Assembly: GCA_001790855.1 (NCBI GenBank)
Contig: MGDH01000022.1
Coordinates: 7,116 to 71,115, forward strand
DNA from: Candidatus Schekmanbacteria bacterium RIFCSPLOWO2_02_FULL_38_14
Lineage (GTDB): Bacteria > Schekmanbacteria > GWA2-38-11
Direction of reading: 5' to 3'
DNA length: 64,000 nt
Part shown: one piece after another, positions 1-64,000 of the stretch
Numbering within the stretch: the first letter of the stretch is position 1
How the letters are laid out: each line of letters opens with the position of its first letter
The notes under the pieces: model-generated
Database searches by the model: none
What the model was told of the DNA's origin: nothing
The model's input: the letters and a program-made list of their open reading frames with translations, nothing else
Position numbers and translations under genes: made by a program

Positions 1-1185
1 ACGGTAGCTATTTTTCTTTCTGTTATAATTATCTGCCTGCTTAACTACTCGAATGATATCAAAGTTGGAGTTGCAATAGCTTCTATAACTATCGCAATTT
101 CTGCTTTTGAAACTCTCAGAATCTTATTTCAAATATACTTAAAAATGGAATATCAGGCTGTGATTGATATTGTAAGCAAGATTGTTTTTTTAGGGCTTGT
201 ATTAGGAACTATATTTTATGCAAAAAATTTATATTTTATAATAGCTAGTTTTGTTCTTTCATCCATCATTAGCTTAATCCTCACTATCTATTTTTCTTTC
301 AAATTTATAAAACCCAAGTTTAAAATTCATTTACAATTATGGCCAAATTTACTCAAAGAAGTGCTGCCATTAGGAATATCTTTAATATTAACAATTATAT
401 ATGGAAGAATTGATATCATAATGTTATCTTTAATGAAAAGCAACGAGGATGTCGGGCTTTACAATCTTGCATACAAATTTATTGAACTTTTAACACTTTT
501 AGTTCCCGGTACTATTATGGTATCAATATTTCCAATAATGTCAGAGCAATTTAAAACGAATAAAAATAGCCTTCAGGGTCTTATCCAAAAAACTTTTGAT
601 ATTATGATAATTGTTTCAGTATTTATTGCGATTGAAACAATACTTTCCGCTGAAAAGATTATTTTAATCCTTGGAGGAGAAAATTTTAAAAACTCAACAT
701 CAGCTTTACAAATCCTAATCATGGGAACTGTATTTATTTTCATAGGTAATATATTTGGTTTTTTATTAATATCTGCAGGAATGCAGAGGTTGAATTTAAT
801 AACCGATTTTATCGGAAGTGTTTTAAATATATCTCTAAACCTTTACTTAATATCTAAATTTAGCTTTATAGGAGCTTCAGTTTCAACAGTATTGACACAA
901 GCAGTCGTACTGGTCATTGCTATGATATTTGTTAATAAATTTATAAATATCAAAATCAGCTTTCGAATTTTAAAAAAAATTATATTCATTTCTATTTTAA
1001 TTTATGCTGAAATACTCTTTCTTGAATTTTTTGAAATCAATACATACACAACTATAATAATAAGCTCCTTAACCTATTTTTTGTTAGTATTTCTCTTTAA
1101 ATGTTTTCTTCTTGAAGAATTAAGGCAGATTATGAAAGAAGGGCTTAATAGGCTGGGTTTTAAAGAGTTTTTTGACAAACAATAG
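1..1185 (+). CDS. Polysaccharide biosynthesis/export flippase (Wzx/MOP-superfamily-like multi-TM protein), 5' end truncated by window edge
   Basis: The frame of the 145..1185 ORF stays open back to nt 1, with no stop in the 48 upstream codons. Product is a highly hydrophobic multi-TM protein with the composition typical of O-antigen/EPS flippases. It sits in a glycosyltransferase-rich locus. Confidence 0.55.
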   Translation, partial: TVAIFLSVIIICLLNYSNDIKVGVAIASITIAISAFETLRILFQIYLKMEYQAVIDIVSKIVFLGLVLGTIFYAKNLYFIIASFVLSSIISLILTIYFSFKFIKPKFKIHLQLWPNLLKEVLPLGISLILTIIYGRIDIIMLSLMKSNEDVGLYNLAYKFIELLTLLVPGTIMVSIFPIMSEQFKTNKNSLQGLIQKTFDIMIIVSVFIAIETILSAEKIILILGGENFKNSTSALQILIMGTVFIFIGNIFGFLLISAGMQRLNLITDFIGSVLNISLNLYLISKFSFIGASVSTVLTQAVVLVIAMIFVNKFINIKISFRILKKIIFISILIYAEILFLEFFEINTYTTIIISSLTYFLLVFLFKCFLLEELRQIMKEGLNRLGFKEFFDKQ

Positions 1186-1192
1186 AGGATTC

Positions 1193-2315
1193 TGGACTGC
1201 ACCCTTTGGACTGGAGGCTTAACCGTGTAGTTTTAGGGTGACCCGTCCGAGCAATTGTTTTCTGTTTTTGTCGAGCAATATAGCTTCAAACTCTTCCGGT
1301 GGCAAGTACTGAATTCCTGAATGAACTCGCTTTCTGTTGTAGACCTTTTCTATAAACTCAGGAATGCGTTCCACGACATCCGTAAAAGTCTCATATTCCC
1401 ATAAGCACACCTCCTCGTTTTTTAATGTTTTAAAGAATGACTCAGCATAGGCATTATCATAGGGGTTGCCCTTAGCCAACATGCTGATGAGAATCTAGTT
1501 CCCTGACGTAATCTCTGCAGGCATACTGGACTCCTTGAGCAGAGTGATGGATCAACCCACATCCTTTATCTCCATCCCTCTGAGAAGATTGGGATATATG
1601 TGGAAGGAATGCTCAGAATCGGTTGTCTGGATGAACCGCCTCTTGATATGCCGGAACAGGTCATACTTGTGCATAACCCTCAAAATGCGTTTTCCATTCA
1701 CCCGAAGACCGTAACGAAGCCAAAGCTGGGCTCTCAATGTCCGATACCCCCAACACAAGTAATTTGCCTGTAAAGTCCTCAATCTTATCCCGCAGGTCTG
1801 CATCCACCCGTTCCCTGTCTTTCCGGCATACCTTTGGATTGTAGTAATACGTAGACTCGCTCAGTCCGATCATTTTGCACCCCTCCCTGACTGACCCACA
1901 ATCTCCCCAGTGACAACGCACCCACAGGACCTTCTCATGGATGGATAAGTCTTGTTGAGTTTTTTTAAAAGCTCATTCTGGATGGTCAGCTCTCCAACCT
2001 TCTTCTTGTAACGGTCAAGCTCCTTCTCAAGCTGACGCTCACGGGCAGTGGGACTTGACTGCATCCTGCCTTAGTAAATCTGCTTTTGCCAACAGTTTAT
2101 CAAAGAAGGGGAAATGTCATTCTCTCTCCCAGCCGCTGCCTTGCTGATAGCCCCACTGTCTATCTGGGATACCAGCGACCTCTTGAACTCCTCGCTGAAT
2201 TGACGGTACTTCTTCATCTGTCCGACTCCTTTCTGGAAGATCTTTGCCTCTTCCTCTGTCGAACAAACAACCTAATTCTTAATGCCAAATACTCCAACTA
2301 CAGGGGTGCACTCCA
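1193..2315 (-). mobile_element. Degenerate IS3-family insertion sequence (about 1.1 kb) with imperfect terminal inverted repeats TGGACTGCACCC / GGGTGCACTCCA
   Basis: OrfA- and OrfB-like fragments lie on the minus strand. Left end TGGACTGCACCC (1193..1204) matches the reverse complement of the right end (2304..2315) at 11 of 12 positions. IS3-family ends begin with TG. Confidence 0.65.
1219..2217 (-). pseudogene. IS3-family transposase OrfA/OrfB, disrupted by several frameshifts
   Basis: The HTH N-terminus MKKYRQFSEEFKRSLVSQIDSG is at 2071..2217 (-). The leucine-zipper segment ...RERQLEKELDRYKKKVGELTIQNELLKKL is at 1870..2064. The integrase-core N-terminus ...LSESTYYYNP... and ...WGYRTLRAQLWLRYGLRVNGKRILRVM are at 1552..1921. 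The C-terminus NPYDNAYAESFFKTLKNEEV...RVHSGIQYLPPEEFE is at 1219..1482. The pieces are in different frames, so the gene is inactivated. Confidence 0.7.
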
Positions 2316-2547
2316 CTCTTTGAGAAAGAACAAAACCCTGAACCCTGTCAATTTAGTCTAACCTGAGATTACAGACAGAGGGGTTTACTCCAGACTGAAG
2401 ATTAATATTCATAATATTTTATGTATAGTTAGGTTCGGAAGGTTTTTTATTTGTCAATAATTATTAAGAATGTTATATGATTACTAAAATATTATTAATA
2501 TTTGAAGGCTTTCATCCTTTCTAATATGGATTTGATTTTAAAAACTT

Positions 2548-3681
2548 ATGATAAAATTAAAAATATTTTTTGACTGGTTACAGGTGTTTTTGTTTTCAAT
2601 TATAATCTTCTTAACAATACCGTATACTCCTCTCTTGTGGAAGGTTTTATCTCAGGATCAGAAATCTTTTGTAATTTTTGGAATTTATCTATTGTCTTTT
2701 TCATTTATATTTTCAATCTTAATTTATCTTTTTTTCTACAAAAAAGAAAGAATGCTATTGCCTTATTTGTGGCTTTTAATAATTGCTTTTTTATATATTT
2801 TATTACTTAAGAATCTGAATGAATTTCCAGTTGAAAAGATTCATCTTGTAGAATACGGCATATTAGGATTACTTACATTTAAAGCATTAAAAAATAGTAT
2901 AAAAGATTTAACTGTCTATATATTGTCATTTGTAATTACATTTTATGTAGGGATGTTTGATGAAGTAATTCAATGGATAGTCCCTAATAGAGTTGGTACG
3001 ATTGAAGATGTTTGGCTCAATGTAAAAAGCAGTCTATTAATTTTGATGTTAATAGGATTAGTAATAAAACCTAAAGAAATTACAACAAATATGCATTTAA
3101 GGGATTTAAAAAGAACATATATTCCAATTTCACTGGCTGTAATAGTCACTGGAATATTTATAAACACTATTCACGGATTTGGTTTTAGAATTGAGGTAAA
3201 TGATTATATTGAAGCCTATTCTCGCTTTTCAAAAACAGAGCTAAGATTAATTAATAACTTGCTTAAAAATGATTCATTTTTGCTGGAATCAACTGCTAAA
3301 AAGTTTGAGAGCGTTGATGTATTAAATTTGAAGATCCTTTCAGAAGATGGTAAAAGATTAACTTTTTTTAAAGAAGCTGCTGACCATAAATGGGAAAGAG
3401 ATCACTCCTTTTCTAAAAAAAGATTTATTAAGAGCCTGAATGAACAAATTATACTCATGAATTATTATTCTTCCCTTTTTTATTTTGATTTTTTTAAATG
3501 GAGCGATGGGAAAAAAATATTTGTTGAAAGGTTTTTTCAGAATGAATTGTCAGAAAAGAGAATTTATAAAAGCCCTGTTTGCGGTATTTTGATAACTGAA
3601 TTTTCAAAACTGCATATGTGGGTATTTATTATTTTTACAACTGTAATCTTTACTATTTTATTTATTAAAACCAAGGGATGA
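2548..3681 (+). CDS. VanZ-like membrane protein with C-terminal extension of unknown function
   Basis: Multi-TM N-terminus. VanZ-like motif FDEVIQWIVPNRVGTIEDVWLNVKSS (D-E-x-x-Q...R...D...N). Confidence 0.4.
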   Translation: MIKLKIFFDWLQVFLFSIIIFLTIPYTPLLWKVLSQDQKSFVIFGIYLLSFSFIFSILIYLFFYKKERMLLPYLWLLIIAFLYILLLKNLNEFPVEKIHLVEYGILGLLTFKALKNSIKDLTVYILSFVITFYVGMFDEVIQWIVPNRVGTIEDVWLNVKSSLLILMLIGLVIKPKEITTNMHLRDLKRTYIPISLAVIVTGIFINTIHGFGFRIEVNDYIEAYSRFSKTELRLINNLLKNDSFLLESTAKKFESVDVLNLKILSEDGKRLTFFKEAADHKWERDHSFSKKRFIKSLNEQIILMNYYSSLFYFDFFKWSDGKKIFVERFFQNELSEKRIYKSPVCGILITEFSKLHMWVFIIFTTVIFTILFIKTKG

Positions 3682-3787
3682 TGTTATTAGGCAGATTAGA
3701 AGTAAATTACCACATGCTTCCGCACAGGGTATTCAGGTTGTTTCTTTCATAAAAATAAAATTATAGAAAATATTTTCAGTTGTAATG

Positions 3788-5707
3788 TCAATTTATGTAA
3801 CCTAGAGCTTTCAATTTTTCCATCATTATCTCATCCTTTATTAAGTTTTCATTCTCTTTTTTGAACAGATTTTTTGGATTATAGTTTGTATCATAGGTTT
3901 CTATTGTTGTTGGAGGATATTTTGAGAGCAAATCCTTGTCAATTATTTCAGTTAATACTTTGCCATCCATATCCTTTCCAATTGGCAAACCTAAAAGATA
4001 TAAAATTGTAGGAGTTATATCATAAATAGTCGGGATTTGACTGTGGAAGGTACCAGAAATATTCTTGCCACTTGCTATAAAAATCCCATCAGAACCAATT
4101 TCATGTCCACCAGATATATTATTAGAAAAAAAATTAAATATTGGTTCGTGGCCATGATCTGAAATTACAAAAAAAGTTGTATTAGCATCTTTATACTGCA
4201 ATAAATCTCCTACATATTCATCTACTTGCTGATAATAATCATATATTAAATTTTCATATTTCTTTTTTTCTACTTTATTTACCCATGGGAATTTATCTAT
4301 GTCAGTATATTTCCAAAAATGGTGCTCAAAATCATCTGTTCCTCTGAAATATAGAGCAAAGAAATCTATATTATTAGATGCTGCAAGTAATCGTTTTGCA
4401 ATGTTGAAATAGATATTTTCTGATGTATAAGTATACTTTACATAAGATGATACAAAGTTACGCTTTTTAATTTCAGGTGAAATGTAAGATGTTATATTGT
4501 CAGAAATTTCACGGCATAAGTTAGTTGGATAAATTAAATCTTCTCTATAGCATTGATATTTATTTAAATCATTTTCATAGTCTCCAGTATTTAAAAGGAA
4601 TCTGTCAGATATAAAATAACCATTAATTATTTCTGCTGGATAGGAGAAAAACCAATTCGCCATTAAGACTTTTTTCTTATTTTGTGTGAGTATATTCCAA
4701 ATAGCAGGAGTTTTTCTATAAATAGGATTTATAGGATATACTCTTGTTAATCCTGTAAACTTGAGATATTGTAGTTTGCCAAATATCCCTTCTTGGAAAA
4801 CTTGACACAATGGCTTGCTTACACCGTTAAGTGATATTAATATAAAGGATTTTATTCCGTGTTTCTTAGGATTTTTACCAGTAGCGATTGAAGTCCATAA
4901 GATTGGAGACTCTGTAGGTATTGAAGTTTTAATATGACTTCTAACGCCATTATCAATAAGTCTTTTTAAGTTATTTAATCCTCCCCTTTTTATCATTGGG
5001 TCTATAATATCCCATGTTGCTCCATCTACACCTATAAGAAAGACCTTGTTTTCAGAAAAAGAATCTCTCACTTTTATTTTTTCAGTTGGTATTGTATTAA
5101 CTGATATTTTAGACCTATTATAAAAGATTGGGGAAACAAGAAATAAGATATAAGCAAAAACAATTATAGTGATAATTATAACTGGATTTAATACCTCATG
5201 AGATTTTCTAAGAATGTTTAAATATATGGTTGCAGATAATTTTGCAAGGATAATTGAAATTATTGCTGATACAATGACAGCACACCACATTAATATTGCC
5301 ATTTTCCAGTAGTTGTCAGCAAATGGGAAGACAGAGTAATAAGAATAAGCACGAATAAATTTATTCAGAAATTGGGAAAAAAGAATCAGAGAGAAAATAA
5401 TCAAAAACACAGATTGCTTAAATGGTTTTTTAATAATAAATGATGGCTTGATGAATAGAAGTGAGACATATATTCCACTAAAAATGACAGTCCCTGCGAT
5501 AGATATAAGAATAGTGTAAAGTAGTATCATGTACAGAGAAATCACAAAAGCATCTGAAAAAGATATGATTCTGTCGTTAAGGAGAATGGTGCCGGCTGTA
5601 ACTAGAACACCATCTAAAAAGCCAATGAGAAACAATGGTATAATTAGCCCTTTTAATTCTGAAAAGAATGTTGTATTAAGTGAATTATTTTTAGTTGTAT
5701 CAGTCAT
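3788..5707 (-). CDS. Membrane-anchored alkaline-phosphatase-superfamily protein (type I phosphodiesterase/nucleotide pyrophosphatase-like)
   Basis: An N-terminal region of about 230 aa with multiple TM helices precedes the FLIGVDGATWDIIDPMIKRGGLNNLKRL...SIPTESPILWTSIATGKNPKKHGI signature of the AlkP/PF01663 fold. The metal-binding ISDHGH segment is present later in the protein. Confidence 0.55.
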   Translation of the reverse strand: MTDTTKNNSLNTTFFSELKGLIIPLFLIGFLDGVLVTAGTILLNDRIISFSDAFVISLYMILLYTILISIAGTVIFSGIYVSLLFIKPSFIIKKPFKQSVFLIIFSLILFSQFLNKFIRAYSYYSVFPFADNYWKMAILMWCAVIVSAIISIILAKLSATIYLNILRKSHEVLNPVIIITIIVFAYILFLVSPIFYNRSKISVNTIPTEKIKVRDSFSENKVFLIGVDGATWDIIDPMIKRGGLNNLKRLIDNGVRSHIKTSIPTESPILWTSIATGKNPKKHGIKSFILISLNGVSKPLCQVFQEGIFGKLQYLKFTGLTRVYPINPIYRKTPAIWNILTQNKKKVLMANWFFSYPAEIINGYFISDRFLLNTGDYENDLNKYQCYREDLIYPTNLCREISDNITSYISPEIKKRNFVSSYVKYTYTSENIYFNIAKRLLAASNNIDFFALYFRGTDDFEHHFWKYTDIDKFPWVNKVEKKKYENLIYDYYQQVDEYVGDLLQYKDANTTFFVISDHGHEPIFNFFSNNISGGHEIGSDGIFIASGKNISGTFHSQIPTIYDITPTILYLLGLPIGKDMDGKVLTEIIDKDLLSKYPPTTIETYDTNYNPKNLFKKENENLIKDEIMMEKLKALGYIN

Positions 5708-5788
5708 AATCTAGCTTAGAAAATTCATTAGATGATTTAAAAGACTTGGTTATGCTTAAGCGATATTAAATATACAGATAGTCGAAAA

Positions 5789-7399
5789 TCAGAAAATTGT
5801 ATTATTTATTTTCCAGATTATAAACATTGTTTTTCTTCCAAAATGATTATACTCTTTTGAACGATAAATTTCATCAGATTTTTTTAATGTCAATGTTCCA
5901 CCAAATACATCATATAAATGGCTAAAACTTTTAAAAAGATATTTATCATAATTTCCACTTCTAACATCAGGGTTGTCCCAAAAAGCATGGTGTACAAAAT
6001 ATTTTATATTTTTTTCTCTGATATAGTCAAGAAACTTTCCCTCCTTGAGATAGTCCTGAAACTCAAAATTGTTAATGACACCATCAATATTTACAATTCT
6101 TCTATTTGAAAAATAGGAGATAATTCCAGCATCCTCAAGCATGAAAATGTCATCAGGGGAGGTATTCTCCTTAATCCAGAGAGCTTCCCTGTAACCTTCG
6201 TACTGAAATCTATTCTCAACAGATCTTTTTACAGAAGCAAACTGAGCTAATAATGCAAGTATGATGAGAAGTGATGCTAAGAAAAAAGATGGTTGTTTGA
6301 TGCCAGGAAAATAGTGCTGAAGTTTTTCCTCTGCTGCACGGATGATAAGAGGCATGACTAAGAGGAGAAAAACAGTATATCCTGCAAAATGCCATCTAAA
6401 AACTGCCCATTTCATAAAGAGGAGTGTATCAAAAAAATGTATTATTACATAAATAGCAAGAACTATCAATACAGCTCTGTATTCTATGTTTGGAGCTAAG
6501 TTTTTTATTGCCTTATTTTTGAATAGTGTAAGAACAAAAAACCCAATTGCAATAAAAAAAATAACAGAAAAATCAATAAACTGATAAAAGTATTCAGGGC
6601 TAAATGATGGGGTAGGAAAGGAATGTTTCAGACTTCCGCTAATGGGGGTTATATGCCCGAATGAGGAGTAATTCCATGCAAGATAAGGGAGGGGGATGAA
6701 AGATGCTGGAATAAAGATGGTAAGAATCTTTTTTAAGTATGTTCCTATTTTCTGCCGTGTTTCTGGTATCAAGACATTGTTTTGAATATTGAATGTTAGG
6801 TAGGATACTATTGATATAAAGTAAAAGATAGAGTCAAGTCTTGCGAGAAAAATGAGAGTGAGAATTATTCCAAAAATGAGGTTTTTCCTGAAATTCCCAT
6901 GAGAAGTCAGAATACAGTGGTTCAAACAGTAGTTTACTGATAATAGCAAAAGGAATATAAGCAGGCCTGCCTCAAGGCCATATTCGGTTTGGCTTAAGAA
7001 ACGAGGCCACATAAATATGGCAAGGGTAACAATAGGATATGGGGATCCGAACTCTCTGTAGAGAATCTTTCCTAAAAGAAATATTATGGCTCCAAGAATT
7101 ACTGCCTGAAGCGTCATAACAAAGTGTATTGAGAGTTCTTCGTTGCCATTTGTCAGATAAAATATTGGGAGGATTGAAAACATCCAAAGAGGATGATACC
7201 CGTTTGTTTTGTTTATTCCGTCAAAAGTAGATGTATGTTCTTTTACAATATTCTGAGTTGTCTTAAAATAATAGAATGCATCATCTACAACTCTTCCAAG
7301 GATAAAGCTCATGTCAAGCCATGAGAATATTAAACGAGTTCCGATGACTATAAATGCTAAAATAAAAAAAAGCTTGTTTTTGCTATATAATGTTTCCAT
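5789..7399 (-). CDS. GT-C fold membrane glycosyltransferase (ArnT/PMT-like), putative
   Basis: More than ten predicted TM helices. Conserved acidic loop motif RVVDDAFYYF sits after TM1, as in GT39/GT83 enzymes. A C-terminal soluble domain is present. Confidence 0.4.
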   Translation of the reverse strand: METLYSKNKLFFILAFIVIGTRLIFSWLDMSFILGRVVDDAFYYFKTTQNIVKEHTSTFDGINKTNGYHPLWMFSILPIFYLTNGNEELSIHFVMTLQAVILGAIIFLLGKILYREFGSPYPIVTLAIFMWPRFLSQTEYGLEAGLLIFLLLLSVNYCLNHCILTSHGNFRKNLIFGIILTLIFLARLDSIFYFISIVSYLTFNIQNNVLIPETRQKIGTYLKKILTIFIPASFIPLPYLAWNYSSFGHITPISGSLKHSFPTPSFSPEYFYQFIDFSVIFFIAIGFFVLTLFKNKAIKNLAPNIEYRAVLIVLAIYVIIHFFDTLLFMKWAVFRWHFAGYTVFLLLVMPLIIRAAEEKLQHYFPGIKQPSFFLASLLIILALLAQFASVKRSVENRFQYEGYREALWIKENTSPDDIFMLEDAGIISYFSNRRIVNIDGVINNFEFQDYLKEGKFLDYIREKNIKYFVHHAFWDNPDVRSGNYDKYLFKSFSHLYDVFGGTLTLKKSDEIYRSKEYNHFGRKTMFIIWKINNTIF

Positions 7400-7657
7400 T
7401 TAAACAAGAATATTATCTATAGACATAATATTATATTAAATTTTTTAATTATATCATTGCTTTTCCTGAAGTAGCAATATCATTATTTAAGATACCTATT
7501 TTGAAATTTGACTTAAATTAATGTCATTTAAAAAGTAAATTGATAAGTTTAATGTGAATATATTTTAAAGCTTAAACATTTTTAACGAAAAAATAAGAAA
7601 ATACTCATTGTCAGTTTGATATTTATCAAATTTTTCCACAAAATTATTATGTGAGAC

Positions 7658-8617
7658 ATGAACATAATTATAAAAAAAATTATAAAAGAAACTTTTAGCT
7701 TTTTTGTTTTTTACTCAGGAATTCTTTCTATATATCGTTTTTTAAGAAAAAAAAAGATAACAATATTAAATTATCATGATATTAAAGGTGAGGATTTTGA
7801 AAGACATGTGAAATATTTAATAAGGCATTTTGATATTATTCCTCTCGGTGAATGTGTGGATTGTCTGAATGAGGGTAAGGAAAAGAGCAATAGCCTTGTA
7901 ATTACTTTTGACGATGGCTATAAGTTATTCTATAAAGAAATATTTCCTATACTTAAAAAATATAGTATTCCTGCGACTGTTTTTATAGCAACCGATTATG
8001 TGGGTTCAAGTAAGCTTTTCTGGTTTGATTTGCTAAAACTATATTTCGAAGAAAAAGGTGTTGAAGCCTTCAAAAAAAAATTGGAGAATATAAGAGGAGA
8101 TTTTGATTCAGTAGTTAGCTCTCTAAATCAGTTAGGAGAAGATGAAAAGAGGAGAAAAATCGTAGAAATTATAGAAGGATATGAAATAGATCATGAGAAT
8201 AATAACAAAGCAGCAAATTATCGTATCCTGAACTGGAAAGAGATAAAGGAGATGGCAGGAGGTCTTATTTGTTTTGGTGCCCATACAATGAGCCATCCAA
8301 TACTGACCAAAATTTCACTTGATAGAGCACGAGAGGAAATTTTTGGTTCAAAGGATATATTAGAAAGGCAACTTGAAGTAGAGATAAAATTCTTTGCCTA
8401 TCCCAATGGAGACGTTACTGATTTTGATGATAATATAATCAAAATTGTTAAAAAAGCAGGTTTTTCCTCTGCCCTTACTACAATTGACGGAAATTGCAAA
8501 ATCGGGGATGATTTGTTCATATTAAAGAGAAAGGTGATAGATGGGAAATTTAGTATACCATGTCTTGCAGCTAAGATAGCAGGGTTGTGGGTTTCATTGA
8601 CAAGAAAAGGCATATAA
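7658..8617 (+). CDS. Polysaccharide deacetylase (NodB homology / CE4 family)
   Basis: Motifs VITFDDGYK, TVFIATDYVG and LICFGAHTMSHPIL...FFAYPNGD are typical of the CE4 catalytic domain. Confidence 0.75.
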   Translation: MNIIIKKIIKETFSFFVFYSGILSIYRFLRKKKITILNYHDIKGEDFERHVKYLIRHFDIIPLGECVDCLNEGKEKSNSLVITFDDGYKLFYKEIFPILKKYSIPATVFIATDYVGSSKLFWFDLLKLYFEEKGVEAFKKKLENIRGDFDSVVSSLNQLGEDEKRRKIVEIIEGYEIDHENNNKAANYRILNWKEIKEMAGGLICFGAHTMSHPILTKISLDRAREEIFGSKDILERQLEVEIKFFAYPNGDVTDFDDNIIKIVKKAGFSSALTTIDGNCKIGDDLFILKRKVIDGKFSIPCLAAKIAGLWVSLTRKGI

Positions 8618-8622
8618 GTAGA

Positions 8623-9720
8623 ATGAATAAAAAATATAACTATAATTTAAGAAAATATAAAAAAGAAGACATGAAAGAAATTTTTGAACTCATGAGATTT
8701 ATCTATCCAGAAGAAAAATATAATAATTTTATTCATCGAAGGAGAAAAATGTGGGAGTGGGAGTTCTTGGAAAATCCTTTGATAAAAAAAGGGGAGGAAA
8801 AAATTTGGGTTGCTGAAGATAGCGGAAAAATTATAGGACATGTTGCAACTATGCCAGTGAAGTTGAAATGTGATGACAAATATTACATTGCCCATTTTGC
8901 AATGGATTTAATAGTTGATAGTGCTTATAGAGGGAAAGGTATTGGACAGGGTTTAATGGAAGCTTGGAGAGATAGTAGCGAAATAGCTATTGGACTTGGC
9001 TTAACTCCTGCGGTCTTACCAATCTATTATAAGTTGGGATGGAAAGTTTTTAATACAAAAAAGGTATTGGTAAAGGTATTTAAAAGTAGAAAAATTTTGA
9101 AAAAATTAATAAAAAAAGAAAATATTTTATTGAGAACTGGAGAAAAACTAATTAATTCTGGATTAAAGGCTTTTAACTTCGTTTTGAGTAAGCCTTTAAA
9201 AGTAGATTGGAAGAGTATTTTTGAAATTTATGAATTTGATTCAAAGATTGATATTTTTTGGGAAAAAGTAAAGGATGATTATAACATTGCTTTGAGAAAG
9301 AGTAAGGATTATTTAAATTGGAAATATACCAATCATCCCTATTACCAGTATAAAAAGTTTTATTATATGGGAAAGGATGGAATTAAAGGATATGTAGTTT
9401 TAAGGGAATCAGAGGAAGAGGGTTATTGCGAAGGGCATATTGTAGATATGATGACAAGAGCAGATGATTTTAAATCGATGGGTTTAATGGTAGCATGGAT
9501 AATTGATTATTTTAGAAAAAATGGAGTAGAATGTATTTACTTTATGACCACATGTGCAAATCAGAGAAAAGTGCTTTTAAGGAATGGATTTTTACCTCTT
9601 AAGAGAGGTCCTGTTTTTTCTGTCTATTCCCACGATAAAGATTTGCTTAAAAGATTATGGAGTTTTAACGATTGGTTTCTAACCAAAGATTCTTCGGATT
9701 TAGAAATATCTTACATTTAA
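8623..9720 (+). CDS. GNAT-fold acyltransferase (FemAB/GNAT-like), start adjusted to second Met
   Basis: HFAMDLIVDSAYRGKGIGQGLMEAW resembles the GNAT acyl-CoA binding motif. The ORF is longer than a minimal GNAT, so it is Fem-like. An upstream in-frame Met at 8587 would overlap the deacetylase gene, so the start at 8623 is preferred. Confidence 0.5.
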   Translation: MNKKYNYNLRKYKKEDMKEIFELMRFIYPEEKYNNFIHRRRKMWEWEFLENPLIKKGEEKIWVAEDSGKIIGHVATMPVKLKCDDKYYIAHFAMDLIVDSAYRGKGIGQGLMEAWRDSSEIAIGLGLTPAVLPIYYKLGWKVFNTKKVLVKVFKSRKILKKLIKKENILLRTGEKLINSGLKAFNFVLSKPLKVDWKSIFEIYEFDSKIDIFWEKVKDDYNIALRKSKDYLNWKYTNHPYYQYKKFYYMGKDGIKGYVVLRESEEEGYCEGHIVDMMTRADDFKSMGLMVAWIIDYFRKNGVECIYFMTTCANQRKVLLRNGFLPLKRGPVFSVYSHDKDLLKRLWSFNDWFLTKDSSDLEISYI

Positions 9721-9751
9721 TCCCCTTTGTAAAAGAGCCAACTTCCAGTTT

Positions 9752-10933
9752 TTAAAAATTCTGTTTTAACCTCTCTACTTTTTTAAGATATTCATAGAAC
9801 TTTTTAGCCTGTTTTTCCCAAGTAAATTCTTCCTCTACTAACTCTATCCCAGAATATCCTATTTCTTTTAGGTTTCCTCGCAGATTATAGGCTCTTAGAA
9901 TTCCATCCTTAATATCTAAAGGATTAGAAGAATCTATAAATATTCCACATTTCCTTTCTTTTATTATCTGAAGGTGAGCATCAATTTTGGTTAAAATTAC
10001 AGGCTTCCCCATAGCCAGATATTCCATAAGTTTTAAAGGGCTACTCATTCTCCACCAAAGAAGATCAGGTAAAGGCAAAAGGCCTACATCACACATACCT
10101 ATAAAGATTGGGACAATATCGTATTCTACAGGGTCATGAATTATTATATTATTTTCAAGCCCATTTTCTGCCACAAAACGTTTAAGTTCATTTTCCACAT
10201 TTCCTCTCCCGAGTATAAAGAAACATAATTCTGGTATTTCATCTCTTAAAAGTTCTACAGCCTTGACAGCATCAGCAATCCCCCTTGATATACTTATTCC
10301 ACCATGATACATAACAACAAATTTATCCATTAATTTAAATTTCTCTCTTAAGCTTTTTACAGATTTTGGATTGAAAAGCTTCAGAGAGACACCCGATGTC
10401 CATATCCCCATTCGTTCTTTTTCTATTCCATAATCCTTAGCAATTTTATCTCTGTAAAGTGGAGTAATAACCGTAAATCCATCAAATAAATATTTACATA
10501 AGTAAATTGATAATTTAAATCTTAAGATATGAATTTTATCCTGAATTCCAAATGTATCAACAGGAATACTTCTTATGTCTAATACAAACTTTGTTTTTAT
10601 AATCCTGAGTTTAGATAATATATTGAAAGGAAACGTTGTTAACACGCAGTAGTGGTCAAGAATAACGTAATTATAATCCTTAAATATTACTTTGAATAAA
10701 AGGTAGAAAAATAGTGAAAATTGAAATGAAATACTTGATAAAAAAAAATTTCTTGGATATGGAAGAAAAGATACGTCCAAGTTTTCAACAGAGAGCGATT
10801 TCTTGTTTTTTAATGCTGGAATGAGTAATTTTACTTTATTGCCAAGCTTTTTTAACTCAAAGGCCATTTCTTGCCAAGTGGCAATATCGAGATTTTCATT
10901 AAAGTCAGTTTGAGTTATCCAGATAATTCTCAT
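9752..10933 (-). CDS. Glycosyltransferase family 4 (GT-B fold)
   Basis: C-terminal half VVMYHGGISISRGIADAVKAVELL...FFILGRG...E...ENNIIIHDPVEYDIVPIFIGMCDVGLLPL matches the GT4 retaining-glycosyltransferase domain. Confidence 0.7.
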   Translation of the reverse strand: MRIIWITQTDFNENLDIATWQEMAFELKKLGNKVKLLIPALKNKKSLSVENLDVSFLPYPRNFFLSSISFQFSLFFYLLFKVIFKDYNYVILDHYCVLTTFPFNILSKLRIIKTKFVLDIRSIPVDTFGIQDKIHILRFKLSIYLCKYLFDGFTVITPLYRDKIAKDYGIEKERMGIWTSGVSLKLFNPKSVKSLREKFKLMDKFVVMYHGGISISRGIADAVKAVELLRDEIPELCFFILGRGNVENELKRFVAENGLENNIIIHDPVEYDIVPIFIGMCDVGLLPLPDLLWWRMSSPLKLMEYLAMGKPVILTKIDAHLQIIKERKCGIFIDSSNPLDIKDGILRAYNLRGNLKEIGYSGIELVEEEFTWEKQAKKFYEYLKKVERLKQNF

Positions 10934-11269
10934 GAAAACGAACTGTTATTATATTTCTTTTACTTTGTGTAAAATATTATGAAAAAGCAGAAATGATTGC
11001 TTTTTGAATTTTAATTGACTGAAATATAACTGATATAGGGTTATTAATCAACAAAAATGAATTAGTAATTAATACTTAGTTTATCATGAATTTTTTAAGT
11101 TTTCTAAAAAAATATTATAAATTAACTTTATTTTGATTATAAATTTTATATTTACAAAGCAATTTTAGATATGATTGAGAATAATAAAAGGATTTTAAAA
11201 GTAATTATGTGTTATTTTATAGATTTAAAAGAATTACAAATAAAAAATTAAATTAAAAAAGGAGGTTGT

Positions 11270-12160
11270 GTGAGAATTTTAGTAACTGGGGCGAGTGGAA
11301 TGTTGGGCAGCGATCTTTGCAAATTATTTTCTGAAAAATACGAAATATTGGCTACGGATCTTTCAAGTCGGATATCGCAAAAGTGGAATTGTGGTGCAAA
11401 AATTATGGAAATGGATGTAAGAGACTATGAAAAAATAAATTCTGCTTTTCAATTATTCAGGCCTGATTTTGCAATCCACTTAGCTGCAAAGACTGATGTT
11501 GATGGATGTGAAAGTGATGTTGATGGGGCTTATGGAACAAATACGATTGGAACAAAAAACATAGCGTTAGCGTGCAGGAAGTTTAATTCGGTTATGGTAT
11601 ATATTAGTACGGGAAGTGTTTTCGATGGTGAAAAAGAAGTTCCCTATACTGAGTTTGACATACCAAATCCTATGAGTATTTATTCTAAGTCTAAATACGA
11701 AGGTGAATTGATGGTTCAAAAACTTTTAAATAGATTTTTTATTTTTAGAGCAGGATGGATGTTTGGTGGAGGAAAGGAGGATAAGAAATTTGTTGCGAAG
11801 ATATTGGATTTGGCAATGGCAAGAGATGAACTAAAAGTGGTGAATGATAAATTTGGGTCTCCAACTTATACAAAAGATATTTCAAAAGGAATAATGACTA
11901 TGATAAATTCTGAAGTGTATGGGCTATATCATATGGTTAATCCTGGATATTGCTCAAGATACGAATGCGCAGAAAAAATATTAGAGTTTGCAAAAATTCA
12001 GAAATGCAGACTTATCCCTATCAATTCAGATGAATTTCCACTTCCAGCTAAAAGACCAAGAATGGAAGCTTTAAGAAACTACCATTTGGAACTTATTGGA
12101 ATGAATATCATGAGACCATGGAAAGAAGCACTCGAAGAATATATAAATGAGATAGCTTAA
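11270..12160 (+). CDS. NAD(P)-dependent reductase of the RmlD (dTDP-4-dehydrorhamnose reductase) family, GTG start
   Basis: N-terminus (V)RILVTGASGMLGSDL is a Rossmann motif. YSKSKYEGE supplies the catalytic YxxxK. Length of about 296 aa fits RmlD. RBS AAAGGAGG lies 6 nt upstream. Confidence 0.7.
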   Translation: MRILVTGASGMLGSDLCKLFSEKYEILATDLSSRISQKWNCGAKIMEMDVRDYEKINSAFQLFRPDFAIHLAAKTDVDGCESDVDGAYGTNTIGTKNIALACRKFNSVMVYISTGSVFDGEKEVPYTEFDIPNPMSIYSKSKYEGELMVQKLLNRFFIFRAGWMFGGGKEDKKFVAKILDLAMARDELKVVNDKFGSPTYTKDISKGIMTMINSEVYGLYHMVNPGYCSRYECAEKILEFAKIQKCRLIPINSDEFPLPAKRPRMEALRNYHLELIGMNIMRPWKEALEEYINEIA

Positions 12161-12187
12161 GGATTAACTAAAAATATTTAACTGCCT

Positions 12188-13324
12188 ATGAAGATTTCTA
12201 TTATAGGAATTAACGGAATTCCAGCTCAACACGGAGGATTCGAGACCTGTGTTGATAATACAAGCACAAGGTTGGCTGCAAAGGGTCATGAGCTGACAGT
12301 TTACTGCAAAAGAAGAAATATAAAATTAAAAGATAAGTTTTATAAGGGTGTGAGAGTTATAAAGCTCCCCTCCATTGGTAACAAGCATCTTGAAACCTTA
12401 AGCCATAGTTTTTTGTCTGTAATTCACCTTTTATTTAAAAAATGGGATATAATTCATATTTACGGTATAGGGAGTTCAATTTTTGCACCATTTCTGAAGA
12501 TGTTAGGTAAAAGGATTGTGGTTTCTGTTGATGCCCTTGATTGGGAAAGAAAAAAATGGGGAAAAGTCGCGAGATGGTATCTAAAAAAGTCGGCTTATTT
12601 TGCTATAAAATATTCTGATGAAATGATTGTGGATTCAAAAATAATTCAGAAATTTTACAAAGATAATTTTGCAAGAGATGCAGTATATATTCCATATGGA
12701 GCATTAGTAGGGCGGAAATGTGATGAAAAGGTTTTGAAGAAATTTAGTTTAATAAATGATAAATATCTACTTTTTGTTGGGAGATTAATTCCTGAAAAAG
12801 GAGTCCACCACTTAATTAATGCTTATAAAAAGTTAGATACCGAACTTGATCTTGTTATTGTTGGCGGAGATTGGTTTGCAACTGACTATATTGAGCATCT
12901 AAAAGATTTAGCCAGTGGAACAAAAACAAGATTCCTAGGGTTCGTTTACGGAGAAGATTATAACAACATTTGCAGTGGTGCATATGTTTATATCCAACCT
13001 TCTGAAGTTGATGGAACTTCTCCATCACTTCTTGCATCAATGGGATTTGGGAACTGTGTTATTGTAAATGGAATTCCAGAAAATTTAGAAACTATCGGAG
13101 ATGCAGGTTTAAGCTATAAAAATAATAATGTTGAAGATTTGAAGGAAAAAATAAAATATCTTATATTAAATCCAGAAAAAGTGAATGAGTACAGAAAAAA
13201 GGCTGAAGACAGAATCAGGCATTACTATGATTGGGACAGGGTTTCAAAAACGCTTGAAGAGGTTTATAGAAAAATAATCAATGGTGAAAAAGTAGTTCCT
13301 GATCTTTATGAGTTTGTCAATTAG
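12188..13324 (+). CDS. Glycosyltransferase (DUF1972-type N-terminus plus GT1 domain)
   Basis: N-terminus MKISIIGINGIPAQHGGFETCVDNTSTRLAAKGHELTVYC is characteristic of DUF1972 glycosyltransferases. C-terminus carries a GT-B motif with a conserved E. Confidence 0.65.
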   Translation: MKISIIGINGIPAQHGGFETCVDNTSTRLAAKGHELTVYCKRRNIKLKDKFYKGVRVIKLPSIGNKHLETLSHSFLSVIHLLFKKWDIIHIYGIGSSIFAPFLKMLGKRIVVSVDALDWERKKWGKVARWYLKKSAYFAIKYSDEMIVDSKIIQKFYKDNFARDAVYIPYGALVGRKCDEKVLKKFSLINDKYLLFVGRLIPEKGVHHLINAYKKLDTELDLVIVGGDWFATDYIEHLKDLASGTKTRFLGFVYGEDYNNICSGAYVYIQPSEVDGTSPSLLASMGFGNCVIVNGIPENLETIGDAGLSYKNNNVEDLKEKIKYLILNPEKVNEYRKKAEDRIRHYYDWDRVSKTLEEVYRKIINGEKVVPDLYEFVN

Positions 13325-13373
13325 TCTTGCAGTTAATTTATTTTATAGATAGAATTTCGAAATCAAGTAATCT

Positions 13374-14039
13374 TTATTGTTCGCAAGCCTTGCGAAGCAT
13401 TATAATTTTTTTGACAGGGTCATCACTGTTAAAAATTTCAGATCCAGCAATTAATATATCAGCTCCTGCCATGGCAATTTGTTTTGCATTATCATTTTTT
13501 ACTCCTCCATCTACAGCGAGCAAAATGCGGGAGTTTTTCTTTAATATAAGGTTTTTTAGCTCTTCTATTTTTTTTAATACATGAAAAATAAATTTTTGCC
13601 CGCCAAAGCCTGGATTTACTGACATAAGAAGGACTAAGTCAATATCAGGAAGTATGTATTTAAGGGTACTTATTGAGGTAGCAGGATTTAAAGCTATTCC
13701 TACTTTTGATTTAAAACTTTTTATAAGCTCGATTGTTCTATGAATGTGTTTACAGGTTTCCTGATGAATTGTAATAAATTCACTTCCTGCTTTTGCAAAT
13801 TGCTCGATATATCTATCTGGATTTTCTATCATCAAATGAACATCAAGTGGAAGTTTACTAATTTTTTTTAATGCAGTTATAATCATCGGACCAACAGTTA
13901 TGTTGGGGACAAAATGCCCATCCATGATATCTACATGAATTAAGTCAGCATATTGTTCAATCGGTTTTATTGCTTTTTCCAGATTGCTAAAATCTGCAGA
14001 TAGTATAGAAGGTGCAATTTTTATCATAGAAAGCTCCAT
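13374..14039 (-). CDS. rpe: Ribulose-phosphate 3-epimerase
   Basis: IAPSILSADFSNL...IHVDIMDGHFVPNIT...DVHLMIENP...SVNPGFGGQKFI are classic Rpe motifs. Confidence 0.85.
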   Translation of the reverse strand: MELSMIKIAPSILSADFSNLEKAIKPIEQYADLIHVDIMDGHFVPNITVGPMIITALKKISKLPLDVHLMIENPDRYIEQFAKAGSEFITIHQETCKHIHRTIELIKSFKSKVGIALNPATSISTLKYILPDIDLVLLMSVNPGFGGQKFIFHVLKKIEELKNLILKKNSRILLAVDGGVKNDNAKQIAMAGADILIAGSEIFNSDDPVKKIIMLRKACEQ

Positions 14040-15008
14040 TTAAAAATTTTGTTCTATTGTTTTTATCCCATCGATGAAAATTGTTATATAAGTTTTCCCA
14101 ATAACTTCAATTAAGAGATTAATAGGTTTTCCGGGTGTGACAATTTTGTTAAATAATTCTTTGCTTCCTTTTGCATTTTTAACAATAATTTTTACGTTTT
14201 TATTTTCACTACCATCAGGAACTTTATAGCTGAAAGGTCTAAAAGTTTTAAGAAGTTGTGGTTGAGTTCTAAATGATGTTTTATTTATTGTTAGCTTCAC
14301 AACTTGGCTGTAAGTTAAGGGATATCCAGGTTTTGGATCTTGATCAAAAACTGTATCCGGAGGCTGAGTAGGTGCTGATATTTTTTTTGGTTCTACTATG
14401 TTCACATTTAATTTGTTTAAAATTTTTAAAGCCTTTTCTTCCTTAACACTAATAAGATTAGGCATTAAGAAGTTATTTTCTTTTTTGCCAAGGCTTATTA
14501 AAATGTTTACAGAATCTCCAGGGCTTCCTTTTTCATCTGATTTTGGTTCCTGTGCTATGCAAGAACCTTCAGGGTATATATTTGAATGAACTTTTAAAAT
14601 ATCTCCTATCCTTAACTGCTTCTCTGTTAAAGATAATTCTATTTCTCTAAGTGATTGCCCCAAAAGATTTGGAATTAAGAGAATACGAGGTCCTTTGCTA
14701 ATTAGTATTTTAACCATTCTGCCTTTTTTTATTGTTTTACCAGGTTTGGGTTTTTGGAAAATTATATGGTATATTGGTATATTGTTATCATATCTTGTTC
14801 CTTCGACAATAGGATAAAGGTTATTTTGTCCAAGGGTTATAAGTGCTTGGTCTAGCGGTTTATTGGTAAGGTCTGGAATCGTGACATTTCCGCTTTTGAT
14901 AACAATATTCATTACCATTAAGCCACTTGTAAGCCCAGCAATAATGAAAGTTATTATGATAAGTGAATATTTTATTAGAGTTTTTATTAGCTTGTTTATC
15001 ATTCCCAT
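14040..15008 (-). CDS. PASTA-domain-containing membrane protein
   Basis: An N-terminal TM helix is followed by three repeats of about 70 aa: IPDLTNKPLDQALITL, IPNLLGQSLREIELSL and MPNLISVKEEKALKIL. These are typical PASTA repeats. Confidence 0.55.
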   Translation of the reverse strand: MGMINKLIKTLIKYSLIIITFIIAGLTSGLMVMNIVIKSGNVTIPDLTNKPLDQALITLGQNNLYPIVEGTRYDNNIPIYHIIFQKPKPGKTIKKGRMVKILISKGPRILLIPNLLGQSLREIELSLTEKQLRIGDILKVHSNIYPEGSCIAQEPKSDEKGSPGDSVNILISLGKKENNFLMPNLISVKEEKALKILNKLNVNIVEPKKISAPTQPPDTVFDQDPKPGYPLTYSQVVKLTINKTSFRTQPQLLKTFRPFSYKVPDGSENKNVKIIVKNAKGSKELFNKIVTPGKPINLLIEVIGKTYITIFIDGIKTIEQNF

Positions 15009-15194
15009 TCTATGTATTTGTTTTTAGCCATATAAACTTATCAGGAAGCTGAAATTCTGTCAATCTATAGACAGATATAGTTTTGTTTTCCATATTTCTT
15101 GACACCGGAACTGTTTGAAAGTATTGTTATTTGAATTTTGCTACTCTCTTTATTAGATAAAAAATATAAAATAATTAAAAGGATATTATTTTCT

Positions 15195-15644
15195 ATGAAT
15201 AATTTGATAATATTATTTACGACTGGATTTTATTCTGGGTATTTTCCTATCGCATCAGGAACTGCAGGTTCCTTTGTAGGTGTTGGTTTATATCTGTTAA
15301 TGGATAGATTTATATCAGTTCCTTACTATGCAGTAGTAACTCTTGTTGTTTTTATTTTGGGTATATTAGCTTCTTCAAAAGCTGAAGTTGTTTTTGCTAA
15401 AAAAGACAGCGGAAAAATAGTAATAGATGAAATTGTTGGTTTTATGGTTACAATGTTTGCAATTCCTTCGACCTTGAAATATGTTTTGGCTGGATTTTTT
15501 CTTTTCAGGGTTTTTGATATCATTAAACCCTTTCCGATTCGAAGGTTTGAAAAACTTGAAGGCGGGCTTGGTGTTATGTTGGATGATTTTATAGCAGGGA
15601 TTTATGTTAATTTAATATTGCATGGGTGGAAATATTTAGGATAA
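15195..15644 (+). CDS. pgpA: Phosphatidylglycerophosphatase A
   Basis: TGFYSGYFPIASGTAGSFVGV...DEIVGFMVT...FRVFDIIKPFPIRRFEKLEGGLGVMLDDFIAGIY is the PgpA signature. The internal Met at 15195 is chosen over the longer ORF that starts at 15138. Confidence 0.7.
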   Translation: MNNLIILFTTGFYSGYFPIASGTAGSFVGVGLYLLMDRFISVPYYAVVTLVVFILGILASSKAEVVFAKKDSGKIVIDEIVGFMVTMFAIPSTLKYVLAGFFLFRVFDIIKPFPIRRFEKLEGGLGVMLDDFIAGIYVNLILHGWKYLG

Positions 15645-15708
15645 TATAAAAAAGGGTAAAGAATATAAACAAACTTGAGATTAAGACAGTTAATTTCCTT
15701 AAGATGAA

Positions 15709-15882
15709 TCATTTCTTGTTTTTCAGAAAGACATCATCAAAAATAGATCTGCTAATAGCTTTTTCAGCAATAATTTCTCCTCTGATTTGGTATGTTCCTT
15801 TTTCGATGTCTTTTTTAAGAGCTTCTATTTTTTGGGACCTAATTTTTTGAATATCTTTTAAAATTTTCTTTGAATTTGCCAT
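15709..15882 (-). CDS. Small ORF (57 aa) resembling anti-sigma-28 factor FlgM C-terminal region, not on the supplied ORF track
   Basis: Hand translation of the minus strand gives MANSKKILKDIQKIRSQKIEALKKDIEKGTYQIRGEIIAEKAISRSIFDDVFLKNKK. The segment ALKKDIEKGTYQIRGEIIAEK resembles the FlgM consensus AIKAAIANGTYKVDAEKIADKL. The ORF lies in an otherwise empty 545-bp intergenic region. Confidence 0.3.
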   Translation of the reverse strand: MANSKKILKDIQKIRSQKIEALKKDIEKGTYQIRGEIIAEKAISRSIFDDVFLKNKK

Positions 15883-16189
15883 TTTCTAGGTTCCTTTAAA
15901 AAATTAATATTTCCTTTTAAAGCTTTCTATTTTGATAACTTCTTAATCAAGAAAATAAGTTTATTAGGAATCTATCGGTTAAACAGTATTTAGTTTAAGA
16001 CTTAATTCAGAATAGTAAATAATTTTAATACTAATATCTTGGGAAATAAAAAAGAATTTCAGTATCTGAAAAGCTCCAAAATAAAAAATGATTGTGATTT
16101 TTGATATTCTCATTTATTATTTAAGCAAATTACCTTGATTTATTATCAATATTTATTATGTAAACAATAAAAAATAAAGAAAATATAAT

Positions 16190-17131
16190 ATGAAGAGAGA
16201 AGAGCTTTCAATATTACCAAATAATAAACTGATATCTACCATAAAAAAGTTTAAAAAAAAACACAATGCAATAATTCTTGCTCACAATTATCAAAGAGAT
16301 GAGATTCAGGAAGTTGCTGATATCTGTGGTGATTCCCTCGGACTGTCAATTGAGGCTTCTAAAACAGATGCTGAAGTAATAGTTTTTTGTGGAGTACATT
16401 TTATGGCTGAAAGCGCTTCAATTTTATCTCCCCAAAAGACAGTTATATTGCCTAGAATTGATGCAGGATGTCCTCTGGCAGATATGGTTGACGTTCCAAG
16501 ATTAAAAAAGAAAAAGGAAGAACTTGAGAACATTCCTGTAGTCTGCTATGTGAATTCTTCAGCTGCAGTTAAGGCTGAAAGTGATATCTGCTGTACGTCT
16601 GCTAATGCTATTAAAGTTGTGAGTTCATTAAATGATGCTGATAAAGTTTTAATGATTCCAGATAGAAATTTGGCTTTTTATACATCAAAATTTACATCAA
16701 AAGAAATTATCCCTTGGGAAGGATTTTGTCCTACCCATCATTTGTTAAAGGTTGAGGATGTACAAAAAGCAAAAACTGAGCATCCTAATGCTCTTTTTAT
16801 TGCACACCCTGAATGCACTCCAGAAATACTTAAATATGCTGACCATGTTTGCAGCACCTCAGGAATGTATAGGTTTGCTAAGGAGACCAGTGAAAAGGAG
16901 CTTATCATAGGCACAGAGGAGGGAATTCTGTATCGCTTGAAAAAAGAGAACCCTGATAAAAAATTTTATCTTCCTGCAGAGCATGTGCTGTGCCCGAATA
17001 TGAAACTTACAAGGCTTGAGGATATTGCTGTAAGCCTTGAGACCTTAGAGCCTGTAGTTAAAGTTCCTGAGGAAATAAGAGTTAAAGCATACCAGGCTTT
17101 GAAGAGAATGATAGGAATACCCAGAGACTGA
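16190..17131 (+). CDS. nadA: Quinolinate synthase
   Basis: [25 protein letters not shown]...[13 protein letters not shown]...DAGCPLADM are NadA signature segments. Length is 313 aa. Confidence 0.85.
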
Positions 17132-17165
17132 GGGAGAAGGTGGGAAGGTCACATCGTTCTAAATC

Positions 17166-18461
17166 TTACAGGTATTTTCTCTCCATTGCCTCTTTCTTCA
17201 GCAAATCTCTGAAATCAGGATGGGCAATAGAGATAAGGGCTTTTGCCCTTTCTCTCAGGCTTTTCCCGTGGAGATTTGCAGCTCCGTATTCTGTTACAAC
17301 CCAGTGGACATCCCCACGTGAGGTGACGACTGCAGTGCCGGTGTCAAACCTTGGGACAATGCGTGAAATCTTCCCGTTTTTGGCTGTAGAAGGTAGGGCA
17401 ATAATCGGTTTCCCGCCCTCTGAGCGGGCAGCGCCACGGATAAAGTCAACTTGGCCTCCTATCCCGCTGAATTGTTTTGTTCCAATCGTGTCAGCGCATA
17501 CTTGGCCCGTAATGTCTATCTGAATTGCAGAATTAATTGCTACCATTTTATTGTTCTGAGTTATTATGAAAGGGTCATTTGTATAATCTGAAGGATGAAG
17601 TTCTACAATAGGGTTGTTATCTACAAAGTCGTAAAGATTTTTACTTCCCATTAAAAAACTTGAAATTATTTTTCCAGGATGGAGAGTTTTCTTCTCATTA
17701 TTGATAACACTTTTTTCAACGAGTTCAATTATACCATCTGAGAACATTTCAGTATGGATCCCAAGATCTTTTTTGTTACCAAGAAATGAGAGTACAGCAT
17801 CAGGAATTCCTCCTATTCCCATTTGAAGGGTTGAACCATCCTCTATGAGGTCTGCTATATGGCTCCCAATTTTTCTATGTACCTCAGATGATTCACCCTT
17901 TAGCAGAGTGAGTATAGGTTCTGAGCTTTCAACAACTGCTGTAAGTTTTCTTACATGAATGAAACTATCTCCGAAAACACGCGGCATCTGATCATTGACT
18001 TCAGCAATGACAATTTTGGCATTTTCAGCAGCAGGTTTTATGATATCAACTGATATACCAAAAGAGCAGAAACCATGCTCATCAGGAGGAGAGACCTGTA
18101 TCAGCGCTACATCAACAGAAAGAGTTCCATTTTTAAACAGTTTTGGAATTTCCGAGAGAAATATTGGGGTAAAGTCAGCTCGTCCATCATTTACTGCATC
18201 TCTAGTATTAGTACCCACGAAAAAAGCATTATGCCTGAAAATTCCTTGATATTGTTTATGTGTATAATCTGCAATTCCTGTTGTCAGGAGACTTATAATC
18301 TCTACATTTCTTAGTTTTGGGGCTAAGCTGTTTAAAGCCTTTACCAAAACCTGAGGTTCAGCGCAACCAGAACCAATAATTATTCTATTCCCAGATTTTA
18401 TTAGCTCAACAGCTTTTTCAGGTGTTGTTACTTTGTTTCTGTAAATAGCTGGCCAGTCCAT
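17166..18461 (-). CDS. Acetyl-CoA hydrolase/transferase family protein (4-hydroxybutyrate- or succinyl-CoA:acetate CoA-transferase-like)
   Basis: Length of 431 aa. N-terminal GSGCAEPQ plus C-terminal ...GIGGQVDFIRGA...GKPIIALPST match the family signature. Confidence 0.7.
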   Translation of the reverse strand: MDWPAIYRNKVTTPEKAVELIKSGNRIIIGSGCAEPQVLVKALNSLAPKLRNVEIISLLTTGIADYTHKQYQGIFRHNAFFVGTNTRDAVNDGRADFTPIFLSEIPKLFKNGTLSVDVALIQVSPPDEHGFCSFGISVDIIKPAAENAKIVIAEVNDQMPRVFGDSFIHVRKLTAVVESSEPILTLLKGESSEVHRKIGSHIADLIEDGSTLQMGIGGIPDAVLSFLGNKKDLGIHTEMFSDGIIELVEKSVINNEKKTLHPGKIISSFLMGSKNLYDFVDNNPIVELHPSDYTNDPFIITQNNKMVAINSAIQIDITGQVCADTIGTKQFSGIGGQVDFIRGAARSEGGKPIIALPSTAKNGKISRIVPRFDTGTAVVTSRGDVHWVVTEYGAANLHGKSLRERAKALISIAHPDFRDLLKKEAMERKYL

Positions 18462-19573
18462 TAGAATAAACTCTCAATAGGGAAGTATTTTTTCTTGAAA
18501 AGTTCAGCTAATACTTTCATGGTTATTTTGCCTTTATGGGTATAAGCACCTGATGCTATATCCGGGATATATTTAAGAAAATCATCTCCAGAATTTGTAA
18601 GTTCAAGAATATATGGGAAAAGGACATGGCTTATAGACAGTGAAGATGAGTGAGCGACCAGAGATGTAATGTTTGGAACACAGTAATGAATAACACCTTT
18701 GTATTCATAAACCGGAGATTTTAATGTAGTTGGCCTGCTTGTTGCTATGCATCCTCCCTGATCAATAGAAAGATCTATAATAAGAGATTTCTTTTTCATT
18801 GAAGCCACCATTTCCTCAGAAACTACAATCGGGGCTTTGGCTCCTTTTATATAAATGGCACCAATGACAACATCAGATTCCTTTACCCATTCTGTAAGAC
18901 CATGAACACTTGAGAAACCAGTATGAACCCCCTTTCCATAATGTCTTTCAACCATTCTCAGCTTTTTGATGTCTCTATCAACAATAAGAACATTCGCTCC
19001 TAGAGCTGAAGCTGTTTCTGCCGCTGCTCTGCCAACAGAGCCAGCTCCTATTACAAGAATATTGGCTGGTTGAATTCCTGGTGCTCCGCCCAAAAGTATA
19101 CCCTTTCCTCCAAAATTACTCTGAAGATACTGTGTTGCAACATGGATGCTTAGACTCCCTGCAATTTCACTGGTAGCTGAAAGTATTGGTAACTCTCCGG
19201 AAGAATCAGATATGACCTCAAATCCAATAGCAGTAATTTTTCTGTTTAAAAGTTCAGCAAGATATTTTTCACTTGCAACTGCCAGATGAAGAAAACACAT
19301 CAGAATACTTCCTTTGTTCATTAAAGAGATGACTTCAAATGGCGGCGGTGTAACTGTTAGTATAAGTTTTCCTCTCTGATAGGCTTCTTCAGGGGAATAG
19401 ACAATTTTTGCACCTTTGTTTAAATAATCTTCATCACTGAAATCGCTAGCTGTTCCTGCACCTTTAAGAATATAGACATTGTGACCATTCTTTACGATTG
19501 TGCTTATTGCCCCAGGGGAGAGCGGAATTCTTAAGTCCTGCTCTTGAGGATTATAAACTATGCTAATATCCAT
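18461..19573 (-). CDS. ald: Alanine dehydrogenase
   Basis: AlaDH/PNT family. NAD-binding VIGAGSVGRAAAETASALGANVLIVDRD with flanking conserved blocks. Length is 370 aa. Confidence 0.75.
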   Translation of the reverse strand: MDISIVYNPQEQDLRIPLSPGAISTIVKNGHNVYILKGAGTASDFSDEDYLNKGAKIVYSPEEAYQRGKLILTVTPPPFEVISLMNKGSILMCFLHLAVASEKYLAELLNRKITAIGFEVISDSSGELPILSATSEIAGSLSIHVATQYLQSNFGGKGILLGGAPGIQPANILVIGAGSVGRAAAETASALGANVLIVDRDIKKLRMVERHYGKGVHTGFSSVHGLTEWVKESDVVIGAIYIKGAKAPIVVSEEMVASMKKKSLIIDLSIDQGGCIATSRPTTLKSPVYEYKGVIHYCVPNITSLVAHSSSLSISHVLFPYILELTNSGDDFLKYIPDIASGAYTHKGKITMKVLAELFKKKYFPIESLF

Positions 19574-19757
19574 ATTTTTAACTTAACTAAGGATAAAATT
19601 AAATTCTAATATTTCAAAAAATTTCAGAAATCAAATAGTTCTTAAAGCCAGAGGAAAAAGTTTAGACTAATTATTTGGGATTTTAATTTGTTTTAAACAT
19701 AGATGTCAAAATCTAATATCTATTTAGTTTGATACAACTTATTCGCAAATAAAGTTT

Positions 19758-20837
19758 TTAGTATTGCTGAAATAGTTTTCCCCATTTTGTGTTCATAAAT
19801 TCTTTCACAACCTTTTTACCTTTTACAGGATACCAGAAGAAATCATGGTAAAAATATGAACCAAATACAAAAAGATATACAAGTGGTGTATGGAAAAAGA
19901 GTTTCTGGAAAATTTTTAAAGGAGAAAACCAGAGAATATCTCCAATGTAGCTTGCAGTATTATCTCCGACAAAGAAGTTGAAGTTGACTTTTGATATGTC
20001 ATCTCCAACAATTTCTATTTCTTCAATTTTTCCAACACCCAAACCCTGTTCATGGGCTAATCTGATATATTCAAGACTCATGGGGTCAAAGCCCATCATC
20101 TTGGATGCAACTGCATCTATAGCAACACAATCACCACTTGCCAGAATATAGTCTTTCTCAACAGGAATCATTGTTCTTGGTCCTGGTCCGTTTCCGCATG
20201 TAGTTCCATCCATTACAGCAAAAATTCCGGAGTGGATTTCCTTTTGTATTGCCAGAAGGTCAACAAGGGTTTTATGGATTTCGCTGTGAGTGTAATGTCT
20301 GCGAGTATTTAAAAGTCCACCAAAGGCATTCTTCATAGCTCCGGTAGTTGTAGTATATATATGGGTTTTCATAGTTGGGAGATGGATAATATTTTTATCA
20401 AAGAAAAAGTCGGGAAGATAAATTCCTTCGGGATAGATTTTGTAAAGAATATTCATTTTCGCTTTTGGCTCGTAACGAATCCATTTTATATCTTGGGGAA
20501 GGAAATTATACTTTTTAGGAATATCATATTTTTTAAAAACCGGATTGAATTTATTAAGTTCTTCTCCCTTAAAAGCATTTGTAACAACGGTTTCATTTGC
20601 TACGGACACAAGTTCAGTATAACCAGAAGATTTTAATTTTTTTATTGTTCCTTCAAGCTGCCATGGGGTTGTATTTGCACCAGGGAAAGGGAAATGCCAT
20701 GAAATGTTATCTTTTAATATTGTGGTTTTGTTTTTTGACAGGAATTTATCAAATTCAGCCAAATCAAGTAATTTCTGATAGTCCTCGATTACTGTTTCAG
20801 GTCTTGTCTTTAAAACAGCAACTTTGGTTTTTGCCAT
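19758..20837 (-). CDS. DUF362 domain-containing protein
   Basis: ...FAVMDGTTCGNGPGP...ILASGDCVAIDAVASKMMGFDP... is conserved in DUF362 proteins. Confidence 0.5.
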   Translation of the reverse strand: MAKTKVAVLKTRPETVIEDYQKLLDLAEFDKFLSKNKTTILKDNISWHFPFPGANTTPWQLEGTIKKLKSSGYTELVSVANETVVTNAFKGEELNKFNPVFKKYDIPKKYNFLPQDIKWIRYEPKAKMNILYKIYPEGIYLPDFFFDKNIIHLPTMKTHIYTTTTGAMKNAFGGLLNTRRHYTHSEIHKTLVDLLAIQKEIHSGIFAVMDGTTCGNGPGPRTMIPVEKDYILASGDCVAIDAVASKMMGFDPMSLEYIRLAHEQGLGVGKIEEIEIVGDDISKVNFNFFVGDNTASYIGDILWFSPLKIFQKLFFHTPLVYLFVFGSYFYHDFFWYPVKGKKVVKEFMNTKWGKLFQQY

Positions 20838-20896
20838 TTAGTTTCTCCTTATGTAACACACTTGTTATTTAATTCGTGGCTAATTTAAAAAACGAT

Positions 20897-22798
20897 TTAT
20901 TTTTTTATGACCTTTAATTTAACAGCACCTAAAGATGATCTTACAACTTTTATAATGCCTTCAGTATCAAGTCCGAATTTTTCTCTCAATTCTACCTGAG
21001 ACCCGTGTTCGACAAACTCATCAGGAATTCCTATTCTGCAAGAGACAGAATTTGCCAGTCCGTTTTCTGTTAATATTTCTAAAACTGCACTTCCAAAACC
21101 ACCCTGAAGAACATTTTCTTCAATAGTTATAACTATATTTACTTCAGAAGCAATATTGCAGATTGTAGTTCTGTCCAAAGGTTTTATAAATCTTGAATTA
21201 ACGACAGCTGTTCTGATACCATCTTTTTCTAATTTTTCAGATGCACACAGTGACGGATATACCATGTTGCCTATTGCTAATAGGGCAACATCTTTTCCTT
21301 TTTTAATCACCTCTGCTTTCCCTACTTCAATTAATTTAAATTCCTTTTCGATAACTACTCCGGTACCAATGCTTCTTGGGTATCTTATTGCAACAGGTTG
21401 ATTCATATTAATAGCAGTATAAAGCATATGCTGTAGTTCATTTTCATCTTTTGGTGACATAACAATCATATTGGGCATAAACCTTAGGTATGATATGTCA
21501 AAAACTCCCTGGTGTGTAACCCCATCAGAGCCTACTATTCCTGCCCTATCTATAGCAAATATGACCGGTAGATTTGGGATACATACATCATGTATTATCT
21601 GGTCAAAACCTCTTTGTAAAAAGGTTGAATAGATAGCAACTATAGGTTTAAGTCCTTTTGATGCCATGCCTGCAGCAAATGTTATCCCATGTTGTTCAGC
21701 TATTCCAACATCATAAAACCTTTCAGGGAATTTATCCCTGAAAATGCAGAGGCCAGTACCTTCAGCCATAGCAGCAGTTACTGCTACTACCCTTTCATCT
21801 TTTTCTGCAAGTTTTAAAACTGTTTCTCCAAAAACCTGTGTATAAGATGGAACAGTTGATTTTTCTTTGCTAAAACAGCCGCTTTCAATCTCAAAAGATG
21901 TTACTCCGTGGAAAGTGCAGGGATTTTCTTCAGCATATTTATACCCTTTTCCTTTTTGAGTTATCACATGGATTAAGACAGGACTTTGGATTTCCTTAAC
22001 ATTTTTTAAAGTTTCTATCAGGTAATGAATATTATGCCCATCAATTGGTCCTACATACTTAAAACCCAATTCTTCAAATATTATCCCTGGTACAATAAGG
22101 CTTTTAATTGCTTCTTCAAGCTTTCTTACCTGCTTTGCCACCCGGGTACCGATTTTGGGGATGCTTTTGAGCAAGGTTTCTATCTCTTTTCTGAATTTCA
22201 TGTAGCGGGTTCCAGTAGTAACCTTTGACAGATATGCTGCAATTGCTCCTACATTTGGGGAAATTGACATCTCATTATCATTTAATACGACTATGAAGTT
22301 TTTCTTAAATCGCCCCGCATGATTTAACCCTTCATAGGCTAATCCTCCGGTAAGCGAACCATCACCAACAACTGCTATTACATAGTTTTCTTCTTTCAGA
22401 TGACGCATTGCCTCAGCAATACCCAGAGAAACAGAGATAGAAGTGCTTGCGTGCCCTGCAGTGAAAGGGTCATAGATACTTTCTTCAGGGTGTGGAAACC
22501 CGCTCAATCCTTTATATTTTCTTATTGTAGAAAATTTATCCTTTCTGCCAGTTAAAATCTTATGTGCGTAACTCTGATGGCCAACATCCCATACTATCTT
22601 ATCATCAGGGGCATTAAATACATAATGAAGGGCAATTGTAAGTTCTACAACACCAAGACTTGATGCAAGATGTCCACCATTTTGTGAAATAATCTTGATT
22701 ATCAGTTCTCTGATTTCTGAGGCTAATACATCAAGTTCCTTCAGTGTCATCTCTTTCAAATCATTTGGGTAATTTATCTTTTTTAAAATTTCTTCCAT
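20897..22798 (-). CDS. dxs: 1-deoxy-D-xylulose-5-phosphate synthase
   Basis: N-terminus LKEMTLKELDVLASEIRELI...GGHLASSLGVVELTIALHYVFN...DKIVWDVGHQSYAHKILTGR. The TPP-binding GDG motif is present. Length is 633 aa. Confidence 0.9.
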   Translation of the reverse strand: MEEILKKINYPNDLKEMTLKELDVLASEIRELIIKIISQNGGHLASSLGVVELTIALHYVFNAPDDKIVWDVGHQSYAHKILTGRKDKFSTIRKYKGLSGFPHPEESIYDPFTAGHASTSISVSLGIAEAMRHLKEENYVIAVVGDGSLTGGLAYEGLNHAGRFKKNFIVVLNDNEMSISPNVGAIAAYLSKVTTGTRYMKFRKEIETLLKSIPKIGTRVAKQVRKLEEAIKSLIVPGIIFEELGFKYVGPIDGHNIHYLIETLKNVKEIQSPVLIHVITQKGKGYKYAEENPCTFHGVTSFEIESGCFSKEKSTVPSYTQVFGETVLKLAEKDERVVAVTAAMAEGTGLCIFRDKFPERFYDVGIAEQHGITFAAGMASKGLKPIVAIYSTFLQRGFDQIIHDVCIPNLPVIFAIDRAGIVGSDGVTHQGVFDISYLRFMPNMIVMSPKDENELQHMLYTAINMNQPVAIRYPRSIGTGVVIEKEFKLIEVGKAEVIKKGKDVALLAIGNMVYPSLCASEKLEKDGIRTAVVNSRFIKPLDRTTICNIASEVNIVITIEENVLQGGFGSAVLEILTENGLANSVSCRIGIPDEFVEHGSQVELREKFGLDTEGIIKVVRSSLGAVKLKVIKK

Positions 22799-22813
22799 AT
22801 TTAATTTTTTCTA

Positions 22814-23704
22814 TTATTTGTTTCTTGAAGTTATGTATTTTGTTATCTCCCTAAGCAGTTTAGCACTGCTACCAAAGTTCTGTAAGATATTCAATGCTTC
22901 TTCAACAAGCTGACTGGCTTTCCTTTTGGAAGTATCCATGCCAAGGCATTGTGGATAAGTAGCTTTGTCAGTTTTTTTATCACTTCCTGTTTCCTTGCCA
23001 ATTTTTTCTTCAATCCCTTCAATATCAAGAATATCATCTATTATCTGAAATGCCAAGCCTATTTTTGTACCGTATTGAGTTAGGAGTTTAAGGTTTTTTT
23101 CAGATGCTTTTGCCACAATTGCTCCTGCTCTTACGGATGCTGTTATTAATGCTCCGGTTTTATGTGAGTGAATATAATTAAGTGTTTCCTCCTTTACCAT
23201 TTTTCCTTCTGACTGAATGTCTGCTGCCTGTCCTCCAATCATTCCGTCAATTCCTGAGAAGAATGCTATGTCATTTATTATTTTTAGTGTTAAAGAAGGG
23301 TCAAAATTTTCAAGGTTATCCTCATCACTTATTATTTTAAAAGCAAGAGTCAAAAGTGCATCACCCGCTAAAATAGCTATCGCTTCACCGAAAACCTTAT
23401 GATTTGTCAATTGTCCTCTTCTATAGGTGTCATTATCCATTGCAGGTAGATCATCATGGATTAACGAGTAGGTATGAATAAGTTCAATGGCGCATGCAAA
23501 TGGGATTGCATATTTCACCACACCTCCGAGGGTTTCGCAGATTACAAGAGTAAGAATTGACCTTAATCTTTTTCCTCCAGCAAAAACACTGTAATTAATG
23601 GATTCTTTGAGAGAATCCGGATATCCACTGTATTGAGAAATGAATTTTTTTAATGAATCTTCAATTAATATTTTCCTTGATTCTAATTCTTTTTTGAGCT
23701 CCAT
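22814..23704 (-). CDS. ispA: Polyprenyl diphosphate synthase (farnesyl/geranylgeranyl diphosphate synthase)
   Basis: First aspartate-rich motif LIHDDLPAMDNDTYRRG and second motif FQIIDDILD. Start is placed at the Met (23704) that avoids overlap with xseB. Confidence 0.8.
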   Translation of the reverse strand: MELKKELESRKILIEDSLKKFISQYSGYPDSLKESINYSVFAGGKRLRSILTLVICETLGGVVKYAIPFACAIELIHTYSLIHDDLPAMDNDTYRRGQLTNHKVFGEAIAILAGDALLTLAFKIISDEDNLENFDPSLTLKIINDIAFFSGIDGMIGGQAADIQSEGKMVKEETLNYIHSHKTGALITASVRAGAIVAKASEKNLKLLTQYGTKIGLAFQIIDDILDIEGIEEKIGKETGSDKKTDKATYPQCLGMDTSKRKASQLVEEALNILQNFGSSAKLLREITKYITSRNK

Positions 23705-23711
23705 ACTGTTT

Positions 23712-23960
23712 TTATTCATCAGACTCTTCACTGTTGAGTTCATCAAAAGGCTTTATTATGTTTGATCCGTTTTCTCCTTTAATCAGGATTTCAACTTTTT
23801 TTTCAGCTTCTTCAAGTTTTGAAGCACATACTTTGCTGAGGTTAATACCCTCTTCAAATAACCTCATGGATTCTTCTAAGTTAAGGTTTCCTTCTTCAAG
23901 TTTTTTTACAATTATTTCAAGTTTCCCAAAGGCATCTTCAAATTTTATTTCATTTCCCAT
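23712..23960 (-). CDS. xseB: Exodeoxyribonuclease VII small subunit
   Basis: FEDAFGKLEIIVKKLEEGNLNLEESMRLFEEGINLSKVC is a typical XseB helix pair. Length is 82 aa. It sits directly downstream of xseA. Confidence 0.8.
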   Translation of the reverse strand: MGNEIKFEDAFGKLEIIVKKLEEGNLNLEESMRLFEEGINLSKVCASKLEEAEKKVEILIKGENGSNIIKPFDELNSEESDE

Positions 23961-23999
23961 CAGCAGAATTCCCCTTTTGAAAAAATATTGATTCTATAA

Positions 24000-25325
24000 T
24001 TAATTTACTTCACAAGATATTTTTCCATCTTTTAAGGTCAAGCTTAATTGTTCTCCTGTTTTTACCTGAGATATGCTTTTAATAAGGTTTCCGTCATTTG
24101 ATTTCTGGCATATGCAGTAACCTCTTTCCATCTGAGAATAAGGGTTAAAAAAATTTAATATTTCAAATCGTTTCGAATACTCCTTTTTGTAATTTGCTAT
24201 CAATACCTTCATTGCTGATTGAAGGCGGTTTTCAATTTGTTTTAAAATTCCCTGATAGCTTGATATTCTGTAAGTTGGCTTATGAGCCAAAAATTTTCCA
24301 TACATAATGATAAGGGACTCTTTCTTTTCACTGATGAGATTAAGAGTTTCTCTATTGATTCTGGATGTCAGTTCGTCAGTTTTCTGATAATATTTTCGAA
24401 TGAGGCTTAATGGTGTATATGCCTGGCACAGGCTGATTAATAGCTCCAATGATTTATTTAGATATTTTATTTTTGACAGAAATTTATCTTTTAATCTGCT
24501 TTGCAGAAAATGCAAATTCTTTTGGATTTCTTCTTTGCTTGAAATTACAAGTTCAGCTGCTGCTGATGGGGTTGGAGCTCTGACATCAGCTACAAAATCA
24601 GAAATAGTATAATCAATTTCATGTCCAACAGCAGAGATGACAGGTATTTTTGAGGCAAAGATAGCTCTTGCAACAATTTCTTCATTAAATGCCCAAAGGT
24701 CTTCAATTGAACCTCCACCCCTTCCAACAATCAAAACGTCAATATCACTAAATTTATTCAGTTCTTCTATTCCATAAGCTATCTCTTTTGCTGCTTCATC
24801 GCCCTGGACTTTTACTGGATAAACCAGAATATGCAGGTTAGCAAATCTTCTGTTAATTACATGGATTATGTCCCTTATTGCTGCACCGGTTGGAGAGGTC
24901 ACAATTCCGATTTTTTTTGGAAAAAAAGGGAGCTTCTTTTTAAACTTTTTTTCAAAAAGTCCCTCTTCTGCAAGCTTTACTTTCAACTGCTCAAAAGCTA
25001 ACTGAAGGGCACCTATCCCTTTTGGTTCTATGTAATCAATTATTATCTGATAGATTCCCCTTGCTTCGTAAACTGTTATTCTTCCATTCACAATTACGCT
25101 AAGCCCGTCTTTGACATCAAATTTTATAAATCTTCGTTGTGTTTTAAAGATTACAGCTTGAATCTGGGCAAACTCATCTTTTAAAGTAAAATAGATATGT
25201 CCTGAGGATGGAATTTTTAAGTTAGATATTTCACCTTCTATCCAAATATTATTGAAATTTAGTTCTAGTTTTTCTTTAATAAGCTGAGTAATTTTCGAGA
25301 TAGTATAGATTTGAGTTTCTACCAT
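24000..25325 (-). CDS. xseA: Exodeoxyribonuclease VII large subunit
   Basis: The N-terminal OB-fold ISKITQLIKEKLELNFNNIWIEGEISNLKIPSSGHIYFTLKDEFAQIQAVIF and central ...VGRGGGSIEDLWAFNEE... match XseA. Length is 441 aa. Confidence 0.85.
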   Translation of the reverse strand: MVETQIYTISKITQLIKEKLELNFNNIWIEGEISNLKIPSSGHIYFTLKDEFAQIQAVIFKTQRRFIKFDVKDGLSVIVNGRITVYEARGIYQIIIDYIEPKGIGALQLAFEQLKVKLAEEGLFEKKFKKKLPFFPKKIGIVTSPTGAAIRDIIHVINRRFANLHILVYPVKVQGDEAAKEIAYGIEELNKFSDIDVLIVGRGGGSIEDLWAFNEEIVARAIFASKIPVISAVGHEIDYTISDFVADVRAPTPSAAAELVISSKEEIQKNLHFLQSRLKDKFLSKIKYLNKSLELLISLCQAYTPLSLIRKYYQKTDELTSRINRETLNLISEKKESLIIMYGKFLAHKPTYRISSYQGILKQIENRLQSAMKVLIANYKKEYSKRFEILNFFNPYSQMERGYCICQKSNDGNLIKSISQVKTGEQLSLTLKDGKISCEVN

Positions 25326-25397
25326 AGTTCAGTAAACCTCATGATTTTGAGATTGAGCTTAAGAGAAATAATACTCTGTGTCAAGGGAGTTTTTATA

Positions 25398-25426
25398 GTT
25401 TCTGAAAACTGTTTTATTTCAGAAAC
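25398..25426. promoter_or_regulatory. Inverted repeat GTTTCTGAAA-N9-TTTCAGAAAC upstream of xseA
   Basis: 10-bp perfect inverted repeat read directly. It sits in a 456-bp divergent intergenic region. Confidence 0.3.
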
Positions 25427-25488
25427 ACAATAGGTTCTAAGCTATTTATTTTTATGGCTTTTGAGGACTATGTTTTTAAATTTTTTTT

Positions 25489-25571
25489 AATGTCGGGTTT
25501 TTAGACACTTTTTATATTTATAAAACAATGAGTTAGATTATCTCTGCTAAAAAATGTCGGAAATTTAGACA
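25489..25571. promoter_or_regulatory. Two 19-bp direct repeats AATGTCGG(G/A)(T/A)(T/A)TTTAGACA spaced 64 bp apart
   Basis: Repeats lie at 25489..25507 and 25553..25571, matching at 16 of 19 positions. They are in the same divergent intergenic region and are candidate transcription-factor binding sites. Confidence 0.3.
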
Positions 25572-25781
25572 AATTTCAAGTTTCTATATTTGTACTTTTA
25601 AATAAGTCTAATCGATTATTATGGAATTAAGCAATTAAAACAAATAGTTATATTTTTGCCCTAAAAATGGCATAAATTTTGCATAAATCTTAAGTATCAA
25701 AAGAATATTTTTTAAAAGGGTGAGAATTAAAACTTTTATTAAAGCCTTTCTTCTCTAACCAGCAATTTCTTAAGGAAAACT

Positions 25782-26039
25782 ATGTCTGACAATAGTGGGA
25801 AAAAAGAAGAATTTGCTGAAGAAGAAACAAAATTTCTTCAGCTAAGAACTGCTGTTAACCTTACAAAGTTAATAATATTGCAGGGAGAAATTACGTATGG
25901 AGAGGCTTTAAAACTTGTTGAAAACCTCAGGTCTTATTCCATGAAGCTTTTTCCTGAAAAAGAAGAGACTTTTGAGTTGGTTTATAGAGGAAGATTTAAT
26001 AGAATAATGGACGAAAAATACAAGTATTTGGAAGAATAA
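25782..26039 (+). CDS. Hypothetical small protein (85 aa)
   Basis: ORF with plausible upstream spacing. No recognisable motif. Confidence 0.3.
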   Translation: MSDNSGKKEEFAEEETKFLQLRTAVNLTKLIILQGEITYGEALKLVENLRSYSMKLFPEKEETFELVYRGRFNRIMDEKYKYLEE

Positions 26040-26085
26040 ATTTATTTATTCAGTAAGAGTTTCAAAAATAAGAAGGAAAGTATTA

Positions 26086-27285
26086 TTATAATTTTTTAAG
26101 ATTTAGTATTCTGTCAAAAATCTTCTCTGCAACTTCTTCTTTTGAGAGTTTTGGCAGGTCTTTAATTTTTCCATTTCTGTCTATAAGCTTGACAATGTTT
26201 GTGTCAGAATTAAAACCTGCACCATTCTGAGTTACATCATTTGCAACTATGAGGTCGCAGTTTTTTTCTTTAAGTTTTTTCTGGGCGTTTTTTATAAGGT
26301 TTTCAGTTTCTGCGGCAAAGCCCACAAGAATCCTTTTTCCTTTTTTCTTTCCCACCTCAAGCAATATGTCAGGAGTTTTTTCAAGTTTCAGGGTAACAGA
26401 TTCTTTCTCATCTTTTTTAATTTTGGCGTAAGATTCTTTTTTGGGTTTGAAATCAGAAACAGCAGCAGCTTTGATTATCATAGTGGATTCCGGGAGATTC
26501 TTGAGAACTGCTTCTCTCATTTGCGAAGCAGACAGAACATTTATTATTTTTGCACCGGGAGGGAAGGGAATACCGGTCGGAGCGCTTACCAGGGTTACAT
26601 CTGCCCCCCGGGCTAAAGCTACCTTAGCAAGAGCATAACCCATTTTCCCGCTTGAGCGGTTAGTGATATATCTTACAGGATCAATTGCCTCCTGAGTTCC
26701 TCCTGCAGTAATTAATATTTTTTCTCCCTTGAGGTCTGATTTCTGAAGCAAAGTTTTTTTTACTTTTTCAATTATCAATGAAACTTCAGCTAATTTTCCT
26801 ATACCCTCATCTCCACACGCAAGCTCGCCTGTCTGCGGCTCAATAAATTCAACTCCAAGGGATGATAGTTTTTTTATATTTTCTTTTGTTGTATGATGCA
26901 GATACATATTTGAGTTCATGGCAGGGGCAATTAGTATTTTTCCTCTAAATGCTAAATAAAAAGTTGAAAGAAAATCATCAGCTATGCCGCTAGCAAACTT
27001 TGCAATAATATTGGCTGTTGCAGGGACCACAAGGAGGAGGTCAGTTTCTTTTGCGAGGTTTATATGGCAGACATCAAACTCTGACGGAAGATCAAACTGC
27101 CCACTTATTACCCCGTTTTTTGTAAGAGTCTGTAGGGTTAAAGGAGTTATGAACTCACAAGCATTTTTTGTCATAATTGCAGTGACTGAAACTCCTGCTT
27201 TTCTTAATTCTCTTACAATTTCGCAAGCCTTGTAAGCAGCAATTCCGCCTGTTATTCCGAGAACTATATTTTTACCCTTAAGCAC
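26086..27285 (-). CDS. coaBC: Bifunctional phosphopantothenoylcysteine decarboxylase / phosphopantothenate-cysteine ligase
   Basis: N-terminal flavoprotein MLKGKNIVLGITGGIAAYKACEIVRELRKAGVSV plus a C-terminal CoaB ligase domain. Length is 399 aa. Confidence 0.85.
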   Translation of the reverse strand: MLKGKNIVLGITGGIAAYKACEIVRELRKAGVSVTAIMTKNACEFITPLTLQTLTKNGVISGQFDLPSEFDVCHINLAKETDLLLVVPATANIIAKFASGIADDFLSTFYLAFRGKILIAPAMNSNMYLHHTTKENIKKLSSLGVEFIEPQTGELACGDEGIGKLAEVSLIIEKVKKTLLQKSDLKGEKILITAGGTQEAIDPVRYITNRSSGKMGYALAKVALARGADVTLVSAPTGIPFPPGAKIINVLSASQMREAVLKNLPESTMIIKAAAVSDFKPKKESYAKIKKDEKESVTLKLEKTPDILLEVGKKKGKRILVGFAAETENLIKNAQKKLKEKNCDLIVANDVTQNGAGFNSDTNIVKLIDRNGKIKDLPKLSKEEVAEKIFDRILNLKKL

Positions 27286-27331
27286 AGTTTAAGATTTTTA
27301 CCCGTTATAAGTTTTGTATCATATTCTTTTT

Positions 27332-27438
27332 TGTCATTGCGAGCGATAGCGAAGCAATCTCGGTTTTTAGCTATTAGCTGATAGCTGTCAGTATTGTAAT
27401 GAGATTGCTTCGTCGCTAAATAGCTCCTCGCAATGACA
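27332..27438. repeat. Palindromic repeat element, copy 1 (about 107 bp; arms GTCATTGCGAG...CGAAGCAATCTC)
   Basis: Left arm TGTCATTGCGAGCGATAGCGAAGCAATCTC and right arm GAGATTGCTTCGTCGCTAAATAGCTCCTCGCAATGACA are inverted complements. The central loop holds GCTGATAGCTGTCAG. A second copy lies at 50507..50623. Confidence 0.7.
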
Positions 27439-27467
27439 AAGACTTTTTTCAACAGCCTGTTAAAGCT

Positions 27468-27493
27468 GTTTAGGATTTCGAATTTAGAATTTT
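27468..27493. repeat. AT-rich interspersed repeat GTTTAGGATTTCGAATTTAG, copy
   Basis: Identical 20-mer at 45696. Related copies at 52004 and, in reverse complement, at 49435. Confidence 0.6.
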
Positions 27494-27497
27494 CCCC

Positions 27498-27995
27498 CTA
27501 CTCAACCACAATCAGTGTGTCTCCTGCATTTACAACAACCCCTTCTTCAACTGCTATCTCTTTTACTACACCTTTACTTGACGACTTAAGCTCGTTTTCC
27601 ATCTTCATTGCCTCAACTACGATCATTCCTGCCCCGGACTCAACTTCTTCTCCTTCTTTTACCAGTATCTTAACGATTTTTCCTGGCATAGGAGCCTTGA
27701 TAACCTGTTTTCCGCTTTCGGGTTCCTTTTTTTTCTGAGCCATCCGCCTTGTTGCTTCATCAAACACTTCAATTTCAAAGCTTTCACCACTTATATCAAC
27801 TATGTATTTATTTTCCTCGCTTTTAATATTGGAAAGATATGATTTGTTTGACACAATAAGGGAGTAGAGTTCCTTTTTAAAAAGAGTAGCATCAACATCA
27901 AATTCTTCACCGTCAATCTTTATAAGAAAAGACTTCTCTTTTCTTTCAATTTCAACAGAATATTCTTTATTCCCTACTAAAATGTCAAAAATCAT
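27498..27995 (-). CDS. Biotin carboxyl carrier protein (biotinyl domain protein)
   Basis: C-terminus IKAPMPGKIVKILVKEGEEVESGAGMIVVEAMKMENELKSSSKGVVKEI carries the EAMKM biotinylation motif. Start is placed at Met 27995 (MIFDILVG) to avoid a 113-nt overlap with the upstream biotin carboxylase gene. The start is uncertain. Confidence 0.6.
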   Translation of the reverse strand: MIFDILVGNKEYSVEIERKEKSFLIKIDGEEFDVDATLFKKELYSLIVSNKSYLSNIKSEENKYIVDISGESFEIEVFDEATRRMAQKKKEPESGKQVIKAPMPGKIVKILVKEGEEVESGAGMIVVEAMKMENELKSSSKGVVKEIAVEEGVVVNAGDTLIVVE

Positions 27996-28008
27996 TTTTA
28001 TGTTTTTT

Positions 28009-29514
28009 TTAGAGCCTGCTTCCCCACATCTGCCATTTGCCAGCAACTTTCCAGTGGTTTTTGGGCTGGTGACTCTGGTCATGGAAAAGCGATTCCTTTT
28101 CAGCCTTTTTGAATGATTCAATAACAGCAGTGAGAATGGCTATTTTGAGAGCCTCGTCTGAAGGGAAAGAAGAGGGTTCAATTCTTTTTGCTATAAAATT
28201 CGTATCAATATCACCTTCTATAAAATGTTTATTTGATATTACCTTTTTCAAGAAAGGTATTGTTGTTTTAATTCCTGTTATTGAATACTCATTTAAAGCC
28301 CTTAACATTCTCATTCGCGCTTCTTCTCTGTCTTTTCCCCATACAACAAGTTTTGAAATCAAAGGGTCATAGTGGACTGAGATATTGCATCCTTCATAAG
28401 CACTTGAATCATATCTGATTCCGTAACCTCCGGGACTACGCAGAGTTCTTATTATGCCGGGGGACGGAAGAAAATTTTTTTCAGGGTCTTCTGCGTAAAT
28501 TCTGCATTCCATTGCACAGCCATTTCTTTTAATCTTATCCTGTGTAAGTTTCAGCTTTTCTCCTGAAGCAATTCTTATCTGTTCTCTAACAATATCTATT
28601 CCTGTTACTATTTCAGTTATGGCATGTTCCACCTGAAGACGGGTGTTCATTTCAAGAAAGTAAAAATTATTCTTTTTATCTACAAGGAATTCAACCGTGC
28701 CTGCATTGGTATAGTTAACTGCTTTGACTGCCTTTAGTGCAGCAATTCCCATCCTCTCTCTGAGCTTATCATCCACAACAGTAGAAGGTGTTTCTTCGAT
28801 TATCTTCTGATGTCTTCTCTGGATTGAGCATTCTCTCTCAAAGAGATGGACACTGTTTCCATGCTTATCTGCCAATACCTGAATTTCAATATGTCTCGGG
28901 TTTTCAAGATATTTTTCAACATAGACAGAGGAATTCCCAAAAGCGGCACCTGCTTCTGAACGTGCAGCACGCACGCTTGATTTCAACTCGTTTTCTGTAT
29001 GAACAATTCTCATCCCTTTTCCGCCGCCACCGGCAGCAGCCTTAATCATTATTGGAAATCCTATCTCCTTGGCTATTTTAAAAACCTCATCATCATTCTC
29101 AATGCTTTCAGTTGTTCCTGGAAGGATAGGGATGCCAGCTTCAGCCATTATTTTTCTGGCTGTTGTTTTGTTTCCCATTTTTTCAATAACGTCAGATGAA
29201 GGACCAATAAAGGTTATTTTTTCTTTTTCACACTCTTGAGCAAACCTTGAATTTTCTGAAAGAAAACCATAGCCGGGATGGATTGCATCTGCTCCGCTTT
29301 CTTTTGCAACAGAGATGATTTTATCTATGTTAAGATAGCTTTTGATTGAAGCAGCTTCACCAATACAGTAGGCTTCATCAGCGAGACCTACGTGAAGGGA
29401 ATTTCTGTCGGGTTTAGAATAAACTGCAACTGTAGGGATGTTTAAATCCTGACAGGCGCGGATTATCCTTATGGCAATTTCGCCACGATTAGAAATTAAG
29501 ATTTTTTTAAACAT
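28009..29514 (-). CDS. Biotin carboxylase (AccC/PycA-like, with about 50-aa C-terminal extension)
   Basis: MFKKILISNRGEIAIRIIRAC...ADAIHPGYGFLSEN... and an ATP-grasp core. The protein is about 500 aa, longer than the canonical 450-aa AccC. No carboxyltransferase gene is adjacent. Confidence 0.85.
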   Translation of the reverse strand: MFKKILISNRGEIAIRIIRACQDLNIPTVAVYSKPDRNSLHVGLADEAYCIGEAASIKSYLNIDKIISVAKESGADAIHPGYGFLSENSRFAQECEKEKITFIGPSSDVIEKMGNKTTARKIMAEAGIPILPGTTESIENDDEVFKIAKEIGFPIMIKAAAGGGGKGMRIVHTENELKSSVRAARSEAGAAFGNSSVYVEKYLENPRHIEIQVLADKHGNSVHLFERECSIQRRHQKIIEETPSTVVDDKLRERMGIAALKAVKAVNYTNAGTVEFLVDKKNNFYFLEMNTRLQVEHAITEIVTGIDIVREQIRIASGEKLKLTQDKIKRNGCAMECRIYAEDPEKNFLPSPGIIRTLRSPGGYGIRYDSSAYEGCNISVHYDPLISKLVVWGKDREEARMRMLRALNEYSITGIKTTIPFLKKVISNKHFIEGDIDTNFIAKRIEPSSFPSDEALKIAILTAVIESFKKAEKESLFHDQSHQPKNHWKVAGKWQMWGSRL

Positions 29515-29585
29515 AGTATTAATTTTATTCTTTAACAAAAATAAAACCGAAAAGCAACAGAATTTTCTTCACTCTTTCATTTCTG

Positions 29586-29613
29586 TTGACAATCCTGATT
29601 GTCAAATTATAAT
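29586..29613 (+). promoter_or_regulatory. Near-consensus sigma70-type promoter (TTGACA-16 nt-TATAAT) for aspS, with -35 embedded in the perfect palindrome TTGACAATC-CT-GATTGTCAA
   Basis: Read directly. The -35 TTGACA is at 29586..29591 and the -10 TATAAT at 29608..29613. The 9-bp inverted repeat spans 29586..29605, about 150 nt upstream of the aspS start. Confidence 0.4.
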
Positions 29614-29764
29614 TATTTGCCTATTTCTAAATTAGTTAATTAATTTAATAAGTTAGCAAAAAGGTTGAGGGTTCAAAAACTCTATAGTTTAAATCCCGTC
29701 AACCACCCTTTAAAAAGTTGGGACAAGTGGAATTTGATTTTTATAATTATAGGAGCATAACAAA

Positions 29765-31525
29765 TTGAAAAGAACACATTCATGCGGAGCTTTGAGAAAA
29801 GAAAATATAAATCATGAGGTGTCACTTGCCGGATGGGTGCAGAGAAGAAGGGACCATGGCGGGTTAATATTCATTGATTTAAGAGACAGAGAAGGCATTA
29901 CTCAGATAGTATTCAATCCTACTATAGGTTCTGAAGCTCATTCAAAAGCAAAGGATTTGAGAAGCGAATATGTCATGGCTGTCAGAGGGATTGTTTCTCC
30001 AAGGCCTGAAGGAACTAAAAATCCTAATCTGCCTACTGGTGAGATTGAAGTTCTAGCAAAGGAGCTTGATATACTAAATGAAGCAAAAACACCTCCGTTT
30101 ATGATTGAGGATGACGTGAATGTTGCGGAGGATGTAAGGCTGAAATACAGATACCTTGACCTGAGAAGACCATCCATACAGTCAAAGATAATACTGCGAC
30201 ATAATGTAACAAAAACTGTCAGAGATTATTTAAGCAATGAAGGTTTTTTAGAGGTAGAGACCCCGTTTCTTACAAAAAGTACTCCTGAAGGCGCAAGAGA
30301 TTATCTTGTCCCAAGCAGGGTCAATCCCGGAAGGTTTTATGCCCTTCCGCAGTCTCCACAGCTTTTTAAGCAGATACTCATGGTTGCTGGCTATGAAAAA
30401 TATTTCCAGATTGTAAGATGCTTCAGGGATGAGGATTTACGGGCAGACAGGCAGCCTGAATTTACTCAGATTGATATAGAAATGTCATTTGTTGACAGAG
30501 AAGATATTTATTCTACAATAGAAGGATTGTTCTTAGAACTTTGGAAAAAGATAAAAGGCATAGAGCTTAAAATTCCTTTCCCAAGGCTTTCATACAAAGA
30601 GGCAATGTCAAGGTTTGGAAATGATAAGCCTGATACAAGATTCGGACTGGAACTTTGTGATTTGGGAGAGATACTTGGAAACTCTGAGTTTAAGGTCTTT
30701 TCTGATGCTATTAAATCAGGAGGAAAAATTTGCGGAATAAATGCAAAGGGATGTGCCAATTTTACAAGAAAGGAAATTGATGAATTTACGGAGTTTGTCA
30801 AGATATACAATGCAAAAGGGCTTGCAACTTTTAAGGTTACAGAGACTGAGCTACAGTCCCCAATAACAAAGTATTTAAAAGATGAACAGATTCAGAAAAT
30901 AAAAAAGACAATGGGGGCTGAGGTTGGTGACCTTTTGATGATTGTTGCTGATAAGGAAAAAGTTGTTTATGATTCTCTTGCAAATCTGAGGTTGAAACTC
31001 GGAGAGAAAATAAATATTATAGATAAGGATAAATTCAATTTTCTCTGGGTTACAGATTTCCCTTTGCTTGAATACAGCGAGGAGGATAAAAGGTTTGTGG
31101 CAATGCACCATCCCTTTACTTCACCAAAAGATGAGGATATAAACTTTTTTGATACTGAGCCTTCCAAAATTCTTGCAAAGGCATATGACCTTGTTCTTAA
31201 TGGTTCAGAAGTTGGAGGCGGGAGTATCAGAATCCACAAGAGGGATGTTCAGAACAAAATGTTCAGGACTCTTGGAATTTCAGATGAAGAAGCTCAGGTG
31301 AAATTTGGGTTCCTCCTTGAGGCCCTAGAATATGGAACTCCTCCTCACGGAGGCATTGCTTTTGGTCTGGACAGAATTGTAATGATACTTACAGGTGCAT
31401 CATCAATCCGTGAGGTTATTGCTTTTCCAAAGACACAGAAGGCAACCTGTCTTATGACTGATGCACCTTCAGAAGTTGATAAAAAACAGCTTGATGAGTT
31501 GGGAATAAAATTGAAGGTTAATTAA
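29765..31525 (+). CDS. aspS: Aspartate--tRNA ligase (TTG start)
   Basis: The N-terminal anticodon-binding domain and class II motifs are present, including [20 protein letters not shown] and GGGSIRIH...GLDR. Length is 586 aa. Confidence 0.9.
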
Positions 31526-31646
31526 AAAGGGTTTGAGGATTCTATGTTTTTACGCTTTGCGCTTTAAGCTGTTTTGACTATTGAACCCATTGTTCTTTAC
31601 CTTTTGGGCAGAGTCAGACTAATAAATCAAAATAGAGGGATTAAGT

Positions 31647-33533
31647 ATGCTTGATGTGATGAGAAAGAACATAAAGTCTTTATCAATATTTTTATGGCTC
31701 GTGATTTTTTCTTTCATAGCCTTTTACGGTGTTAACACAAGGAATCCCAGTGAGACTGAATCAGTGGCAGTAGTAAACGGAGATGCAATATCTTTTTCTT
31801 TATACAGACAAGAATATTACAAGACACAGGAGTTCTTTAGAAATATTTTAAAAGAAAATGCAGATGAGTATCTGAAAACTGTTGATTTGAAAAAGATAGT
31901 TCTTGATAGATTGATAGAAAGAACTCTTTTGTCCCAGCTTGCAAAGAAGATGGAGATAACTGCAACTGATGAGGAGCTTGTTGACAGGCTCAAAAAGTAT
32001 GATGTGTTCTTGAATGAGAGAGGTGACATTGATAATGACAGAATAGTGAACGTTCTGGAGAAAAATAGAATTGATCCTAAGAATTTCATGGAAGAGCAGA
32101 AACAGGAGATTCTTGTTGAAAAGATGAAAAAGCTGATTGAAGATTCTGCAAAGGTTTCCACTTCTACTGTGAGGGATGAATATATCAAAAAATATGAAAA
32201 AATAATGGTAGAATATGCATTTACTCCAAACGATTTTTACAATGACAATGTTAATGTCAACGAATCTGATACGAAGAGTTATTTTGATAAGAATAAAGAA
32301 AATTACCGCAAGCCAAAAATCAGAAAGGTAAAGTACACCATCATAGATACAAATGGATTTGATAAGGATTTAAAAATTGGGGAGAATGAGGTCAGGGATT
32401 ATTACAATAAAAATATTGATCTCTACAGGGCAAAAAACAAAGAAGTCAGGGCAAGACATATACTCTTTTCCTTAAAACCAGATGCGCCAAAAGAGGAGGA
32501 GGAAATAGTAAGAAAAAAGGCTGAAAAGGTTTTAAAAGAAGCAAGAAACGGAAAGGATTTCACAGCGCTTGCACAGCTTAATTCTGATGAGCCAATGGCA
32601 ACTGTAAGCGGTGGCGAGCTTGGATATTTTTCAAAAGGAAGGATGGTTCCGGAGTTTGAAAAGGCAGCATTTTCTTTAAAAAAAGGTGAAATCAGTGATT
32701 TGGTAAAGACTAACTTTGGATACCATATAATAAAAGTAGAAGATATACTTGAAGCAGGAACACCAAGACCTTTTGAGTATGTTAAGGCTGAGATAAGATC
32801 AAAAATTATTAATGAGAGAAAAAGGAGTTTAGGATTAGAGAAGGCTAATGAGGTTTATAATGAGTGGGTAAAACAAAAAGAAAAAGAAAACCTTGAGGAA
32901 ATAAGAGGCAATAGGATTATAAGTGACGAGATTGAAGAAGGAAGTTTTATAAAGGAGATGGGCAGGAATACTGATGTTAACAGGACTTTGGCAGAACTCA
33001 GGGAAGGAGAGTTTTCAAAACCATTTTTAACAGGTAATGGATGGGTAGTGTTAAAGCTTGAAAAAATAATTCCATCTTCTCTTTCTTCATTTGAGGAAGT
33101 AAAAGAGAAAGTGAGAAAAGATGTGGGTTCAGAGAAAAGTTCTCAGATGTTGGCTGAAAGGGCGAAAGAATGGTCAAAGAGTTTAAACAATAAATTAGCT
33201 TTTAAACAGATAGTTGATAAGAAAATTACAGTCAAAGAAAGCGGCGAGATAAACAGAGATAGTAATCTTGCAGGGATATCAGAGCAGGAAAATTTTAAAG
33301 GCTTTGCTTTCTCTTTATCAGAAAAAAATCCTGCAACTTATTTTAAAGCAAAAGATGGATACTTCTTAATAAATCTTATTAAGAGAATTCAAATAGATGA
33401 AAAGGATTTTGAAAAAAAGAAAAATGAATTCTATAAAAGCCTTCTTGCAGAGGAAAAAAACAGAGTTTTTACCGAGTCAATAAAAAATCTTAAAGCTCAG
33501 GCTGAAATTAAAACCTACAAAGAATTCTTGTGA
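31647..33533 (+). CDS. Periplasmic chaperone / peptidyl-prolyl isomerase of the PpiD/SurA family (parvulin domain)
   Basis: An N-terminal TM helix is followed by a long chaperone region. Parvulin domain ARHILFSL...GGELGYFSKGRMVPEFEKAAFSLKKGEISDLVKTNFGYHIIKVED. Length is 628 aa. Confidence 0.65.
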   Translation: MLDVMRKNIKSLSIFLWLVIFSFIAFYGVNTRNPSETESVAVVNGDAISFSLYRQEYYKTQEFFRNILKENADEYLKTVDLKKIVLDRLIERTLLSQLAKKMEITATDEELVDRLKKYDVFLNERGDIDNDRIVNVLEKNRIDPKNFMEEQKQEILVEKMKKLIEDSAKVSTSTVRDEYIKKYEKIMVEYAFTPNDFYNDNVNVNESDTKSYFDKNKENYRKPKIRKVKYTIIDTNGFDKDLKIGENEVRDYYNKNIDLYRAKNKEVRARHILFSLKPDAPKEEEEIVRKKAEKVLKEARNGKDFTALAQLNSDEPMATVSGGELGYFSKGRMVPEFEKAAFSLKKGEISDLVKTNFGYHIIKVEDILEAGTPRPFEYVKAEIRSKIINERKRSLGLEKANEVYNEWVKQKEKENLEEIRGNRIISDEIEEGSFIKEMGRNTDVNRTLAELREGEFSKPFLTGNGWVVLKLEKIIPSSLSSFEEVKEKVRKDVGSEKSSQMLAERAKEWSKSLNNKLAFKQIVDKKITVKESGEINRDSNLAGISEQENFKGFAFSLSEKNPATYFKAKDGYFLINLIKRIQIDEKDFEKKKNEFYKSLLAEEKNRVFTESIKNLKAQAEIKTYKEFL

Positions 33534-33598
33534 TAACTAATCATTAACTTAGTTTCAAATACCAAAGCTGAAATTCCAAATATGCCTTTATAACTGCA

Positions 33599-34540
33599 AT
33601 GACTAAAACCGGTTTAGTTTATCATGACGATTATCTGACCCATATTGCAGGTCTTAGTCATCCGGAAAGACCGGAAAGGCTTAAGTCAATTATAAGTTTT
33701 CTTGAAAATAGCAGATTGATGAAGCAACTTATCAGGATTGAGCCTGTGAAAGCAGGAATTGAATGGATAGGAGAAATTCATAGTCAACACTATATAGAAC
33801 ATGTAAGAGAATCATGTGAAAAGGGTGATATCTTCCTTGATTCAATGGATACAGGGATTTGCAAAAATTCCTATGATGTTGCACTTCTTGCATCAGGAGG
33901 ATGTTTGAAGGCAGCAGATGCTGTTATGGAAAATCTTGTTAATAATGTCTTTTGTGCTGTAAGGCCACCTGGACACCATGCAGAAAAAAACCAAGCGATG
34001 GGGTTTTGTATTTTCAATAATATTGCAATTTTAGCAAGATATCTTCAAAAGAAACATGATATAAAAAATATTCTTATAATAGACTGGGATGTACATCACG
34101 GCAATGGCACTCAAAAGGCTTTTTATGACGACGATTCAGTTTTTTACTTCAGCATCCATCAATTTCCCCATTATCCAGGAACAGGCAGGGAATCGGAAAA
34201 AGGAAATGGTTCAGGGACAGGATATACTCTAAATGTTCCTGTAAGCATAGGATATGGAGATGAAGATTACATTAAAATATTCAAAGAAACATTAAAGTCT
34301 GCTGCTTTACGCTTTGAGCCTGACTTTGTTTTGATTTCTGCAGGGTTTGATGCTCATTCAAATGATCCCCTGTCAGGGATTTATATGTCAGAAAAGGGAT
34401 TTAATGGTATTACAAGAATTGTAAAGGAAATTGCAGATGAATGCAGCAGAGGAAGAATAATCTCTGTTTTGGAAGGAGGATATGACTTAAACTCTTTGGT
34501 AAAAAGTGTTAACGCACATATTTCAGCATTAATGGAGTAG
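33599..34540 (+). CDS. Histone deacetylase-family amidohydrolase (AcuC/HDAC-like)
   Basis: CAVRPPGHHA...ILIIDWDVHHGNGTQ...SAGFDAH are the HDAC zinc- and substrate-binding motifs. Confidence 0.75.
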   Translation: MTKTGLVYHDDYLTHIAGLSHPERPERLKSIISFLENSRLMKQLIRIEPVKAGIEWIGEIHSQHYIEHVRESCEKGDIFLDSMDTGICKNSYDVALLASGGCLKAADAVMENLVNNVFCAVRPPGHHAEKNQAMGFCIFNNIAILARYLQKKHDIKNILIIDWDVHHGNGTQKAFYDDDSVFYFSIHQFPHYPGTGRESEKGNGSGTGYTLNVPVSIGYGDEDYIKIFKETLKSAALRFEPDFVLISAGFDAHSNDPLSGIYMSEKGFNGITRIVKEIADECSRGRIISVLEGGYDLNSLVKSVNAHISALME

Positions 34541-34548
34541 TTTCACAG

Positions 34549-35274
34549 ATGAGAAGCTTATTGAGCTGTTTTTTGATTTTTCTGTTAATGACAATATTTA
34601 CTGAAGCTGGAATGAATAAAGAAAAAGCTAAAAGCAGTGAAACTTTATACGCAGGCTTAAGGGACAGAATGGTTGAGGAGCAGATAGTTGCCAGAGGGGT
34701 AAAAGACAAAAGGGTAATAGGTGCAATGAGGAAGGTTCCCCGCCACAAGTTCATTCCTGAGGAAAACAGGGAATATGCTTATGAAGATGAGCCGGTTCCA
34801 ATAGGATATGGACAAACCATTTCACAGCCGTATATTGTTGCACTTATGACTGAATACATCGGAATTAAGGGGAATGAAAAAGTTCTTGAGATTGGTACCG
34901 GTTCCGGTTATCAGGCTGCAGTCTTAGCTGAGATTGCAAGGGAAGTTTATACAGTAGAAATTATTGAGCCTTTGGGCAGGTATGCAAAAAAGAGACTGGA
35001 TGAGATGGGATATAAAAATATAAAGGTTAAAATTGGAGATGGATACAAGGGATGGAAAGAATATGCGCCGTTTGATTGTATAATTGTGACAGCAGCTCCT
35101 GCAGAAATTCCACAGGCTTTAATAGAACAGCTCAGGGTTGGAGGTAAAATGGTAATACCTGTGGGGAAATGGTTTCAGGATCTGGTTCTCGTAGAGAAAC
35201 TTGATAAAGGGATTAAAAAAAGAACAGTTGCTCCTGTAAGGTTTGTTCCGATGACAGGAGAAACCCAGAGATGA
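34549..35274 (+). CDS. pcm: Protein-L-isoaspartate O-methyltransferase (with N-terminal signal/TM segment)
   Basis: MRKVPRHKFIPE...YGQTISQPYIVALMTE...VLEIGTGSGYQAAVLAEI...GGKMVIPVG is the PIMT signature. Confidence 0.8.
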   Translation: MRSLLSCFLIFLLMTIFTEAGMNKEKAKSSETLYAGLRDRMVEEQIVARGVKDKRVIGAMRKVPRHKFIPEENREYAYEDEPVPIGYGQTISQPYIVALMTEYIGIKGNEKVLEIGTGSGYQAAVLAEIAREVYTVEIIEPLGRYAKKRLDEMGYKNIKVKIGDGYKGWKEYAPFDCIIVTAAPAEIPQALIEQLRVGGKMVIPVGKWFQDLVLVEKLDKGIKKRTVAPVRFVPMTGETQR

Positions 35275-35415
35275 TTTTTGTTGAAAAAAGGTTAGAAAAA
35301 ATTATAATAAAAACTTTAAAAATCGTGGAGTTTTTTTAATCCAAAACAGAGTAACTCTTAAAATATTATTTCAGAAATCATAAGCAAACAAGTAAGTTAA
35401 AATTTATTAAAACTT

Positions 35416-35718
35416 ATGGAAAAAATTAATAAGTGCTTAAAATGCGGGAAGAAATTTGGAGAAGGAGAGTTAAAATACAAAATTAATATGGTTATTGCTT
35501 CGGATTTTGATGGTGTGCTTGGTGAATCTGAAGAAGAAATGGAGATTGATGAGTTGATGGAAGAGATTGAAAACAAAGAGCCTGAAGAACTGGAGGATGA
35601 AGTATATAAGGAAGTTAATTTTCTTCTATGCAAGCCTTGCAGGGATATTTTTCTAAAAAAAATAACTGATCTTCAGATAAAGCAGATTATCGAGGATGAA
35701 GATCTTACTTGGCAGTAA
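35416..35718 (+). CDS. Small acidic zinc-ribbon protein (CxxC...CxxC), hypothetical
   Basis: CLKCGKKF and CKPCRDIF pairs flank a highly acidic (E/D-rich) middle. Confidence 0.35.
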   Translation: MEKINKCLKCGKKFGEGELKYKINMVIASDFDGVLGESEEEMEIDELMEEIENKEPEELEDEVYKEVNFLLCKPCRDIFLKKITDLQIKQIIEDEDLTWQ

Positions 35719-35885
35719 GGTTGTGAGTTTATTAGTATAGTACAAATTAATGATTTGGATTTAATTTGGCAGATAATAGATAATTTATAGCAAGTTTAAA
35801 TTTTATTTGGGGAGGTGGTACAGAGGGGAAATAATTTATATATTAAAGACGAAGATTAAGTTATAATTTTTTTACAGGAGTAGGG

Positions 35886-36845
35886 TTGATGAAAAGAATA
35901 TATTTTTTTGGAATTTTGTTTTTATTAATTTTAGGATGTGAACAATTTCAGTTGAGAGATCCAAAGGAATTTTATGACAGAGGAGATAATCTGGCAAAAC
36001 TTGGCCAGATTGAACTTGCTCAGTTAGAATATCAAAAGGGGCTGAAAGTAAATCCCAATGATCCAAGAGGGCATTACAGTTTAGGAGTCACATATAAAAT
36101 TTTAGACAAGAGAGCCGAAGCTATCAGAGAATTTCATGAAACACTTAAATTAGCCCCAACCGATCCCGGCGCACATCATATGTTAGGTGATATGTATTTT
36201 ACTGAGGGGAAACGGGATGAGGCTATAAAAGAATTTAATGAAGCTTTAAAGAATGGAACGAATTATCCTGGTTTGTCTGAATTGCTGTTGATGATGGGAC
36301 ATGTTTATTTTGATAAAAAGGATTATGAACATGCTGCTAAATATTACACTGATTCAATAGCAAAAAACCCTAATAGCTATATATCTCATCTTTTTCTTGG
36401 TTATAGCTATTCAAGCATAAACAAGCTTGATGATGCTCTAAAAGAGTTTCACGAGGCATCAAGGCTTGAACCGAATGACTATGAGCCTTTTTTCAGAATA
36501 GCCCTGATTTATGATGTTCAGGGTAAACTTGATGAAGCAATGAATAAGTATAATGAAGCATTGAAGTTGAAACCAGACCTTAAAGATGCAGTTTTCAGAA
36601 TGGGTACCATTTATTACAAAAAAGAAAAATATGAGGATGCATTAAAAAAATATGAGGAGGTCTTGAAAATTGACCCTAATGATGCAGATTCACACCTTAA
36701 CCTTGGCTCGATTTATGAGAATAAACTGAAATCAGATGAAAAAGCAATTTATTATTATAAAGAGTTTTTGAGGTTAAATCCAAGTTATAAAGATGCAGAT
36801 GTAATAAAAGTAAGGATAGAACAGTTAGAACCATCAAAAAAATAG
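35886..36845 (+). CDS. Tetratricopeptide-repeat lipoprotein
   Basis: Lipobox LLILGC near the N-terminus. Multiple 34-aa TPR units, for example AQLEYQKGLKVNPNDPRGHYSLGVTY. Confidence 0.6.
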   Translation: MMKRIYFFGILFLLILGCEQFQLRDPKEFYDRGDNLAKLGQIELAQLEYQKGLKVNPNDPRGHYSLGVTYKILDKRAEAIREFHETLKLAPTDPGAHHMLGDMYFTEGKRDEAIKEFNEALKNGTNYPGLSELLLMMGHVYFDKKDYEHAAKYYTDSIAKNPNSYISHLFLGYSYSSINKLDDALKEFHEASRLEPNDYEPFFRIALIYDVQGKLDEAMNKYNEALKLKPDLKDAVFRMGTIYYKKEKYEDALKKYEEVLKIDPNDADSHLNLGSIYENKLKSDEKAIYYYKEFLRLNPSYKDADVIKVRIEQLEPSKK

Positions 36846-36969
36846 CAAACAACACATTGCAGAAATCATAGATTTTTACGCTTTAATAAAATAACTGCTA
36901 CCTTGGATTATTTAAAGCTTTTATTCTTTTCGCTAAGGGTTATGATGAAAACTTTTAGAAAGGAATCCA

Positions 36970-38361
36970 GTGATAAGCAATACAGCTTTTAGGAGAATTT
37001 TTGTCATAGACAGAGTAATCTCTGATGTGATTTCTTTAGTAATTGCTTTTTATCTGGCACACTTTATACGCTATACTGTCCAAGAGCCGCTTTTTTACAG
37101 GCCATTAAGCGAATACTATGATAATTTTGCTGTGGGGCTGGTAGCTTGGATTCTGCTTTTTATAAGATCTACCTTGTACAAGCACAAGGCTCAGTTATGT
37201 AAGTTTGATCAGTTTTTTTCCATTCTTGGGAACGGGGTTTTAGCTACGCTGACTATTTTTACATATATGGCATTGGTAAAGGAGTCAGAGTATGCAAGAT
37301 TGACAATCATATACTTTGGAGCTTTAGGGGTTGTTTTTATTTCTATTGGAAGGTTCTCTATCAGAAAAATTCACAATAAATTCAGGAGAATGGGATATGG
37401 AGTCAAAAATGTGCTTCTTGTAGGAAGTGGAAAATCAGGAGATATGCTGGAGAATAAAATCAAAAATCATCCTGAACTTGGCTACAGGCTTGTTAAAGTG
37501 ATAAAACCTGAAGTTGTTAATGAAAATGGACAGGTTAGCACGGAAAAAATTAACAAGCTCTTTGATGAAACTTTTTCTTTTGTTGAGAAGAACAGGGTTG
37601 ATGATATCATCTATATCCATTCAAGAGGTTATAAAGAAGATATAATGAAACTGCTTTACTTATGCGAGGATAAAAAAATTGTGCTTACAATTGTTCCTAA
37701 TCTTTTTGAAATTATGACCAAACAACTGGATTTTACAGATATTGGCAATATTCCTTTGATAAAACTCAAAGAAAAACCGTTAAAAAAATGGCAGGAGTTT
37801 TTCAAGAGAATAATAGATTTAGCTCTTGCAATTCCAGGGGTTATAGTTCTTCTGCCATTTATGGTTCTTGTCTGGGTTTTAATAAAAATTGATTCCCAGG
37901 GACCAGGATTATTCAGCCAGGAACGCATAGGAAAGGGTGGCAAACCTTTTATAATGTATAAATTCAGATCAATGCAGGTCTATGCAGCCTCTCTACCTCC
38001 TACAAGAACTCAGGCTAATGACCCAAGAATGACAATGATAGGAAAGTATTTGAGAAAGTACAGCATTGATGAACTGCCGCAGCTTTTTAATGTAATTAAG
38101 GGAGATATGACTCTGGTTGGTCCAAGACCTGAAACAGCATTGTATGTTGACCAGTACACAAGCTGGCAGAGGAGAAGGCTTGAAACCAAACCAGGAGTAA
38201 CAGGATTGGCTCAGGTAAACGGAGTCAGAGGCAATATAGATTCTGTAGATGAAAGAGTTATGTACGATGTTGAATATATTGAAAACCAGAGCATAACCCT
38301 TGATGCAAAAATTCTATTTGCAACACTTCTTGTGTTTCCTTTTCAGACAAAAGCCGAATGA
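36970..38361 (+). CDS. Undecaprenyl-phosphate hexose-1-phosphate transferase (WbaP/bacterial sugar transferase family), GTG start
   Basis: TM N-terminus. C-terminal catalytic domain GPGLFSQERIGKGGKPFIMYKFRSM...DELPQLFNVIKGDMTLVGPRPE. Confidence 0.8.
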   Translation: MISNTAFRRIFVIDRVISDVISLVIAFYLAHFIRYTVQEPLFYRPLSEYYDNFAVGLVAWILLFIRSTLYKHKAQLCKFDQFFSILGNGVLATLTIFTYMALVKESEYARLTIIYFGALGVVFISIGRFSIRKIHNKFRRMGYGVKNVLLVGSGKSGDMLENKIKNHPELGYRLVKVIKPEVVNENGQVSTEKINKLFDETFSFVEKNRVDDIIYIHSRGYKEDIMKLLYLCEDKKIVLTIVPNLFEIMTKQLDFTDIGNIPLIKLKEKPLKKWQEFFKRIIDLALAIPGVIVLLPFMVLVWVLIKIDSQGPGLFSQERIGKGGKPFIMYKFRSMQVYAASLPPTRTQANDPRMTMIGKYLRKYSIDELPQLFNVIKGDMTLVGPRPETALYVDQYTSWQRRRLETKPGVTGLAQVNGVRGNIDSVDERVMYDVEYIENQSITLDAKILFATLLVFPFQTKAE

Positions 38362-38393
38362 TAGAACACTTTTGTTTTTGTACCAGGTAGTAG

Positions 38394-39089
38394 ATGAAAG
38401 CATTTCTGTTAGCTGCAGGACTGGGAACACGCCTCAGACCAATAACGAATAAGATTCCAAAATGTTTGGTTAAGATTCATAATCAACCTCTTTTATATTA
38501 CTGGTTGAAGCTGTGCGAGAAGTATGGGGTAAATGAAGTTATTATTAACCTCCATTATCTTCCTGAGAAGGTCAAAGAATTCCTTGAGAAAAATCAGACT
38601 GCTGTCCGTTTAAAAACTGTGTATGAGGAAGAACTTTTTGGAAGCGGAGGAACGATTTTTAAGAATAAGGATTTTGTTAAAGGCGAAGAGTCATTTTTTA
38701 TTTTTTATGCTGATAATCTTACAAATGTCAACCTTGATAAAATAAAATCCTTTCACAAAACACACAACGGCTTTCTTACAATGGGACTTTTTATGACAAA
38801 CTCTCCAGAAAACTGCGGGATTGCAGAACTTGACGGGAATAAAAGGATAATTGATTTTGTGGAAAAACCTAAGAAACCCAAAAGCAATCTGGCAAATGCA
38901 GGAATTTATCTCGCCCGGCAAGAGATATTTTCATTCTTTCCTAATGATAACAAGCTGATAGATTTTGGGGTTGACATTTTGCCAAAATTGGTAAATAAAA
39001 TGTACGGATATCTTATATCAGAGTATCTGATTGATATAGGTACTATGGAGAATTACGAAAAAGCTCAGAAAGAGTGGAAAGGTTTGTGA
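38394..39089 (+). CDS. hddC: Sugar-phosphate nucleotidyltransferase (D-glycero-alpha-D-manno-heptose-1-phosphate guanylyltransferase-like)
   Basis: MKAFLLAAGLGTRLRPITNKIPKCLV is an NTP-transferase motif. It is followed immediately by a GHMP kinase gene, a SIS isomerase gene and a heptose bisphosphate phosphatase gene. The gene name comes from operon context. Confidence 0.55.
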   Translation: MKAFLLAAGLGTRLRPITNKIPKCLVKIHNQPLLYYWLKLCEKYGVNEVIINLHYLPEKVKEFLEKNQTAVRLKTVYEEELFGSGGTIFKNKDFVKGEESFFIFYADNLTNVNLDKIKSFHKTHNGFLTMGLFMTNSPENCGIAELDGNKRIIDFVEKPKKPKSNLANAGIYLARQEIFSFFPNDNKLIDFGVDILPKLVNKMYGYLISEYLIDIGTMENYEKAQKEWKGL

Positions 39090-39092
39090 GGT

Positions 39093-40073
39093 ATGATAAT
39101 TTCTCAAACCCCCTTAAGAATCAGCTTTGCAGGCGGGGGAACAGATTTTAAGGATTATTACAAGAACTTTGATGGTGGAGTTGTTATAAGCACAGCTATT
39201 GATAAATATGTTTATGTTATTATAAAAAAAAGGTTTGATAAGAATATTCGCATTGGTTATTCAATAACAGAGCTGGTGGATGAAGTAGATTCGATAAAAC
39301 ATGACCTTGTAAGAGAGGGGTTGAAACGGGCTAAGATTTCCGGAGGAGTTGAGATATCGACGATGGCAGATATCCCTTCAACAGGCTCTGGTCTTGGTTC
39401 ATCAAGCAGTGTTACAGTAGGCCTTCTTAATGCGATGTATGCTTTCCAGGGAATACAGAAAACATCAGAAGAGCTGGCAAAAGAAGCCTGCGAGATAGAG
39501 ATAGATATTTTAAAAAAACCAATCGGAAAACAGGATCAGTATATAGCGGCATATGGGAGTTTAAGAGAAATCCATTTCAAAAAGGACGGGAAGGTGAAAG
39601 TTGATGAGATAAAAATTCCAGAGGAAGTTAAGGAGAAATTAAATAGGAACCTGCTTTTGTTTTATACCGGGGAAAAAAGAGATTCAAGTACTGTTTTATT
39701 AGAGCAGAAAAATAATATTAACACCTTTTTTAACACTTTGAATGAAATGAAGGCAATGGTTCCTGAATTTAAAAAAGCCCTGCAGAAAGGTGAAATTGAT
39801 GAGTTTGGGAGGCTTTTGCATAGTACATGGGAATACAAGAAAAGTTTGGCAAGCAAGATAACAAATTCTCATATAGACAAACTCTACGAGAAAGCCATTG
39901 ATGCAGGTGCGCTTGGAGGGAAAATTGCAGGCGCAGGAGGCGGTGGTTTTCTCCTCCTATACTGTCCCTATAAAAAACAGGATAAAGTAAAAAGCTCTTT
40001 AACCGGTTTGAAGGAACTCAAGTTTGGATTTGAAAGGGACGGAAGTAAAATTATTTTCAATATAAATAAGTAA
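39093..40073 (+). CDS. hddA: GHMP-family sugar kinase (D-glycero-alpha-D-manno-heptose 7-phosphate kinase-like)
   Basis: GHMP motif [19 protein letters not shown] and C-terminal GAGGGGF. Operon context with gmhA and gmhB. Confidence 0.6.
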
Positions 40074-40117
40074 ATTGCAGCTATGAACTGTAAGGCATAA
40101 GTGATAAGGAATTTCTT

Positions 40118-40699
40118 ATGAGAGAGATAAAAGAATATTTGATTGACGTAGGGTCTATATTAAACACATTTCCTGTTGAAAAAATTAATGAAATTATAAA
40201 CAAGCTTATAGATGCTTACAGAAACAACAGACAGATATTTCTGTTTGGAAACGGAGGAAGTGCAGCTACAGCCTCCCATTTTGCTTGCGATTTGGGAAAA
40301 AGTACCGCAATGCAAAACAGAAAAAGATTCAGGGTGTATTCATTGGCAGATAACATTCCTCTTCTGACTGCGTGGGCAAATGATACTGATTATGAATTCA
40401 TATTTTCAGAACAGATGGAGAATTTTATTGAAAATGGCGACATAGCTTTTGCACTCAGCGGAAGCGGAAATTCAAAAAATGTGCTTAATGCCCTGAAACT
40501 TGCGAAGGGAAAAAATATTTTCACAATAGGGCTTACTGGCTATGCAGGAGGAAAGATGAAAGACCTCTGTGATATATGCCTCATAGTTCCGAGTGATAAT
40601 ATGCAAAAGATAGAAGATGTTCATCTCGTTTTATGCCATGTAATCTTTTCAAGAATCAGAGACAGATTATCTGTAAATGGAAGCAGTATTCATAGATAG
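40118..40699 (+). CDS. gmhA: Phosphoheptose isomerase (SIS domain)
   Basis: IFLFGNGGSAATASHFACDLGK...IAFALSGSGNSKN... is the GmhA signature. Confidence 0.8.
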   Translation: MREIKEYLIDVGSILNTFPVEKINEIINKLIDAYRNNRQIFLFGNGGSAATASHFACDLGKSTAMQNRKRFRVYSLADNIPLLTAWANDTDYEFIFSEQMENFIENGDIAFALSGSGNSKNVLNALKLAKGKNIFTIGLTGYAGGKMKDLCDICLIVPSDNMQKIEDVHLVLCHVIFSRIRDRLSVNGSSIHR

Positions 40700-41234
40700 A
40701 GACGGCGTTATAAATGAAAACCTTAACGGCGATTATGTTAAGGAGTGGAAAGAATTTAAATTCCTTCCAGGAGTTCTTCACTCGCTTAAACTCCTCAAAA
40801 CAAATAAGGTAAAAGTAGTAGTTGTGTCTAATCAATCAGGAGTTGCCAAAGGATTGATGACAGAGAAACAGCTCAGCAATGTAAGCCGTTATTTTGTTAA
40901 AAAAGTAAAGGATTGTGGAGGAAATATAGAAGCTATTTATTACTGCGTTCATAATGTCGGCGAGAACTGTGACTGCAGAAAGCCAAAACCAGGACTCCTG
41001 TTAAAAGCATCAAAAGAGCTCGGAATTGACCTTAATAAAACTTATATTGTTGGTGATTACATAAGCGATATAGAGGCAGGAGTTACTGCTGGTTCAAAAA
41101 CAATTTTGGTTAGAACCGGGAGAGGAAAAGAAACTATCTCAAAGAGAGACGAATGGACTGTTGAACCTGATTATATAGTCTCAGACCTCAGTGAGGCAGT
41201 AGAGATTATAATAAAATCAAAACTTAAGAGTTAA
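40677..41234 (+). CDS. gmhB: D-glycero-D-manno-heptose 1,7-bisphosphate phosphatase (HAD-IIIA)
   Basis: AVFIDRDGVIN... is the HAD motif I. A CxxxC...CDCRKPKPG zinc motif and GDYISD are typical of GmhB. Confidence 0.75.
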   Translation: MEAVFIDRDGVINENLNGDYVKEWKEFKFLPGVLHSLKLLKTNKVKVVVVSNQSGVAKGLMTEKQLSNVSRYFVKKVKDCGGNIEAIYYCVHNVGENCDCRKPKPGLLLKASKELGIDLNKTYIVGDYISDIEAGVTAGSKTILVRTGRGKETISKRDEWTVEPDYIVSDLSEAVEIIIKSKLKS

Positions 41235-41278
41235 AAGGCAGAACTAAAAATATAACTCTGATACAGAGGGAGGGATGA

Positions 41279-42220
41279 GTGAAAAAAGCTTTAGTAACTG
41301 GCGGGGCAGGTTTTATTGCTTCCCACGTTGTTGATGCCCTGATTGAAAGAGGTTACGAGGTTGCAATAGTTGATAACCTTTCAACAGGGTATGAGAGAAA
41401 CCTCAACTCAAAGGCTAAATTCTATAAAATGGATATAAGGGACGAGAACCTTAAAGATGTTTTTGATAAGGAAAAACCCGAACTTGTAAACCATCATGCT
41501 GCTCAGATGGATGTGAGAAAATCTGTTACAGACCCGATTTATGATGCTCAGGTAAATGTTCTTGGCTCTTTAAACCTTCTTGAAAACTGCAAAAGAGTTG
41601 GAGTTAAAAAGATAGTTTATGCTTCAACAGGAGGCGCGGTTTATGGTGAGCCAAGCCCCGATATTTTTCCTGTTGATGAGAAGTGTGATGTTGATCCACT
41701 TTCCCAGTATGGAATTACAAAGCATGTTGTAGAGCATTATTTATCACTTTATTATAAACTCTACAGCTTGAGATATGCTGTTCTGAGATACCCCAATGTC
41801 TATGGACCGAGGCAGGATCCTCACGGTGAGGCAGGAGTTGTTGCAATTTTCACAGAACAGATGCTTGAAGGAATTACTCCAAAGATTTTTGGTGATGGTT
41901 CTAAAACAAGAGACTACGTATTTGTTGGAGACATAGTAAAAGCTAATATGATTGCCATTGATAAAGGGGAGAATGATGTTTTTAATCTTGGCTGGGGCAG
42001 GGAAATTACTGATTTTGAAATATTTGATGCAATACGTATAGCATTGGGGCTGAAAATTAAACCAATTTATGCAGAGAAACGGCTTGGAGAGATAGACAGA
42101 ATCTGCCTTGATGCTTCAAAGGCAAAAAAAGTTTTAGGCTGGCAGCCAACTGTATGCCTAAAAGAAGGGATTGCAAAGGCAGTTGAGTATTACAGGAAGA
42201 AAAAAACAGGCTCATTGTAA
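41279..42220 (+). CDS. NAD-dependent sugar-nucleotide epimerase/dehydratase (GalE-like SDR), GTG start
   Basis: VTGGAGFIASHVVDAL plus a YxxxK catalytic pair at YGITKHVVE. It terminates the heptose cluster and is possibly a GDP-heptose epimerase. Confidence 0.7.
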   Translation: MKKALVTGGAGFIASHVVDALIERGYEVAIVDNLSTGYERNLNSKAKFYKMDIRDENLKDVFDKEKPELVNHHAAQMDVRKSVTDPIYDAQVNVLGSLNLLENCKRVGVKKIVYASTGGAVYGEPSPDIFPVDEKCDVDPLSQYGITKHVVEHYLSLYYKLYSLRYAVLRYPNVYGPRQDPHGEAGVVAIFTEQMLEGITPKIFGDGSKTRDYVFVGDIVKANMIAIDKGENDVFNLGWGREITDFEIFDAIRIALGLKIKPIYAEKRLGEIDRICLDASKAKKVLGWQPTVCLKEGIAKAVEYYRKKKTGSL

Positions 42221-42763
42221 GATTTCGCTTTTCCTAAAAAGTGCTTCAAATTCATAACCTTCCTTTTGAACATTTTTCCTTCCACCCTCTTCGCGGTCAA
42301 CAAGGGCAATTACTTTTATTATTTTACCTCTTTCATTTTCAACTGCTTTTATTATTTTTAGTGTTGAAGCCCCTGTTGTCACAACATCCTCAACAATTAT
42401 AACCCTGTTTCCGGGTTTGAATATTCCTTCAATCATTTTCATTGTTCCATGGGATTTTGCCTCTTTTCTCACATAGAAACCCGGGACAGGTTTTTCTGAC
42501 AACGCACTTGCAATTGAAACAGCGCTTACAATCGGGTCAGCACCAAGGGTTGGACCTCCTATGCAGTCAAAATCCAGATGTTTTATTTTTTTAAAAATAA
42601 TTTCTCCTATTAATTTTGCTCCCATTGGATGCAATGATGTTCTGCGCATATCAATATAGAAATTACTCTTTTTCCCGGAAGCTAATATGAATTCTCCTTT
42701 AAATACTGATTCTTTTTTTATAATATCAAGCAACTGTTTTTTAAGTTTCTCAATTTTATCCAT
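42212..42763 (-). CDS. pyrE: Orotate phosphoribosyltransferase
   Basis: PRPP-binding VIIVEDVVTTGAST and upstream conserved blocks. Length is 183 aa. Confidence 0.85.
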   Translation of the reverse strand: MDKIEKLKKQLLDIIKKESVFKGEFILASGKKSNFYIDMRRTSLHPMGAKLIGEIIFKKIKHLDFDCIGGPTLGADPIVSAVSIASALSEKPVPGFYVRKEAKSHGTMKMIEGIFKPGNRVIIVEDVVTTGASTLKIIKAVENERGKIIKVIALVDREEGGRKNVQKEGYEFEALFRKSEILQ

Positions 42764-42807
42764 TTCCGCTCCTAAAAATTTACAGTTTATAGCCTGAAGC
42801 TAACCAA

Positions 42808-44316
42808 TTAATTATATTCTATAATTTCAGCTTGGATTTTTCCAATTATATTTACAAGTGGACTTATATCATCAAAGGTTTCTCCTTCGACGAATTTTAT
42901 ATGAGTTGCATCAGCAGGAATCTGGTTGAATGTAGGGTCAATAGCAACCCATTTCCCAGCATAGCTTTCAGCCCAGGCATGATAGAGAAAACCTTTTTCC
43001 TCCATATAGACTATCCCTGAAACGATTTTTGTTGGTATGCCAGAAGCCCTTGCAAGGGCTGTGTAGAGATAAGTGTGCGCCTGACATTCTCCTTTTTTTG
43101 AATGAAGAACGTTCAGTGCTGAGAATGAATCAGAAAAATCATTTTCAACTTCCCTACTTACCCACTGTACAAGCTTCTTTATTGCAATAAAAGAGTTTTT
43201 TTCATCTCCAACTACTTCTTTGGATTTTTCAATAATCTCCTGATTGGAACTCTGGATGTAAATAGACGGTTTTAGATATTTATTCAGCAGAGGCTCATTT
43301 ATTGGCAGCAATGATGGTTTTTCTATTTCAGCAGGGATTAAATCTATTTTATACTCAACCTTTGAAATGCCATTTTTAGCAAGCTTATATGCTTTCTGTC
43401 TCTCATCAGAGATTATAGCATCTTCCTCATCCATTCCTACCAGCTTTAAATGGAGAGTTTTAACATTCTTGGGGTTGTTGATAATTTTATCAGCTTTTAC
43501 CAGGCTGAAATCAAGAAGGATGTCATCTTTAGAGAGGCTTTCCTGATATATAAATTTTTTTGCAGAGATTTCATCTTCTTTCATTGAGATTAAAAGCCCC
43601 CCCATTTCAATTTCAATAAGGCTTTCACCATCTTTATTTATCCAGCTATCTGCGCTTACAAGTCCAATTGATGTTCTGACCTTGAATGCAGGTTCATCAC
43701 AGAGTTCATTTTTTTCATAGGAAAGAATTTTTTGTTTTATGTTCTGGAGTGATTGTATTTCTAAAAGGTAACTCTGATAGCTAAAAACATCTCCAATTTT
43801 AAATCCTTTAAGAAAAGGATAGAGATATGGTGCAGTTGAGGAATATAGTTTATTTTTTAATTTAAATTTTTGGGAATGGGTTAAGTTTTCATCTACAATT
43901 TTAACTGTAAGTTCTTCATCTTTAACTTCACCATTCATAATAACCTTTTTATCCCCAATCCTCTCCTCTCCGGAGAAGCTAATAAGAGAAAGGTCTGGAT
44001 TTACGAGGTCTGTTTCTTTAAGATTTATTTCTTGCTTAAAACCTAAAAAGCTGAATTTTAGAAGTGCTTCTGATGTTATTTTGTAGACTTCAGGGTTGTC
44101 CTGATATTTTTCAATCTTGTAATGGTTAAACCCTACTTTTTTCTGCCCGTTGAGTATTATCCCGAACCATGATTCATTATGCTTGAGGTTAGATAGATTT
44201 TCAAATGGCTTGACCGGCTCAGTGAGTGGGATCTTCTTTGCATACATCCATGAGAAATTACAGCATGCTGAAAGAAAAAACGGAGAAATTAAAATTAAAA
44301 ATGTTTTATGTTTCAT
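42808..44316 (-). CDS. Transglutaminase-like domain lipoprotein
   Basis: N-terminal lipobox FLSAC. C-terminal GECQAHTYLYTALARASGIPTKIVSGIVY...YHAWAESY is a transglutaminase-like Cys-His core. Confidence 0.6.
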   Translation of the reverse strand: MKHKTFLILISPFFLSACCNFSWMYAKKIPLTEPVKPFENLSNLKHNESWFGIILNGQKKVGFNHYKIEKYQDNPEVYKITSEALLKFSFLGFKQEINLKETDLVNPDLSLISFSGEERIGDKKVIMNGEVKDEELTVKIVDENLTHSQKFKLKNKLYSSTAPYLYPFLKGFKIGDVFSYQSYLLEIQSLQNIKQKILSYEKNELCDEPAFKVRTSIGLVSADSWINKDGESLIEIEMGGLLISMKEDEISAKKFIYQESLSKDDILLDFSLVKADKIINNPKNVKTLHLKLVGMDEEDAIISDERQKAYKLAKNGISKVEYKIDLIPAEIEKPSLLPINEPLLNKYLKPSIYIQSSNQEIIEKSKEVVGDEKNSFIAIKKLVQWVSREVENDFSDSFSALNVLHSKKGECQAHTYLYTALARASGIPTKIVSGIVYMEEKGFLYHAWAESYAGKWVAIDPTFNQIPADATHIKFVEGETFDDISPLVNIIGKIQAEIIEYN

Positions 44317-44459
44317 ATGTCCTACTAGTTTTAATTAATTTAAAACATATCAGGAGTAAAGGCAATTAAAAACAGGATTGTTCTGACTTTTATGTTGAAT
44401 TATTTAACAGAATTCCTATGTTTAGTATAGAAATAAAAATTATTATAAGGAGGAATGAA

Positions 44460-45231
44460 ATGAAAAAAAGATTGATCCTAATAAATGTTTGCTTGCTGGT
44501 TTTATTAAGTTTTTTATCATTTGAATACTTGCAAGCAGGTTATAGTGTTGGTGGAAAAAAGGGTAGTAAAATCACAAAGGTTCAGCTTTTACCTCAGACT
44601 GCAAAGGTTAAGGTTGGAAAGACAAGGAAATTTACTGCAAATGTAATTGGCAAGGGCAAGTTTAACAGGAGTGTATTATGGTCTGTTGATGGCGGAGATG
44701 TTGACGGTACATTTTCTTCTACAGGGAGTAAACAAGCGACCTATCAAGCCCCTGATTCTGTTCCTGAAGGTGGAAAGGTAATAATTCCGTGCAACAAGCA
44801 ATGGTGATAGTTTAGTCTCAGGAACAGCAAACATTACAATCTTAGGAGTTTCGACTACAACAACAACTACAACCACTACTTCAACCACAACAACCACTAT
44901 TCCAACAGCTATTCCAGGAAGCAGCGTTAACAATACAATCACAATTGAAAATTTTTCCTTTAGCCCTATTAATATAAGCGTTGACTCGGGAACTACAATA
45001 ACTGTTACAAATAAAGACGGAAGCGGGCACTCAGTGACAAGCCAGGCTAAAGCAGGAGATTTTAAATCAGGCTCAGTTGGCGGAGTTTCTTTTGACACAG
45101 GTTTATTTACAACTACTGACCAAACAATTACGATTCCATCTGATGCGGTTTCAGGAACTGTTATTCCATATTTTTGCACACTTCACAAATCCTCTATGTC
45201 AACTAAAAACGGCTATGTGACTGTGGAATAA
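44460..45231 (+). pseudogene. Secreted Big_2 domain / Thr-rich linker / cupredoxin-domain protein, interrupted by a single-base frameshift near 44788
   Basis: Signal peptide MKKRLILINVCLLVLLSF. Big_2-like KVKVGKTRKFTANVIG...WSVDGG...ATYQAP...GGKVII continues in the +1 frame as ATSNGDSLVSGTANITILGV. Then a Thr/Ser-rich linker. Then ITIENFSFSPINISVDSGTTITVTNKDGSGHSV...YFCTLHKSSM carries type-1 copper ligands H, C-x2-H-x3-M. Removing one base in CCGTGCAAC restores a single 256-aa ORF. Confidence 0.55.
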
Positions 45232-45274
45232 ATGGAAAGTGAGAGGGAATTGTTTTATTCAAGTATTTCATTTG

Positions 45275-45577
45275 CTATGGCATCGTGTTTTTCAGAATTG
45301 TATTCTCTATCGCTATTTTATCTTCTTCTATTATTTTTTCCTCTCTCTCACCTGTTCTGTTATCCACTGCAACTATCCTGCACCTGCTTCCGAAAACGCA
45401 GATTACTTCGTTTTGATATTGATGATAATGATTCCCGCGAACAACTTCTGGTTTAAGACTTACAAGATGCAGATTGAAAAGCTTTTTGCTTTGAAGCTCT
45501 TCATCGCTGATTGGTCTTATTGCAATACCGCGGTTATCAGATGAGAAGTTTAAATCCTCAATTTTTATAAATTTCAT
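45275..45577 (-). CDS. Cupin-fold small protein, hypothetical
   Basis: 100 aa. ...VVRGNHYHQYQNEVICVFGSRCRIV resembles a cupin metal-binding motif. Confidence 0.3.
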   Translation of the reverse strand: MKFIKIEDLNFSSDNRGIAIRPISDEELQSKKLFNLHLVSLKPEVVRGNHYHQYQNEVICVFGSRCRIVAVDNRTGEREEKIIEEDKIAIENTILKNTMP

Positions 45578-45589
45578 AACATCTCACTT

Positions 45590-45730
45590 TTATGTTTAAG
45601 TTCCAAATTCTAATATCTAAATCCTAAACAAATTCCAAATTCTAATCACCTAAATTCAAAACAAATTTGAAGATTTGAATTTTGGATTTAGATATTGTTT
45701 AGGATTTCGAATTTAGGATTTAATCCCACT
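45590..45730. repeat. AT-rich palindromic intergenic repeat cluster (GTTTAGGATTTCGAATTTAGGATTT and its complement)
   Basis: Left part TTCCAAATTCTAATATCTAAATCCTAAACAA and right part GATATTGTTTAGGATTTCGAATTTAGGATTT are mutual reverse complements. Family members occur at 27468, 47394-47500, 49430-49571 and 51975-52040. Confidence 0.6.
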
Positions 45731-45735
45731 ATCTA

Positions 45736-46587
45736 TCATTTCCACGCAATTAATATGCTTATGTACGGTGATTTTATTGCTTCCTGTGCTTCCTTGTCAA
45801 AAAAGTAGTAATTGCTATAATATTTATCAAGCTCTGCTTTTACATCACTGTATAGCAGAGTTTTAGCGCCTATTTTTGAAAATGCCTTGTCATATCCATA
45901 AATCTTTCCTGTGATACTAAGCCAGTCTCCGAGAACAAGGATATCTGCAGCTTTTGCAATGTTTGCAATTGAACTTATGCCTGCATAGGTTATTGTGTAG
46001 CGCTCGTATAAAAGGGCTGGTGGAGTTATAGAGGCGAGGAGTTCTTTTGATGGTGATTCCTTAATGTCCCAGAGAAACGGGTTTATTTTAACTTCTGGGA
46101 AATCTTCTTTTAGCTTATCTATTACTTTATTTATTACAGGTTTTGACTCGGTGACAACAAGTGGAAAATAGTTTTTTTTACTTTTCATTGCTTTGCAGGC
46201 AAGACGTGTTAGTTTGCCGTTTCCTGCGCCTATTTCCAAAAGAGTTTTAGGTTTGATTGCTCCAGCAAGTGTGATTGCAATTTCTACAACTGTTTCCCCG
46301 AAAAACTGGTGAAAAACTCCGCCTGAAATTGCTGCAAAGGCTTCTCTCAGTTTAGGGCTGTTCCAGTCAAACTCTCCAAGGTTTTCCATTTCAATCAAAA
46401 TCTTCATTGCCCGCAGTTCGTTGTGGAATGCTTTTGGAATTTTATTTTCATCTACCGGTTGGCGATGATAAACCTTTTCTGACGCTTCAGCCCAGATTTC
46501 CCAGTTTTCAAAATGCTCTATCTGAAAACGAGTATATCTTTCTTGAAGAGCTACGAGTTTATCTTTTACAAGCTGGTGGTTAAGCAT
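45736..46587 (-). CDS. Hypothetical protein, possible class I SAM-dependent methyltransferase
   Basis: LLEIGAGNGKLTRLA resembles SAM-binding motif I (E/D-x-G-x-G-x-G). No further motif support. Confidence 0.3.
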   Translation of the reverse strand: MLNHQLVKDKLVALQERYTRFQIEHFENWEIWAEASEKVYHRQPVDENKIPKAFHNELRAMKILIEMENLGEFDWNSPKLREAFAAISGGVFHQFFGETVVEIAITLAGAIKPKTLLEIGAGNGKLTRLACKAMKSKKNYFPLVVTESKPVINKVIDKLKEDFPEVKINPFLWDIKESPSKELLASITPPALLYERYTITYAGISSIANIAKAADILVLGDWLSITGKIYGYDKAFSKIGAKTLLYSDVKAELDKYYSNYYFFDKEAQEAIKSPYISILIAWK

Positions 46588-46637
46588 TTAAAAATCCCTT
46601 ATGTGTAAAGGGTTAAAGGATTCGAGGATTTCCGGGT

Positions 46638-47393
46638 TTATCCCTGTTGTACGAGCTTTTTTACTTTTTCAACAACATCCTTACTTTCTGAAAATCCTTT
46701 TGGACATTCAACAACGCATTCAGATGGCTTTTCGCATTTAAGGATTCCAAGTTCCCTTAACTCATGGATTCTTGCATCTCTTGTTGCATCTCTTGCATCA
46801 AGGATGAACCTATATGATTTTACAATGCTGGCTGGGCTTAAAAAAGAGCTGTCCTTATCGAGTACCATACAATCTGAATGGCATACAGCACAAAGTGTGC
46901 ACTGGGAGATCTTTGTGAGAGTATTGAAATCATCAGAATAATTAACCCTGAATTCACCTGATTCCGGAATTTTTGAAAAATCCTTTACAAGCCATGGCTT
47001 TGCTTTTTTCAAATTTTCTATGAAGGGTTCAAGGTCAACAACGAGGTCTTTAATGAGATTAAAATGCTTTAATGGCTCAATTACTATTACCCCGTTTTTA
47101 GGGAGTATGTCCTTTGCCTGAGTATTACAGGCGAGCATTGCCTTTCCATTAATGCGGACTGCGCAGGAACCACAGATGGCGCTTCTGCATGAACGTCTAA
47201 AGGTCAGTGTTCCATCAATTGTTTCTTTTATCTTAATCAGGGTATCAAGAACAGTCTCTCCGCCGGTGATTTTAATCTTGTAGTTTTTAAAATGTGGTTT
47301 GGGGTCTGTATCCTTATTGAACCTCTGGATTTCAAGGGTGATTTGTTTGTCCTTCATTTTTGCTCCTTTAGTAATTATAAGTTTAAATGACAA
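46638..47393 (-). CDS. sdhB: Succinate dehydrogenase / fumarate reductase iron-sulfur subunit
   Basis: 2Fe-2S motif FRRSCRSAICGSCAVRINGKAMLAC, then CxxCxxC...CP cluster motifs. Length is 251 aa. Confidence 0.85.
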   Translation of the reverse strand: MSFKLIITKGAKMKDKQITLEIQRFNKDTDPKPHFKNYKIKITGGETVLDTLIKIKETIDGTLTFRRSCRSAICGSCAVRINGKAMLACNTQAKDILPKNGVIVIEPLKHFNLIKDLVVDLEPFIENLKKAKPWLVKDFSKIPESGEFRVNYSDDFNTLTKISQCTLCAVCHSDCMVLDKDSSFLSPASIVKSYRFILDARDATRDARIHELRELGILKCEKPSECVVECPKGFSESKDVVEKVKKLVQQG

Positions 47394-47500
47394 AATCCAA
47401 ATTTCAAATCAATAACAAAATCCAAATGTTAAAAGTTTTAATCATTGGAGCTTTGAATTTCATTTGAACTTTGAGATTTAGCATTTGTCATTAGCTTGTC
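47394..47500. repeat. AT-rich intergenic repeat (AAAATCCAAAT / GAATTT units) between frdA and frdB
   Basis: AAAATCCAAATTTCAAATCAATAACAAAATCCAAAT...TTTGAATTTCATTTGAACTTTGAGATTTAG shares ATCCAAAT/GAATTT unit motifs with the 45590, 49430 and 51975 repeats. Confidence 0.45.
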
Positions 47501-49177
47501 TTAATAAACCCTTTTCTGTGGCTGATACTTTGTTACAGACACTGGCTCGTAGGAAATATTTATTTTTCCATCCTTGCCTTTTTTTGCGATAGTATGCTTC
47601 ATCCAGTTTTTGTCATTTCTTTCAGTATAGTCATTCCTGTAATGTGCTCCTCTGCTTTCCTTCCTGTTCAGGGCACCAAGGGCTATAATCTCAGAAATCG
47701 TAAGAAGGAACTCCATCTCAATGACTGAAGTGAGCTGTGTATTGTAAACAGTGCCTTTGTCCTGGATAAAAACTTTTTTTGCCCTTTCCTGAAGTTTCTT
47801 TATTTCTTTAAGAGCCTGTTCTATTTCATTACCGACTCTAAAGACCCCTACTTTGAATGTAAGAATTTCTGAAAGTTCTTTTCTTATTGCAGAGGATGAT
47901 TCTTTTCCTTTACGGTCAACAAGCTTCTTTATCCTTTTCTCTTCATCTTTTAGAATATTTTCGCTTATCTTGGAAAACTCAGCGGATGATACAAATTTTT
48001 CTAAATTTCTTCCGACTCTTCTGCCAAAAACAACTGTCTCAAGAAGTGAATTTCCTCCAAGCCTGTTGGCTCCGTGGACACTTACGCAGCCACACTCTCC
48101 AACCGCATACAGCCCTTTTATGTTTGTTTCTCCGTTAACATTATTCCTGATTCCGCCCATGGAATAGTGCTGTGCGGGTTGAACAGGCATTGGTTCTTTA
48201 ACTATGTCAACACCTGCAAATTTCTTTGCAAGCTCTTTTACCTGAGGGATCTTTTCATTTATTTTTGCTTCACCAAAGTGAGTTACATCGAGGTGAACAT
48301 ATTCATTCTCAAATCCTCTTCCTTCTCTTACCTCTATTTGTATACACCGAGAAACAACGTCTCTTGGGGCAAGTTCCATTTTTGATGGAACATATCTTTC
48401 CATAAACCTCTCATCTTTGTTGTTTTTAAGATATCCGCCTTCACCCCTTACACCTTCTGATACGAGAATGTTGGTTCCAAAAAGAGTTGTTGGGTGGAAC
48501 TGGACAAATTCCATATCAGCAAGAGGTGTTCCTATCTCATAGGCAAGAGCCATTCCATCACCGGTATTTATATGAGCATTGGTAGTTCGAGCAAAGGCTC
48601 TCCCATATCCCCCTGTTGCTAAGACTATTGCCTTTGTTTTCAAGAGTTCAAAATTACCTTTTTGCATATTATAGCAAATAGCACCTTTGCAGACCCCATC
48701 TTCTGCGATCAATTTGGTGACAAATCGTTCATTATAGATTTTTACATTGCTCTTAAGAAGTTGTTCATAGAGGAGGTGAAGAAGGGTATGACCTGTTAAG
48801 TCTCCAAAAAAACAAGCTCGAGGAAAGCTTGCGCCTCCTAGCTCTCTCTGGGCAATCTTTCCATCCTCAGTCCTGCTAAAGATTGCTCCCATGTGCTCTA
48901 TTTCGTAGATGTTTTCAGGGGCTTCCTTAATGAGAATCTCAATGGCGTTCTGGTCACCAAGATAATCGCCTCCCTTTACAGTATCAAAAATATGGCTTTC
49001 AAGAGTATCTTCAGGGTTAAGTACTGCATTGATTCCTCCCTGCGCTGCACCTGAATGGGAGCGTGTGGGATAGACTTTTGAAATAATTCCTACGTTGGCA
49101 TATTTAGATGCTTCTATTGCAGCCCTCATTCCTGCAATTCCTGCGCCGACTATGACTATGTCGTGGTAAATCATCAA
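47501..49177 (-). CDS. sdhA: Succinate dehydrogenase / fumarate reductase flavoprotein subunit
   Basis: FAD-binding [13 protein letters not shown]. The covalent-FAD histidine context [13 protein letters not shown] is present. Catalytic ...HYSMGGI... region. Length is 558 aa. Confidence 0.9.
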
Positions 49178-49193
49178 TTAATCTCCCTTCTTA

Positions 49194-49406
49194 TTAATAT
49201 AGTCTTACTATTTCTATTGCATCAACAGGACATTTTTCAAGGCAGAGATTGCACAGAGTGCATTCGTCTTCATTTGCCTCAACAGAGATTATGGTGTTAT
49301 CTTTCTTGTCAAAAATATTCACAGGACATATTTTGACACATTCACCACAGTCCTTGAATCCGCGGCATGTTTTCTGGTTGATTTTTATGTTTATGAAAAT
49401 ACTCAT
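49194..49406 (-). CDS. 2x[4Fe-4S] dicluster ferredoxin (70 aa)
   Basis: CRGFKDCGECVKICP and CTLCNLCLEKCP are two CxxCxxCxxxCP motifs. It lies 16 nt upstream of frdA on the same strand. Confidence 0.75.
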   Translation of the reverse strand: MSIFINIKINQKTCRGFKDCGECVKICPVNIFDKKDNTIISVEANEDECTLCNLCLEKCPVDAIEIVRLY

Positions 49407-49429
49407 CCTTTTCTCCCTCTGTGTATGAG

Positions 49430-49571
49430 TTATAAATCCTAAATTCTAATATCTAAATTCCCTGCCTGTCGGCAGACAGGTAAACAATATCAAAATTCCA
49501 ATTTTTAAAACTGTTTTGGATTTTGGTCATTTGAATTTGTTTAGAATTTAGAGCTTAGGCTTTAGAATTTT
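49430..49571. repeat. AT-rich intergenic repeat cluster plus GC hairpin CCTGTC-GGCA-GACAGG
   Basis: TAAATCCTAAATTCTAATATCTAAATTCC is the reverse complement of the 45696-type repeat. TTTGTTTAGAATTTAGAGCTTAGGCTTTAGAATTTT is a forward copy. A GC hairpin lies at 49461..49480. Confidence 0.55.
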
Positions 49572-50468
49572 TTATGATACATTCTTTCTAATAAGCTCTA
49601 TTATCTCAGAAAATTTTTCTGCAACAAGGATTCCTGCATCCCTGAATTTTTCTATTTTGCCTTTTGTACTTCCTCTATTTCCTTCAACAATTGCTGCTGC
49701 GTGGCCAAAACGGATACCCGGCATCTCATCAGCGAATCTTCCTGCAACAAATGCGATTATTGGAAGTTTGATTTTGTTTTCCTTTACAAACTCTGCAAGA
49801 AGTTCTTCTGCTGTACCTCCGGGTTCGCAGAAGATTACGATTGCCTTTGTCTGGTTGTCTTTCTGGAAAAGTGGAACGAGGTCAAGGTAGTTTGAACCGA
49901 CAATTGCATCTCCTCCAACGCTAATGCAGGTGCTCTGTCCGATTCCGTTTAATGTCAGGAGGTTGGCAATCTCTGTTGTCATTCCTCCGCTTCTTGAGAT
50001 TATTCCTATATTCCCTTCACTGTAAGCCTTCTTTACATCATCAACTCTTCCGCCAACCATTCCAATTTTGGTCTTGTGAGGCGATATTATTCCAAGGGAG
50101 TTTGGTCCTATTACTGTTGCGCCTTTTTCTCTTGCAAAAGCAACTATCTCAACTACATCCTTTCTTGGAACTCGTTCTGTTACAATGACAACAAGTTTAA
50201 TGCCATTATCAATCGCCTCAAGGCTTGCACCTTTTACCATTCCGGGCGGAACTGATATTATGCTTGCTTCAGCAGGGTGTACGGTTATTGCTTCTTTTAC
50301 TGTATCATAGACAGGGACACCGTAAACATCCCATCCGCCCTTGCCGGGAGTTATTCCTGCAACAACTTTTGAGCCGTAATCAAGTAAATCCCTCGTAAAA
50401 GTGGTTGCCTCTCTGCCGGTAATTCCCTGAATGATTATCCTTGTATTTTCATCAGCCAAGATTGACAT
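49572..50468 (-). CDS. sucD: Succinate--CoA ligase [ADP-forming] alpha subunit
   Basis: The CoA-binding N-terminus RIIIQGITGREATTF and the SRSGGMTTE segment are present. The expected phosphohistidine loop around GHAAAI is present. Length is 298 aa. Confidence 0.9.
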   Translation of the reverse strand: MSILADENTRIIIQGITGREATTFTRDLLDYGSKVVAGITPGKGGWDVYGVPVYDTVKEAITVHPAEASIISVPPGMVKGASLEAIDNGIKLVVIVTERVPRKDVVEIVAFAREKGATVIGPNSLGIISPHKTKIGMVGGRVDDVKKAYSEGNIGIISRSGGMTTEIANLLTLNGIGQSTCISVGGDAIVGSNYLDLVPLFQKDNQTKAIVIFCEPGGTAEELLAEFVKENKIKLPIIAFVAGRFADEMPGIRFGHAAAIVEGNRGSTKGKIEKFRDAGILVAEKFSEIIELIRKNVS

Positions 50469-50506
50469 CTCATTCTCCTTAATTTATCTCTTGAACTTTA
50501 TTTTTT

Positions 50507-50623
50507 GTCATTGCGAGCGACCAACGGGAGCGTGGCAATCTCATCTTTTACTTGGGAATGTTGTAACATGTTACTATAATTACTGAATTGAGATTGCTTC
50601 GTCGCTTTGCTCCTCGCAATGAC
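50507..50623. repeat. Palindromic repeat element, copy 2, inserted between sucC and sucD
   Basis: Arms TGTCATTGCGAGCGA...GGCAATCTC and GAGATTGCTTCGTCGCTTTGCTCCTCGCAATGAC match copy 1 at 27332..27438. It occupies most of the 182-bp sucC-sucD spacer. Confidence 0.7.
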
Positions 50624-50650
50624 TTTTTAAAACTGTTCACTAATCACTGT

Positions 50651-51829
50651 TCACTTACTCGCTCTCTCAACAGCCATTCTTGCGGCTTCATCTATTGAAA
50701 CGGTTCTGTCGCAGTATGGCACACCATATTTCTTCAATATTCTGAACCCTTCATCCTCCCAAGCGCCTGGAATTCTGAAAACGGTTATGGTTTCTGAAGG
50801 AACCTTGCCGCTTTCAATTACGCCTTTAACTACTCCTCTTGCTACCAGGTCAACTCTGGTGTTGCTGACTACATTCATTATGACTGCAATTTTATTGATT
50901 CCTGGCTTTGAAAGGATGTGCTTGACAAGTTCTTTAACTTTGAAAACAGAAGGGTTCCCTCCAATCTCACAGTAATTGGCAGGTTTGCCGCCATATTTTT
51001 TTATTGCGTCAAATGATGTCAGGCTCGCTCCACCGCCGCCAATCAGAAGACCGAGATTCCCGTCAAATTCAATCATTCTTCCTGCAACTCCACGATGGTC
51101 CATTTTGTCAATTTCCGCTGCCTTTTTCTCAAATTCTGTCTGCTTCTTTGACTGGCTTTCCCTTTCACCAAATTCTGCGACAAGACTCTTTTGGCGGTAG
51201 AGGGCATCGTCATCAATCTCAATATGTCCATCAAGGGCTATGAATTTCCCGTCCTTTGTTTTTCCAAGAGGGTTTATTTCAGCAAGGGTTGCATCATATT
51301 TCAGAAATACCTGAACGAGCCTGTAAAGAACCGATGAAATCTGGAGCAGGTCATTTCCATTTATTCCTGCCTGCGCGACCATTTCTCTTGCATGGTGTTC
51401 CTGAAACCCCTCAATGATGTTAAAACTTTTTCTTACAATTTTTTCAGGATTGGTTTTTGCCAGTTCTTCGATATCAACCCCGCCTTCAGTGCAGAAAATT
51501 ACAACGGGGAGTTTTCTTGTAGTGTCGTAGGTTGCAGCCATAAAGAGCTCTTTTTCAAGAGCTATCTGGTCTTCAACAAGAAGCTTTGAAACAAGGTGGT
51601 TCTTAATAGTGCTTCCGAGAAGCTGCTTTCCTTTATCTTTGGCTTCTTTTAAATCTTTTGAGAAAAGAACACCGCCTGCTTTTCCTCTGCCGCCTGTTGG
51701 TATCTGTGCTTTGATTACAGAAGGAGTTTCCGCCTTGATTTCATCAACAGACGAGACTACCTGCCCTTTGGGTGCCGGAATGTTGTTTGCCTGAAAAATT
51801 TTTTTACTTTCAAATTCATAAAGTCGCAT
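50651..51829 (-). CDS. sucC: Succinate--CoA ligase [ADP-forming] beta subunit
   Basis: MRLYEFESKKIF...IPAPKG ATP-grasp N-terminus. C-terminal ligase-CoA domain ...NPLG...GGGA.... Length is 392 aa. Confidence 0.9.
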   Translation of the reverse strand: MRLYEFESKKIFQANNIPAPKGQVVSSVDEIKAETPSVIKAQIPTGGRGKAGGVLFSKDLKEAKDKGKQLLGSTIKNHLVSKLLVEDQIALEKELFMAATYDTTRKLPVVIFCTEGGVDIEELAKTNPEKIVRKSFNIIEGFQEHHAREMVAQAGINGNDLLQISSVLYRLVQVFLKYDATLAEINPLGKTKDGKFIALDGHIEIDDDALYRQKSLVAEFGERESQSKKQTEFEKKAAEIDKMDHRGVAGRMIEFDGNLGLLIGGGGASLTSFDAIKKYGGKPANYCEIGGNPSVFKVKELVKHILSKPGINKIAVIMNVVSNTRVDLVARGVVKGVIESGKVPSETITVFRIPGAWEDEGFRILKKYGVPYCDRTVSIDEAARMAVERASK

Positions 51830-51926
51830 TTTCTAACTCCCAAAATATGCTTTGCTTTTAAGCTCAAGTTTATATAAAAATCGTGGCTTTCATATTGATA
51901 TTTGCTCTATTTGTCAAGGCAAAAAA

Positions 51927-52040
51927 CGAAGCAATCTTTTTAAAAAGCTGACAGCAGACAGCTATCAGCTTTGAGCATTTGGAATTTGAATAATTTAGAT
52001 ATTGTTTAGGATTTAGGATTTTGAATTTAGAAATTAATAT
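51927..52040. repeat. Partial palindromic-element fragment (CGAAGCAATCT + GCTGACAGCAGACAGCTATCAGC) followed by AT-rich GTTTAGGATTT repeat copy
   Basis: It shares CGAAGCAATCT and the GCTGATAGCTGTC motif with copy 1. It is followed by GATATTGTTTAGGATTTAGGATTTTGAATTTAG. Confidence 0.5.
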
Positions 52041-52043
52041 CTA

Positions 52044-53018
52044 CTAACTTGCCAACAACCTTGCTGCTTCCTTTGCAAAATATGTGATTATCATATCTGC
52101 GCCTGCGCGTTTGATTGATAGGAGGCTTTCCATCATGATTCGTTTCTCATCTATCCATCCGAGTTTACCGCCTGCTTTTATCATGGAGTATTCACCGCTT
52201 ACCTGAAAGGCTGCAAGAGGGATATTGAACTGCTGTTTAGCCCTGTAGATTATATCAAGATAGGGAAGGGCAGGTTTTACCATTACAATGTCAGCGCCTT
52301 CCTCTATGTCCTGAGCTATTTCTCTTATTGTCTCATCAGAGTTTGCAGGGTCTATCTGGTGAGATTTTCTGTCTCCAAATTCTGGCCTTGATTCTGCTGC
52401 TTCCCTGAAAGGAGCATAAAAAGATGATGCGTATTTTGCTGCATATGACATTATTGATATATCTTCAAAACCGTTTTCATCAAGAATTTTTCTGATTGCT
52501 TTCACTCTTCCATCCATCATATCTGATGGGGCAACAATATCAGCGCCTGCTTCAGCGTGGCTTAAGGAAATTTTTGTCAAAGTATCTATTGTCGCGTCAT
52601 TATCAATTTTTCCTTTTTTAATCACTCCGCAGTGGCCATGGTTTGTGTATTCACACAGACAGATATCAGTGATTACAATAAGTTCAGGAATGTTGTTTTT
52701 AATCCTTCTGATTGCCTTTTGAATTATTCCATCCTTTGTATAGGCTTCTGAGCCAAACTCATCCTTTTTCTTAGGAATTCCAAACAGGATTATTGCGGGG
52801 ATGTTTAATTTACTGACTTCCTTTGCTTCTTTAAGGAGGTTGTCAATTGACAACTGAAAGCATCCGGGCATCGACTTAATTCCATTCCTGACATTTTTCC
52901 CTTCGCAGACAAAAACCGGGCATATAAGGTTGTCAGTTGAAAGCCTTGTTTCTCTGACCATCCTTCTTATATTTTCATTCCTTCTAAGCCGACGCAAACG
53001 GTGAGTTGGGTAAGACAT
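52044..53018 (-). CDS. hemB: Porphobilinogen synthase (delta-aminolevulinic acid dehydratase)
   Basis: Active-site region ...[19 protein letters not shown]-like ([18 protein letters not shown]). The metal-binding Cys-rich segment [14 protein letters not shown] is present. Length is 324 aa. Confidence 0.9.
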
Positions 53019-53140
53019 AATATATTATCTTTCTATTTAAATTCTAAAGCCAATTCTCCTTTATAAAACTCTTTTGGCAACCTGTGTCTTTTTTTTACAA
53101 ACATTTTATTCTCGCAGGCTAAAGCCTGCGGCTACCATTG

Positions 53141-54664
53141 TTAATTAATATTATTAAAATAATTATCAATCGCTTCTACCATTCCTTTAATGGTGTATTC
53201 TTTTGGCATGATATCTGCTTTCATTTCAAACTCTTCAATTGCCTTTGATGTTACAGGACCAATTGAAGCTATGCTTATCTTATTAAAATAATAGATTATT
53301 TCTTTTTTTGTAAATAAATTAAAAAAGCTTTTTACCCCGGAAGGGCTTGTAAATGCAACAACATCTGCGTTGTTTTCTTTTAAAAGAGATTTAACTTTAT
53401 TGCAGTTGACCTTTTCATTCTGAATTCTGTATAAGACTATTTCATCAACTTTTGCTCCTATTTTTTTGAGCCCTAAAGGCAATACCTTGCTTGTTTCCTG
53501 TGCCCTCGGGATTAAAATATTTTTTCCCTTAAGAGAATATTTTTTTAAGCCTGACAGAAGTGCTTCTGAATTATACTTTTTTGGGATAAAGCTTGCTTTG
53601 ATTCCATATTTTTTTAGTTTTCCACCGGTTACTTTTCCGATAACTGCAAATTTAATTGCCTTAAAATCCTTTAAATGTTTTCCTTTTAAAATAAATCTTT
53701 TCATGAACAAATCTATTCCGTTCTGGCTTGTAAAGATTATCCAGTGGTATTTATTTATTTCCTTTATTGCTTTATCAATTATGAGAAAGTTTTCAACCGG
53801 AACTATTTTTATAACCGGAAGCTTAATTGCTTCTGCGCCGAAATTTTCAAGATGAGATGCTATTTTCGAGGCTCCGGGCTCCGGGCTTGTTATAAGAAAT
53901 TTTTTATTAAAGAGAGGTTTCTTTTCATACCATCTAAGCTTTTTGCTTAAATTCACCACATCTCCAATAACAATTACTGCTGGAGGTTTTACCCTTTTAG
54001 TATTAGTCTTATTTTTTAATTCTTTAATAGTCCCGGTCAGAATTTCCTGCCGGGGTGTTGTACCTGAACTTATTATTGCTATCTGAGCAGAAGGGGATTT
54101 GCCAAGCCTTATGAAGTCGTCAAGTATTGAGCCAAGATTTCCTGCTCCCATCAGTATTACCAGAGTTCCTTGCAGGCTTGCTATCTCCTTTGTGATTACC
54201 GGCAGTGAAGAGCCATCTTTTTTATGTCCTGTAATGAAAGTAACAGCAGAGGCATAGTCTCTGTGCGTCAAAGGAATCCCTGCATAGGTAGGAACTGCGA
54301 TTGCAGAGCTGACTCCGGGAACTATTTCAAAGGGAATTCTTTTTTCTGCAAGTGCAAGGGCTTCTTCTCCTCCTCTGCCAAAGATAAAAGGGTCTCCTCC
54401 CTTTAAACGGACGATTGTCTTCCCTTCCCTTGCTTTCTTTATGATTAACCTGTTAATTTCATCCTGTTTTATTGAATGGGATTTTGGTTTTTTGCCAAAG
54501 TATATCAGCTCAGCATCTTCTCTTGCGTAGGATAGAATGTCCTGATTAATGAGGCGGTCATAAACGACAACATCAGCATTTTTAATGCAGTTCACTCCTT
54601 TAAGGGTAATGAGTGAAGGATCTCCGGGACCGGCACCAACAAGATAAACTTTTCCTTTGTTCAT
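53141..54664 (-). CDS. Bifunctional uroporphyrinogen-III C-methyltransferase / uroporphyrinogen-III synthase
   Basis: The N-terminal half KVYLVGAGPGDPSLITLKG...VVVYDRL matches the SUMT tetrapyrrole methylase domain (cobA-like). The C-terminal half of about 250 aa has HemD-like topology. Total length is 507 aa. Confidence 0.8.
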   Translation of the reverse strand: MNKGKVYLVGAGPGDPSLITLKGVNCIKNADVVVYDRLINQDILSYAREDAELIYFGKKPKSHSIKQDEINRLIIKKAREGKTIVRLKGGDPFIFGRGGEEALALAEKRIPFEIVPGVSSAIAVPTYAGIPLTHRDYASAVTFITGHKKDGSSLPVITKEIASLQGTLVILMGAGNLGSILDDFIRLGKSPSAQIAIISSGTTPRQEILTGTIKELKNKTNTKRVKPPAVIVIGDVVNLSKKLRWYEKKPLFNKKFLITSPEPGASKIASHLENFGAEAIKLPVIKIVPVENFLIIDKAIKEINKYHWIIFTSQNGIDLFMKRFILKGKHLKDFKAIKFAVIGKVTGGKLKKYGIKASFIPKKYNSEALLSGLKKYSLKGKNILIPRAQETSKVLPLGLKKIGAKVDEIVLYRIQNEKVNCNKVKSLLKENNADVVAFTSPSGVKSFFNLFTKKEIIYYFNKISIASIGPVTSKAIEEFEMKADIMPKEYTIKGMVEAIDNYFNNIN

Positions 54665-55575
54665 ATTCTTAGAATTTCTTTTCCGCCATTCTCCAATAAT
54701 TTTTCTGCAAGCCTGATTCCTATCTCTTCAAAAGAGTTTATTTCTCCTTCCATGCTATCCCTGATAACTTTCTTTCCATCTTTTGTAGCAACAAGCCCTG
54801 TCAGTTTTAGTTTTTTATTTAAAACCTCTCCATAGGCTGCAACAGGAAATCTGCATGATGCTCCAATTTTTTTTGTGAAAACTCTTTCTGCAGAAACAGC
54901 AATAAGGCTCTCCCTGTTGTTGAGAAAGCTGACGAATTCCTGTATATCAGTATCATCATTTCTTGTTTCAATACCAAGCGCGCCCTGCCCGGCATCAGGG
55001 AGCATAATATCAGTTGAGATGTATTCAGTAATTTTATCTTTTAATCCAAGCCTTATAAGTCCTGCTGCTGCAAGAACGATTGCGTCATAATCTTCATTTT
55101 CTAACTTCTTAAGCCTTGTATCAACATTGCCTCTTATGTCTTTTATCAACAGGTCTTTCCTTGAATTTAAAATCTGAGCTTTCCTTCGCAGGCTTGATGT
55201 GCCAACAATTGAGTTGTGAGGCAATTCCTTAAGCTTCCCTCTTTTTGAAATCAGCACATCCCTTGGGTCTTCCCGTTCAGTTATTGCAGCTATACAAAGT
55301 TCATCAGGAATAGTGACTGGCACATCTTTCATGCTGTGGACACCAATATCGATTTCTTCTTTCAAGAGTGCTTCTTCAATTTCCTTTATGAACATATCAT
55401 TTTTGCTAAATTCTCTTAATGGCTTGTCAGGTAATTTGTCGCCATAAGTTTTAATTTTGATTATTTTGACCTCTAATAGTGGATATTTTTTAACGATTTG
55501 CGCTTTTACCCAATCAGACTGTTTTAAGGCAAGAGGGCTTTTCCTTGTGCCAAGCCTCAGCTTTGTAATAACCAT
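54661..55575 (-). CDS. hemC: Hydroxymethylbilane synthase (porphobilinogen deaminase)
   Basis: LRLGTRKSPLALKQ N-terminus. The dipyrromethane cofactor Cys region ...GASCRFPV... is present. Length is 304 aa. Confidence 0.85.
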   Translation of the reverse strand: MVITKLRLGTRKSPLALKQSDWVKAQIVKKYPLLEVKIIKIKTYGDKLPDKPLREFSKNDMFIKEIEEALLKEEIDIGVHSMKDVPVTIPDELCIAAITEREDPRDVLISKRGKLKELPHNSIVGTSSLRRKAQILNSRKDLLIKDIRGNVDTRLKKLENEDYDAIVLAAAGLIRLGLKDKITEYISTDIMLPDAGQGALGIETRNDDTDIQEFVSFLNNRESLIAVSAERVFTKKIGASCRFPVAAYGEVLNKKLKLTGLVATKDGKKVIRDSMEGEINSFEEIGIRLAEKLLENGGKEILRI

Positions 55576-55613
55576 TGGCAGTTTTCAATAAACGGGTTTG
55601 AGAGAATCAACAA

Positions 55614-56165
55614 TTAATTGTGAATATTCTTTCTGCCATTTCTGGCTACTAAAGATAAACGCATAGATTTCAATCTATCTCTAATCCTTGCCAATCTTTC
55701 AAGCTCTGCTCCATATTCCTTCCCAACGATATCTTCAAGCATTATTCTTAACTTTTTTGCAAAAGCCGGATATCTCCCGCTTGTGGAAATCGCTATCACA
55801 AGGTCTCCTCTCCGTATCACAGAAGGCATTATAAAGTCACATAGTTCAGGGCCATCAGCTACATTAACCAGCACTTTTCTTTTTTTAGCCTCTTTTGCAA
55901 CTTCCTTGTTGATTTCAGAATCATCAGTTGCCACCACTGCAAGAAATGTATCCTTCAAATCCCCAACCCGGTATTTTCTGCAAATAACACTAATCTCAGA
56001 TTTGTCTGCTAATCTCCTGATGTTTTTTGTGATTTTCGGGCTAACCACCATCATCTTTGCCCCACAATTAAGAAGGGACATTATTTTCCTCTCAGCTACT
56101 TTTCCACCACCTATAACTACACATTTTTTCCCATTGATATTTAAATGTATTGGATAATATTTCAT
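55614..56165 (-). CDS. sirC: Precorrin-2 dehydrogenase / sirohydrochlorin ferrochelatase (siroheme synthase N-terminal domain type)
   Basis: NAD-binding VVIGGGKVAERKI after MKYYPIHLNINGKKC. Length is about 183 aa. Start is placed at the internal Met (56165). Confidence 0.7.
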   Translation of the reverse strand: MKYYPIHLNINGKKCVVIGGGKVAERKIMSLLNCGAKMMVVSPKITKNIRRLADKSEISVICRKYRVGDLKDTFLAVVATDDSEINKEVAKEAKKRKVLVNVADGPELCDFIMPSVIRRGDLVIAISTSGRYPAFAKKLRIMLEDIVGKEYGAELERLARIRDRLKSMRLSLVARNGRKNIHN

Positions 56166-56438
56166 AGCAAAATAAAAGTAGAACCTGTTAATTGTTTGCA
56201 AACTATAGTTTGTAAGAATGGTAATGTCAAATGCAGTATTTAATTCCTTTAAACACCATCCCCATTACTTCCACTCTGCCTGTGCGGAGCACGCCTGACT
56301 GCGAGCATCGCTCAGGCAGGCAGACAGGTCTCTTTTGTTCTTTTATTGTCAAAGTTATGTTTTCCATAACCTGACATTTTAACCTTGCAGTTAACCCCTG
56401 TCATTTTTACTTTGCTACCACAGTATAATTAAAATGCC

Positions 56439-56467
56439 TTGACAAAAGAGGTTTTTATAAAATAATA
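56439..56467 (+). promoter_or_regulatory. Candidate sigma70-type promoter for the acyl-CoA dehydrogenase gene (TTGACA-17 nt-ATAATA)
   Basis: Read directly. The -35 TTGACA is at 56439..56444 and a -10-like ATAATA at 56462..56467, about 40 nt upstream of the ATG at 56508. RBS AAAGGAG is present. Confidence 0.3.
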
Positions 56468-56507
56468 GAATATTTTTAAGTTAATTTAGTAAAAAGGAGC
56501 AATACAG

Positions 56508-57641
56508 ATGTATGAACTTACAGAAGAACAGAAGATGCTCAAAGAACTTGCAAGACAGATTGCCGAGGAAGAAATAAAACCTATCAGGGCAGAGCTTGAT
56601 AATACAGGAGAGTTCCCTTATAAAGTAGTAAAGGCTCTTGTTGACGCTGACCTTATGGGTTTGTTTATTCCAACTGAATATGGCGGTTCAGCCCAGGGAA
56701 CTTTTGAGATGTGTCTTGTTATGGAAGAGCTTTCAAAGGCGTGCGGAGGAATAGCCCTTTGCTATGGCGCAACAGCCCTTGGAACTTATCCAATACTTCT
56801 TTTTGGCAGCGAGGAGCAGAAAAAAAAATATCTTCCAAGGATTGTAAAGGGGGAGCTTGCTGCATTTGCTCTTACAGAGGCTGAAGCAGGAAGCGATGCG
56901 GGTGGTGTCAGGCTGAAGGCTGAAGCTGGTGGCGATTATTATGTTCTTAACGGCGTAAAGCAGTGGATAACCAACGGAGGGGTTGCAGAAATCTACACAG
57001 TAATTGCTGCAACCAATAAAGCAAGGGGAAGCCGAGGGCTGTCAGGATTCATAGTTGAAAAGAATACACCCGGCTTTACTTTCGGGAACAAGGCAGACAA
57101 GATGGGCATAAGGGCTTCAATAACAAGCGAGCTTGTTTTTGAGGATTGCCACGTACCAAAGGCTAATATGCTTGGGAAAGAGGGAATGGGTTTTCCTGTT
57201 GCAATAAAAACCCTTGATAAGGCAAGGCCCGGTGTTGCAGCGCAGGCGCTTGGAATTGCGCAGGGAGCCCTTGATGAAGCTGTTGCATATTCAAAGACAA
57301 GGGTTCAGTTTGGGAAAGCAATCTCAACCTTTCAGACAATTCAGGTTATGCTTGCAGATATGGCAACAAAAACTGAGGCTGCAAGGGCGCTTGTTTACTC
57401 AGTGGCAAAATATATTGACAGCGGAGCTTCTGACATTTCAAAAGAATCCGCAATGTGCAAGCTCTATGCCTCTGATGTTGCAATGGAGGTAACAACTGAT
57501 GCTGTGCAGATTCTTGGCGGATACGGATATATGAGGGATTACCCTGTTGAAAAGATGATGCGTGATGCAAAGATAACCCAAATCTATGAAGGCACAAACC
57601 AGATTCAGAGGCTTGTAATTGCGAACAGGCTGCTGAGGTAA
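56508..57641 (+). CDS. Acyl-CoA dehydrogenase (short/medium-chain, butyryl-CoA dehydrogenase-like)
   Basis: MYELTEEQKMLKELARQIAEEEIKPIRAELD...GGSAQGTFE...ALTEAEAGSDAGG...QIYEGTNQIQRLVIA match the full ACAD signature. Length is 377 aa. Confidence 0.85.
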   Translation: MYELTEEQKMLKELARQIAEEEIKPIRAELDNTGEFPYKVVKALVDADLMGLFIPTEYGGSAQGTFEMCLVMEELSKACGGIALCYGATALGTYPILLFGSEEQKKKYLPRIVKGELAAFALTEAEAGSDAGGVRLKAEAGGDYYVLNGVKQWITNGGVAEIYTVIAATNKARGSRGLSGFIVEKNTPGFTFGNKADKMGIRASITSELVFEDCHVPKANMLGKEGMGFPVAIKTLDKARPGVAAQALGIAQGALDEAVAYSKTRVQFGKAISTFQTIQVMLADMATKTEAARALVYSVAKYIDSGASDISKESAMCKLYASDVAMEVTTDAVQILGGYGYMRDYPVEKMMRDAKITQIYEGTNQIQRLVIANRLLR

Positions 57642-57803
57642 ATAGCTGTCAGCATTCAGCTATCAGATGTCAGTTTCCCATCAATAGTATTTTTTCATTG
57701 TCAATCAATAAACAGAATGGTATTATTTCCTTATTAAAGTTTGCATTGCTTAATTCACTTTCATTCAGACAAGTCCTTATTTAAGCAAAATCTGGATAAA
57801 AAT

Positions 57804-57992
57804 ATGGTTAAGAAAGTATTGAAAAGAAGTAATTTTAAAAATTCCTTATCAATAAAAGAGGACCTGTCATATTGGTTGAGCAGACCTACTGAAGAGCGCA
57901 TTTCAGCAGTAGAGTATCTAAGAAAACAATATTATGGAAGTACAGCAAGACTTCAGAGAGTTGTTAGCATTATTCAATTCCCACAAAGTTGA
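57804..57992 (+). CDS. Small hypothetical protein (62 aa) overlapping the downstream nucleotidyltransferase-fold gene
   Basis: MVKKVLKRSNFKNSLSIKEDLSYWLSRPTEERISAVEYLRKQYYGS... Its 3' end overlaps the next ORF by 59 nt in another frame. It is either a partner gene or the two ORFs are a frameshift artefact. Confidence 0.25.
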   Translation: MVKKVLKRSNFKNSLSIKEDLSYWLSRPTEERISAVEYLRKQYYGSTARLQRVVSIIQFPQS

Positions 57993-58380
57993 ATACATAA
58001 TCACAGGGGGGTATGCCTTGGCGTTTCATGGCGCCCCTCGCTATACTGGTGATCTTGATATTTTTGTAAAACCCGATGAAGAAAACGCCCGCAGGGTATT
58101 AGCAGCACTTGATGAATTTGGATTTGGTTCAGTTGGCCTGAAGGAATCAGATTTTACTTATCCTGAGAAAGTTGTACAGCTTGGTGTTCCACCAGTCCGT
58201 ATTGATATTATTTCATCCCTGTCAGGAGTTTTATGGGAAGAGGCACTTTTGGGCAGAGTCGAAGGAAAATATGGAGACATTTCCGTATATTACCTTGGTA
58301 AAAATCAGTTTATATCTAACAAGAGAGCAATGGGGAGGAAAAAGGACATGGCTGATATTGAGGCACTTGGTGAAGAATAA
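57934..58380 (+). CDS. Nucleotidyltransferase-fold protein (minimal NTase / AbiEii-DUF6036-like)
   Basis: FRELLALFNSHKVEYIITGGYALAFHGAPRYTGDLDIFV contains the G-G/S...hG...D-h-D NTase signature. Length is about 148 aa. Confidence 0.45.
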   Translation: MEVQQDFRELLALFNSHKVEYIITGGYALAFHGAPRYTGDLDIFVKPDEENARRVLAALDEFGFGSVGLKESDFTYPEKVVQLGVPPVRIDIISSLSGVLWEEALLGRVEGKYGDISVYYLGKNQFISNKRAMGRKKDMADIEALGEE

Positions 58381-58406
58381 AAAAGAGCGGGAAACAAAAT
58401 CCCTTT

Positions 58407-59687
58407 CTACAGACACTGCATCAGGTTTCGGCTCCAGAGGCAGTCGCCGCAAGGCTCGTCGTTCCCAAAGCAGTCTCCCTCAAACCTGTCTAAGAATCCG
58501 CAGCTTCCATAGGCAGGGCATTCAAGGCAGTGAGGATAAGTAAATTTATCAACACATGCCCTTAGTTCAACAAACTTTTTGGAATTCCAGATTTTTTCTA
58601 AAGATTTGTCATTTATATTCCCAAGACTCAATGGATAAACCTCACGACTTGTGCTGTCAAGATGGAATTTATGGGAGTGCATTAGCCTTGAGCAGGGTTT
58701 TACCTCGCCATCCCAAGAAATAAAAGCAGTTCTGTTCTTAACGAATTTGCATTCACGCTTTACATCTGAGTTTATTGGTGGAAGTGATAGCTCTATATTC
58801 AGCTTATCTGCTATTTTTTTTGTGGCTGCAAAAATATCTCTTTCCTTTGCAAGTGTTTTTTCATCTCTTTCAAAAAGCTTTCTTAAGTTTAGGAATATAT
58901 CGTGGGATGCTGCTTCAGAATATGCGTCATTTATAACTGAATTTAATTTCTGTTCATACTCTTTTGTAACCATTTCTTTTCTGAAGAAGCTGAAGTTATA
59001 GTAATTTTTAAGATTCACTCCCTCTGTCCTTGCGCGTTTCATTGCTTTCTGGAAAATATCAATTGAAGCCTGAGACAGCATTTCAAATGATACCTCATTG
59101 AGCATTTCTTCTGTGTAGGGGAGGAGATGGGAAACTATTATAAACTCTATTTTATTTTCCTTTGCAAAATTTACTGCAAGAGGAAGCTCATCAAGATTGC
59201 GTTTCATTACCACGAATTCAAGTCCGAGTTTAGGCTTGCTTGTTTTTATTTTCTCTTTATACTGATTAATAAAATCTATGCTTTCTTTAATCTTTTTAAA
59301 ATTTCCGCCCCTTCTTATATAGCCATAGGTTTCTGGTTTTATTCCGTCTATTGAGATTACAAGTTTGTCAATTTTGCTGCTTACAATTGCCTGAGCAGTT
59401 TTTTCGCATATAAGCATTGCGTTTGTTGTAAAACCGATTTCACTGTTTTCAGGCAAAAGTTCCTTTGCGATTTTAATTATTTCAAAAAGGCTGGCGTTCA
59501 TCAAAGGTTCGCCGAGTCCGGTAAGATTCAGAAATTTTATTTGAGGCAAAGCAGGGATGAGTTTTTTAAATGTGCTGAGGTCCATATCTCCCTGATTTTC
59601 AGAGAATGTACCTCTCATGCACGTCCTGCAACTGATATTGCAGCGTGAAGATGTTTCAACATAAAGCTGTTTGATATGGTCTGTCAT
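58407..59687 (-). CDS. Radical SAM enzyme with C-terminal SPASM domain (possible Cmo-like cofactor/peptide-modifying maturase)
   Basis: CNISCRTC is a CxxxCxxC motif within LYVETSSRCNISCRTCMRG. The C-terminus is Cys-rich and SPASM-like (C...CPAYGSCGF...CGDCLWSRN). Length is 426 aa. Confidence 0.75.
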   Translation of the reverse strand: MTDHIKQLYVETSSRCNISCRTCMRGTFSENQGDMDLSTFKKLIPALPQIKFLNLTGLGEPLMNASLFEIIKIAKELLPENSEIGFTTNAMLICEKTAQAIVSSKIDKLVISIDGIKPETYGYIRRGGNFKKIKESIDFINQYKEKIKTSKPKLGLEFVVMKRNLDELPLAVNFAKENKIEFIIVSHLLPYTEEMLNEVSFEMLSQASIDIFQKAMKRARTEGVNLKNYYNFSFFRKEMVTKEYEQKLNSVINDAYSEAASHDIFLNLRKLFERDEKTLAKERDIFAATKKIADKLNIELSLPPINSDVKRECKFVKNRTAFISWDGEVKPCSRLMHSHKFHLDSTSREVYPLSLGNINDKSLEKIWNSKKFVELRACVDKFTYPHCLECPAYGSCGFLDRFEGDCFGNDEPCGDCLWSRNLMQCL

Positions 59688-59774
59688 AATGATTAAGAAT
59701 ACTAATTTAATTAAAAAAATCCATGATTTTAATCATAGTTTATTGAAAAAAGTTTAGCAGAAAGCTTATATCCC

Positions 59775-59804
59775 ATAAAATAAAAACGCACCCAAAGGGG
59801 TGCG
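59775..59804 (-). terminator. Rho-independent terminator downstream of the moaD-like gene
   Basis: On the minus strand, hairpin CGCACCC-CTTT-GGGTGCG (7-bp GC-rich stem) is followed by TTTTTATTTTAT. Confidence 0.6.
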
Positions 59805-59843
59805 CAACATTTTGCAATTTAAAATTTCCAATTTTAAATTTAT

Positions 59844-60092
59844 TTAAGATGCTCCTCCTGCAACAGGTGGGAATATGGCTACACGGTCTCCGTCTTTTAA
59901 AAGACAGCTGAGTTCAGCATGGACTCCGTTCACAATAATTATCTTTGTTTCTTTTTCAGGGATTCCAAGCTGGTGAAGCAGCCCCTGTATGGTAAGACCT
60001 TCTTTGGCGGAAATCTTTTTGCCTTCTTTCAAATCAAGTCCGGGCAAATATTTTAATAAAGTAGCATATGTCCTGACTTCAATATCTGCCAT
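59844..60092 (-). CDS. MoaD/ThiS-family ubiquitin-like small protein ending ...VAGGAS (Gly-Gly followed by two extra residues)
   Basis: 82 aa. Beta-grasp-like composition. C-terminus DRVAIFPPVAGGAS has the GG motif of sulfur carriers plus a 2-residue tail. It sits immediately downstream of the AOR gene. Confidence 0.55.
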   Translation of the reverse strand: MADIEVRTYATLLKYLPGLDLKEGKKISAKEGLTIQGLLHQLGIPEKETKIIIVNGVHAELSCLLKDGDRVAIFPPVAGGAS

Positions 60093-60154
60093 TTTAAGCT
60101 TCCTAAATTAATCCCCTATGAACTTACAAACTTGCTTTTTATCTATTTCAAACT

Positions 60155-60201
60155 AAATCCCCCCTACCCCCCTTTGTTAAAGGGGGGATTTGGGGGGATT
60201 T
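60155..60201. repeat. Strong G6/C6 inverted repeat AAATCCCCCC-TA-CCCCCCTT...AAGGGGGG-ATTT-GGGGGGATTT between the AOR gene and the moaD-like gene
   Basis: Read directly. Two C6 runs face two G6 runs about 10 nt away, giving a stem of at least 20 bp with an internal loop. It lies inside the aor-moaD intercistronic spacer. Confidence 0.55.
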
Positions 60202-60230
60202 TAACTTCTCGAAGAAACATATTCTTACCC

Positions 60231-61967
60231 TTAGATATTAGCCCAAACTTTATCAAGCTCTTCAGGTTTAATCTCAAATGTTATATTGTGAGGCGGGCAT
60301 TTTTCATCATCAAAAAATTCCGGCAGACGGTCATCAGCCTTGGTAAAGCCTGCTTTCCTGTTGAACTCAAGCTCTGTCTTAATGACCTGTGTGCCGATTT
60401 TTGGAATATCATCAACTGTAAGTGTTGTGCCGTATTCGGCATTGATCATGTCTATAATCGCCTGCAATCCTTCCGGCAGGTCAAGGCAGGCAATTGCAAC
60501 AAAGAGGCAAAGCCCTGTGCAATCAACTGTTGCTGTTGCAATCTGCATGGCTCTTGACACATCTACCTGCCCCTCCGGTTTTAATGGATTAACATCTCCG
60601 CCTACCTTAAGGATATTCTGCAGTACCGCATATCCTGCAGTATGGTCTCCACCCATTGTGCTGGTTGCATAAGTTACACCGATTCCTTTTACAGTCCTCG
60701 GGTCATATGCGGGTAATCCCTGTCCTTTAACTGCTGCAACTCTTGAAATTCCAAAAACTCTACCTGTTACTGCTGCTCCCTGACCTAAAATTTTTCCAAG
60801 AGGAGTTTTCTTGCCAATTTCCTGAAGCAACTTAATGAAAGAATCTGCATCACCCCATTTTGCAAGCCCTGCTTCTGCGGCAACTGCAAGAGTAACACCT
60901 GACTCTATAGTATCAAGTCCGGTGTCTGAACAAATCCTTATCATCTGGGCAACCTTGTCAAGGTCATCTACTTCAAGATTAGCACCAAGAGACCATACAG
61001 ATTCATATTCCATTGGTGCTGTTATAGCCTTGCCATTTTTGTCAGGATATATATTTGAACATCTGATAACACAACCCGGATGGCATGCATGGACAGCCTT
61101 CCCTTCTCCTCCACGGGCTTTGGCTACTTCTGCTATTTTTTCTCCACTAATGTTGGCTGCTGTTTCAAAACGCCCTCTTCTGAAATTCTTTGTTGGGAAG
61201 CCTCCAGCTTCATTCAATATGTTTACAAGAACTGCTGTGCCGTAATTCGGCAGGGCTTCACCTGTTACGGGATGCTTTAGCAAAACCTGTGAAAATACCT
61301 TTGCAGCATTTTTAAACTTTTCTTCATCTTTTATAGGAACCTTATCTGCACCCTTGTCATCTACGATGATAGCCTTAATTTTTTTTGAACCCATTACTGC
61401 GCCAAGACCACCGCGCCCGGCAAATCTGCCCGGTCCTCCTTCAGGGTCATTTACTGAAATCCCTGCATTGCACATTCTTTCCTCACCGGCAACGCCAATG
61501 CATATTACGCCAACCTTTCCGTATTTGTCCCAGAGCTTTTTATTAAGCTCATATGTTCCAATGCCTGCTAAGTCATTGGCAGGAACGATTTTTACACCGT
61601 CCTTGGTCACTTCCAGCATATAAAATTTATTATCTTTTGGCATCCCTTCAATGATAATGGCTTTCACATTACATTTTGCAAGTTTCTGACTTGCAATACC
61701 GCCTACGTTGGATTCCTTAATTGCTCCGGTCAGAGGGCTTTTCCCGCCAAAAGACATCCTTCCTGAACAGGCAGCAGATGTTCCGCTTAAAAGTCCCGGC
61801 GCCAGAATCAATTTATTGTGAATGCCCAGAGGATGGCAGGTAGCAGGAACTTCATCATTAACTATTGATGACGTTAATCCCCTTCCCCCTGCAGCAGCAT
61901 ATTTAGAAGGACATTTCTCCTCCTTGACCTTCAAATCGGTCATGTTCACCCTATAAATTTTGTCCAT
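60231..61967 (-). CDS. aor: Aldehyde:ferredoxin oxidoreductase (tungsten/molybdopterin AOR family)
   Basis: N-terminal AOR_N domain MDKIYRVNMTDLKV...GGRGL...GKSPLTG. Central ...GPGRFAGRGGLGAVMGSKKIKAIIV.... C-terminal AOR family domain. Length is 578 aa. Confidence 0.85.
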   Translation of the reverse strand: MDKIYRVNMTDLKVKEEKCPSKYAAAGGRGLTSSIVNDEVPATCHPLGIHNKLILAPGLLSGTSAACSGRMSFGGKSPLTGAIKESNVGGIASQKLAKCNVKAIIIEGMPKDNKFYMLEVTKDGVKIVPANDLAGIGTYELNKKLWDKYGKVGVICIGVAGEERMCNAGISVNDPEGGPGRFAGRGGLGAVMGSKKIKAIIVDDKGADKVPIKDEEKFKNAAKVFSQVLLKHPVTGEALPNYGTAVLVNILNEAGGFPTKNFRRGRFETAANISGEKIAEVAKARGGEGKAVHACHPGCVIRCSNIYPDKNGKAITAPMEYESVWSLGANLEVDDLDKVAQMIRICSDTGLDTIESGVTLAVAAEAGLAKWGDADSFIKLLQEIGKKTPLGKILGQGAAVTGRVFGISRVAAVKGQGLPAYDPRTVKGIGVTYATSTMGGDHTAGYAVLQNILKVGGDVNPLKPEGQVDVSRAMQIATATVDCTGLCLFVAIACLDLPEGLQAIIDMINAEYGTTLTVDDIPKIGTQVIKTELEFNRKAGFTKADDRLPEFFDDEKCPPHNITFEIKPEELDKVWANI

Positions 61968-62144
61968 AGGACTCCTCCTTGATTAAAATGTTGTTAAACA
62001 GAAATAATGCGATATTGCCTTTTCCGGAATGAATGACAAACATTCTTATAAAGGACTCTTAAAATCTAGTCAAGGGAATTCTGAGGGTTGATTACGCAGA
62101 TTAAAAATGATTACAAAGATTTCAGGTTGTAAGGTTTTTTGTTG

Positions 62145-63584
62145 TTATTTCAGAGGGAAGTAGAGGACTCTCCAGTGATTTTTCACACCTTCTTTTTTAT
62201 GTTCGAAAAGTCCTTTTAATATTGAAAAGCCTTTTCCGCTTTTATCGCTTTCATACGAGAAAAGAAGCGGTATTTTAATTGTTTTCCAATCATCTTTCTT
62301 CTGGTATTTGTAAAGGTCCCAGAAAAGGGTTGTCTCGGAATTACCCTTTTTGTCCCTGTTGTATCTGCAGAAAGTCCAGAAAGGCGAGAAGTTTTTTTCA
62401 AATTTTTCTATGAACAGTCCCTCCCCTGAAAAAGGTATCAATGACAGGGAAGAAATTTCTGTTCTGTCCTCTTTGTCCCTTCTGTAAGACAGAAAAGGCC
62501 AGAGATTGATTTTTCTTGCGGTTTTCTTTCCGTCTGTCCATGTTTCCTTTCTGTCTGTAAAAAAAGGTACAAGGGTTTTAACCTTTTTTTCATGTCCATC
62601 TGTGGTTATTTTATCAAACCAGAAGAATGGCCAGAGGAAAAAATTGTGTGTTATATCTTCGCTTTTATCGAATCTGAAAAGAGGGAAGAATTGCCTTACC
62701 TGCCTTGTTTCTCCGGAAGTAAAAGAAAAAACAGGCCAGATGATATCGTAGCGAGCATAGTTCCGTTTTTTGTTATTATCATACAGATATAAAGGAAACA
62801 TTACGACTCCAACTTCTCTTTCCTCTGATTTCTCATAACCATAGAATGGAAGCACAATCAGACTCTCTTCTGCAAGTTTATTCCCTTCATAGAATTTCTG
62901 GTTGCTGTAGAATGGCCAGAGATAATATTTTTTAAGGTATTTTCCTTCTGCTTTGTCAAAGCCGTAAAATGGAAAGAATTTAAAACCTGTATGCCCTTCT
63001 CCCTTTGCGTAATGGAATATGGGCCAGAGAATTTCCCATCCTCTGTCATCACCTTTTCTTGTTTCAACATAGAGAGGAAAGCCTATAAATTTTAATTCAT
63101 CCTTATTAAGCCACTTTTTTAAGTTTCCATAAAATGGGAAGAAAAGGTTGTATTTTCCGTTTTCTGCTTCTCCGCCTATATAGAAGGGAAGAAACAGAGT
63201 GGAGCCAATCCTTCTGCCGTCATCCTGTGTTTCATATTTTGAATAATAAAATGGGATAAACCTTCCAAGCACCCCTTTTTCATCTCTCGCATATCTTCCA
63301 AGGGGCCAGAAAAAGTCTATATTTATCTTTTTTTTATCAATATCTTCTTCAACATCAAGGACAGGTCTCAATGCATAATTTAACTTTTCCGGACTGTATT
63401 TCAGTTCAAACAGAGGACCCAAGATTCTTACTTCTGCGGATTGCCTTGAGTCATCAGTTTTTTTATAATACAGGGGGCTTAAGTCTAAATATTCTTCTTC
63501 TGAGAAAGCGGGTAAAGGATTTGAAAGAATCAGTCCATAGAATAGCAGCGCAATGATGGATAAAAAACAACATTTCTTTGTCAT
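62145..63584 (-). CDS. Secreted aromatic-rich repeat protein (about 20 degenerate h-W/F-P-h-F/Y repeats of roughly 22 aa), function unknown
   Basis: Signal peptide MTKKCCFLSIIALLFYGLILS. Periodic units include FFPFYGN, IGFPLYVE, ILWPIFHY, FFPFYGFDK, YLWPFYSNQ, IVLPFYGYE, VMFPLYLYD, IIWPVFSF, FFPLFRFDK, FLWPFFWFDK, LVPFFTDRK and NLWPFLSYRRD. Start is placed at the internal Met (63584). Confidence 0.4.
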   Translation of the reverse strand: MTKKCCFLSIIALLFYGLILSNPLPAFSEEEYLDLSPLYYKKTDDSRQSAEVRILGPLFELKYSPEKLNYALRPVLDVEEDIDKKKINIDFFWPLGRYARDEKGVLGRFIPFYYSKYETQDDGRRIGSTLFLPFYIGGEAENGKYNLFFPFYGNLKKWLNKDELKFIGFPLYVETRKGDDRGWEILWPIFHYAKGEGHTGFKFFPFYGFDKAEGKYLKKYYLWPFYSNQKFYEGNKLAEESLIVLPFYGYEKSEEREVGVVMFPLYLYDNNKKRNYARYDIIWPVFSFTSGETRQVRQFFPLFRFDKSEDITHNFFLWPFFWFDKITTDGHEKKVKTLVPFFTDRKETWTDGKKTARKINLWPFLSYRRDKEDRTEISSLSLIPFSGEGLFIEKFEKNFSPFWTFCRYNRDKKGNSETTLFWDLYKYQKKDDWKTIKIPLLFSYESDKSGKGFSILKGLFEHKKEGVKNHWRVLYFPLK

Positions 63585-63686
63585 AGTATTAAAATGCGGG
63601 GTCAGAAGACCCCACCTGTCTGCATGCAGAATATTCCTCTCATGCGAGCGGGTTATAATGAATTTTAAGCTCAGCACAATAAATTC

Positions 63687-64000
63687 TCAGAAGAGAGAGA
63701 ACAGGGCGCTTATGAAAGTTGATATCGGAGAAAGCTCGCTTGCCTGCTCTGCCGAATCCCCAAGCTGTTTCAGAGATTTTTTAGCATCATGGTAGAGCGT
63801 TTCATCATTGACAAGTTTTCCAAGGGTTCCTTCGCCCTTATCAACCTTTGCAGTAATGCTGTTTAAGGATTTTGTGGTATCTTTAAGTCCAGCAATTGTT
63901 TCTTTAAGGTTTTCCCTGTTCTCCTGAATGACTGAATCAAGGTCTTTGCTGATTTTTGAAAATTTCTCCATTACCTCAGGGGTTTTTTCTCTTAATGTGC
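63687..64000 (-). CDS. MCE/MlaD-family protein, C-terminal part (gene continues beyond window end)
   Basis: The frame is open to nt 64000. C-terminal segment DKGEGTLGKLVNDETLYHDAKKSL resembles the conserved GEGT/SLGKLLNDD.LY motif of MCE-domain proteins. Confidence 0.45.
   Translation of the reverse strand, partial: TLREKTPEVMEKFSKISKDLDSVIQENRENLKETIAGLKDTTKSLNSITAKVDKGEGTLGKLVNDETLYHDAKKSLKQLGDSAEQASELSPISTFISALFSLF

Follow-up and report, generated by a model that had tools for sequence, protein, structure and literature searches.

The sucC-sucD junction

The window analysed here, a single stretch of 64,000 nucleotides to which all positions refer, contains two neighbouring genes on the minus strand, a sucC-like gene (50651-51829; 392 aa, stop codon TGA at 50653-50651) and a sucD-like gene (49572-50468; 298 aa), both taken from the list of open reading frames and compared with Pfam, NCBIfam and solved structures. 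The sucC-like product displays the Pfam domains ATP-grasp_2 and Citrate_bind, its C-terminal half matching Citrate_bind and not Ligase_CoA, while the sucD-like product displays CoA_binding and Ligase_CoA and, as an alpha subunit, possesses the GHAAA phosphohistidine-loop motif. Both match the succinyl-CoA synthetase (SCS) models of NCBIfam over their full length with scores that lie below the cut-offs (290 bits for the beta subunit against sucCoAbeta, cut-off 375; 301 bits for the alpha subunit against the SCS model, cut-off 353). When compared to solved structures, the beta subunit scores slightly higher with the Thermus SCS (3ufx_B, 195 bits) than with the Hydrogenobacter citryl-CoA synthetase (6hxq_B, 182 bits), and the alpha subunit clearly higher with an SCS alpha subunit (278 bits) than with the citryl-CoA synthetase CcsB (214 bits). 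Since citryl-CoA synthetase gives the lower structure score for both subunits, it is a less likely identity for the pair than SCS. Based on these sequence comparisons, the two genes probably correspond to sucCD and encode the subunits of an ADP-forming enzyme of the SCS family.

The gene hemB is located upstream of the sucC-like ORF, and the sucD-like ORF is followed on its 3' side by genes for a 70-aa 2x[4Fe-4S] ferredoxin (fdx), frdA/sdhA and frdB/sdhB, all of them, like hemB, on the minus strand. In relatives with a short sucC-sucD gap the order sucC-sucD-fdx is kept and tightly packed, a conservation that suggests a single putative transcription unit.

In the window, sucC and sucD are separated by 182 bp (50469-50650, minus strand). 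The start codon of sucD is ATG and, since an in-frame TAA occurs just 5' of it, the gap cannot be shrunk by choosing an alternative start; a strong Shine-Dalgarno sequence, AAGGAG, was read 6 nt ahead of the ATG (50475-50480, minus strand). The first-pass annotation had described a spacer of this length holding a repeat element, and its coordinates proved exact, with a palindrome of 117 nt representing 64% of the gap. It had further assumed that sucC and sucD are usually adjacent or overlapping, and had proposed that their spacing be compared in relatives. This comparison, based on loci obtained via homologous proteins and a metagenome scan, bears out the assumption: the gaps of 73 homologous sucC-sucD loci with 48-71% SucC identity centre on a median of 1 bp, the two genes overlap by 1 or 4 bp in 33 cases, and the gap is 90 bp or less in 72. 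Against these loci a gap of 182 bp is abnormally long. The three nearest of the 73 (64-71% SucC identity) have gaps of 42, 43 and 47 bp without a repeat, and one of them, a Candidatus Schekmanbacteria MAG with 71% SucC identity, is the closest named relative. Long gaps (121-485 bp) were found in all seven loci at 84% SucC identity or more, window included, where four different dispersed elements fill the space.

The REP-type dimer and its family

The palindrome in the spacer (50507-50623, no strand) is a REP-type inverted dimer with arms of 36 and 34 nt on either side of a 47-nt centre, GTCATTGCGAGCGACCAACGGGAGCGTGGCAATCTC - 47 nt - GAGATTGCTTCGTCGCTTTGCTCCTCGCAATGAC. The first REP unit (50507-50542, plus strand) reads, from its outer end inwards, (T)GTC, ATTGC, GAG, an inner part made of CGACC, AAC and GGGAG, then CGTG, GCAAT and CTC. 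Beyond the central segment (50543-50589, no strand), the second unit (50590-50623, minus strand) reads (A)GTC, ATTGC, GAG, an inner part made of GAGC, AAA and GCGA, then CGAA, GCAAT and CTC. The tags are TGTC and AGTC, with an unpaired GTC at each outer end.

This dimer had been designated as the second copy of a palindromic element occupying the spacer, a designation confirmed by the location of another full copy and of a remnant in the window. The other copy, copy 1 (27333-27437, no strand; 105 nt with a 39-nt centre), lies in the spacer between accB (27498-28121) and coaBC (26086-27285), both minus-strand genes, and its centre is unrelated in sequence to that of the sucC-sucD copy, copy 2. 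The remnant (ACGAAGCAATCTT; 51926-51938, plus strand) is a REP unit whose outer half is missing and is found in the hemB-sucC spacer. The core GAGATTGCYWCG occurs five times in the window where 0.62 occurrences would be expected, a count of at least five being reached in none of 100 shuffles.

As sense RNA, copy 2 is predicted to form one long imperfect hairpin of -39.6 kcal/mol, compared with -19.7 kcal/mol for shuffles (z -6.9), and the whole spacer one of -42.5 kcal/mol (z -3.8). The corresponding antisense RNA of copy 2 gives -44.9 kcal/mol, and copy 1 gives -44.3 kcal/mol in the sense and -51.7 kcal/mol in the antisense orientation. Isolated REP units from the window, folded with DNA parameters, do no better than shuffles (z about 0), so that the evidence for a hairpin within the unit is comparative, resting on covariation, and not thermodynamic.

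A search with a pattern built from both arms of the window dimer, and requiring the exact 11+8-nt core, detected the dimer architecture in more than 120 genome contigs from many phyla, among the matches listed, as well as in a Mu-like phage. Isolates among the matches listed are Chloroflexus islandicus, Sphingopyxis, Porticoccus, Chryseobacterium and Pedobacter, together with the complete genome of Mucilaginibacter sp. SMC90. The MAGs, again among the matches listed, belong to Dehalococcoidia, Anaerolineae, Patescibacteria, Alpha- and Gammaproteobacteria, Desulfobacterota, Atribacterota, Elusimicrobia, Hydrogenedentes, Planctomycetes, Cyanobacteria, Nitrospirae and Clostridiales, with one Halobacteria MAG from the Archaea. 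The plasmid and phage collections of GenBank returned few and partial matches (Methylosinus and Methylocystis plasmids and two unannotated phage records).

At least 61 complete dimers were collected, with centres of 20-50 nt (a range set by the pattern) that are unrelated in sequence, and the conserved unit is the arm, not the whole palindrome. Each unit carries YGTC as an unpaired tag, ATTGC/GCAAT as a stem of 5 bp, a conserved internal loop in which GAG stands opposite CGAA, CGTG or CGCG, a variable inner mini-hairpin and a CTC tail; in a dimer, two such units face each other across the non-conserved centre, with their tags outward. Directly before ATTGC, where the pattern left the first of the 4 nt free, 133 of 250 units have TGTC and 95 have CGTC (228 together). 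The tail, largely fixed by the search pattern, is CTC in 237 of 250 units and CCA in two, and the ATTGC/GCAAT pairing found in all units was imposed by the regular expression used for collecting them.

Support for the inner helix comes from an alignment of 26 distinct units of equal length, with a 17-nt inner part, one row of which is the first unit of the window copy. All five pairs change on both sides, and the covariation reaches 0.304 as opposed to 0.092 for shuffles (none of 500 attaining that value) and 0.05-0.14 for slid registers. Overall, 30 distinct inner stems of at least 4 bp were counted, the stem varying from 1 to 10 bp, and unlike inner hairpins are frequent between the two arms of the same dimer. 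Inner loops are mostly 3 nt long and of the GNA type, the commonest being GAA, GCA and GTA closed by C-G, which we take to be the very stable DNA mini-hairpin type d(GCGNAGC). The GAG/CGAA internal loop was also considered as a kink-turn, an idea dropped by reasoning on its strand layout, which is unsuitable.

According to crude ORF calls (the longest stop-to-stop frame nearby), the ORFs on either side are co-directional for 33 elements, convergent for 14 and divergent for 5. Clustering of 2,692 ORFs from 120 element-bearing loci revealed no enriched protein family that could represent a partner gene; the top clusters beside the elements are housekeeping genes, each present in seven loci at most. 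A tblastn search of the window and roughly 124 loci for a RAYT-like gene, using an approximate E. coli RayT query, gave nothing below E = 0.27, and no Y1/HUH gene was found beside any of about 140 loci. In the two loci with paired copies, L009 and L086, the genes in between encode glycosyltransferases, GreA and unknowns. Inspection by eye of the printed flanks of 61 dimers disclosed no recurring direct repeat indicative of a target-site duplication; pyrimidines simply prevail in the left flanks and purines in the right ones. Rfam 15 yielded no match at the gathering threshold anywhere in the window and, at permissive E-values, only sub-threshold matches to generic hairpins or miRNAs for the gap and a canonical copy. 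Full-text searches of the literature with sequence strings of the element returned unrelated primers only.

REP-like units arranged as an inverted dimer make up the element, a small non-coding interspersed palindrome of a known kind in a known kind of place. Its layout appears to match the superfamily of CGTC-tagged REPs (Di Nocera, De Gregorio, Rocco 2013, BMC Genomics 14:522, PMC3733652), as far as can be judged from the prose description in that paper, as distinct from its consensus figures. According to this description, the REPs carry an unpaired CGTC tag (variants TGTC and CCTC), a continuous stem of 8-9 bp starting with A-T and T-A, a loop of 4-5 nt and a 3-nt tail with the consensus CCA, and fall into four families over five phyla. 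They occur mostly as inverted dimers with spacers of 20-100 bp and frequent heterodimers, are located between co-directional and convergent ORFs with no associated transposase, and have in part been equated with Neisseria dRS3 and Rickettsia RPE-4/RPE-6 (PMC3733652). The family described here shares with them, as so described, the YGTC tag, the A-T/T-A start of the stem, the organisation in inverted dimers with unlike arms, the co-directional or convergent placement, the lack of a linked transposase in the loci searched and an occurrence in several phyla. Its tail, too, has 3 nt, although with a sequence (CTC in place of CCA) that was largely set by the search pattern. It departs from the same description in its interrupted stem (5 bp, internal loop and inner hairpin, versus a continuous 8-9 bp), in its loops of mostly 3 nt versus 4-5, and in a spread much wider than five phyla (e.g. 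Patescibacteria, Chloroflexota, Bacteroidota, Atribacterota and one Halobacteria MAG). The authors of the survey state in its text that bulged variants may have escaped their search (PMC3733652), and the core string of the window element is absent from the supplements of that paper.

Resemblance to other repeats is partial. As in REPINs (Bertels and Rainey 2011; PMC6006769), the mobile unit seems to be an inverted REP doublet that forms one long hairpin without visible target-site duplication. RAYT-linked REPs carry a 5' GT[AG]G tag (PMC6006769, Quentin et al. 2018), and a canonical RAYT-mobilised REPIN was rejected because the tag here is YGTC and no RAYT-like gene occurs in the window and the loci searched. 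For subclasses 2.1 and 2.3 of the Y1/HUH enzymes, no REP is known (PMC6006769). The situation of a dispersed palindrome between cistrons of one operon recalls the intercistronic REP/BIME of E. coli and Salmonella, which are co-transcribed with their cistrons and, as RNA hairpins, would modulate the decay of neighbouring segments (Higgins et al. 1982, as cited in PMC12306157). E. coli REPs are however unrelated in sequence and have a GTAG tag and a dedicated RAYT/TnpA-REP enzyme. Bacterial MITEs such as Correia/NEMIS, ERIC and RUP are non-coding elements of about 100-150 bp with terminal inverted repeats, often co-transcribed in operons, some of them being substrates of RNase III or contributing parts of promoters; they derive from insertion sequences and generate target-site duplications. 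The window element is of similar size, non-coding and ends in inverted repeats, whereas its conserved part is a structured hairpin unit and not a transposase-binding terminal repeat. An IS-derived MITE was discarded, no target-site duplication being seen by eye in the printed flanks. The YGTC-ATTGC unit may represent a single very widely dispersed family, with an identical 11+8-nt core across many bacterial phyla, at least one archaeal MAG and a Mu-like phage.

Alternative fillers at the same junction

The seven loci with at least 84% SucC identity differ in what fills their sucC-sucD gap. While the 182-bp gap of the window contains the REP-type inverted dimer, that of the closest locus, L003 (92% SucC identity), is 172 bp long and contains an AT-rich palindromic repeat. 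In L002, L125 and L129 (about 85%), a gap of 121 bp contains a GC-rich hairpin (cccccctttagcaaagggggg). Finally, the gap of L124 (84%) extends over 485 bp and holds an intact 120-aa gene of the 23S-rRNA-IVP family with inverted TGCAAAATG-type repeats on either side, and that of L001 (86%; 452 bp) holds a decayed copy of this L124-type cassette. L124 and L125 have identical SucC proteins (P0004) and yet their gap fillers are different.

These other fillers too are repeats dispersed in this lineage. The GC-rich hairpin is seen again in the window at 60155-60199 and at other places in L002, part of the L003 filler is repeated in the window at 47385-47409, and the flanks of the 23S-rRNA-IVP cassette are repeated within L001. 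The fillers occupy the same A/T-rich middle of the gap, whose flanks can still be aligned on both sides. In this lineage the sucC-sucD junction is, on this evidence, a permissive landing site or hot spot for small repeats.

The occurrence of different dispersed fillers in close relatives indicates that the dimer is not a conserved part of the apparatus for sucD expression. The first-pass annotation had implied that the element serves as a device for sucD, an idea weakened by the 92% relative with a different repeat, by the relatives at 84-86% with a GC-rich hairpin or an IVP cassette and also by the more distant ones at 64-71%, whose gaps of 42-47 bp contain no repeat. None of the seven loci has an empty site. 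Since four unrelated hairpin-forming elements are found in seven loci and the site is never empty, a structured sucC-sucD spacer may be selected and not merely tolerated, e.g. to uncouple translation or mRNA decay.

Expression of sucD and the possible role of the dimer

What comes after the hairpin on the sense strand is AAAAAATAAAG, an A-run with no U-tract, and a terminator scan detected nothing in the gap; a Rho-independent terminator was rejected on these grounds. Among 39 family dimers located between co-directional ORFs, a T-rich tail is present on the sense strand in one and on the antisense strand in three. A promoter scan, whose consensus is of the E. coli type and may not be that of the host, gave no sense-strand match in the gap. 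The sole sigma-70-like match there (TTGGGA-17-TATAAT, 10/12) lies at 50552-50580 on the plus, i.e. antisense, strand and inside the non-conserved centre. By eye, an ATGACA that agrees with the -35 box in 5 of 6 positions was read at the sense-strand end of the element, with TAAATT 19 nt downstream.

Expression of sucD had been proposed to depend either on read-through of the hairpin or on an internal promoter carried by the element. Read-through fits the sequence better, given the A-run after the hairpin, the near absence of sense-strand T-rich tails in relatives of the element and the AAGGAG site that sucD has of its own. The internal promoter is unsupported, the only sigma-70-like match being antisense and the central segment differing between copies and between family members. 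On sequence evidence, it is likely that the dimer is a tolerated REP-type insertion, co-transcribed and read through, and not a dedicated switch for sucD; by analogy with known REPs, it may alter mRNA decay.

The following history would account for this situation. The dimer, or a predecessor that it replaced, would have landed in the A/T-rich part of a once short (about 45 bp) sucC-sucD spacer. RNA polymerase transcribing sucC-sucD would continue across the hairpin for want of a U-tract on the sense strand. Translation of sucD would start independently of sucC at an AAGGAG site of its own, 38 nt past the element. The mRNA would contain the dimer as a hairpin of about -40 kcal/mol which, like intercistronic REPs of E. 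coli, could slow 3'-exonucleases or provide a site for a double-strand RNase, and could in this way change how stable the sucC and sucD segments are relative to each other. Any such effect is probably small, since the enzyme needs its two subunits together and close relatives get by with quite different fillers. As for the family, it probably spreads as a single-stranded DNA hairpin by means of an enzyme.

Three other roles were weighed against that of a tolerated insertion. Long hairpins can pause or terminate RNA polymerase without a canonical U-tract, or via Rho. The dimer might thus act as an attenuator or terminator that lowers sucD-fdx-frdAB relative to sucC, or that leaves the downstream genes in need of a separate promoter. 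This would agree with the high stability of the hairpin (z -6.9), with the description of E. coli REP hairpins as transcriptional attenuators and decay barriers in the text of PMC12306157, and with a remark in that of Di Nocera et al. that read-through across REPs between co-directional ORFs "may be limited" (PMC3733652). Attenuation is nonetheless unlikely: the sense strand carries an A-run in place of a U-tract, comparable family members almost always lack a T-rich tail, and the promoter scan offered no sense-strand site from which sucD could be transcribed separately. The two subunits are moreover needed together, so that termination would starve the enzyme of its alpha subunit, and what relatives carry at this site is entirely different.

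An action on the other strand or as DNA, by blocking antisense transcription into sucC or through a cruciform or topological effect, any influence on sucD being incidental, is improbable as well, even if several observations point that way. The antisense hairpin is the stabler one in both window copies, and TTTTT follows the copy 2 hairpin on the plus (antisense) strand. Over 33 co-directional family members the antisense hairpin is stabler by a mean of 2 kcal/mol (21 versus 12 members; Wilcoxon p 0.007), 18 of 23 dimers with unlike arms have the longer one in front on the sense strand, and the predominance of GNA triloops closed by C-G would also be in line with a role as DNA. These statistics however rest on the crude ORF calls, with effects that are modest and unreplicated, and T-rich tails are rare on the antisense strand too. 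The asymmetry would be equally well explained by selection against over-stable mRNA hairpins or by strand-biased insertion at replication.

That the element is an internal promoter driving sucD and the downstream ferredoxin and fumarate-reductase genes is very improbable. The ATGACA terminus and the TAAATT that follows could be taken for the boxes of a weak outward promoter, and some REPs and MITEs have been proposed as promoters according to the text of PMC3733652, but the 19-nt spacing of the two boxes goes beyond the usual 16-18 nt and the scan placed no sense-strand site in the gap, its single match being antisense. The element centre is not conserved between copies, and the 92% relative lacks the element altogether. 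Finally, a palindrome arising by chance or as an assembly artefact can be virtually dismissed: the window has it twice in full, its arms fit a family whose exact 11+8-nt core recurs in more than 120 contigs, isolates included, and the inner helix covaries.

The dimer accounts for the odd spacing of sucC and sucD and is of small importance for this locus. It also calls for caution in annotation, as short ORFs predicted over such repeats are likely spurious. Two findings are worth keeping: a hot-spot junction without an empty site in the close clade, and a near-identical core across very distant phyla. That both would hold in their strong form, with a widely dispersed YGTC-ATTGC family moved as single-stranded DNA and a structured spacer selected at sucC-sucD, is a rather speculative proposition. 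The junction constitutes a clean natural experiment, in which close relatives carry four alternative elements and more distant relatives carry none, and could be used for measuring the effect of intercistronic palindromes on operon expression. As for the element itself, it belongs to a class of REPs without a known mobilising enzyme, and its near-identical core over distant phyla and a transposable phage provides a handle for finding that enzyme by co-occurrence analysis.

Repeat families in the window spacers

Besides the inverted pairs of REP-like units (hereafter dimers), a second palindromic repeat family, which is AT-rich and carries the motif TTTAGGATTT.GAATTTAG and its complement, occupies further spacers of the sucCD gene cluster. 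Its occurrences in the window lie at 27457-27493, 45596-45721, 47385-47409, 49441-49564 and 51993-52037, and the spacers concerned are those between hemB and sucC, sucD and fdx, and frdA and frdB, together with another near 45.6 kb. A third short repeat, AGCTGTCAGC...AGCTATCAGCT, is found at the centre of dimer copy 1 (27369-27393), beside a truncated REP unit upstream of sucC (51941-51975) and after an acyl-CoA dehydrogenase gene (57639-57673). The window spacers are mosaics to which several repeat families each contribute. The motif GTGAACAG is present two times, 14 nt apart (50633-50654), overlapping the sucC stop codon and shortly following it; a comparable doubled motif occurs in L002 (ca. 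85% SucC identity to the window) and a single one in L003 (92%).

The sucC-sucD gap in relatives and the gene pair around it

In close relatives, the gap that holds dimer copy 2 in the window is filled by other elements. In L003 it is filled by sequence related to the AT-rich palindromic repeat (1478-1649), and in the ca. 85% relatives by a GC-rich hairpin family, aaatcccccctacccccctttgttaaaggggggatttgggggg, which was also found in the window (60155-60199; in L002 at 5183-5303 and 3912-3930). A further filler is a gene of the 23S-rRNA-intervening-sequence-protein family (PF05635) bordered by inverted TGCAAAATG-type repeats, which is intact in the gap of L124 (84%; 1666-2028) and decayed in that of L001 (86%), another copy being located elsewhere in L001 (5217-5579 and 903-1265 for the two L001 occurrences). 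SucC proteins of L124 and L125 are identical, and the insertion is present in the former and not in the latter. The gene and its inverted repeats behave as a small mobile cassette.

The two genes flanking the gap score below the curated succinyl-CoA synthetase cut-offs, and the beta subunit matches the citrate-binding domain of ATP-citrate lyase. Their cluster (46638-53018) includes a ferredoxin and a fumarate-reductase/succinate-dehydrogenase flavoprotein with its Fe-S subunit, with haem-synthesis genes adjoining; the pair also adjoins a ferredoxin in the two 69-71% relatives examined. Candidate substrates are succinate or citrate.

Orientation, host range and viral carriage of the dimer

Strand asymmetry was assessed on 33-39 dimers flanked by co-directional ORFs, drawn from L004-L230 and the window, with ORFs crudely called as the longest stop-to-stop frame nearby. 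On this basis, hairpins of the antisense RNA exceed their sense counterparts in stability by a mean of 2 kcal/mol (p 0.007), and 18 of the 23 dimers with unlike arms have the longer arm leading on the sense strand. About one third of dimers are located no more than 17 nt from the end of the upstream ORF.

Among the matches listed, more than 120 genome contigs (L004-L123; for instance L012 4852-4971, L079 723-814, and L009 3703-3793 and 5977-6067) carry the inverted dimer with its 11+8-nt core matched exactly. Their sources span many phyla of bacteria, Patescibacteria among them, with cultured isolates also represented, and one is a Halobacteria MAG; this is a much broader taxonomic range than the five phyla reported for CGTC REPs.

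The dimer is also present in 22 viral contigs in total, L210 being one such viral locus. Six dimers, all between phage genes, occur within 18 kb of one Mu-like transposable phage (IMGVR_UViG_3300022552_000049, 17,977 bp; L221 and L223), whose gene set comprises an rve/MuA-type transposase, a MuB-like ATPase, Gam, GemA, portal, baseplate and terminase. Such viral carriage is a possible means by which the REP dimer passes from host to host.

Follow-up and report, generated by a model that had tools for sequence, protein, structure and literature searches.

In Pyrococcus furiosus, the aor gene and its neighbour cmo were reportedly described by Kletzin et al. in 1995, and to our knowledge the function of the cmo-type radical SAM gene beside aor has been unsolved since that description. 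NCBIfam holds two sister families, TIGR04311 ("putative metalloenzyme maturase") and TIGR04317 ("tungsten cofactor oxidoreductase radical SAM maturase"); going by the latter name, we take TK1064/Cmo to belong to TIGR04317. In Thermococcus kodakarensis, tk1065 (ublC) lies between the AOR gene and the radical SAM gene, and tk1065 is reported to share an operon with tk1064; deletion of ublC roughly halved AOR activity and abolished FOR activity in pyruvate medium, UblC forms protein conjugates, and a role of the radical SAM protein in W-cofactor maturation of AOR was proposed, not shown (PMC11323500). The Aromatoleum aromaticum aor operon is described as aorABCDE only, with aorD and aorE as MoaD-like maturation genes, and the term "radical SAM" is absent from the text (PMC6365974). 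In 2006, Iyer, Burroughs and Aravind reported that MoaD is strictly adjacent to AOR in a scattering of archaea and bacteria, and proposed that this cluster, which often includes MoeB, MoaE, MoeA and a pyridine disulfide oxidoreductase, is mobile and serves W-cofactor synthesis (PMC1779556). A 2024 paper describes tungstopterin cofactor maturation as little studied (PMC10816221).

The stretch of Schekmanbacteria DNA analysed here (the window; 64,000 nucleotides) carries the same three gene types in the same order, AOR, MoaD-like and radical SAM (rSAM), all on the minus strand, together with the following signals:

60231..61967, minus strand: AOR-family (tungsten-type) aldehyde:ferredoxin oxidoreductase; 578 aa, intact, AFOR_N + AFOR_C
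60155..60201, minus strand: strong G/C-rich hairpin in the AOR-MoaD spacer (RNA fold; unique copy in the window)
59844..60092, minus strand: MoaD/ThiS-like beta-grasp protein, putative sulfur carrier (UblC-like); 82 aa, ends ...FPPVAGGAS; Pfam ThiS, Ub-Mut7C
59786..59805, minus strand: Rho-independent terminator behind the MoaD-like gene (terminator scan and RNA fold)
59723..59736, no strand assigned: palindrome ATGATTAAAATCAT, upstream of the rSAM start within an AT-rich block (conserved in relatives)
58407..59687, minus strand: Cmo-like radical SAM/SPASM "metalloenzyme maturase"; 426 aa, TIGR04311, Pfam Radical_SAM + SPASM

This trio adds a bacterial example of a known, biochemically unsolved module that is already catalogued in protein-family databases, and the locus is probably a compact bacterial module of the aor-ublC-cmo type, comprising the AOR enzyme, a dedicated sulfur carrier and an accessory rSAM maturation factor. 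The AOR gene, the MoaD-like gene ending in GGAS, the terminator and the rSAM/SPASM gene of the initial annotation were all recovered as listed. Its analogy with Cmo, in keeping with the TIGR04311/TIGR04317 relationship, holds because the gene order recurs across phyla and is published for T. kodakarensis; its further proposal of an uncharacterised new system had to be dropped, as AOR-linked MoaD was described in 2006 (PMC1779556) and the rSAM link is contained in the NCBIfam names. Compared with the Thermococcales cluster (tk1066-tk1065-tk1064; P. furiosus aor/cmo), the host is bacterial, the MoaD-like and rSAM genes are split by a terminator, the MoaD-like protein carries GG+AS, and the rSAM is of the longer TIGR04311 type with a helical insert of ~90 residues. 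The locus likewise differs from that of A. aromaticum, whose AOR has the extra subunits AorA and AorC, and from the clusters of Iyer et al., as no MoeB, MoaE, MoeA or pyridine disulfide oxidoreductase gene was found in the window or the next 8 kb.

The AOR matched both Pfam domains (AFOR_N, 1.4e-61; AFOR_C, 4.2e-74), with P. furiosus AOR (1aor; 6e-80) as its top solved relative. Alignment with 1aor revealed that the active-site Glu and His, both DxxGL(C/D) pterin motifs and the four cluster cysteines are retained, the latter arranged as C295-x3-C299-x3-C303 plus C487, compared to CxxCxxxC in P. furiosus. Membership of the AOR family suggests tungsten rather than Mo in the cofactor. Orthologues are widespread at 53–62% identity; among the 57 orthologous AOR loci whose downstream sequence extends for 1 kb or more, 34 carry a MoaD-like gene. 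The spacer between AOR and the MoaD-like gene (60093-60235, minus strand) folds at −41.4 kcal/mol (z = −2.56), and the two closest relatives, L081 and L082, have GC-rich hairpins at the equivalent site; the hairpin is possibly an attenuator or an RNA-stabilising stem.

The MoaD-like protein has a beta-grasp ThiS/MoaD domain (Pfam ThiS, PF02597, 1.1e-12; Ub-Mut7C, 5e-11) and matched solved MoaD and SAMP2 structures. Because G79-G80 align with the C-terminal GG of these structures, AS is a two-residue extension, and the encoded end is GG-AS instead of the free Gly-Gly of MoaD/ThiS sulfur carriers. We examined whether the tail might be an artefact, which is not the case: the stop codon and tail are identical in three independent assemblies (ENA, NCBI and JGI), and relatives end in GGAK or GGAE. 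Adenylation at Gly80 would be impossible without processing. In this respect the protein resembles the JAMM-processed sulfur carriers of the QbsE/QbsD and CysO/Mec+ systems, which are ThiS/MoaD-type proteins with residues after Gly-Gly. Unlike those systems, however, the locus has no adjacent JAMM/MPN metalloprotease gene: a regular-expression search for HxH...SxxD found no hit in window ORFs of at least 80 aa, and no called gene in the 8 kb beyond the window matched Pfam JAB. The tail is also missing in most orthologues, since ~95% of AOR-linked MoaDs have a plain GG terminus and post-GG residues are rare and variable. The JAMM-type tail processing suggested initially was thus not borne out; the GG+AS tail is a minor, sporadic, lineage-specific feature and does not amount to evidence for such a processing system.

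The rSAM matched Pfam Radical_SAM (PF04055) and SPASM (PF13186), with a conserved C16-x3-C20-x2-C23 motif and nine conserved C-terminal cysteines (C313, C332, C387, C390, C396, C406, C413, C416 and C425), the CxxxCxxC plus Cys-rich SPASM arrangement of TIGR04311. It scored 405.2 bits against this family (cutoff 400; residues 6-426 on profile positions 3-423), compared to 550–600 bits for the AOR-linked core members, and is by this measure a borderline, divergent member. TIGR04317 was second best at 291.8 bits in two stretches, below its cutoff of 380, and TIGR04317-like sequences do not have the helical insert (about residues 206-295). The rSAM does share the Cmo-type context of an adjacent AOR-family gene, which lies 544 nt upstream with the MoaD-like gene alone between them. 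The AlphaFold model (pLDDT 91.9) has a predicted SPASM-type fold, with the RiPP maturases SuiB, SkfB, CteB and ChlB among the top matches, but scores were just as high for small-molecule and protein-acting enzymes (BlsE, DesII, anSME and MoaA). The predicted fold is generic SPASM and uninformative on substrate. Sequence identity with anSME, SuiB, PqqE and BlsE is only 14–18%, and the insert, as well as an invariant C-terminal CGDC...C motif, sets the rSAM apart from anSME and other SPASM enzymes. A literature search found no experimental paper on any Cmo-type rSAM and none mentioning TIGR04311 or TIGR04317.

Next, we evaluated how closely the rSAM is linked to AOR. The AOR-MoaD-rSAM order is retained in L081 and L082 and is seen again in Nitrospirota, Desulfobacterota, Myxococcota, Betaproteobacteria and Firmicutes; in Nitrospirota, Syntrophaceae, Geobacteraceae, Sterolibacterium, Anaeromyxobacter and Oscillospiraceae, a MoaD-like gene and then a TIGR04311 rSAM come after AOR orthologues of 53–57% identity. 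A genuine TIGR04317 member (L127; 404 bits, cutoff 380) takes this place behind an AOR of that orthologue group. In a scan of rSAM-family loci, AOR was present in 11 of 80, and 18 of 80 were in ArsR/ArsP_1/Thioredoxin_3/ACR3/ArsC operons, none of them with AOR. Where at least 3 kb of upstream sequence was available, 7 of 57 rSAM loci had AOR, compared to a rough chance expectation of 2% (p about 1e-4); conversely, a window-type rSAM was found in 5 of the 57 orthologous AOR loci defined above. No AOR lies within 8 kb in the nearest genome relative (L001, 41% identity) or near any of five sampled relatives of the TIGR04317-type rSAM; two of these five are ars-linked, and the "tungsten cofactor ... 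maturase" name is given to two by NCBI and to one by JGI. MoaD accompanies AOR, not rSAM, as none of the AOR-less rSAM-family loci has a MoaD-like gene. In a rough neighbour-joining distance tree, the deep branches of which we did not rely on, AOR-linked and ars-linked rSAMs fell largely into separate clades, and therefore may be functionally diverged subfamilies. The co-occurrence proposed for checking is thus real, with the order kept in distant phyla, but it is partial and far from obligate. The family names imply a function that the contexts of many members do not fit, and our literature search found no papers linking SPASM rSAMs to ars operons.

In Dehalococcoidia, an acyl-CoA dehydrogenase (ACAD)-like gene adjoins the rSAM relatives. 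The window likewise has an ACAD gene (56508-57641), of the ordinary AcrC/butyryl-CoA-DH type and convergent to the rSAM gene. We judged a link between this gene and the rSAM to be coincidental; the two ACADs are 29% identical.

The rSAM gene stands in a unit of its own. The terminator (59805-59786, minus strand) has an 8-bp stem with six G-C pairs, followed by UUUUUAUUUU, and its region folds at −20.6 kcal/mol (z = −2.8); we counted this strong division between the MoaD-like and rSAM genes against a tie of the rSAM to AOR maturation. The palindrome occurs at a single site within the window and is kept in L081 and L082 despite unequal spacer lengths, making it a candidate promoter or operator. 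The 156-nt gap between the two genes contains no precursor-like ORF, in line with the initial annotation: its only four ORFs of at least 20 aa were rejected as precursor peptides, having non-ATG starts and lengths of 20–28 aa and, in three of four cases, overlapping the terminator.

Assembled into a working model, the AOR would be the working enzyme, binding a tungsto-bis-pyranopterin cofactor and one [4Fe-4S] cluster, and the MoaD-like protein would be its dedicated sulfur carrier. In the window lineage, the two extra C-terminal residues would first be lost; an E1 (MoeB/ThiF) whose gene lies elsewhere would then activate the Gly-Gly end, after which thiocarboxylate sulfur would pass to the pterin dithiolene. 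The rSAM/SPASM protein, as an accessory and separately transcribed maturation factor, may act on AOR or its pterin cofactor by means of a 5'-deoxyadenosyl radical derived from SAM and with the aid of two auxiliary Fe-S clusters.

Several other readings of the accessory proteins were weighed against this model. That the rSAM is a MoaA paralogue making cyclic pyranopterin monophosphate for the tungsten cofactor is extremely improbable: MoaA models scored 59–69 bits against cutoffs of 231–325 (TIGR02666, 69 bits; cutoff 284), the Foldseek alignment to MoaA spans only about 215 N-terminal columns, and the C-terminal half is a nine-Cys SPASM domain with the ~90-residue insert and not the GTP-binding domain of MoaA. 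A peptide (RiPP) maturase, or an enzyme modifying the MoaD-like protein itself, could be read from the SPASM domain, the RiPP maturases among the top fold matches and the small protein gene immediately upstream of the rSAM. We nonetheless consider this very unlikely, and the initial annotation was right to disfavour it. MoaD is the sole conserved small ORF; the rSAM has no N-terminal RRE-type domain because its core begins at residue 8; the MoaD-like protein has a single cysteine (C63), and it is not retained in L081 and L082; and neither the fold scores nor the AOR-less rSAM loci favour such a role. The MoaD-like protein might, in turn, be mainly a ubiquitin-like modifier or a chaperone-like AOR partner, with the tail a pro-sequence cut before conjugation. 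The protein conjugates of T. kodakarensis UblC (TK1065; PMC11323500), the Ub-Mut7C match and the fixed tail length of two residues, ending in S, K or E as would fit a cleaved or unconstrained pro-peptide, are consistent with this idea. Nevertheless, the free GG end of most AOR-linked orthologues, as in classical MoaD, the ThiF/MoeB-like E1 that often follows them (14 loci) and the absence of E2, JAB and E1 genes from the window and the next 8 kb make it quite improbable.

A broader challenge to the preferred reading of an AOR maturation module is that the Cmo-like rSAM is not a tungsten-cofactor maturase and has a broader or other role, such as metalloid or thiol chemistry, with a loose or conditional tie to AOR. 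Family loci lie more often in ars-type operons than beside AOR, P0161 and P0162 are likewise in ars contexts, and the window rSAM is a terminator-isolated unit with its own conserved upstream palindrome. Moreover, it is absent from most orthologous AOR loci and diverges much faster than its neighbours: within the window clade, the rSAM is 62% identical to its relatives, compared to 90–93% for AOR and MoaD. On the other hand, the largely separate AOR-linked and ars-linked clades, and a gene order and orientation that persist behind AOR-MoaD across at least five bacterial phyla as well as Thermococcales, hardly explicable without a functional tie, lead us to regard this role as rather unlikely. 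It is unlikely, too, that TIGR04311 and TIGR04317 together perform another radical reaction, useful both beside AOR and in arsenic-resistance operons, instead of being dedicated tungsten-cofactor maturases; a dithiol/dithiolene or metalloid-bound target is one possibility for such chemistry. If this were true, the database name would misdescribe much of the family, and the separately regulated, fast-evolving copy in the window would protect or repair AOR conditionally instead of taking part in biosynthesis.

As a mesophilic bacterial example with three genes only, the locus could suit co-expression tests, although by itself it brings the cmo question no nearer to an answer than the archaeal clusters. 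Of more use is the comparison across loci: the family has a partial link to AOR and a second recurrent context in arsenic-resistance operons, and the name "tungsten cofactor oxidoreductase radical SAM maturase" is given to proteins without AOR nearby.

The reanalysis confirmed the gene order that the initial annotation had described at 58407-61967, namely an aldehyde:ferredoxin oxidoreductase (AOR) gene, a MoaD-like gene whose product ends in Gly-Gly plus Ala-Ser, a terminator and a radical SAM (rSAM)/SPASM gene.

60231-61967, minus strand: AOR, 578 aa, with AFOR_N (1.4e-61) and AFOR_C (4.2e-74) domains
60155-60201: strong hairpin between the AOR and MoaD-like genes
59844-60092, minus strand: MoaD/ThiS-like gene, 82 aa, beta-grasp (PF02597, 1.1e-12)
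59805-59786, minus strand: terminator after the MoaD-like gene, 8 bp with 6 G-C pairs and a U-run
58407-59687, minus strand: rSAM/SPASM gene, 426 aa, with CxxxCxxC and a nine-cysteine SPASM domain

The best solved relative of the AOR is that of Pyrococcus furiosus (1aor, 6e-80), and in the alignment its catalytic residues (Glu and His), the two DxxGL(C/D) pterin motifs and all four cluster cysteines are kept. Cluster cysteines 1-3 are spaced C-x3-C-x3-C instead of the C-x2-C-x3-C of the P. furiosus enzyme, as the group to which the window AOR belongs lacks the first Cys and uses a later one; the motif (residues 295-303) is invariant in eight orthologues. Immediately upstream, a gene at 62145-63677 (minus strand) that comes after MlaE/ABC/MlaD genes encodes a 510-aa protein with a repetitive 'FPFY/LWPF' pattern and no match in Pfam or NCBIfam. 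The left end of the window holds transposase-like ORF fragments (1219-1921, minus strand), of which the ORF 'NPYDNAYAESFFKTLKNEEV' was judged by eye to be integrase-core-like, and an IstB_IS21-like gene (L168:5716-6456) is found within the Mla operon just past the right end.

In alignments with the solved MoaD and SAMP2 structures, G79-G80 of the MoaD-like protein fall on the terminal Gly-Gly, so that Ala-Ser is a genuine two-residue extension, and the stop codon is the same in three independent assemblies. The residues that the initial annotation noticed after Gly-Gly are thus real, yet the tail is sporadic and variable: the C-termini of close relatives read GGAK and GGAE, the only other AOR-linked MoaD-like proteins with tails are those at L060 (+Q) and L033 (+STL) and one metagenome ORF (+M), and approximately 43 others end in plain GG. 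A carrier role would require processing of the tail, which we only infer. JAMM-type processing, proposed on the basis of this tail, found no support in the neighborhood, as the window ORFs contain no JAMM motif and neither the window nor the 8 kb past its right end contains a JAB, E1 or MoaE gene. MoaD genes adjacent to AOR are themselves not new, having been described as a mobile tungsten-cofactor cluster in 2006 (PMC1779556) and again for archaea (PMC2948915). In Thermococcus kodakarensis, where the MoaD-family gene ublC (TK1065) sits between the genes for AOR and a radical SAM enzyme, its deletion lowered AOR activity to ~54% and abolished FOR activity (pyruvate medium; PMC11323500). A second type of Ubl-like ORF, of ~95 aa and without a terminal GG ('GDRLGIFP.DMALLY...'), adjoins orthologous AORs at L088, L093, L095, L115, L125, L133, L141, L147 and other loci, sometimes together with a GG-ended MoaD, and is reminiscent of the MoaD-like gene pair aorD/aorE in A. 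aromaticum (PMC6365974).

The hairpin between the AOR and MoaD-like genes consists of C6/G6 runs (60132-60215) and occurs once in the window; its opposite strand reads '...PPYPPLLKGGFGGIL...' inside a probably spurious ORF of 141 aa. An AT-rich block containing the palindrome ATGATT(A/T)AAATCAT (59723-59736) lies upstream of the rSAM gene and is kept in the two closest relatives despite unequal spacer lengths. Taken with the terminator, these signals suggest that the three genes form partly or fully separate transcription units.

We next considered the identity of the rSAM protein. Along its whole length it matches TIGR04311 ("radical SAM/SPASM family putative metalloenzyme maturase") with 405 bits (curated cutoff 400 bits), followed by the sister family TIGR04317 ("tungsten cofactor oxidoreductase radical SAM maturase") with 292 bits, below the cutoff of 380 bits; scores for MoaA, NirJ, PqqE and similar models fall far under their cutoffs. 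The NCBI annotation (P0001, 403 aa) begins at Met24, which would remove the CxxxCxxC motif (59618-59687 concerned), and the 426-aa start agrees with the family profile and with the ENA and JGI gene calls. An AlphaFold model (pLDDT 91.9) comprises an rSAM core, a ~90-residue helical insert and a SPASM domain, and this predicted fold, being generic for SPASM proteins, gives no clue to the substrate. Unusually for radical SAM enzymes, some TIGR04317-like proteins have a SpoVT/AbrB-type domain (PF04014) at the N-terminus (P0049, P0054, P0132 and P0141, and the N-termini of P0018, P0022 and P0026 in a 19-sequence alignment, A1).

Scanning one genome per species for the rSAM family yielded 80 loci, 11 of which have an AOR within 4 kb, and L049 has one just downstream. 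Hosts include Nitrospirota, Syntrophaceae, Geobacteraceae, Sterolibacterium, Anaeromyxobacter and Oscillospiraceae, and the AOR-linked rSAMs are core family members (550–600 bits on TIGR04311). Across the full length, seven of the AORs share 53–57% identity with the window AOR, usually with a MoaD-like gene between AOR and rSAM on the same strand; identity is up to 61% for fragments, and is 36% and 31% at L022 and L064. Among the 57 loci whose upstream sequence is long enough, seven carry an AOR, giving p ~1e-4 against a chance expectation of 2%, which is our own rough estimate. The reverse scan covered 80 metagenome loci with AOR orthologues (55–62% identity), 57 of them with at least 1 kb downstream. 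The MoaD-like gene is present at 34/57, whereas an rSAM of either family (at least 100 bits) is found at only 5/57, most orthologous AORs having no such neighbor, and a ThiF/MoeB-like E1 at 14/80. Linkage of rSAM and AOR genes, which the initial annotation proposed to test, exists but is only partial. Among the five, L127 belongs to TIGR04317 proper (404 bits), indicating that the two sister families occur at one and the same position after this group of AORs.

A ~200-aa protein, c18, has no Pfam match and is absent from the window, and occurs at 25/57 orthologous AOR loci; in many genomes it directly follows the AOR, ahead of MoaD, and it contains a beta-grasp-like stretch ('NGKPVDD...DG..LALS.AMPGLVGAT').

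L024:5129-5776, L028:1157-1687, L033:2255-2848, L060:6147-6749, L039:9312-9911 and 25 further metagenome loci: c18

In L081 and L082, the groundwater contigs with the two closest rSAM relatives, the order AOR-MoaD-rSAM is kept; AOR and MoaD are 90–93% identical to their window counterparts, but the rSAM only 62%. The rSAM frame in these contigs (L081:1207-2153, L082:1414-2281) stops at residue 280, and past residue 259 the DNA corresponds, in reverse complement, to sequence encoding residues ~246-302 of a copy that differs slightly. Two independent assemblies have the same junction, which is explained by a genuine rearrangement or pseudogene or else by a chimera common to both assemblies.

The main alternative is a role of the rSAM family that is not confined to tungsten cofactors, as suggested by its relatives in ars operons. 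At 18/80 rSAM loci, all of them lacking an AOR, two or more of ArsR, ArsP_1 permease, Thioredoxin_3, ACR3 and LMW-PTP ArsC lie within 4 kb (L011, L018, L032, L041-L043, L047, L051-L057, L068 and L070-L072; also of this type are L165 and L175), and a PF04060 Fe-S protein often adjoins the ars-linked rSAM. Five TIGR04317-type relatives sampled on long contigs likewise have no AOR nearby, two being ars-linked and one lying beside PF04060 Fe-S proteins; the 'tungsten cofactor ... maturase' name is given to two by NCBI and to one by JGI, and two are nameless. The ars-linked P0161 (L165) bears the full NCBI name 'tungsten cofactor oxidoreductase radical SAM maturase', and P0162 (L175) is nameless at source. 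In a rough neighbor-joining tree, AOR-linked and ars-linked rSAMs fall mostly into separate clades, with the window rSAM on a deep branch with that of L001, which lacks an AOR. Our literature search returned nothing on either TIGR04311 or TIGR04317, nor on SPASM rSAMs in ars operons.

Set against this alternative, we lean moderately toward a joint reading, with far less confidence in its rSAM step, in which the AOR would be the enzyme, the MoaD-like protein its dedicated sulfur carrier acting after loss of the tail, and the rSAM a separately expressed accessory maturation factor. The initial comparison with Cmo, encoded by the radical-SAM-like 'cofactor modifying' gene beside aor in P. furiosus, was right in kind, although such a system is already known and curated: the trio adds a new and divergent bacterial example of that module.

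Follow-up and report, generated by a model that had tools for sequence, protein, structure and literature searches.

A predicted beta-hairpin repeat protein encoded in Mla operons, a candidate outer-membrane-end partner of needle-type MlaD

How MCE/Mla machines insert phospholipids into the outer membrane, or extract them from it, is an acknowledged gap. In chloroplasts, TGD1, TGD2 and TGD3 form an MlaE/MlaF/MlaD-like ABC transporter, accompanied by a separately encoded outer-envelope beta-barrel, TGD4, which is an LptD-like transmembrane barrel. The MlaFED inner-membrane complex of E. coli is linked to the outer membrane by the accessories MlaA-OmpC/F and MlaC. Among bacterial MCE systems at large, the outer-membrane partners known so far are limited to porin-like barrels and to lipoproteins resembling MlaA or PqiC, and for several systems none has been identified (PMC13631591, 2026). 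PqiC-like proteins, represented by E. coli PqiC, by PA3214 of the P. aeruginosa PA3211-PA3214 system and by Brucella Mpc, are believed to work where a trans-envelope MCE conduit meets the outer membrane (PMC13631591, PMC12436622). They are encoded in an operon with a needle-bearing MCE protein, and in the case of PA3211-14 and Mpc with MlaE/MlaF-like genes as well. In Veillonella parvula, the MlaEFD core contains an elongated helical MlaD that has been proposed to bridge the envelope and is fused at its C-terminus to a 10-strand outer-membrane barrel; most long MlaDs have no such domain, and it has been suggested that they rely on accessory proteins yet to be identified (PMC10665443).

The locus analyzed here is predicted to combine an MlaE-MlaF-MlaD-type core with a needle-bearing MCE protein and a co-operonic accessory gene, the product of which is built from aromatic-rich tandem repeats. 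It lies at the end of the window, a stretch of 64,000 nucleotides from contig MGDH01000022.1 of Candidatus Schekmanbacteria bacterium RIFCSPLOWO2_02_FULL_38_14. An earlier note had reported a repeat ORF downstream of an MCE gene; the ORF exists, but its strand has to be corrected to minus. Based on the ORF list, the lengths of homologues and the signal peptide, the coding sequence was assigned to 62145..63584 on the minus strand, corresponding to 479 aa plus stop. The mechanically called ORF is longer (62145..63677, minus strand, 510 aa) and begins with GTG at 63677. The ATG at 63584 is likely the true start, because the signal peptide begins there and the closest homologues (P0001-P0003, 100% query coverage) are called at 479-480 aa. 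The predicted Sec signal peptide (signal peptidase I type; 63501..63584, minus strand, residues 1-28), the presence of which agrees with the earlier note, reads MTKKCCFLSIIALLFYGLILSNPLPAFS followed by EEE in the sequence, with cleavage near AFS/EEE. In the AlphaFold2 model, residues 2-20 of this segment are helical and lead into a linker of low confidence. Inspection of the sequence showed that the hydrophobic region does not end in a lipobox, and a crude regular expression detected a lipobox-like N-terminus in only 14 of 120 homologues.

The mature protein is dominated by a periodic array of aromatic-proline turns. In the mature protein we counted 16 matches to the motif [LFIVMYW][WFLIVM]P[FLIVM], whereas 5,000 shuffles gave 0.79 on average and never more than 5, and 22 of the 23 prolines after residue 30 fall into one periodic series with a spacing of 17-23 aa or of 38 aa, i.e. 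two periods. The repeat unit is thus about 19-20 aa long and present in some 19-23 copies; of the roughly 20 degenerate units of about 22 aa described before, the array itself stands and the unit length is slightly reduced, while the units quoted as examples (FFPFYG, LWPFYS, LWPFFWFDK and NLWPFLSYRRD) are all present. The units alternate weakly between FPFYG and LWPxF types but otherwise show no periodicity of the kind expected for blades. The best-conserved core, delimited by proline positions and their contexts, spans residues 92-366 (62487..63311, minus strand) and comprises 15 consecutive turns in which proline is flanked by hydrophobic or aromatic residues (P94, 111, 133, 150, 170, 188, 205, 224, 246, 264, 284, 301, 319, 340 and 363). 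Among 332 family members, 13 of these 15 prolines are conserved at 96-100%, P111 and P340 at only ~30%. Every second turn carries the conserved motif [L/F/V/I]-[W/F]-P-[L/F/I]-[Y/F]. Overall, the protein contains 20% aromatic residues, 11% Lys and ~30% charged residues, and it ends in ...LYFPLK.

No match to the repeat protein was found in Pfam or NCBIfam at E<=1, the PDB sequence search returned no relative, and we found no description of the repeat family in the literature, in line with the earlier note, in which the repeat was not recognised as a named family. Homologues are abundant: a search of a database clustered at 90% identity gave 639 full-length matches, every named one being a 'hypothetical protein', and a profile search of 50%-identity representatives gave 2,926 matches at E<=1e-3, 1,134 of them at E<=1e-30. 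Full-length family members thus number in the thousands, with sequence identity falling to ~25%, and share invariant prolines, tryptophans and glycines; among the Geobacterales, bacteria in culture also carry homologues (Citrifermentans bremense, Geomonas spp., Geobacter hydrogenophilus and Geotalea). These data show that the repeat gene is real and conserved, and its product is predicted to be exported. A spurious ORF or low-complexity artefact could be suspected from the unusual composition alone; given the thousands of full-length homologues, the confident structure prediction and the conserved synteny described below, we consider its probability negligible. The number of repeats is open-ended, with paralogues of up to 1,767 aa. 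The longer members (P0126, P0155, P0158, P0220 and others) were searched for domain fusions, and no Pfam domain was found in them; the N-terminal extension of P0126 is of low complexity, acidic and proline-rich.

AlphaFold2 predicted a confidently folded, not a disordered, protein (pLDDT 89.4, pTM 0.71). Neither outcome that the earlier note had named as refuting its proposal occurred: the sequence is conserved and predicted to fold, and no characterised repeat family was matched. The model contains 46 strands of 3-9 residues, mostly 5-8, and the strand and loop map shows loops and turns of 2-5 residues on both edges. According to AlphaFold2 with DSSP assignment and to covariation, the strands form an array of ~23 beta-hairpins at residues 31-478 (62151..63494, minus strand), which in the AlphaFold2 model is broken by a lone short helix at residues 390-402. 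The same architecture was obtained for P0066, a Geobacterales homologue of 26% identity, modelled by AlphaFold2 with an independent alignment. Residue covariation, calculated in the zero-sum gauge with the gap state excluded at an effective sequence number of ~250, revealed antiparallel ladders at the two types of turn, proline and polar alike, with values of 0.2-0.39 between adjacent strands. Between strands i and i+3 there was no covariation, the averaged matrix being flat at about 0 +/- 0.05. Examined for ring closure, couplings between N-terminal and C-terminal parts were enriched ~2-fold, with C-terminal columns noisy against every segment. Owing to the registers between strands, the fold is best described, as modelled, as one continuous antiparallel beta-hairpin meander of ~23 hairpins rather than a beta-arch taco or solenoid.

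In comparison with solved structures, Foldseek found no global likeness for either model, with TM-scores of <=0.29 among the best 50 PDB matches listed. Propellers ranked top by E-value with TM-scores of 0.10-0.16. A canonical propeller or transmembrane barrel found no support, in view of the TM-scores, the shortness of both turn sets and the absence of a C-terminal beta-signal. Of the three folds proposed in the earlier note, i.e. solenoid, propeller or barrel, the beta-rich character is retained, whereas covariation argues against a beta-arch solenoid and the canonical propeller and the transmembrane barrel are unsupported.

The modelled ribbon is strongly polarised, with an aromatic/hydrophobic edge bordered by a basic collar opposing a charged edge. 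One edge is made of tight polar turns (EG, DG, GD, EN), the other of a row of ~19 'fingers' with the [L/F/V/I]-[W/F]-Pro-[L/F/I]-[Y/F] motif at the tip and Arg/Lys at positions -5/-6 and +6. This pattern holds across the family: positions -2 to +2 around the finger proline are 86-99% hydrophobic, R/K is enriched at -5/-6 and +6, G/D/E occurs at +/-9-10, and polar or charged residues make up the distal half of each strand, on both faces. The net charge is not conserved among homologues (median +2, ranging from negative to +24), which weakens the argument for a basic collar.

Polarity and strand length bear on the possibility that the protein is an integral outer-membrane beta-barrel, inserted by BAM and acting as a pore or anchor for the needle, comparable to TGD4 or to the barrel fused to Veillonella MlaD. 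The protein is all-beta, aromatic-rich and exported, and barrels are a known type of MCE outer-membrane partner (PMC13631591, PMC10665443). However, the strands of 3-9 residues fall short of the ~9-11 expected and half of each is polar on both faces. The turns of both edges are short, and long loops are lacking. The last residue of homologues is unconserved, mostly K, E, G, P or Q, with F, W or Y in 13 of 120, and there is no terminal aromatic beta-signal. Moreover, the repeat number is open-ended in paralogues, and no membrane barrel appeared among the best 50 Foldseek matches listed. We consider such a barrel highly improbable and found no support for it as a structural assignment.

The gene upstream of the repeat gene is mlaD-like. 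Its 3' end (63687..64000, minus strand) comprises the last 103 codons and the stop codon at 63687-63689, and the gene continues past the end of the window. On the orthologous contig L001, a protein of 327 aa containing PF02470 (MlaD) and PF28544 (Helical_needle) has a C-terminus with 90% identity to these 103 residues, which supports the upstream neighbour being an MCE gene, as stated in the earlier note. Within the window, the MCE signal is limited to a sub-threshold NCBIfam Mce match (3e-9), because the MCE domain lies beyond the edge. On L001, genes for MlaE, ABC_tran and MlaD precede the repeat gene. The hydrophobic C-terminal tail of the MlaD (63690..63731, minus strand) reads SPISTFISALFSLF-COOH, and a conserved hydrophobic tail of the form ...G(T/S)LF, with a final Phe, is found in partner MlaDs at 82 of 84 loci from several phyla. 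All nine contexts in which an MlaD was called combine PF02470 with PF28544, with some of the needle matches weak or faint. As judged from sequence, the partner MlaD is a long helical needle with a hydrophobic ...LF tail and no outer-membrane barrel of its own.

Between mlaD and the repeat gene, ~10 nt upstream of the ATG, a scan for terminator-like elements identified a GC-rich stem-loop, GGGGUC-UUCU-GACCCC, followed by a U-rich run (63596..63615, minus strand). The hairpin is retained in L001, where a compensatory change turns a C-G pair into U-A, and its RNA fold z-score is -2.05. As an attenuator or stability element, it may set how strongly mlaD is expressed relative to its partner.

The association with Mla genes extends far beyond this locus. 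All 11 normal-length divergent homologues that were looked up adjoin mlaE, and 9 of them are also beside a needle-type mlaD, in either gene order. The repeat gene is last, after mlaE-(mlaF)-mlaD, in Schekmanbacteria-like, Syntrophaceae and other contigs; in contigs of Geobacterales, Dadabacteria, Thermodesulfobacteriota and Methylomirabilales-like bacteria it leads the cluster and in many cases overlaps mlaE or directly adjoins it. In the Geobacterales sub-alignment, a phylogenetically narrow set of 80 loci that is complemented by the 11 single look-ups of divergent members, mlaE lies directly downstream in 79/80 loci and mlaD follows in 74/80. No ATPase gene was found within 7 kb of the Geobacterales operon, indicating that the composition of the system varies. 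An alanine racemase gene is often located just upstream of the operon, which may be a coincidence. We conclude that the repeat gene is embedded in the Mla operon across phyla (Desulfobacterota, Schekmanbacteria, Dadabacteria and Methylomirabilales-like bacteria). The link to MCE lipid transport that the earlier note had drawn from a single gene pair thus holds at 11 of 11 divergent and 79 of 80 Geobacterales loci.

From this gene neighbourhood, we infer an accessory function of the repeat protein in lipid transport. In the reading that we prefer, and that may well be correct, the repeat protein is the outer-membrane-end partner of a needle-type MlaD that has no barrel of its own. It would be a dedicated component of the MlaE-MlaF-MlaD lipid ABC transporter, placed at the outer-membrane end of the trans-envelope machine. 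[quoted passage not shown] Docking could then complete a route on which phospholipids are shielded between the lumen of the needle and the outer membrane, a role analogous to that of PqiC, of MlaA-porin or of the barrel that is part of MlaD in Veillonella. This arrangement would imply that the protein associates with the outer membrane, touches the tip of MlaD and handles lipid. Against an outer-membrane role, the charged-residue content of ~30% and the lack of a lipid anchor in most homologues fit a soluble periplasmic protein equally well.

Indeed, the protein could be a soluble periplasmic lipid carrier or bridge in which the aromatic edge shields acyl chains, either as an MlaC-like shuttle or, polymerised or extended, as an LptA-like passive bridge alongside or beyond the needle. 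The signal peptidase I type signal, the general lack of a lipobox, the missing C-terminal beta-signal and the high charge content would all be consistent with this, as would the long series of consecutive short antiparallel strands, reminiscent of Lpt proteins, and a local Foldseek likeness to the amphipathic beta-belt of ApoB100; the link to the Mla operon also supports a carrier. On the other hand, a shuttle is considered superfluous where MlaD is of the needle type (PMC10665443), and the protein has no Pfam match to the MlaC or OstA/LptA families. The absence of i/i+3 covariation leaves an Lpt/AsmA-type two-sheet taco or jellyroll groove unsupported, and no Lpt or TamB structure was among the best 50 PDB matches listed for either model. 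We regard the soluble carrier as unlikely, though of the alternatives it deserves the most attention.

Paralogues provide a different perspective. A 1,767-aa paralogue with the same repeat has no Mla neighbours, suggesting that the repeat module is not intrinsically specific for lipid transport. Aromatic hairpin repeats of ~20 aa are a known ligand-binding design, found in choline-binding and glucan-binding proteins. The repeat protein could accordingly be a scaffold or regulator that makes no contact with lipids, such as a periplasmic spacer, a collar that binds the cell wall, or a cap that gates or stabilizes the needle; giant paralogues outside Mla operons, and the upstream alanine racemase if it is more than coincidence, would be compatible with this. 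At the same time, no sequence match to CW_binding or another repeat family was found, neither choline-binding nor toxin-repeat structures were among the best 50 matches listed, and five consecutive hydrophobic residues at each finger tip exceed the needs of a sugar or choline site. A scaffold of this kind appears rather improbable. The choline-binding hairpin solenoid has a GW-rich motif of 20 aa, and its successive hairpins are not hydrogen-bonded to each other; for the repeat protein, CW_binding_1 was rejected, as there is no Pfam match, successive hairpins pair by covariation and no such structure is among the Foldseek matches listed.

Returning to the outer-membrane-end partner, we tentatively extend the proposal to the whole family, which might, with less confidence than for the individual protein, supply the outer-membrane-end subunit that the widespread needle-type MlaEFD systems without a barrel are missing, with a fold that has no solved relative. 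The family provides a concrete, sequence-searchable candidate whose thousands of members are unannotated. With a Pfam or NCBIfam model, these operons could be annotated consistently, and the homologues in cultured Geobacterales may permit genetics, fractionation and cryo-EM.

In terms of fold, and leaving WD40 propellers aside, the high-probability structural matches that recurred most consistently are YD-repeat (Rhs/teneurin) shells and the single-layer sheet of OspA, which likewise are long antiparallel sheets of ~20-aa hairpin repeats, at TM-scores of 0.12-0.29. The aromatic-Pro turn motif and the polarised edge distinguish the repeat family from both. Assignment to the YD/Rhs repeats was rejected, since there is no RHS/YD motif or Pfam match and the likeness to the teneurin shell is local (TMq 0.12-0.18). 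The jellyroll of LptA, LptC and the N-terminal domain of LptD and the taco of AsmA/TamB are also made of consecutive antiparallel periplasmic strands and carry lipid on a hydrophobic surface. These two-layered grooves were rejected for the repeat protein, in which only adjacent strands pair, with no i/i+3 signal, no Pfam match and no such structure among the best 50 listed.

Among transport accessories, MlaA is an alpha-helical lipoprotein and MlaC a small alpha/beta shuttle, both serving a short, needle-less MlaD, whereas the MlaD here is long and of the needle type; identity with MlaA (VacJ) or MlaC was discarded in view of the all-beta model and the absence of Pfam and NCBIfam matches. With ~190 aa, an alpha/beta LptE-like fold and assembly into octameric rings, the lipoprotein PqiC contrasts with the ~450-aa, all-beta repeat protein that usually has no lipobox, and a PqiC-like identity was dismissed for lack of a lipobox, of a Pfam match at E<=1 and of a fold match to the 479-aa model. 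TGD4 and the repeat protein are both separately encoded and beta-rich, but the latter has no features of a transmembrane barrel. Where V. parvula carries its barrel within the MlaD chain, the present system has a separate 46-strand hairpin-repeat protein and an MlaD ending in a single hydrophobic strand (...LF). If the proposal is correct, the repeat family would constitute a fourth, structurally unprecedented class of MCE outer-membrane partner, beside the porin-like barrels and the MlaA-like and PqiC-like lipoproteins.

The open reading frame listed at 62145..63677 (minus strand) has its supported start at the ATG at 63584, yielding a product of 479 amino acids. This protein begins, as the earlier note had proposed, with a typical Sec signal, MTKKCCFLSIIALLFYGLILSNPLPAFS, followed by a predicted cleavage before EEE, and its sequence has no lipobox at the end of the hydrophobic region. 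Aromatic residues (F+Y+W) account for 20% of the composition and lysine for 11%. The tandem aromatic-Pro repeat described in the same note is real: the mature protein contains 16 copies of the motif [LFIVMYW][WFLIVM]P[FLIVM], compared to a mean of 0.79 and a maximum of 5 in 5,000 shuffles, and 22 of the 23 prolines past residue 30 fall into a single periodic series with a spacing of 17–23 residues. Across 332 profile-aligned family members, 13 of the 15 core prolines are conserved at 96–100%, and P111 and P340 in only ~30%. The averaged unit reads [L/F/V/I](−2) [W/F/L](−1) P(0) [L/F/I](+1) [Y/F](+2), with positions −2 to +2 hydrophobic in 86–99% of members, Arg/Lys enriched at −5/−6 and +6, and Gly/Asp/Glu at ±9–10 from the proline. 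That the repeat protein is an artefact can, for practical purposes, be excluded.

Both the family and its fold are undescribed. Pfam-A and NCBIfam contained no match at E≤1, a sequence search of PDB chains gave nothing meaningful (one match, E=1.5), and full-text searches of the literature turned up no account of it. Searching 5.8 billion clustered proteins yielded 639 matches; those listed cover 88–100% of the query and are thus essentially full-length, have no precomputed Pfam domain and bear, where named at all, only the name 'hypothetical protein', in line with the initial failure to recognize a named family. Among the matches listed, the closest named relatives belong to Candidatus Schekmanbacteria (35–56% identity), followed at 26–32% by Desulfobacterota (Geobacteraceae, Syntrophaceae, Desulfobacteria, Thermodesulfobacteriota) and Dadabacteria; a Methylomirabilales MAG also carries a homologue. 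When 1.84 billion representatives clustered at 50% identity were searched exhaustively with a profile, 2,926 matched at E≤1e-3, of which 1,134 reached E≤1e-30; the matched representatives are mostly 440–560 aa long. Giant paralogues, P0155 (1767 aa), P0158 (1402 aa) and P0220 (1324 aa), contain many more copies of the hydrophobic-Pro-hydrophobic hairpin unit. P0155 is surrounded by genes for glycoside hydrolases (GH92, GH2), alpha-2-macroglobulin and TonB, a neighborhood resembling that of a Bacteroidota genome, with no Mla genes nearby, indicating that the repeat module is also used outside MCE systems.

AlphaFold2 predicted the structure with confidence (pLDDT 89.4, pTM 0.71, 60-sequence alignment): a signal helix precedes 46 strands of 3–9 residues, mostly 5–8, joined by turns of 2–5 residues, with one helix at residues 390–402. 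The same architecture was obtained independently for the Citrifermentans bremense homologue (~26% identical; pLDDT 83, pTM 0.64), using a separate 18-sequence alignment, so that the beta strands initially suggested from the sequence pattern are borne out in two models. When the sequence was mapped onto the model strands, the aromatic-Pro motif always fell at every second turn, so that all motifs line one edge of the sheet; the turns in between were classic polar two-residue turns (EG, DG, GD, EN). The ribbon is polarized, with ~19 five-residue hydrophobic/aromatic fingers and flanking basic residues on one edge and charges on the other half. Foldseek against the PDB returned WD40 propellers, teneurin YD shells, engineered single-layer OspA sheets and the ApoB100 belt, all with local resemblance only; among the matches listed, TM-scores were ≤0.29 for both models and the global fold was shared by no solved structure. 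Propellers ranked first by E-value, at TM-scores of 0.10–0.16; beyond a weak alternation of FPFYG and LWPxF units, the array showed no periodicity of a blade-like kind.

The topology was tested by mean-field DCA with couplings averaged over 15 core repeats, at an effective sequence number of ~250, an alignment depth close to the minimum for such an analysis. Antiparallel ladders were found across the polar turns (coupling 0.35–0.39) and across the proline turns (0.21–0.28), relative to a background standard error of ~0.045, the latter ladder extending on both faces to 8–9 residues from the proline. Coupling between strands i and i+3, the signature register of a beta-arch taco or jellyroll, was flat, and these folds were rejected. 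Because ladders span both turn types and the i/i+3 register is flat, the fold is one continuous hairpin meander. In the ladder register, W or F at position −1 and the proline make up the two turn residues. By comparison with type VI turns, this placement suggests that the proline turns may be aromatic-cis-proline turns. Couplings between the N- and C-terminal segments were enriched about 2-fold, but C-terminal columns gave noisy couplings with all segments, and the ribbon may be open, superhelical or closed. The paralogues of 1,324–1,767 aa, with their many more units, imply that the repeat number is open-ended, which counts against a closed barrel of fixed strand number. A true transmembrane barrel, one of the folds the beta pattern had originally brought to mind, is further disfavored by strand length, polarity and the absence of a beta-signal, and we consider it very improbable.

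The upstream gene (63687..>64000, minus strand) runs past the window edge and is represented by its last 103 codons, which share 90% identity with the C-terminal end of a 327-aa protein bearing PF02470 (MlaD) and PF28544 (Helical_needle) domains on the orthologous contig L001. There, mlaE and an ABC ATPase gene precede mlaD, and a 79%-identical repeat-protein orthologue follows. This Schekmanbacteria-type operon holds two further conserved genes between mlaE and the ATPase gene (L001 4526–6100; 4749–6212 on the more distant contig L003), coding for an unannotated 233–235-aa protein and a 246–250-aa AAA+ protein with weak IstB_IS21/Bac_DnaA Pfam matches and an N-terminal CxxC...CxC motif; both are 44–59% identical between the two contigs, and their conservation argues against a recent IS insertion.

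The proximity to an MCE gene recurs in other genomes. Among 11 normal-length homologues picked from different sequence clusters, mlaE directly adjoins the repeat gene in all 11 and a needle-type mlaD also lies beside it in nine; of the exceptions, one contig ends short of the expected mlaD position and one has fragmentary gene calls with no MlaD called. In Schekmanbacteria-like, Syntrophaceae and one further lineage the repeat gene closes the operon. In Geobacterales, Dadabacteria, Thermodesulfobacteriota, a Methylomirabilales-like contig and others it opens the operon and often abuts mlaE or overlaps it. Retention of the neighborhood across phyla despite the rearranged gene order is strong evidence for a functional link, and the repeat protein is probably a dedicated component of the transporter. 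In 80 Geobacterales and Desulfuromonadales genomes, a taxonomically restricted sample in which the order is partner-mlaE-mlaD, mlaE follows the repeat gene in 79/80 cases and mlaD in 74/80, and none of the 80 has an ABC ATPase gene within 7 kb; in lineages other than Geobacterales mlaF is inside the operon. Either an ATPase from outside the operon must serve the Geobacterales transporter, or the system has a different mode of action. An alanine racemase gene is found immediately upstream of the operon on four unrelated contigs from Dadabacteria, Syntrophaceae and others (L005, L088, L089, L090), which could be coincidence or a cell-envelope link.

The mlaD-partner intergenic region (~101 nt, 63585–63686) contains a GC-rich hairpin, GGGGUC-UUCU-GACCCC, and then a U-rich run (63596–63615, minus strand), ~10 nt upstream of the ATG. 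L001 retains it with a compensatory C-G to U-A change within an unusually well conserved spacer; in L003 the spacer is 17 nt without a hairpin. The element may be an attenuator or mRNA-stability element setting the subunit ratio. Downstream of the repeat gene, a 177-nt gap separates it from minus-strand genes for an aldehyde:ferredoxin oxidoreductase (AFOR_N/AFOR_C), a ThiS/MoaD-like 82-aa protein and a radical-SAM/SPASM protein (58407–61967). The oxidoreductase-ThiS pair is kept in L001; the downstream genes are not conserved neighbors in other lineages. Beyond them, a plus-strand 148-aa ORF (57934–58380) with no Pfam match at E≤1e-5 overlaps the end of an 83-aa ORF at 57741–57992.

The partner MlaDs (296–377 aa) consist of a transmembrane helix, an MCE domain and a helical region, and lack an outer-membrane barrel domain. 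In L001, L002 and L005 the helical region carries 1–4 copies of a conserved 15-residue motif, (K/R)GEGTLGKL(V/I)ND(D/E)xLY, of which the MlaD fragment in the window has one (~63800–63850). The tail is conserved and hydrophobic, ...P(I/V)(S/T)V(L/I)G(S/T)(I/V)(I/V)GTLF (63690–63731 in the window), with the terminal Phe present in 82 of 84 loci across phyla. By sequence it resembles a single beta-strand or beta-signal-like element, and could form a six-stranded tip, by analogy with mycobacterial Mce1, or augment the sheet of its partner.

Needle-bearing MCE proteins (PqiB, PA3213, Brucella Mpc, mycobacterial Mce1) are considered to reach across the periplasm, docking in some systems to a partner in the outer membrane (PMC13631591, PMC12436622). 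The fused barrel of Veillonella is absent from most long MlaDs, and what lies at their outer-membrane end is stated as an open question (PMC10665443). Considering that the repeat protein is predicted to be exported, operon-locked to a barrel-less needle-type MlaD and built as a polarized ribbon, the most economical mechanism is that it would act at the outer-membrane end of the Mla machine, where the finger edge would touch the periplasmic leaflet or acyl chains and the repeat protein would serve as receptor for the hydrophobic ...LF tips of the MlaD hexamer; we give this explanation as a whole an even chance. The operon link is consistent with the periplasmic or outer-membrane lipid-trafficking accessory originally suggested. 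Alternatively, the exported ribbon might serve as a soluble lipid carrier or bridge, which seems unlikely, or as a non-lipid scaffold or cap, which we regard as improbable.

With the repeat protein as a candidate, the question of what occupies the outer-membrane end of long MlaDs that lack a barrel becomes testable in cultured Geobacterales. The repeat protein itself does not show the defining features of PqiC-like proteins, MlaA, MlaC, Rhs/YD repeats, choline-binding repeats or outer-membrane barrels, nor, with its flat i/i+3 register, those of an Lpt/AsmA groove. The likeness is one of function: the system as a whole resembles the tripartite MCE systems PqiABC, PA3211-14 and Mpc, as well as the trans-envelope MlaD of Veillonella.
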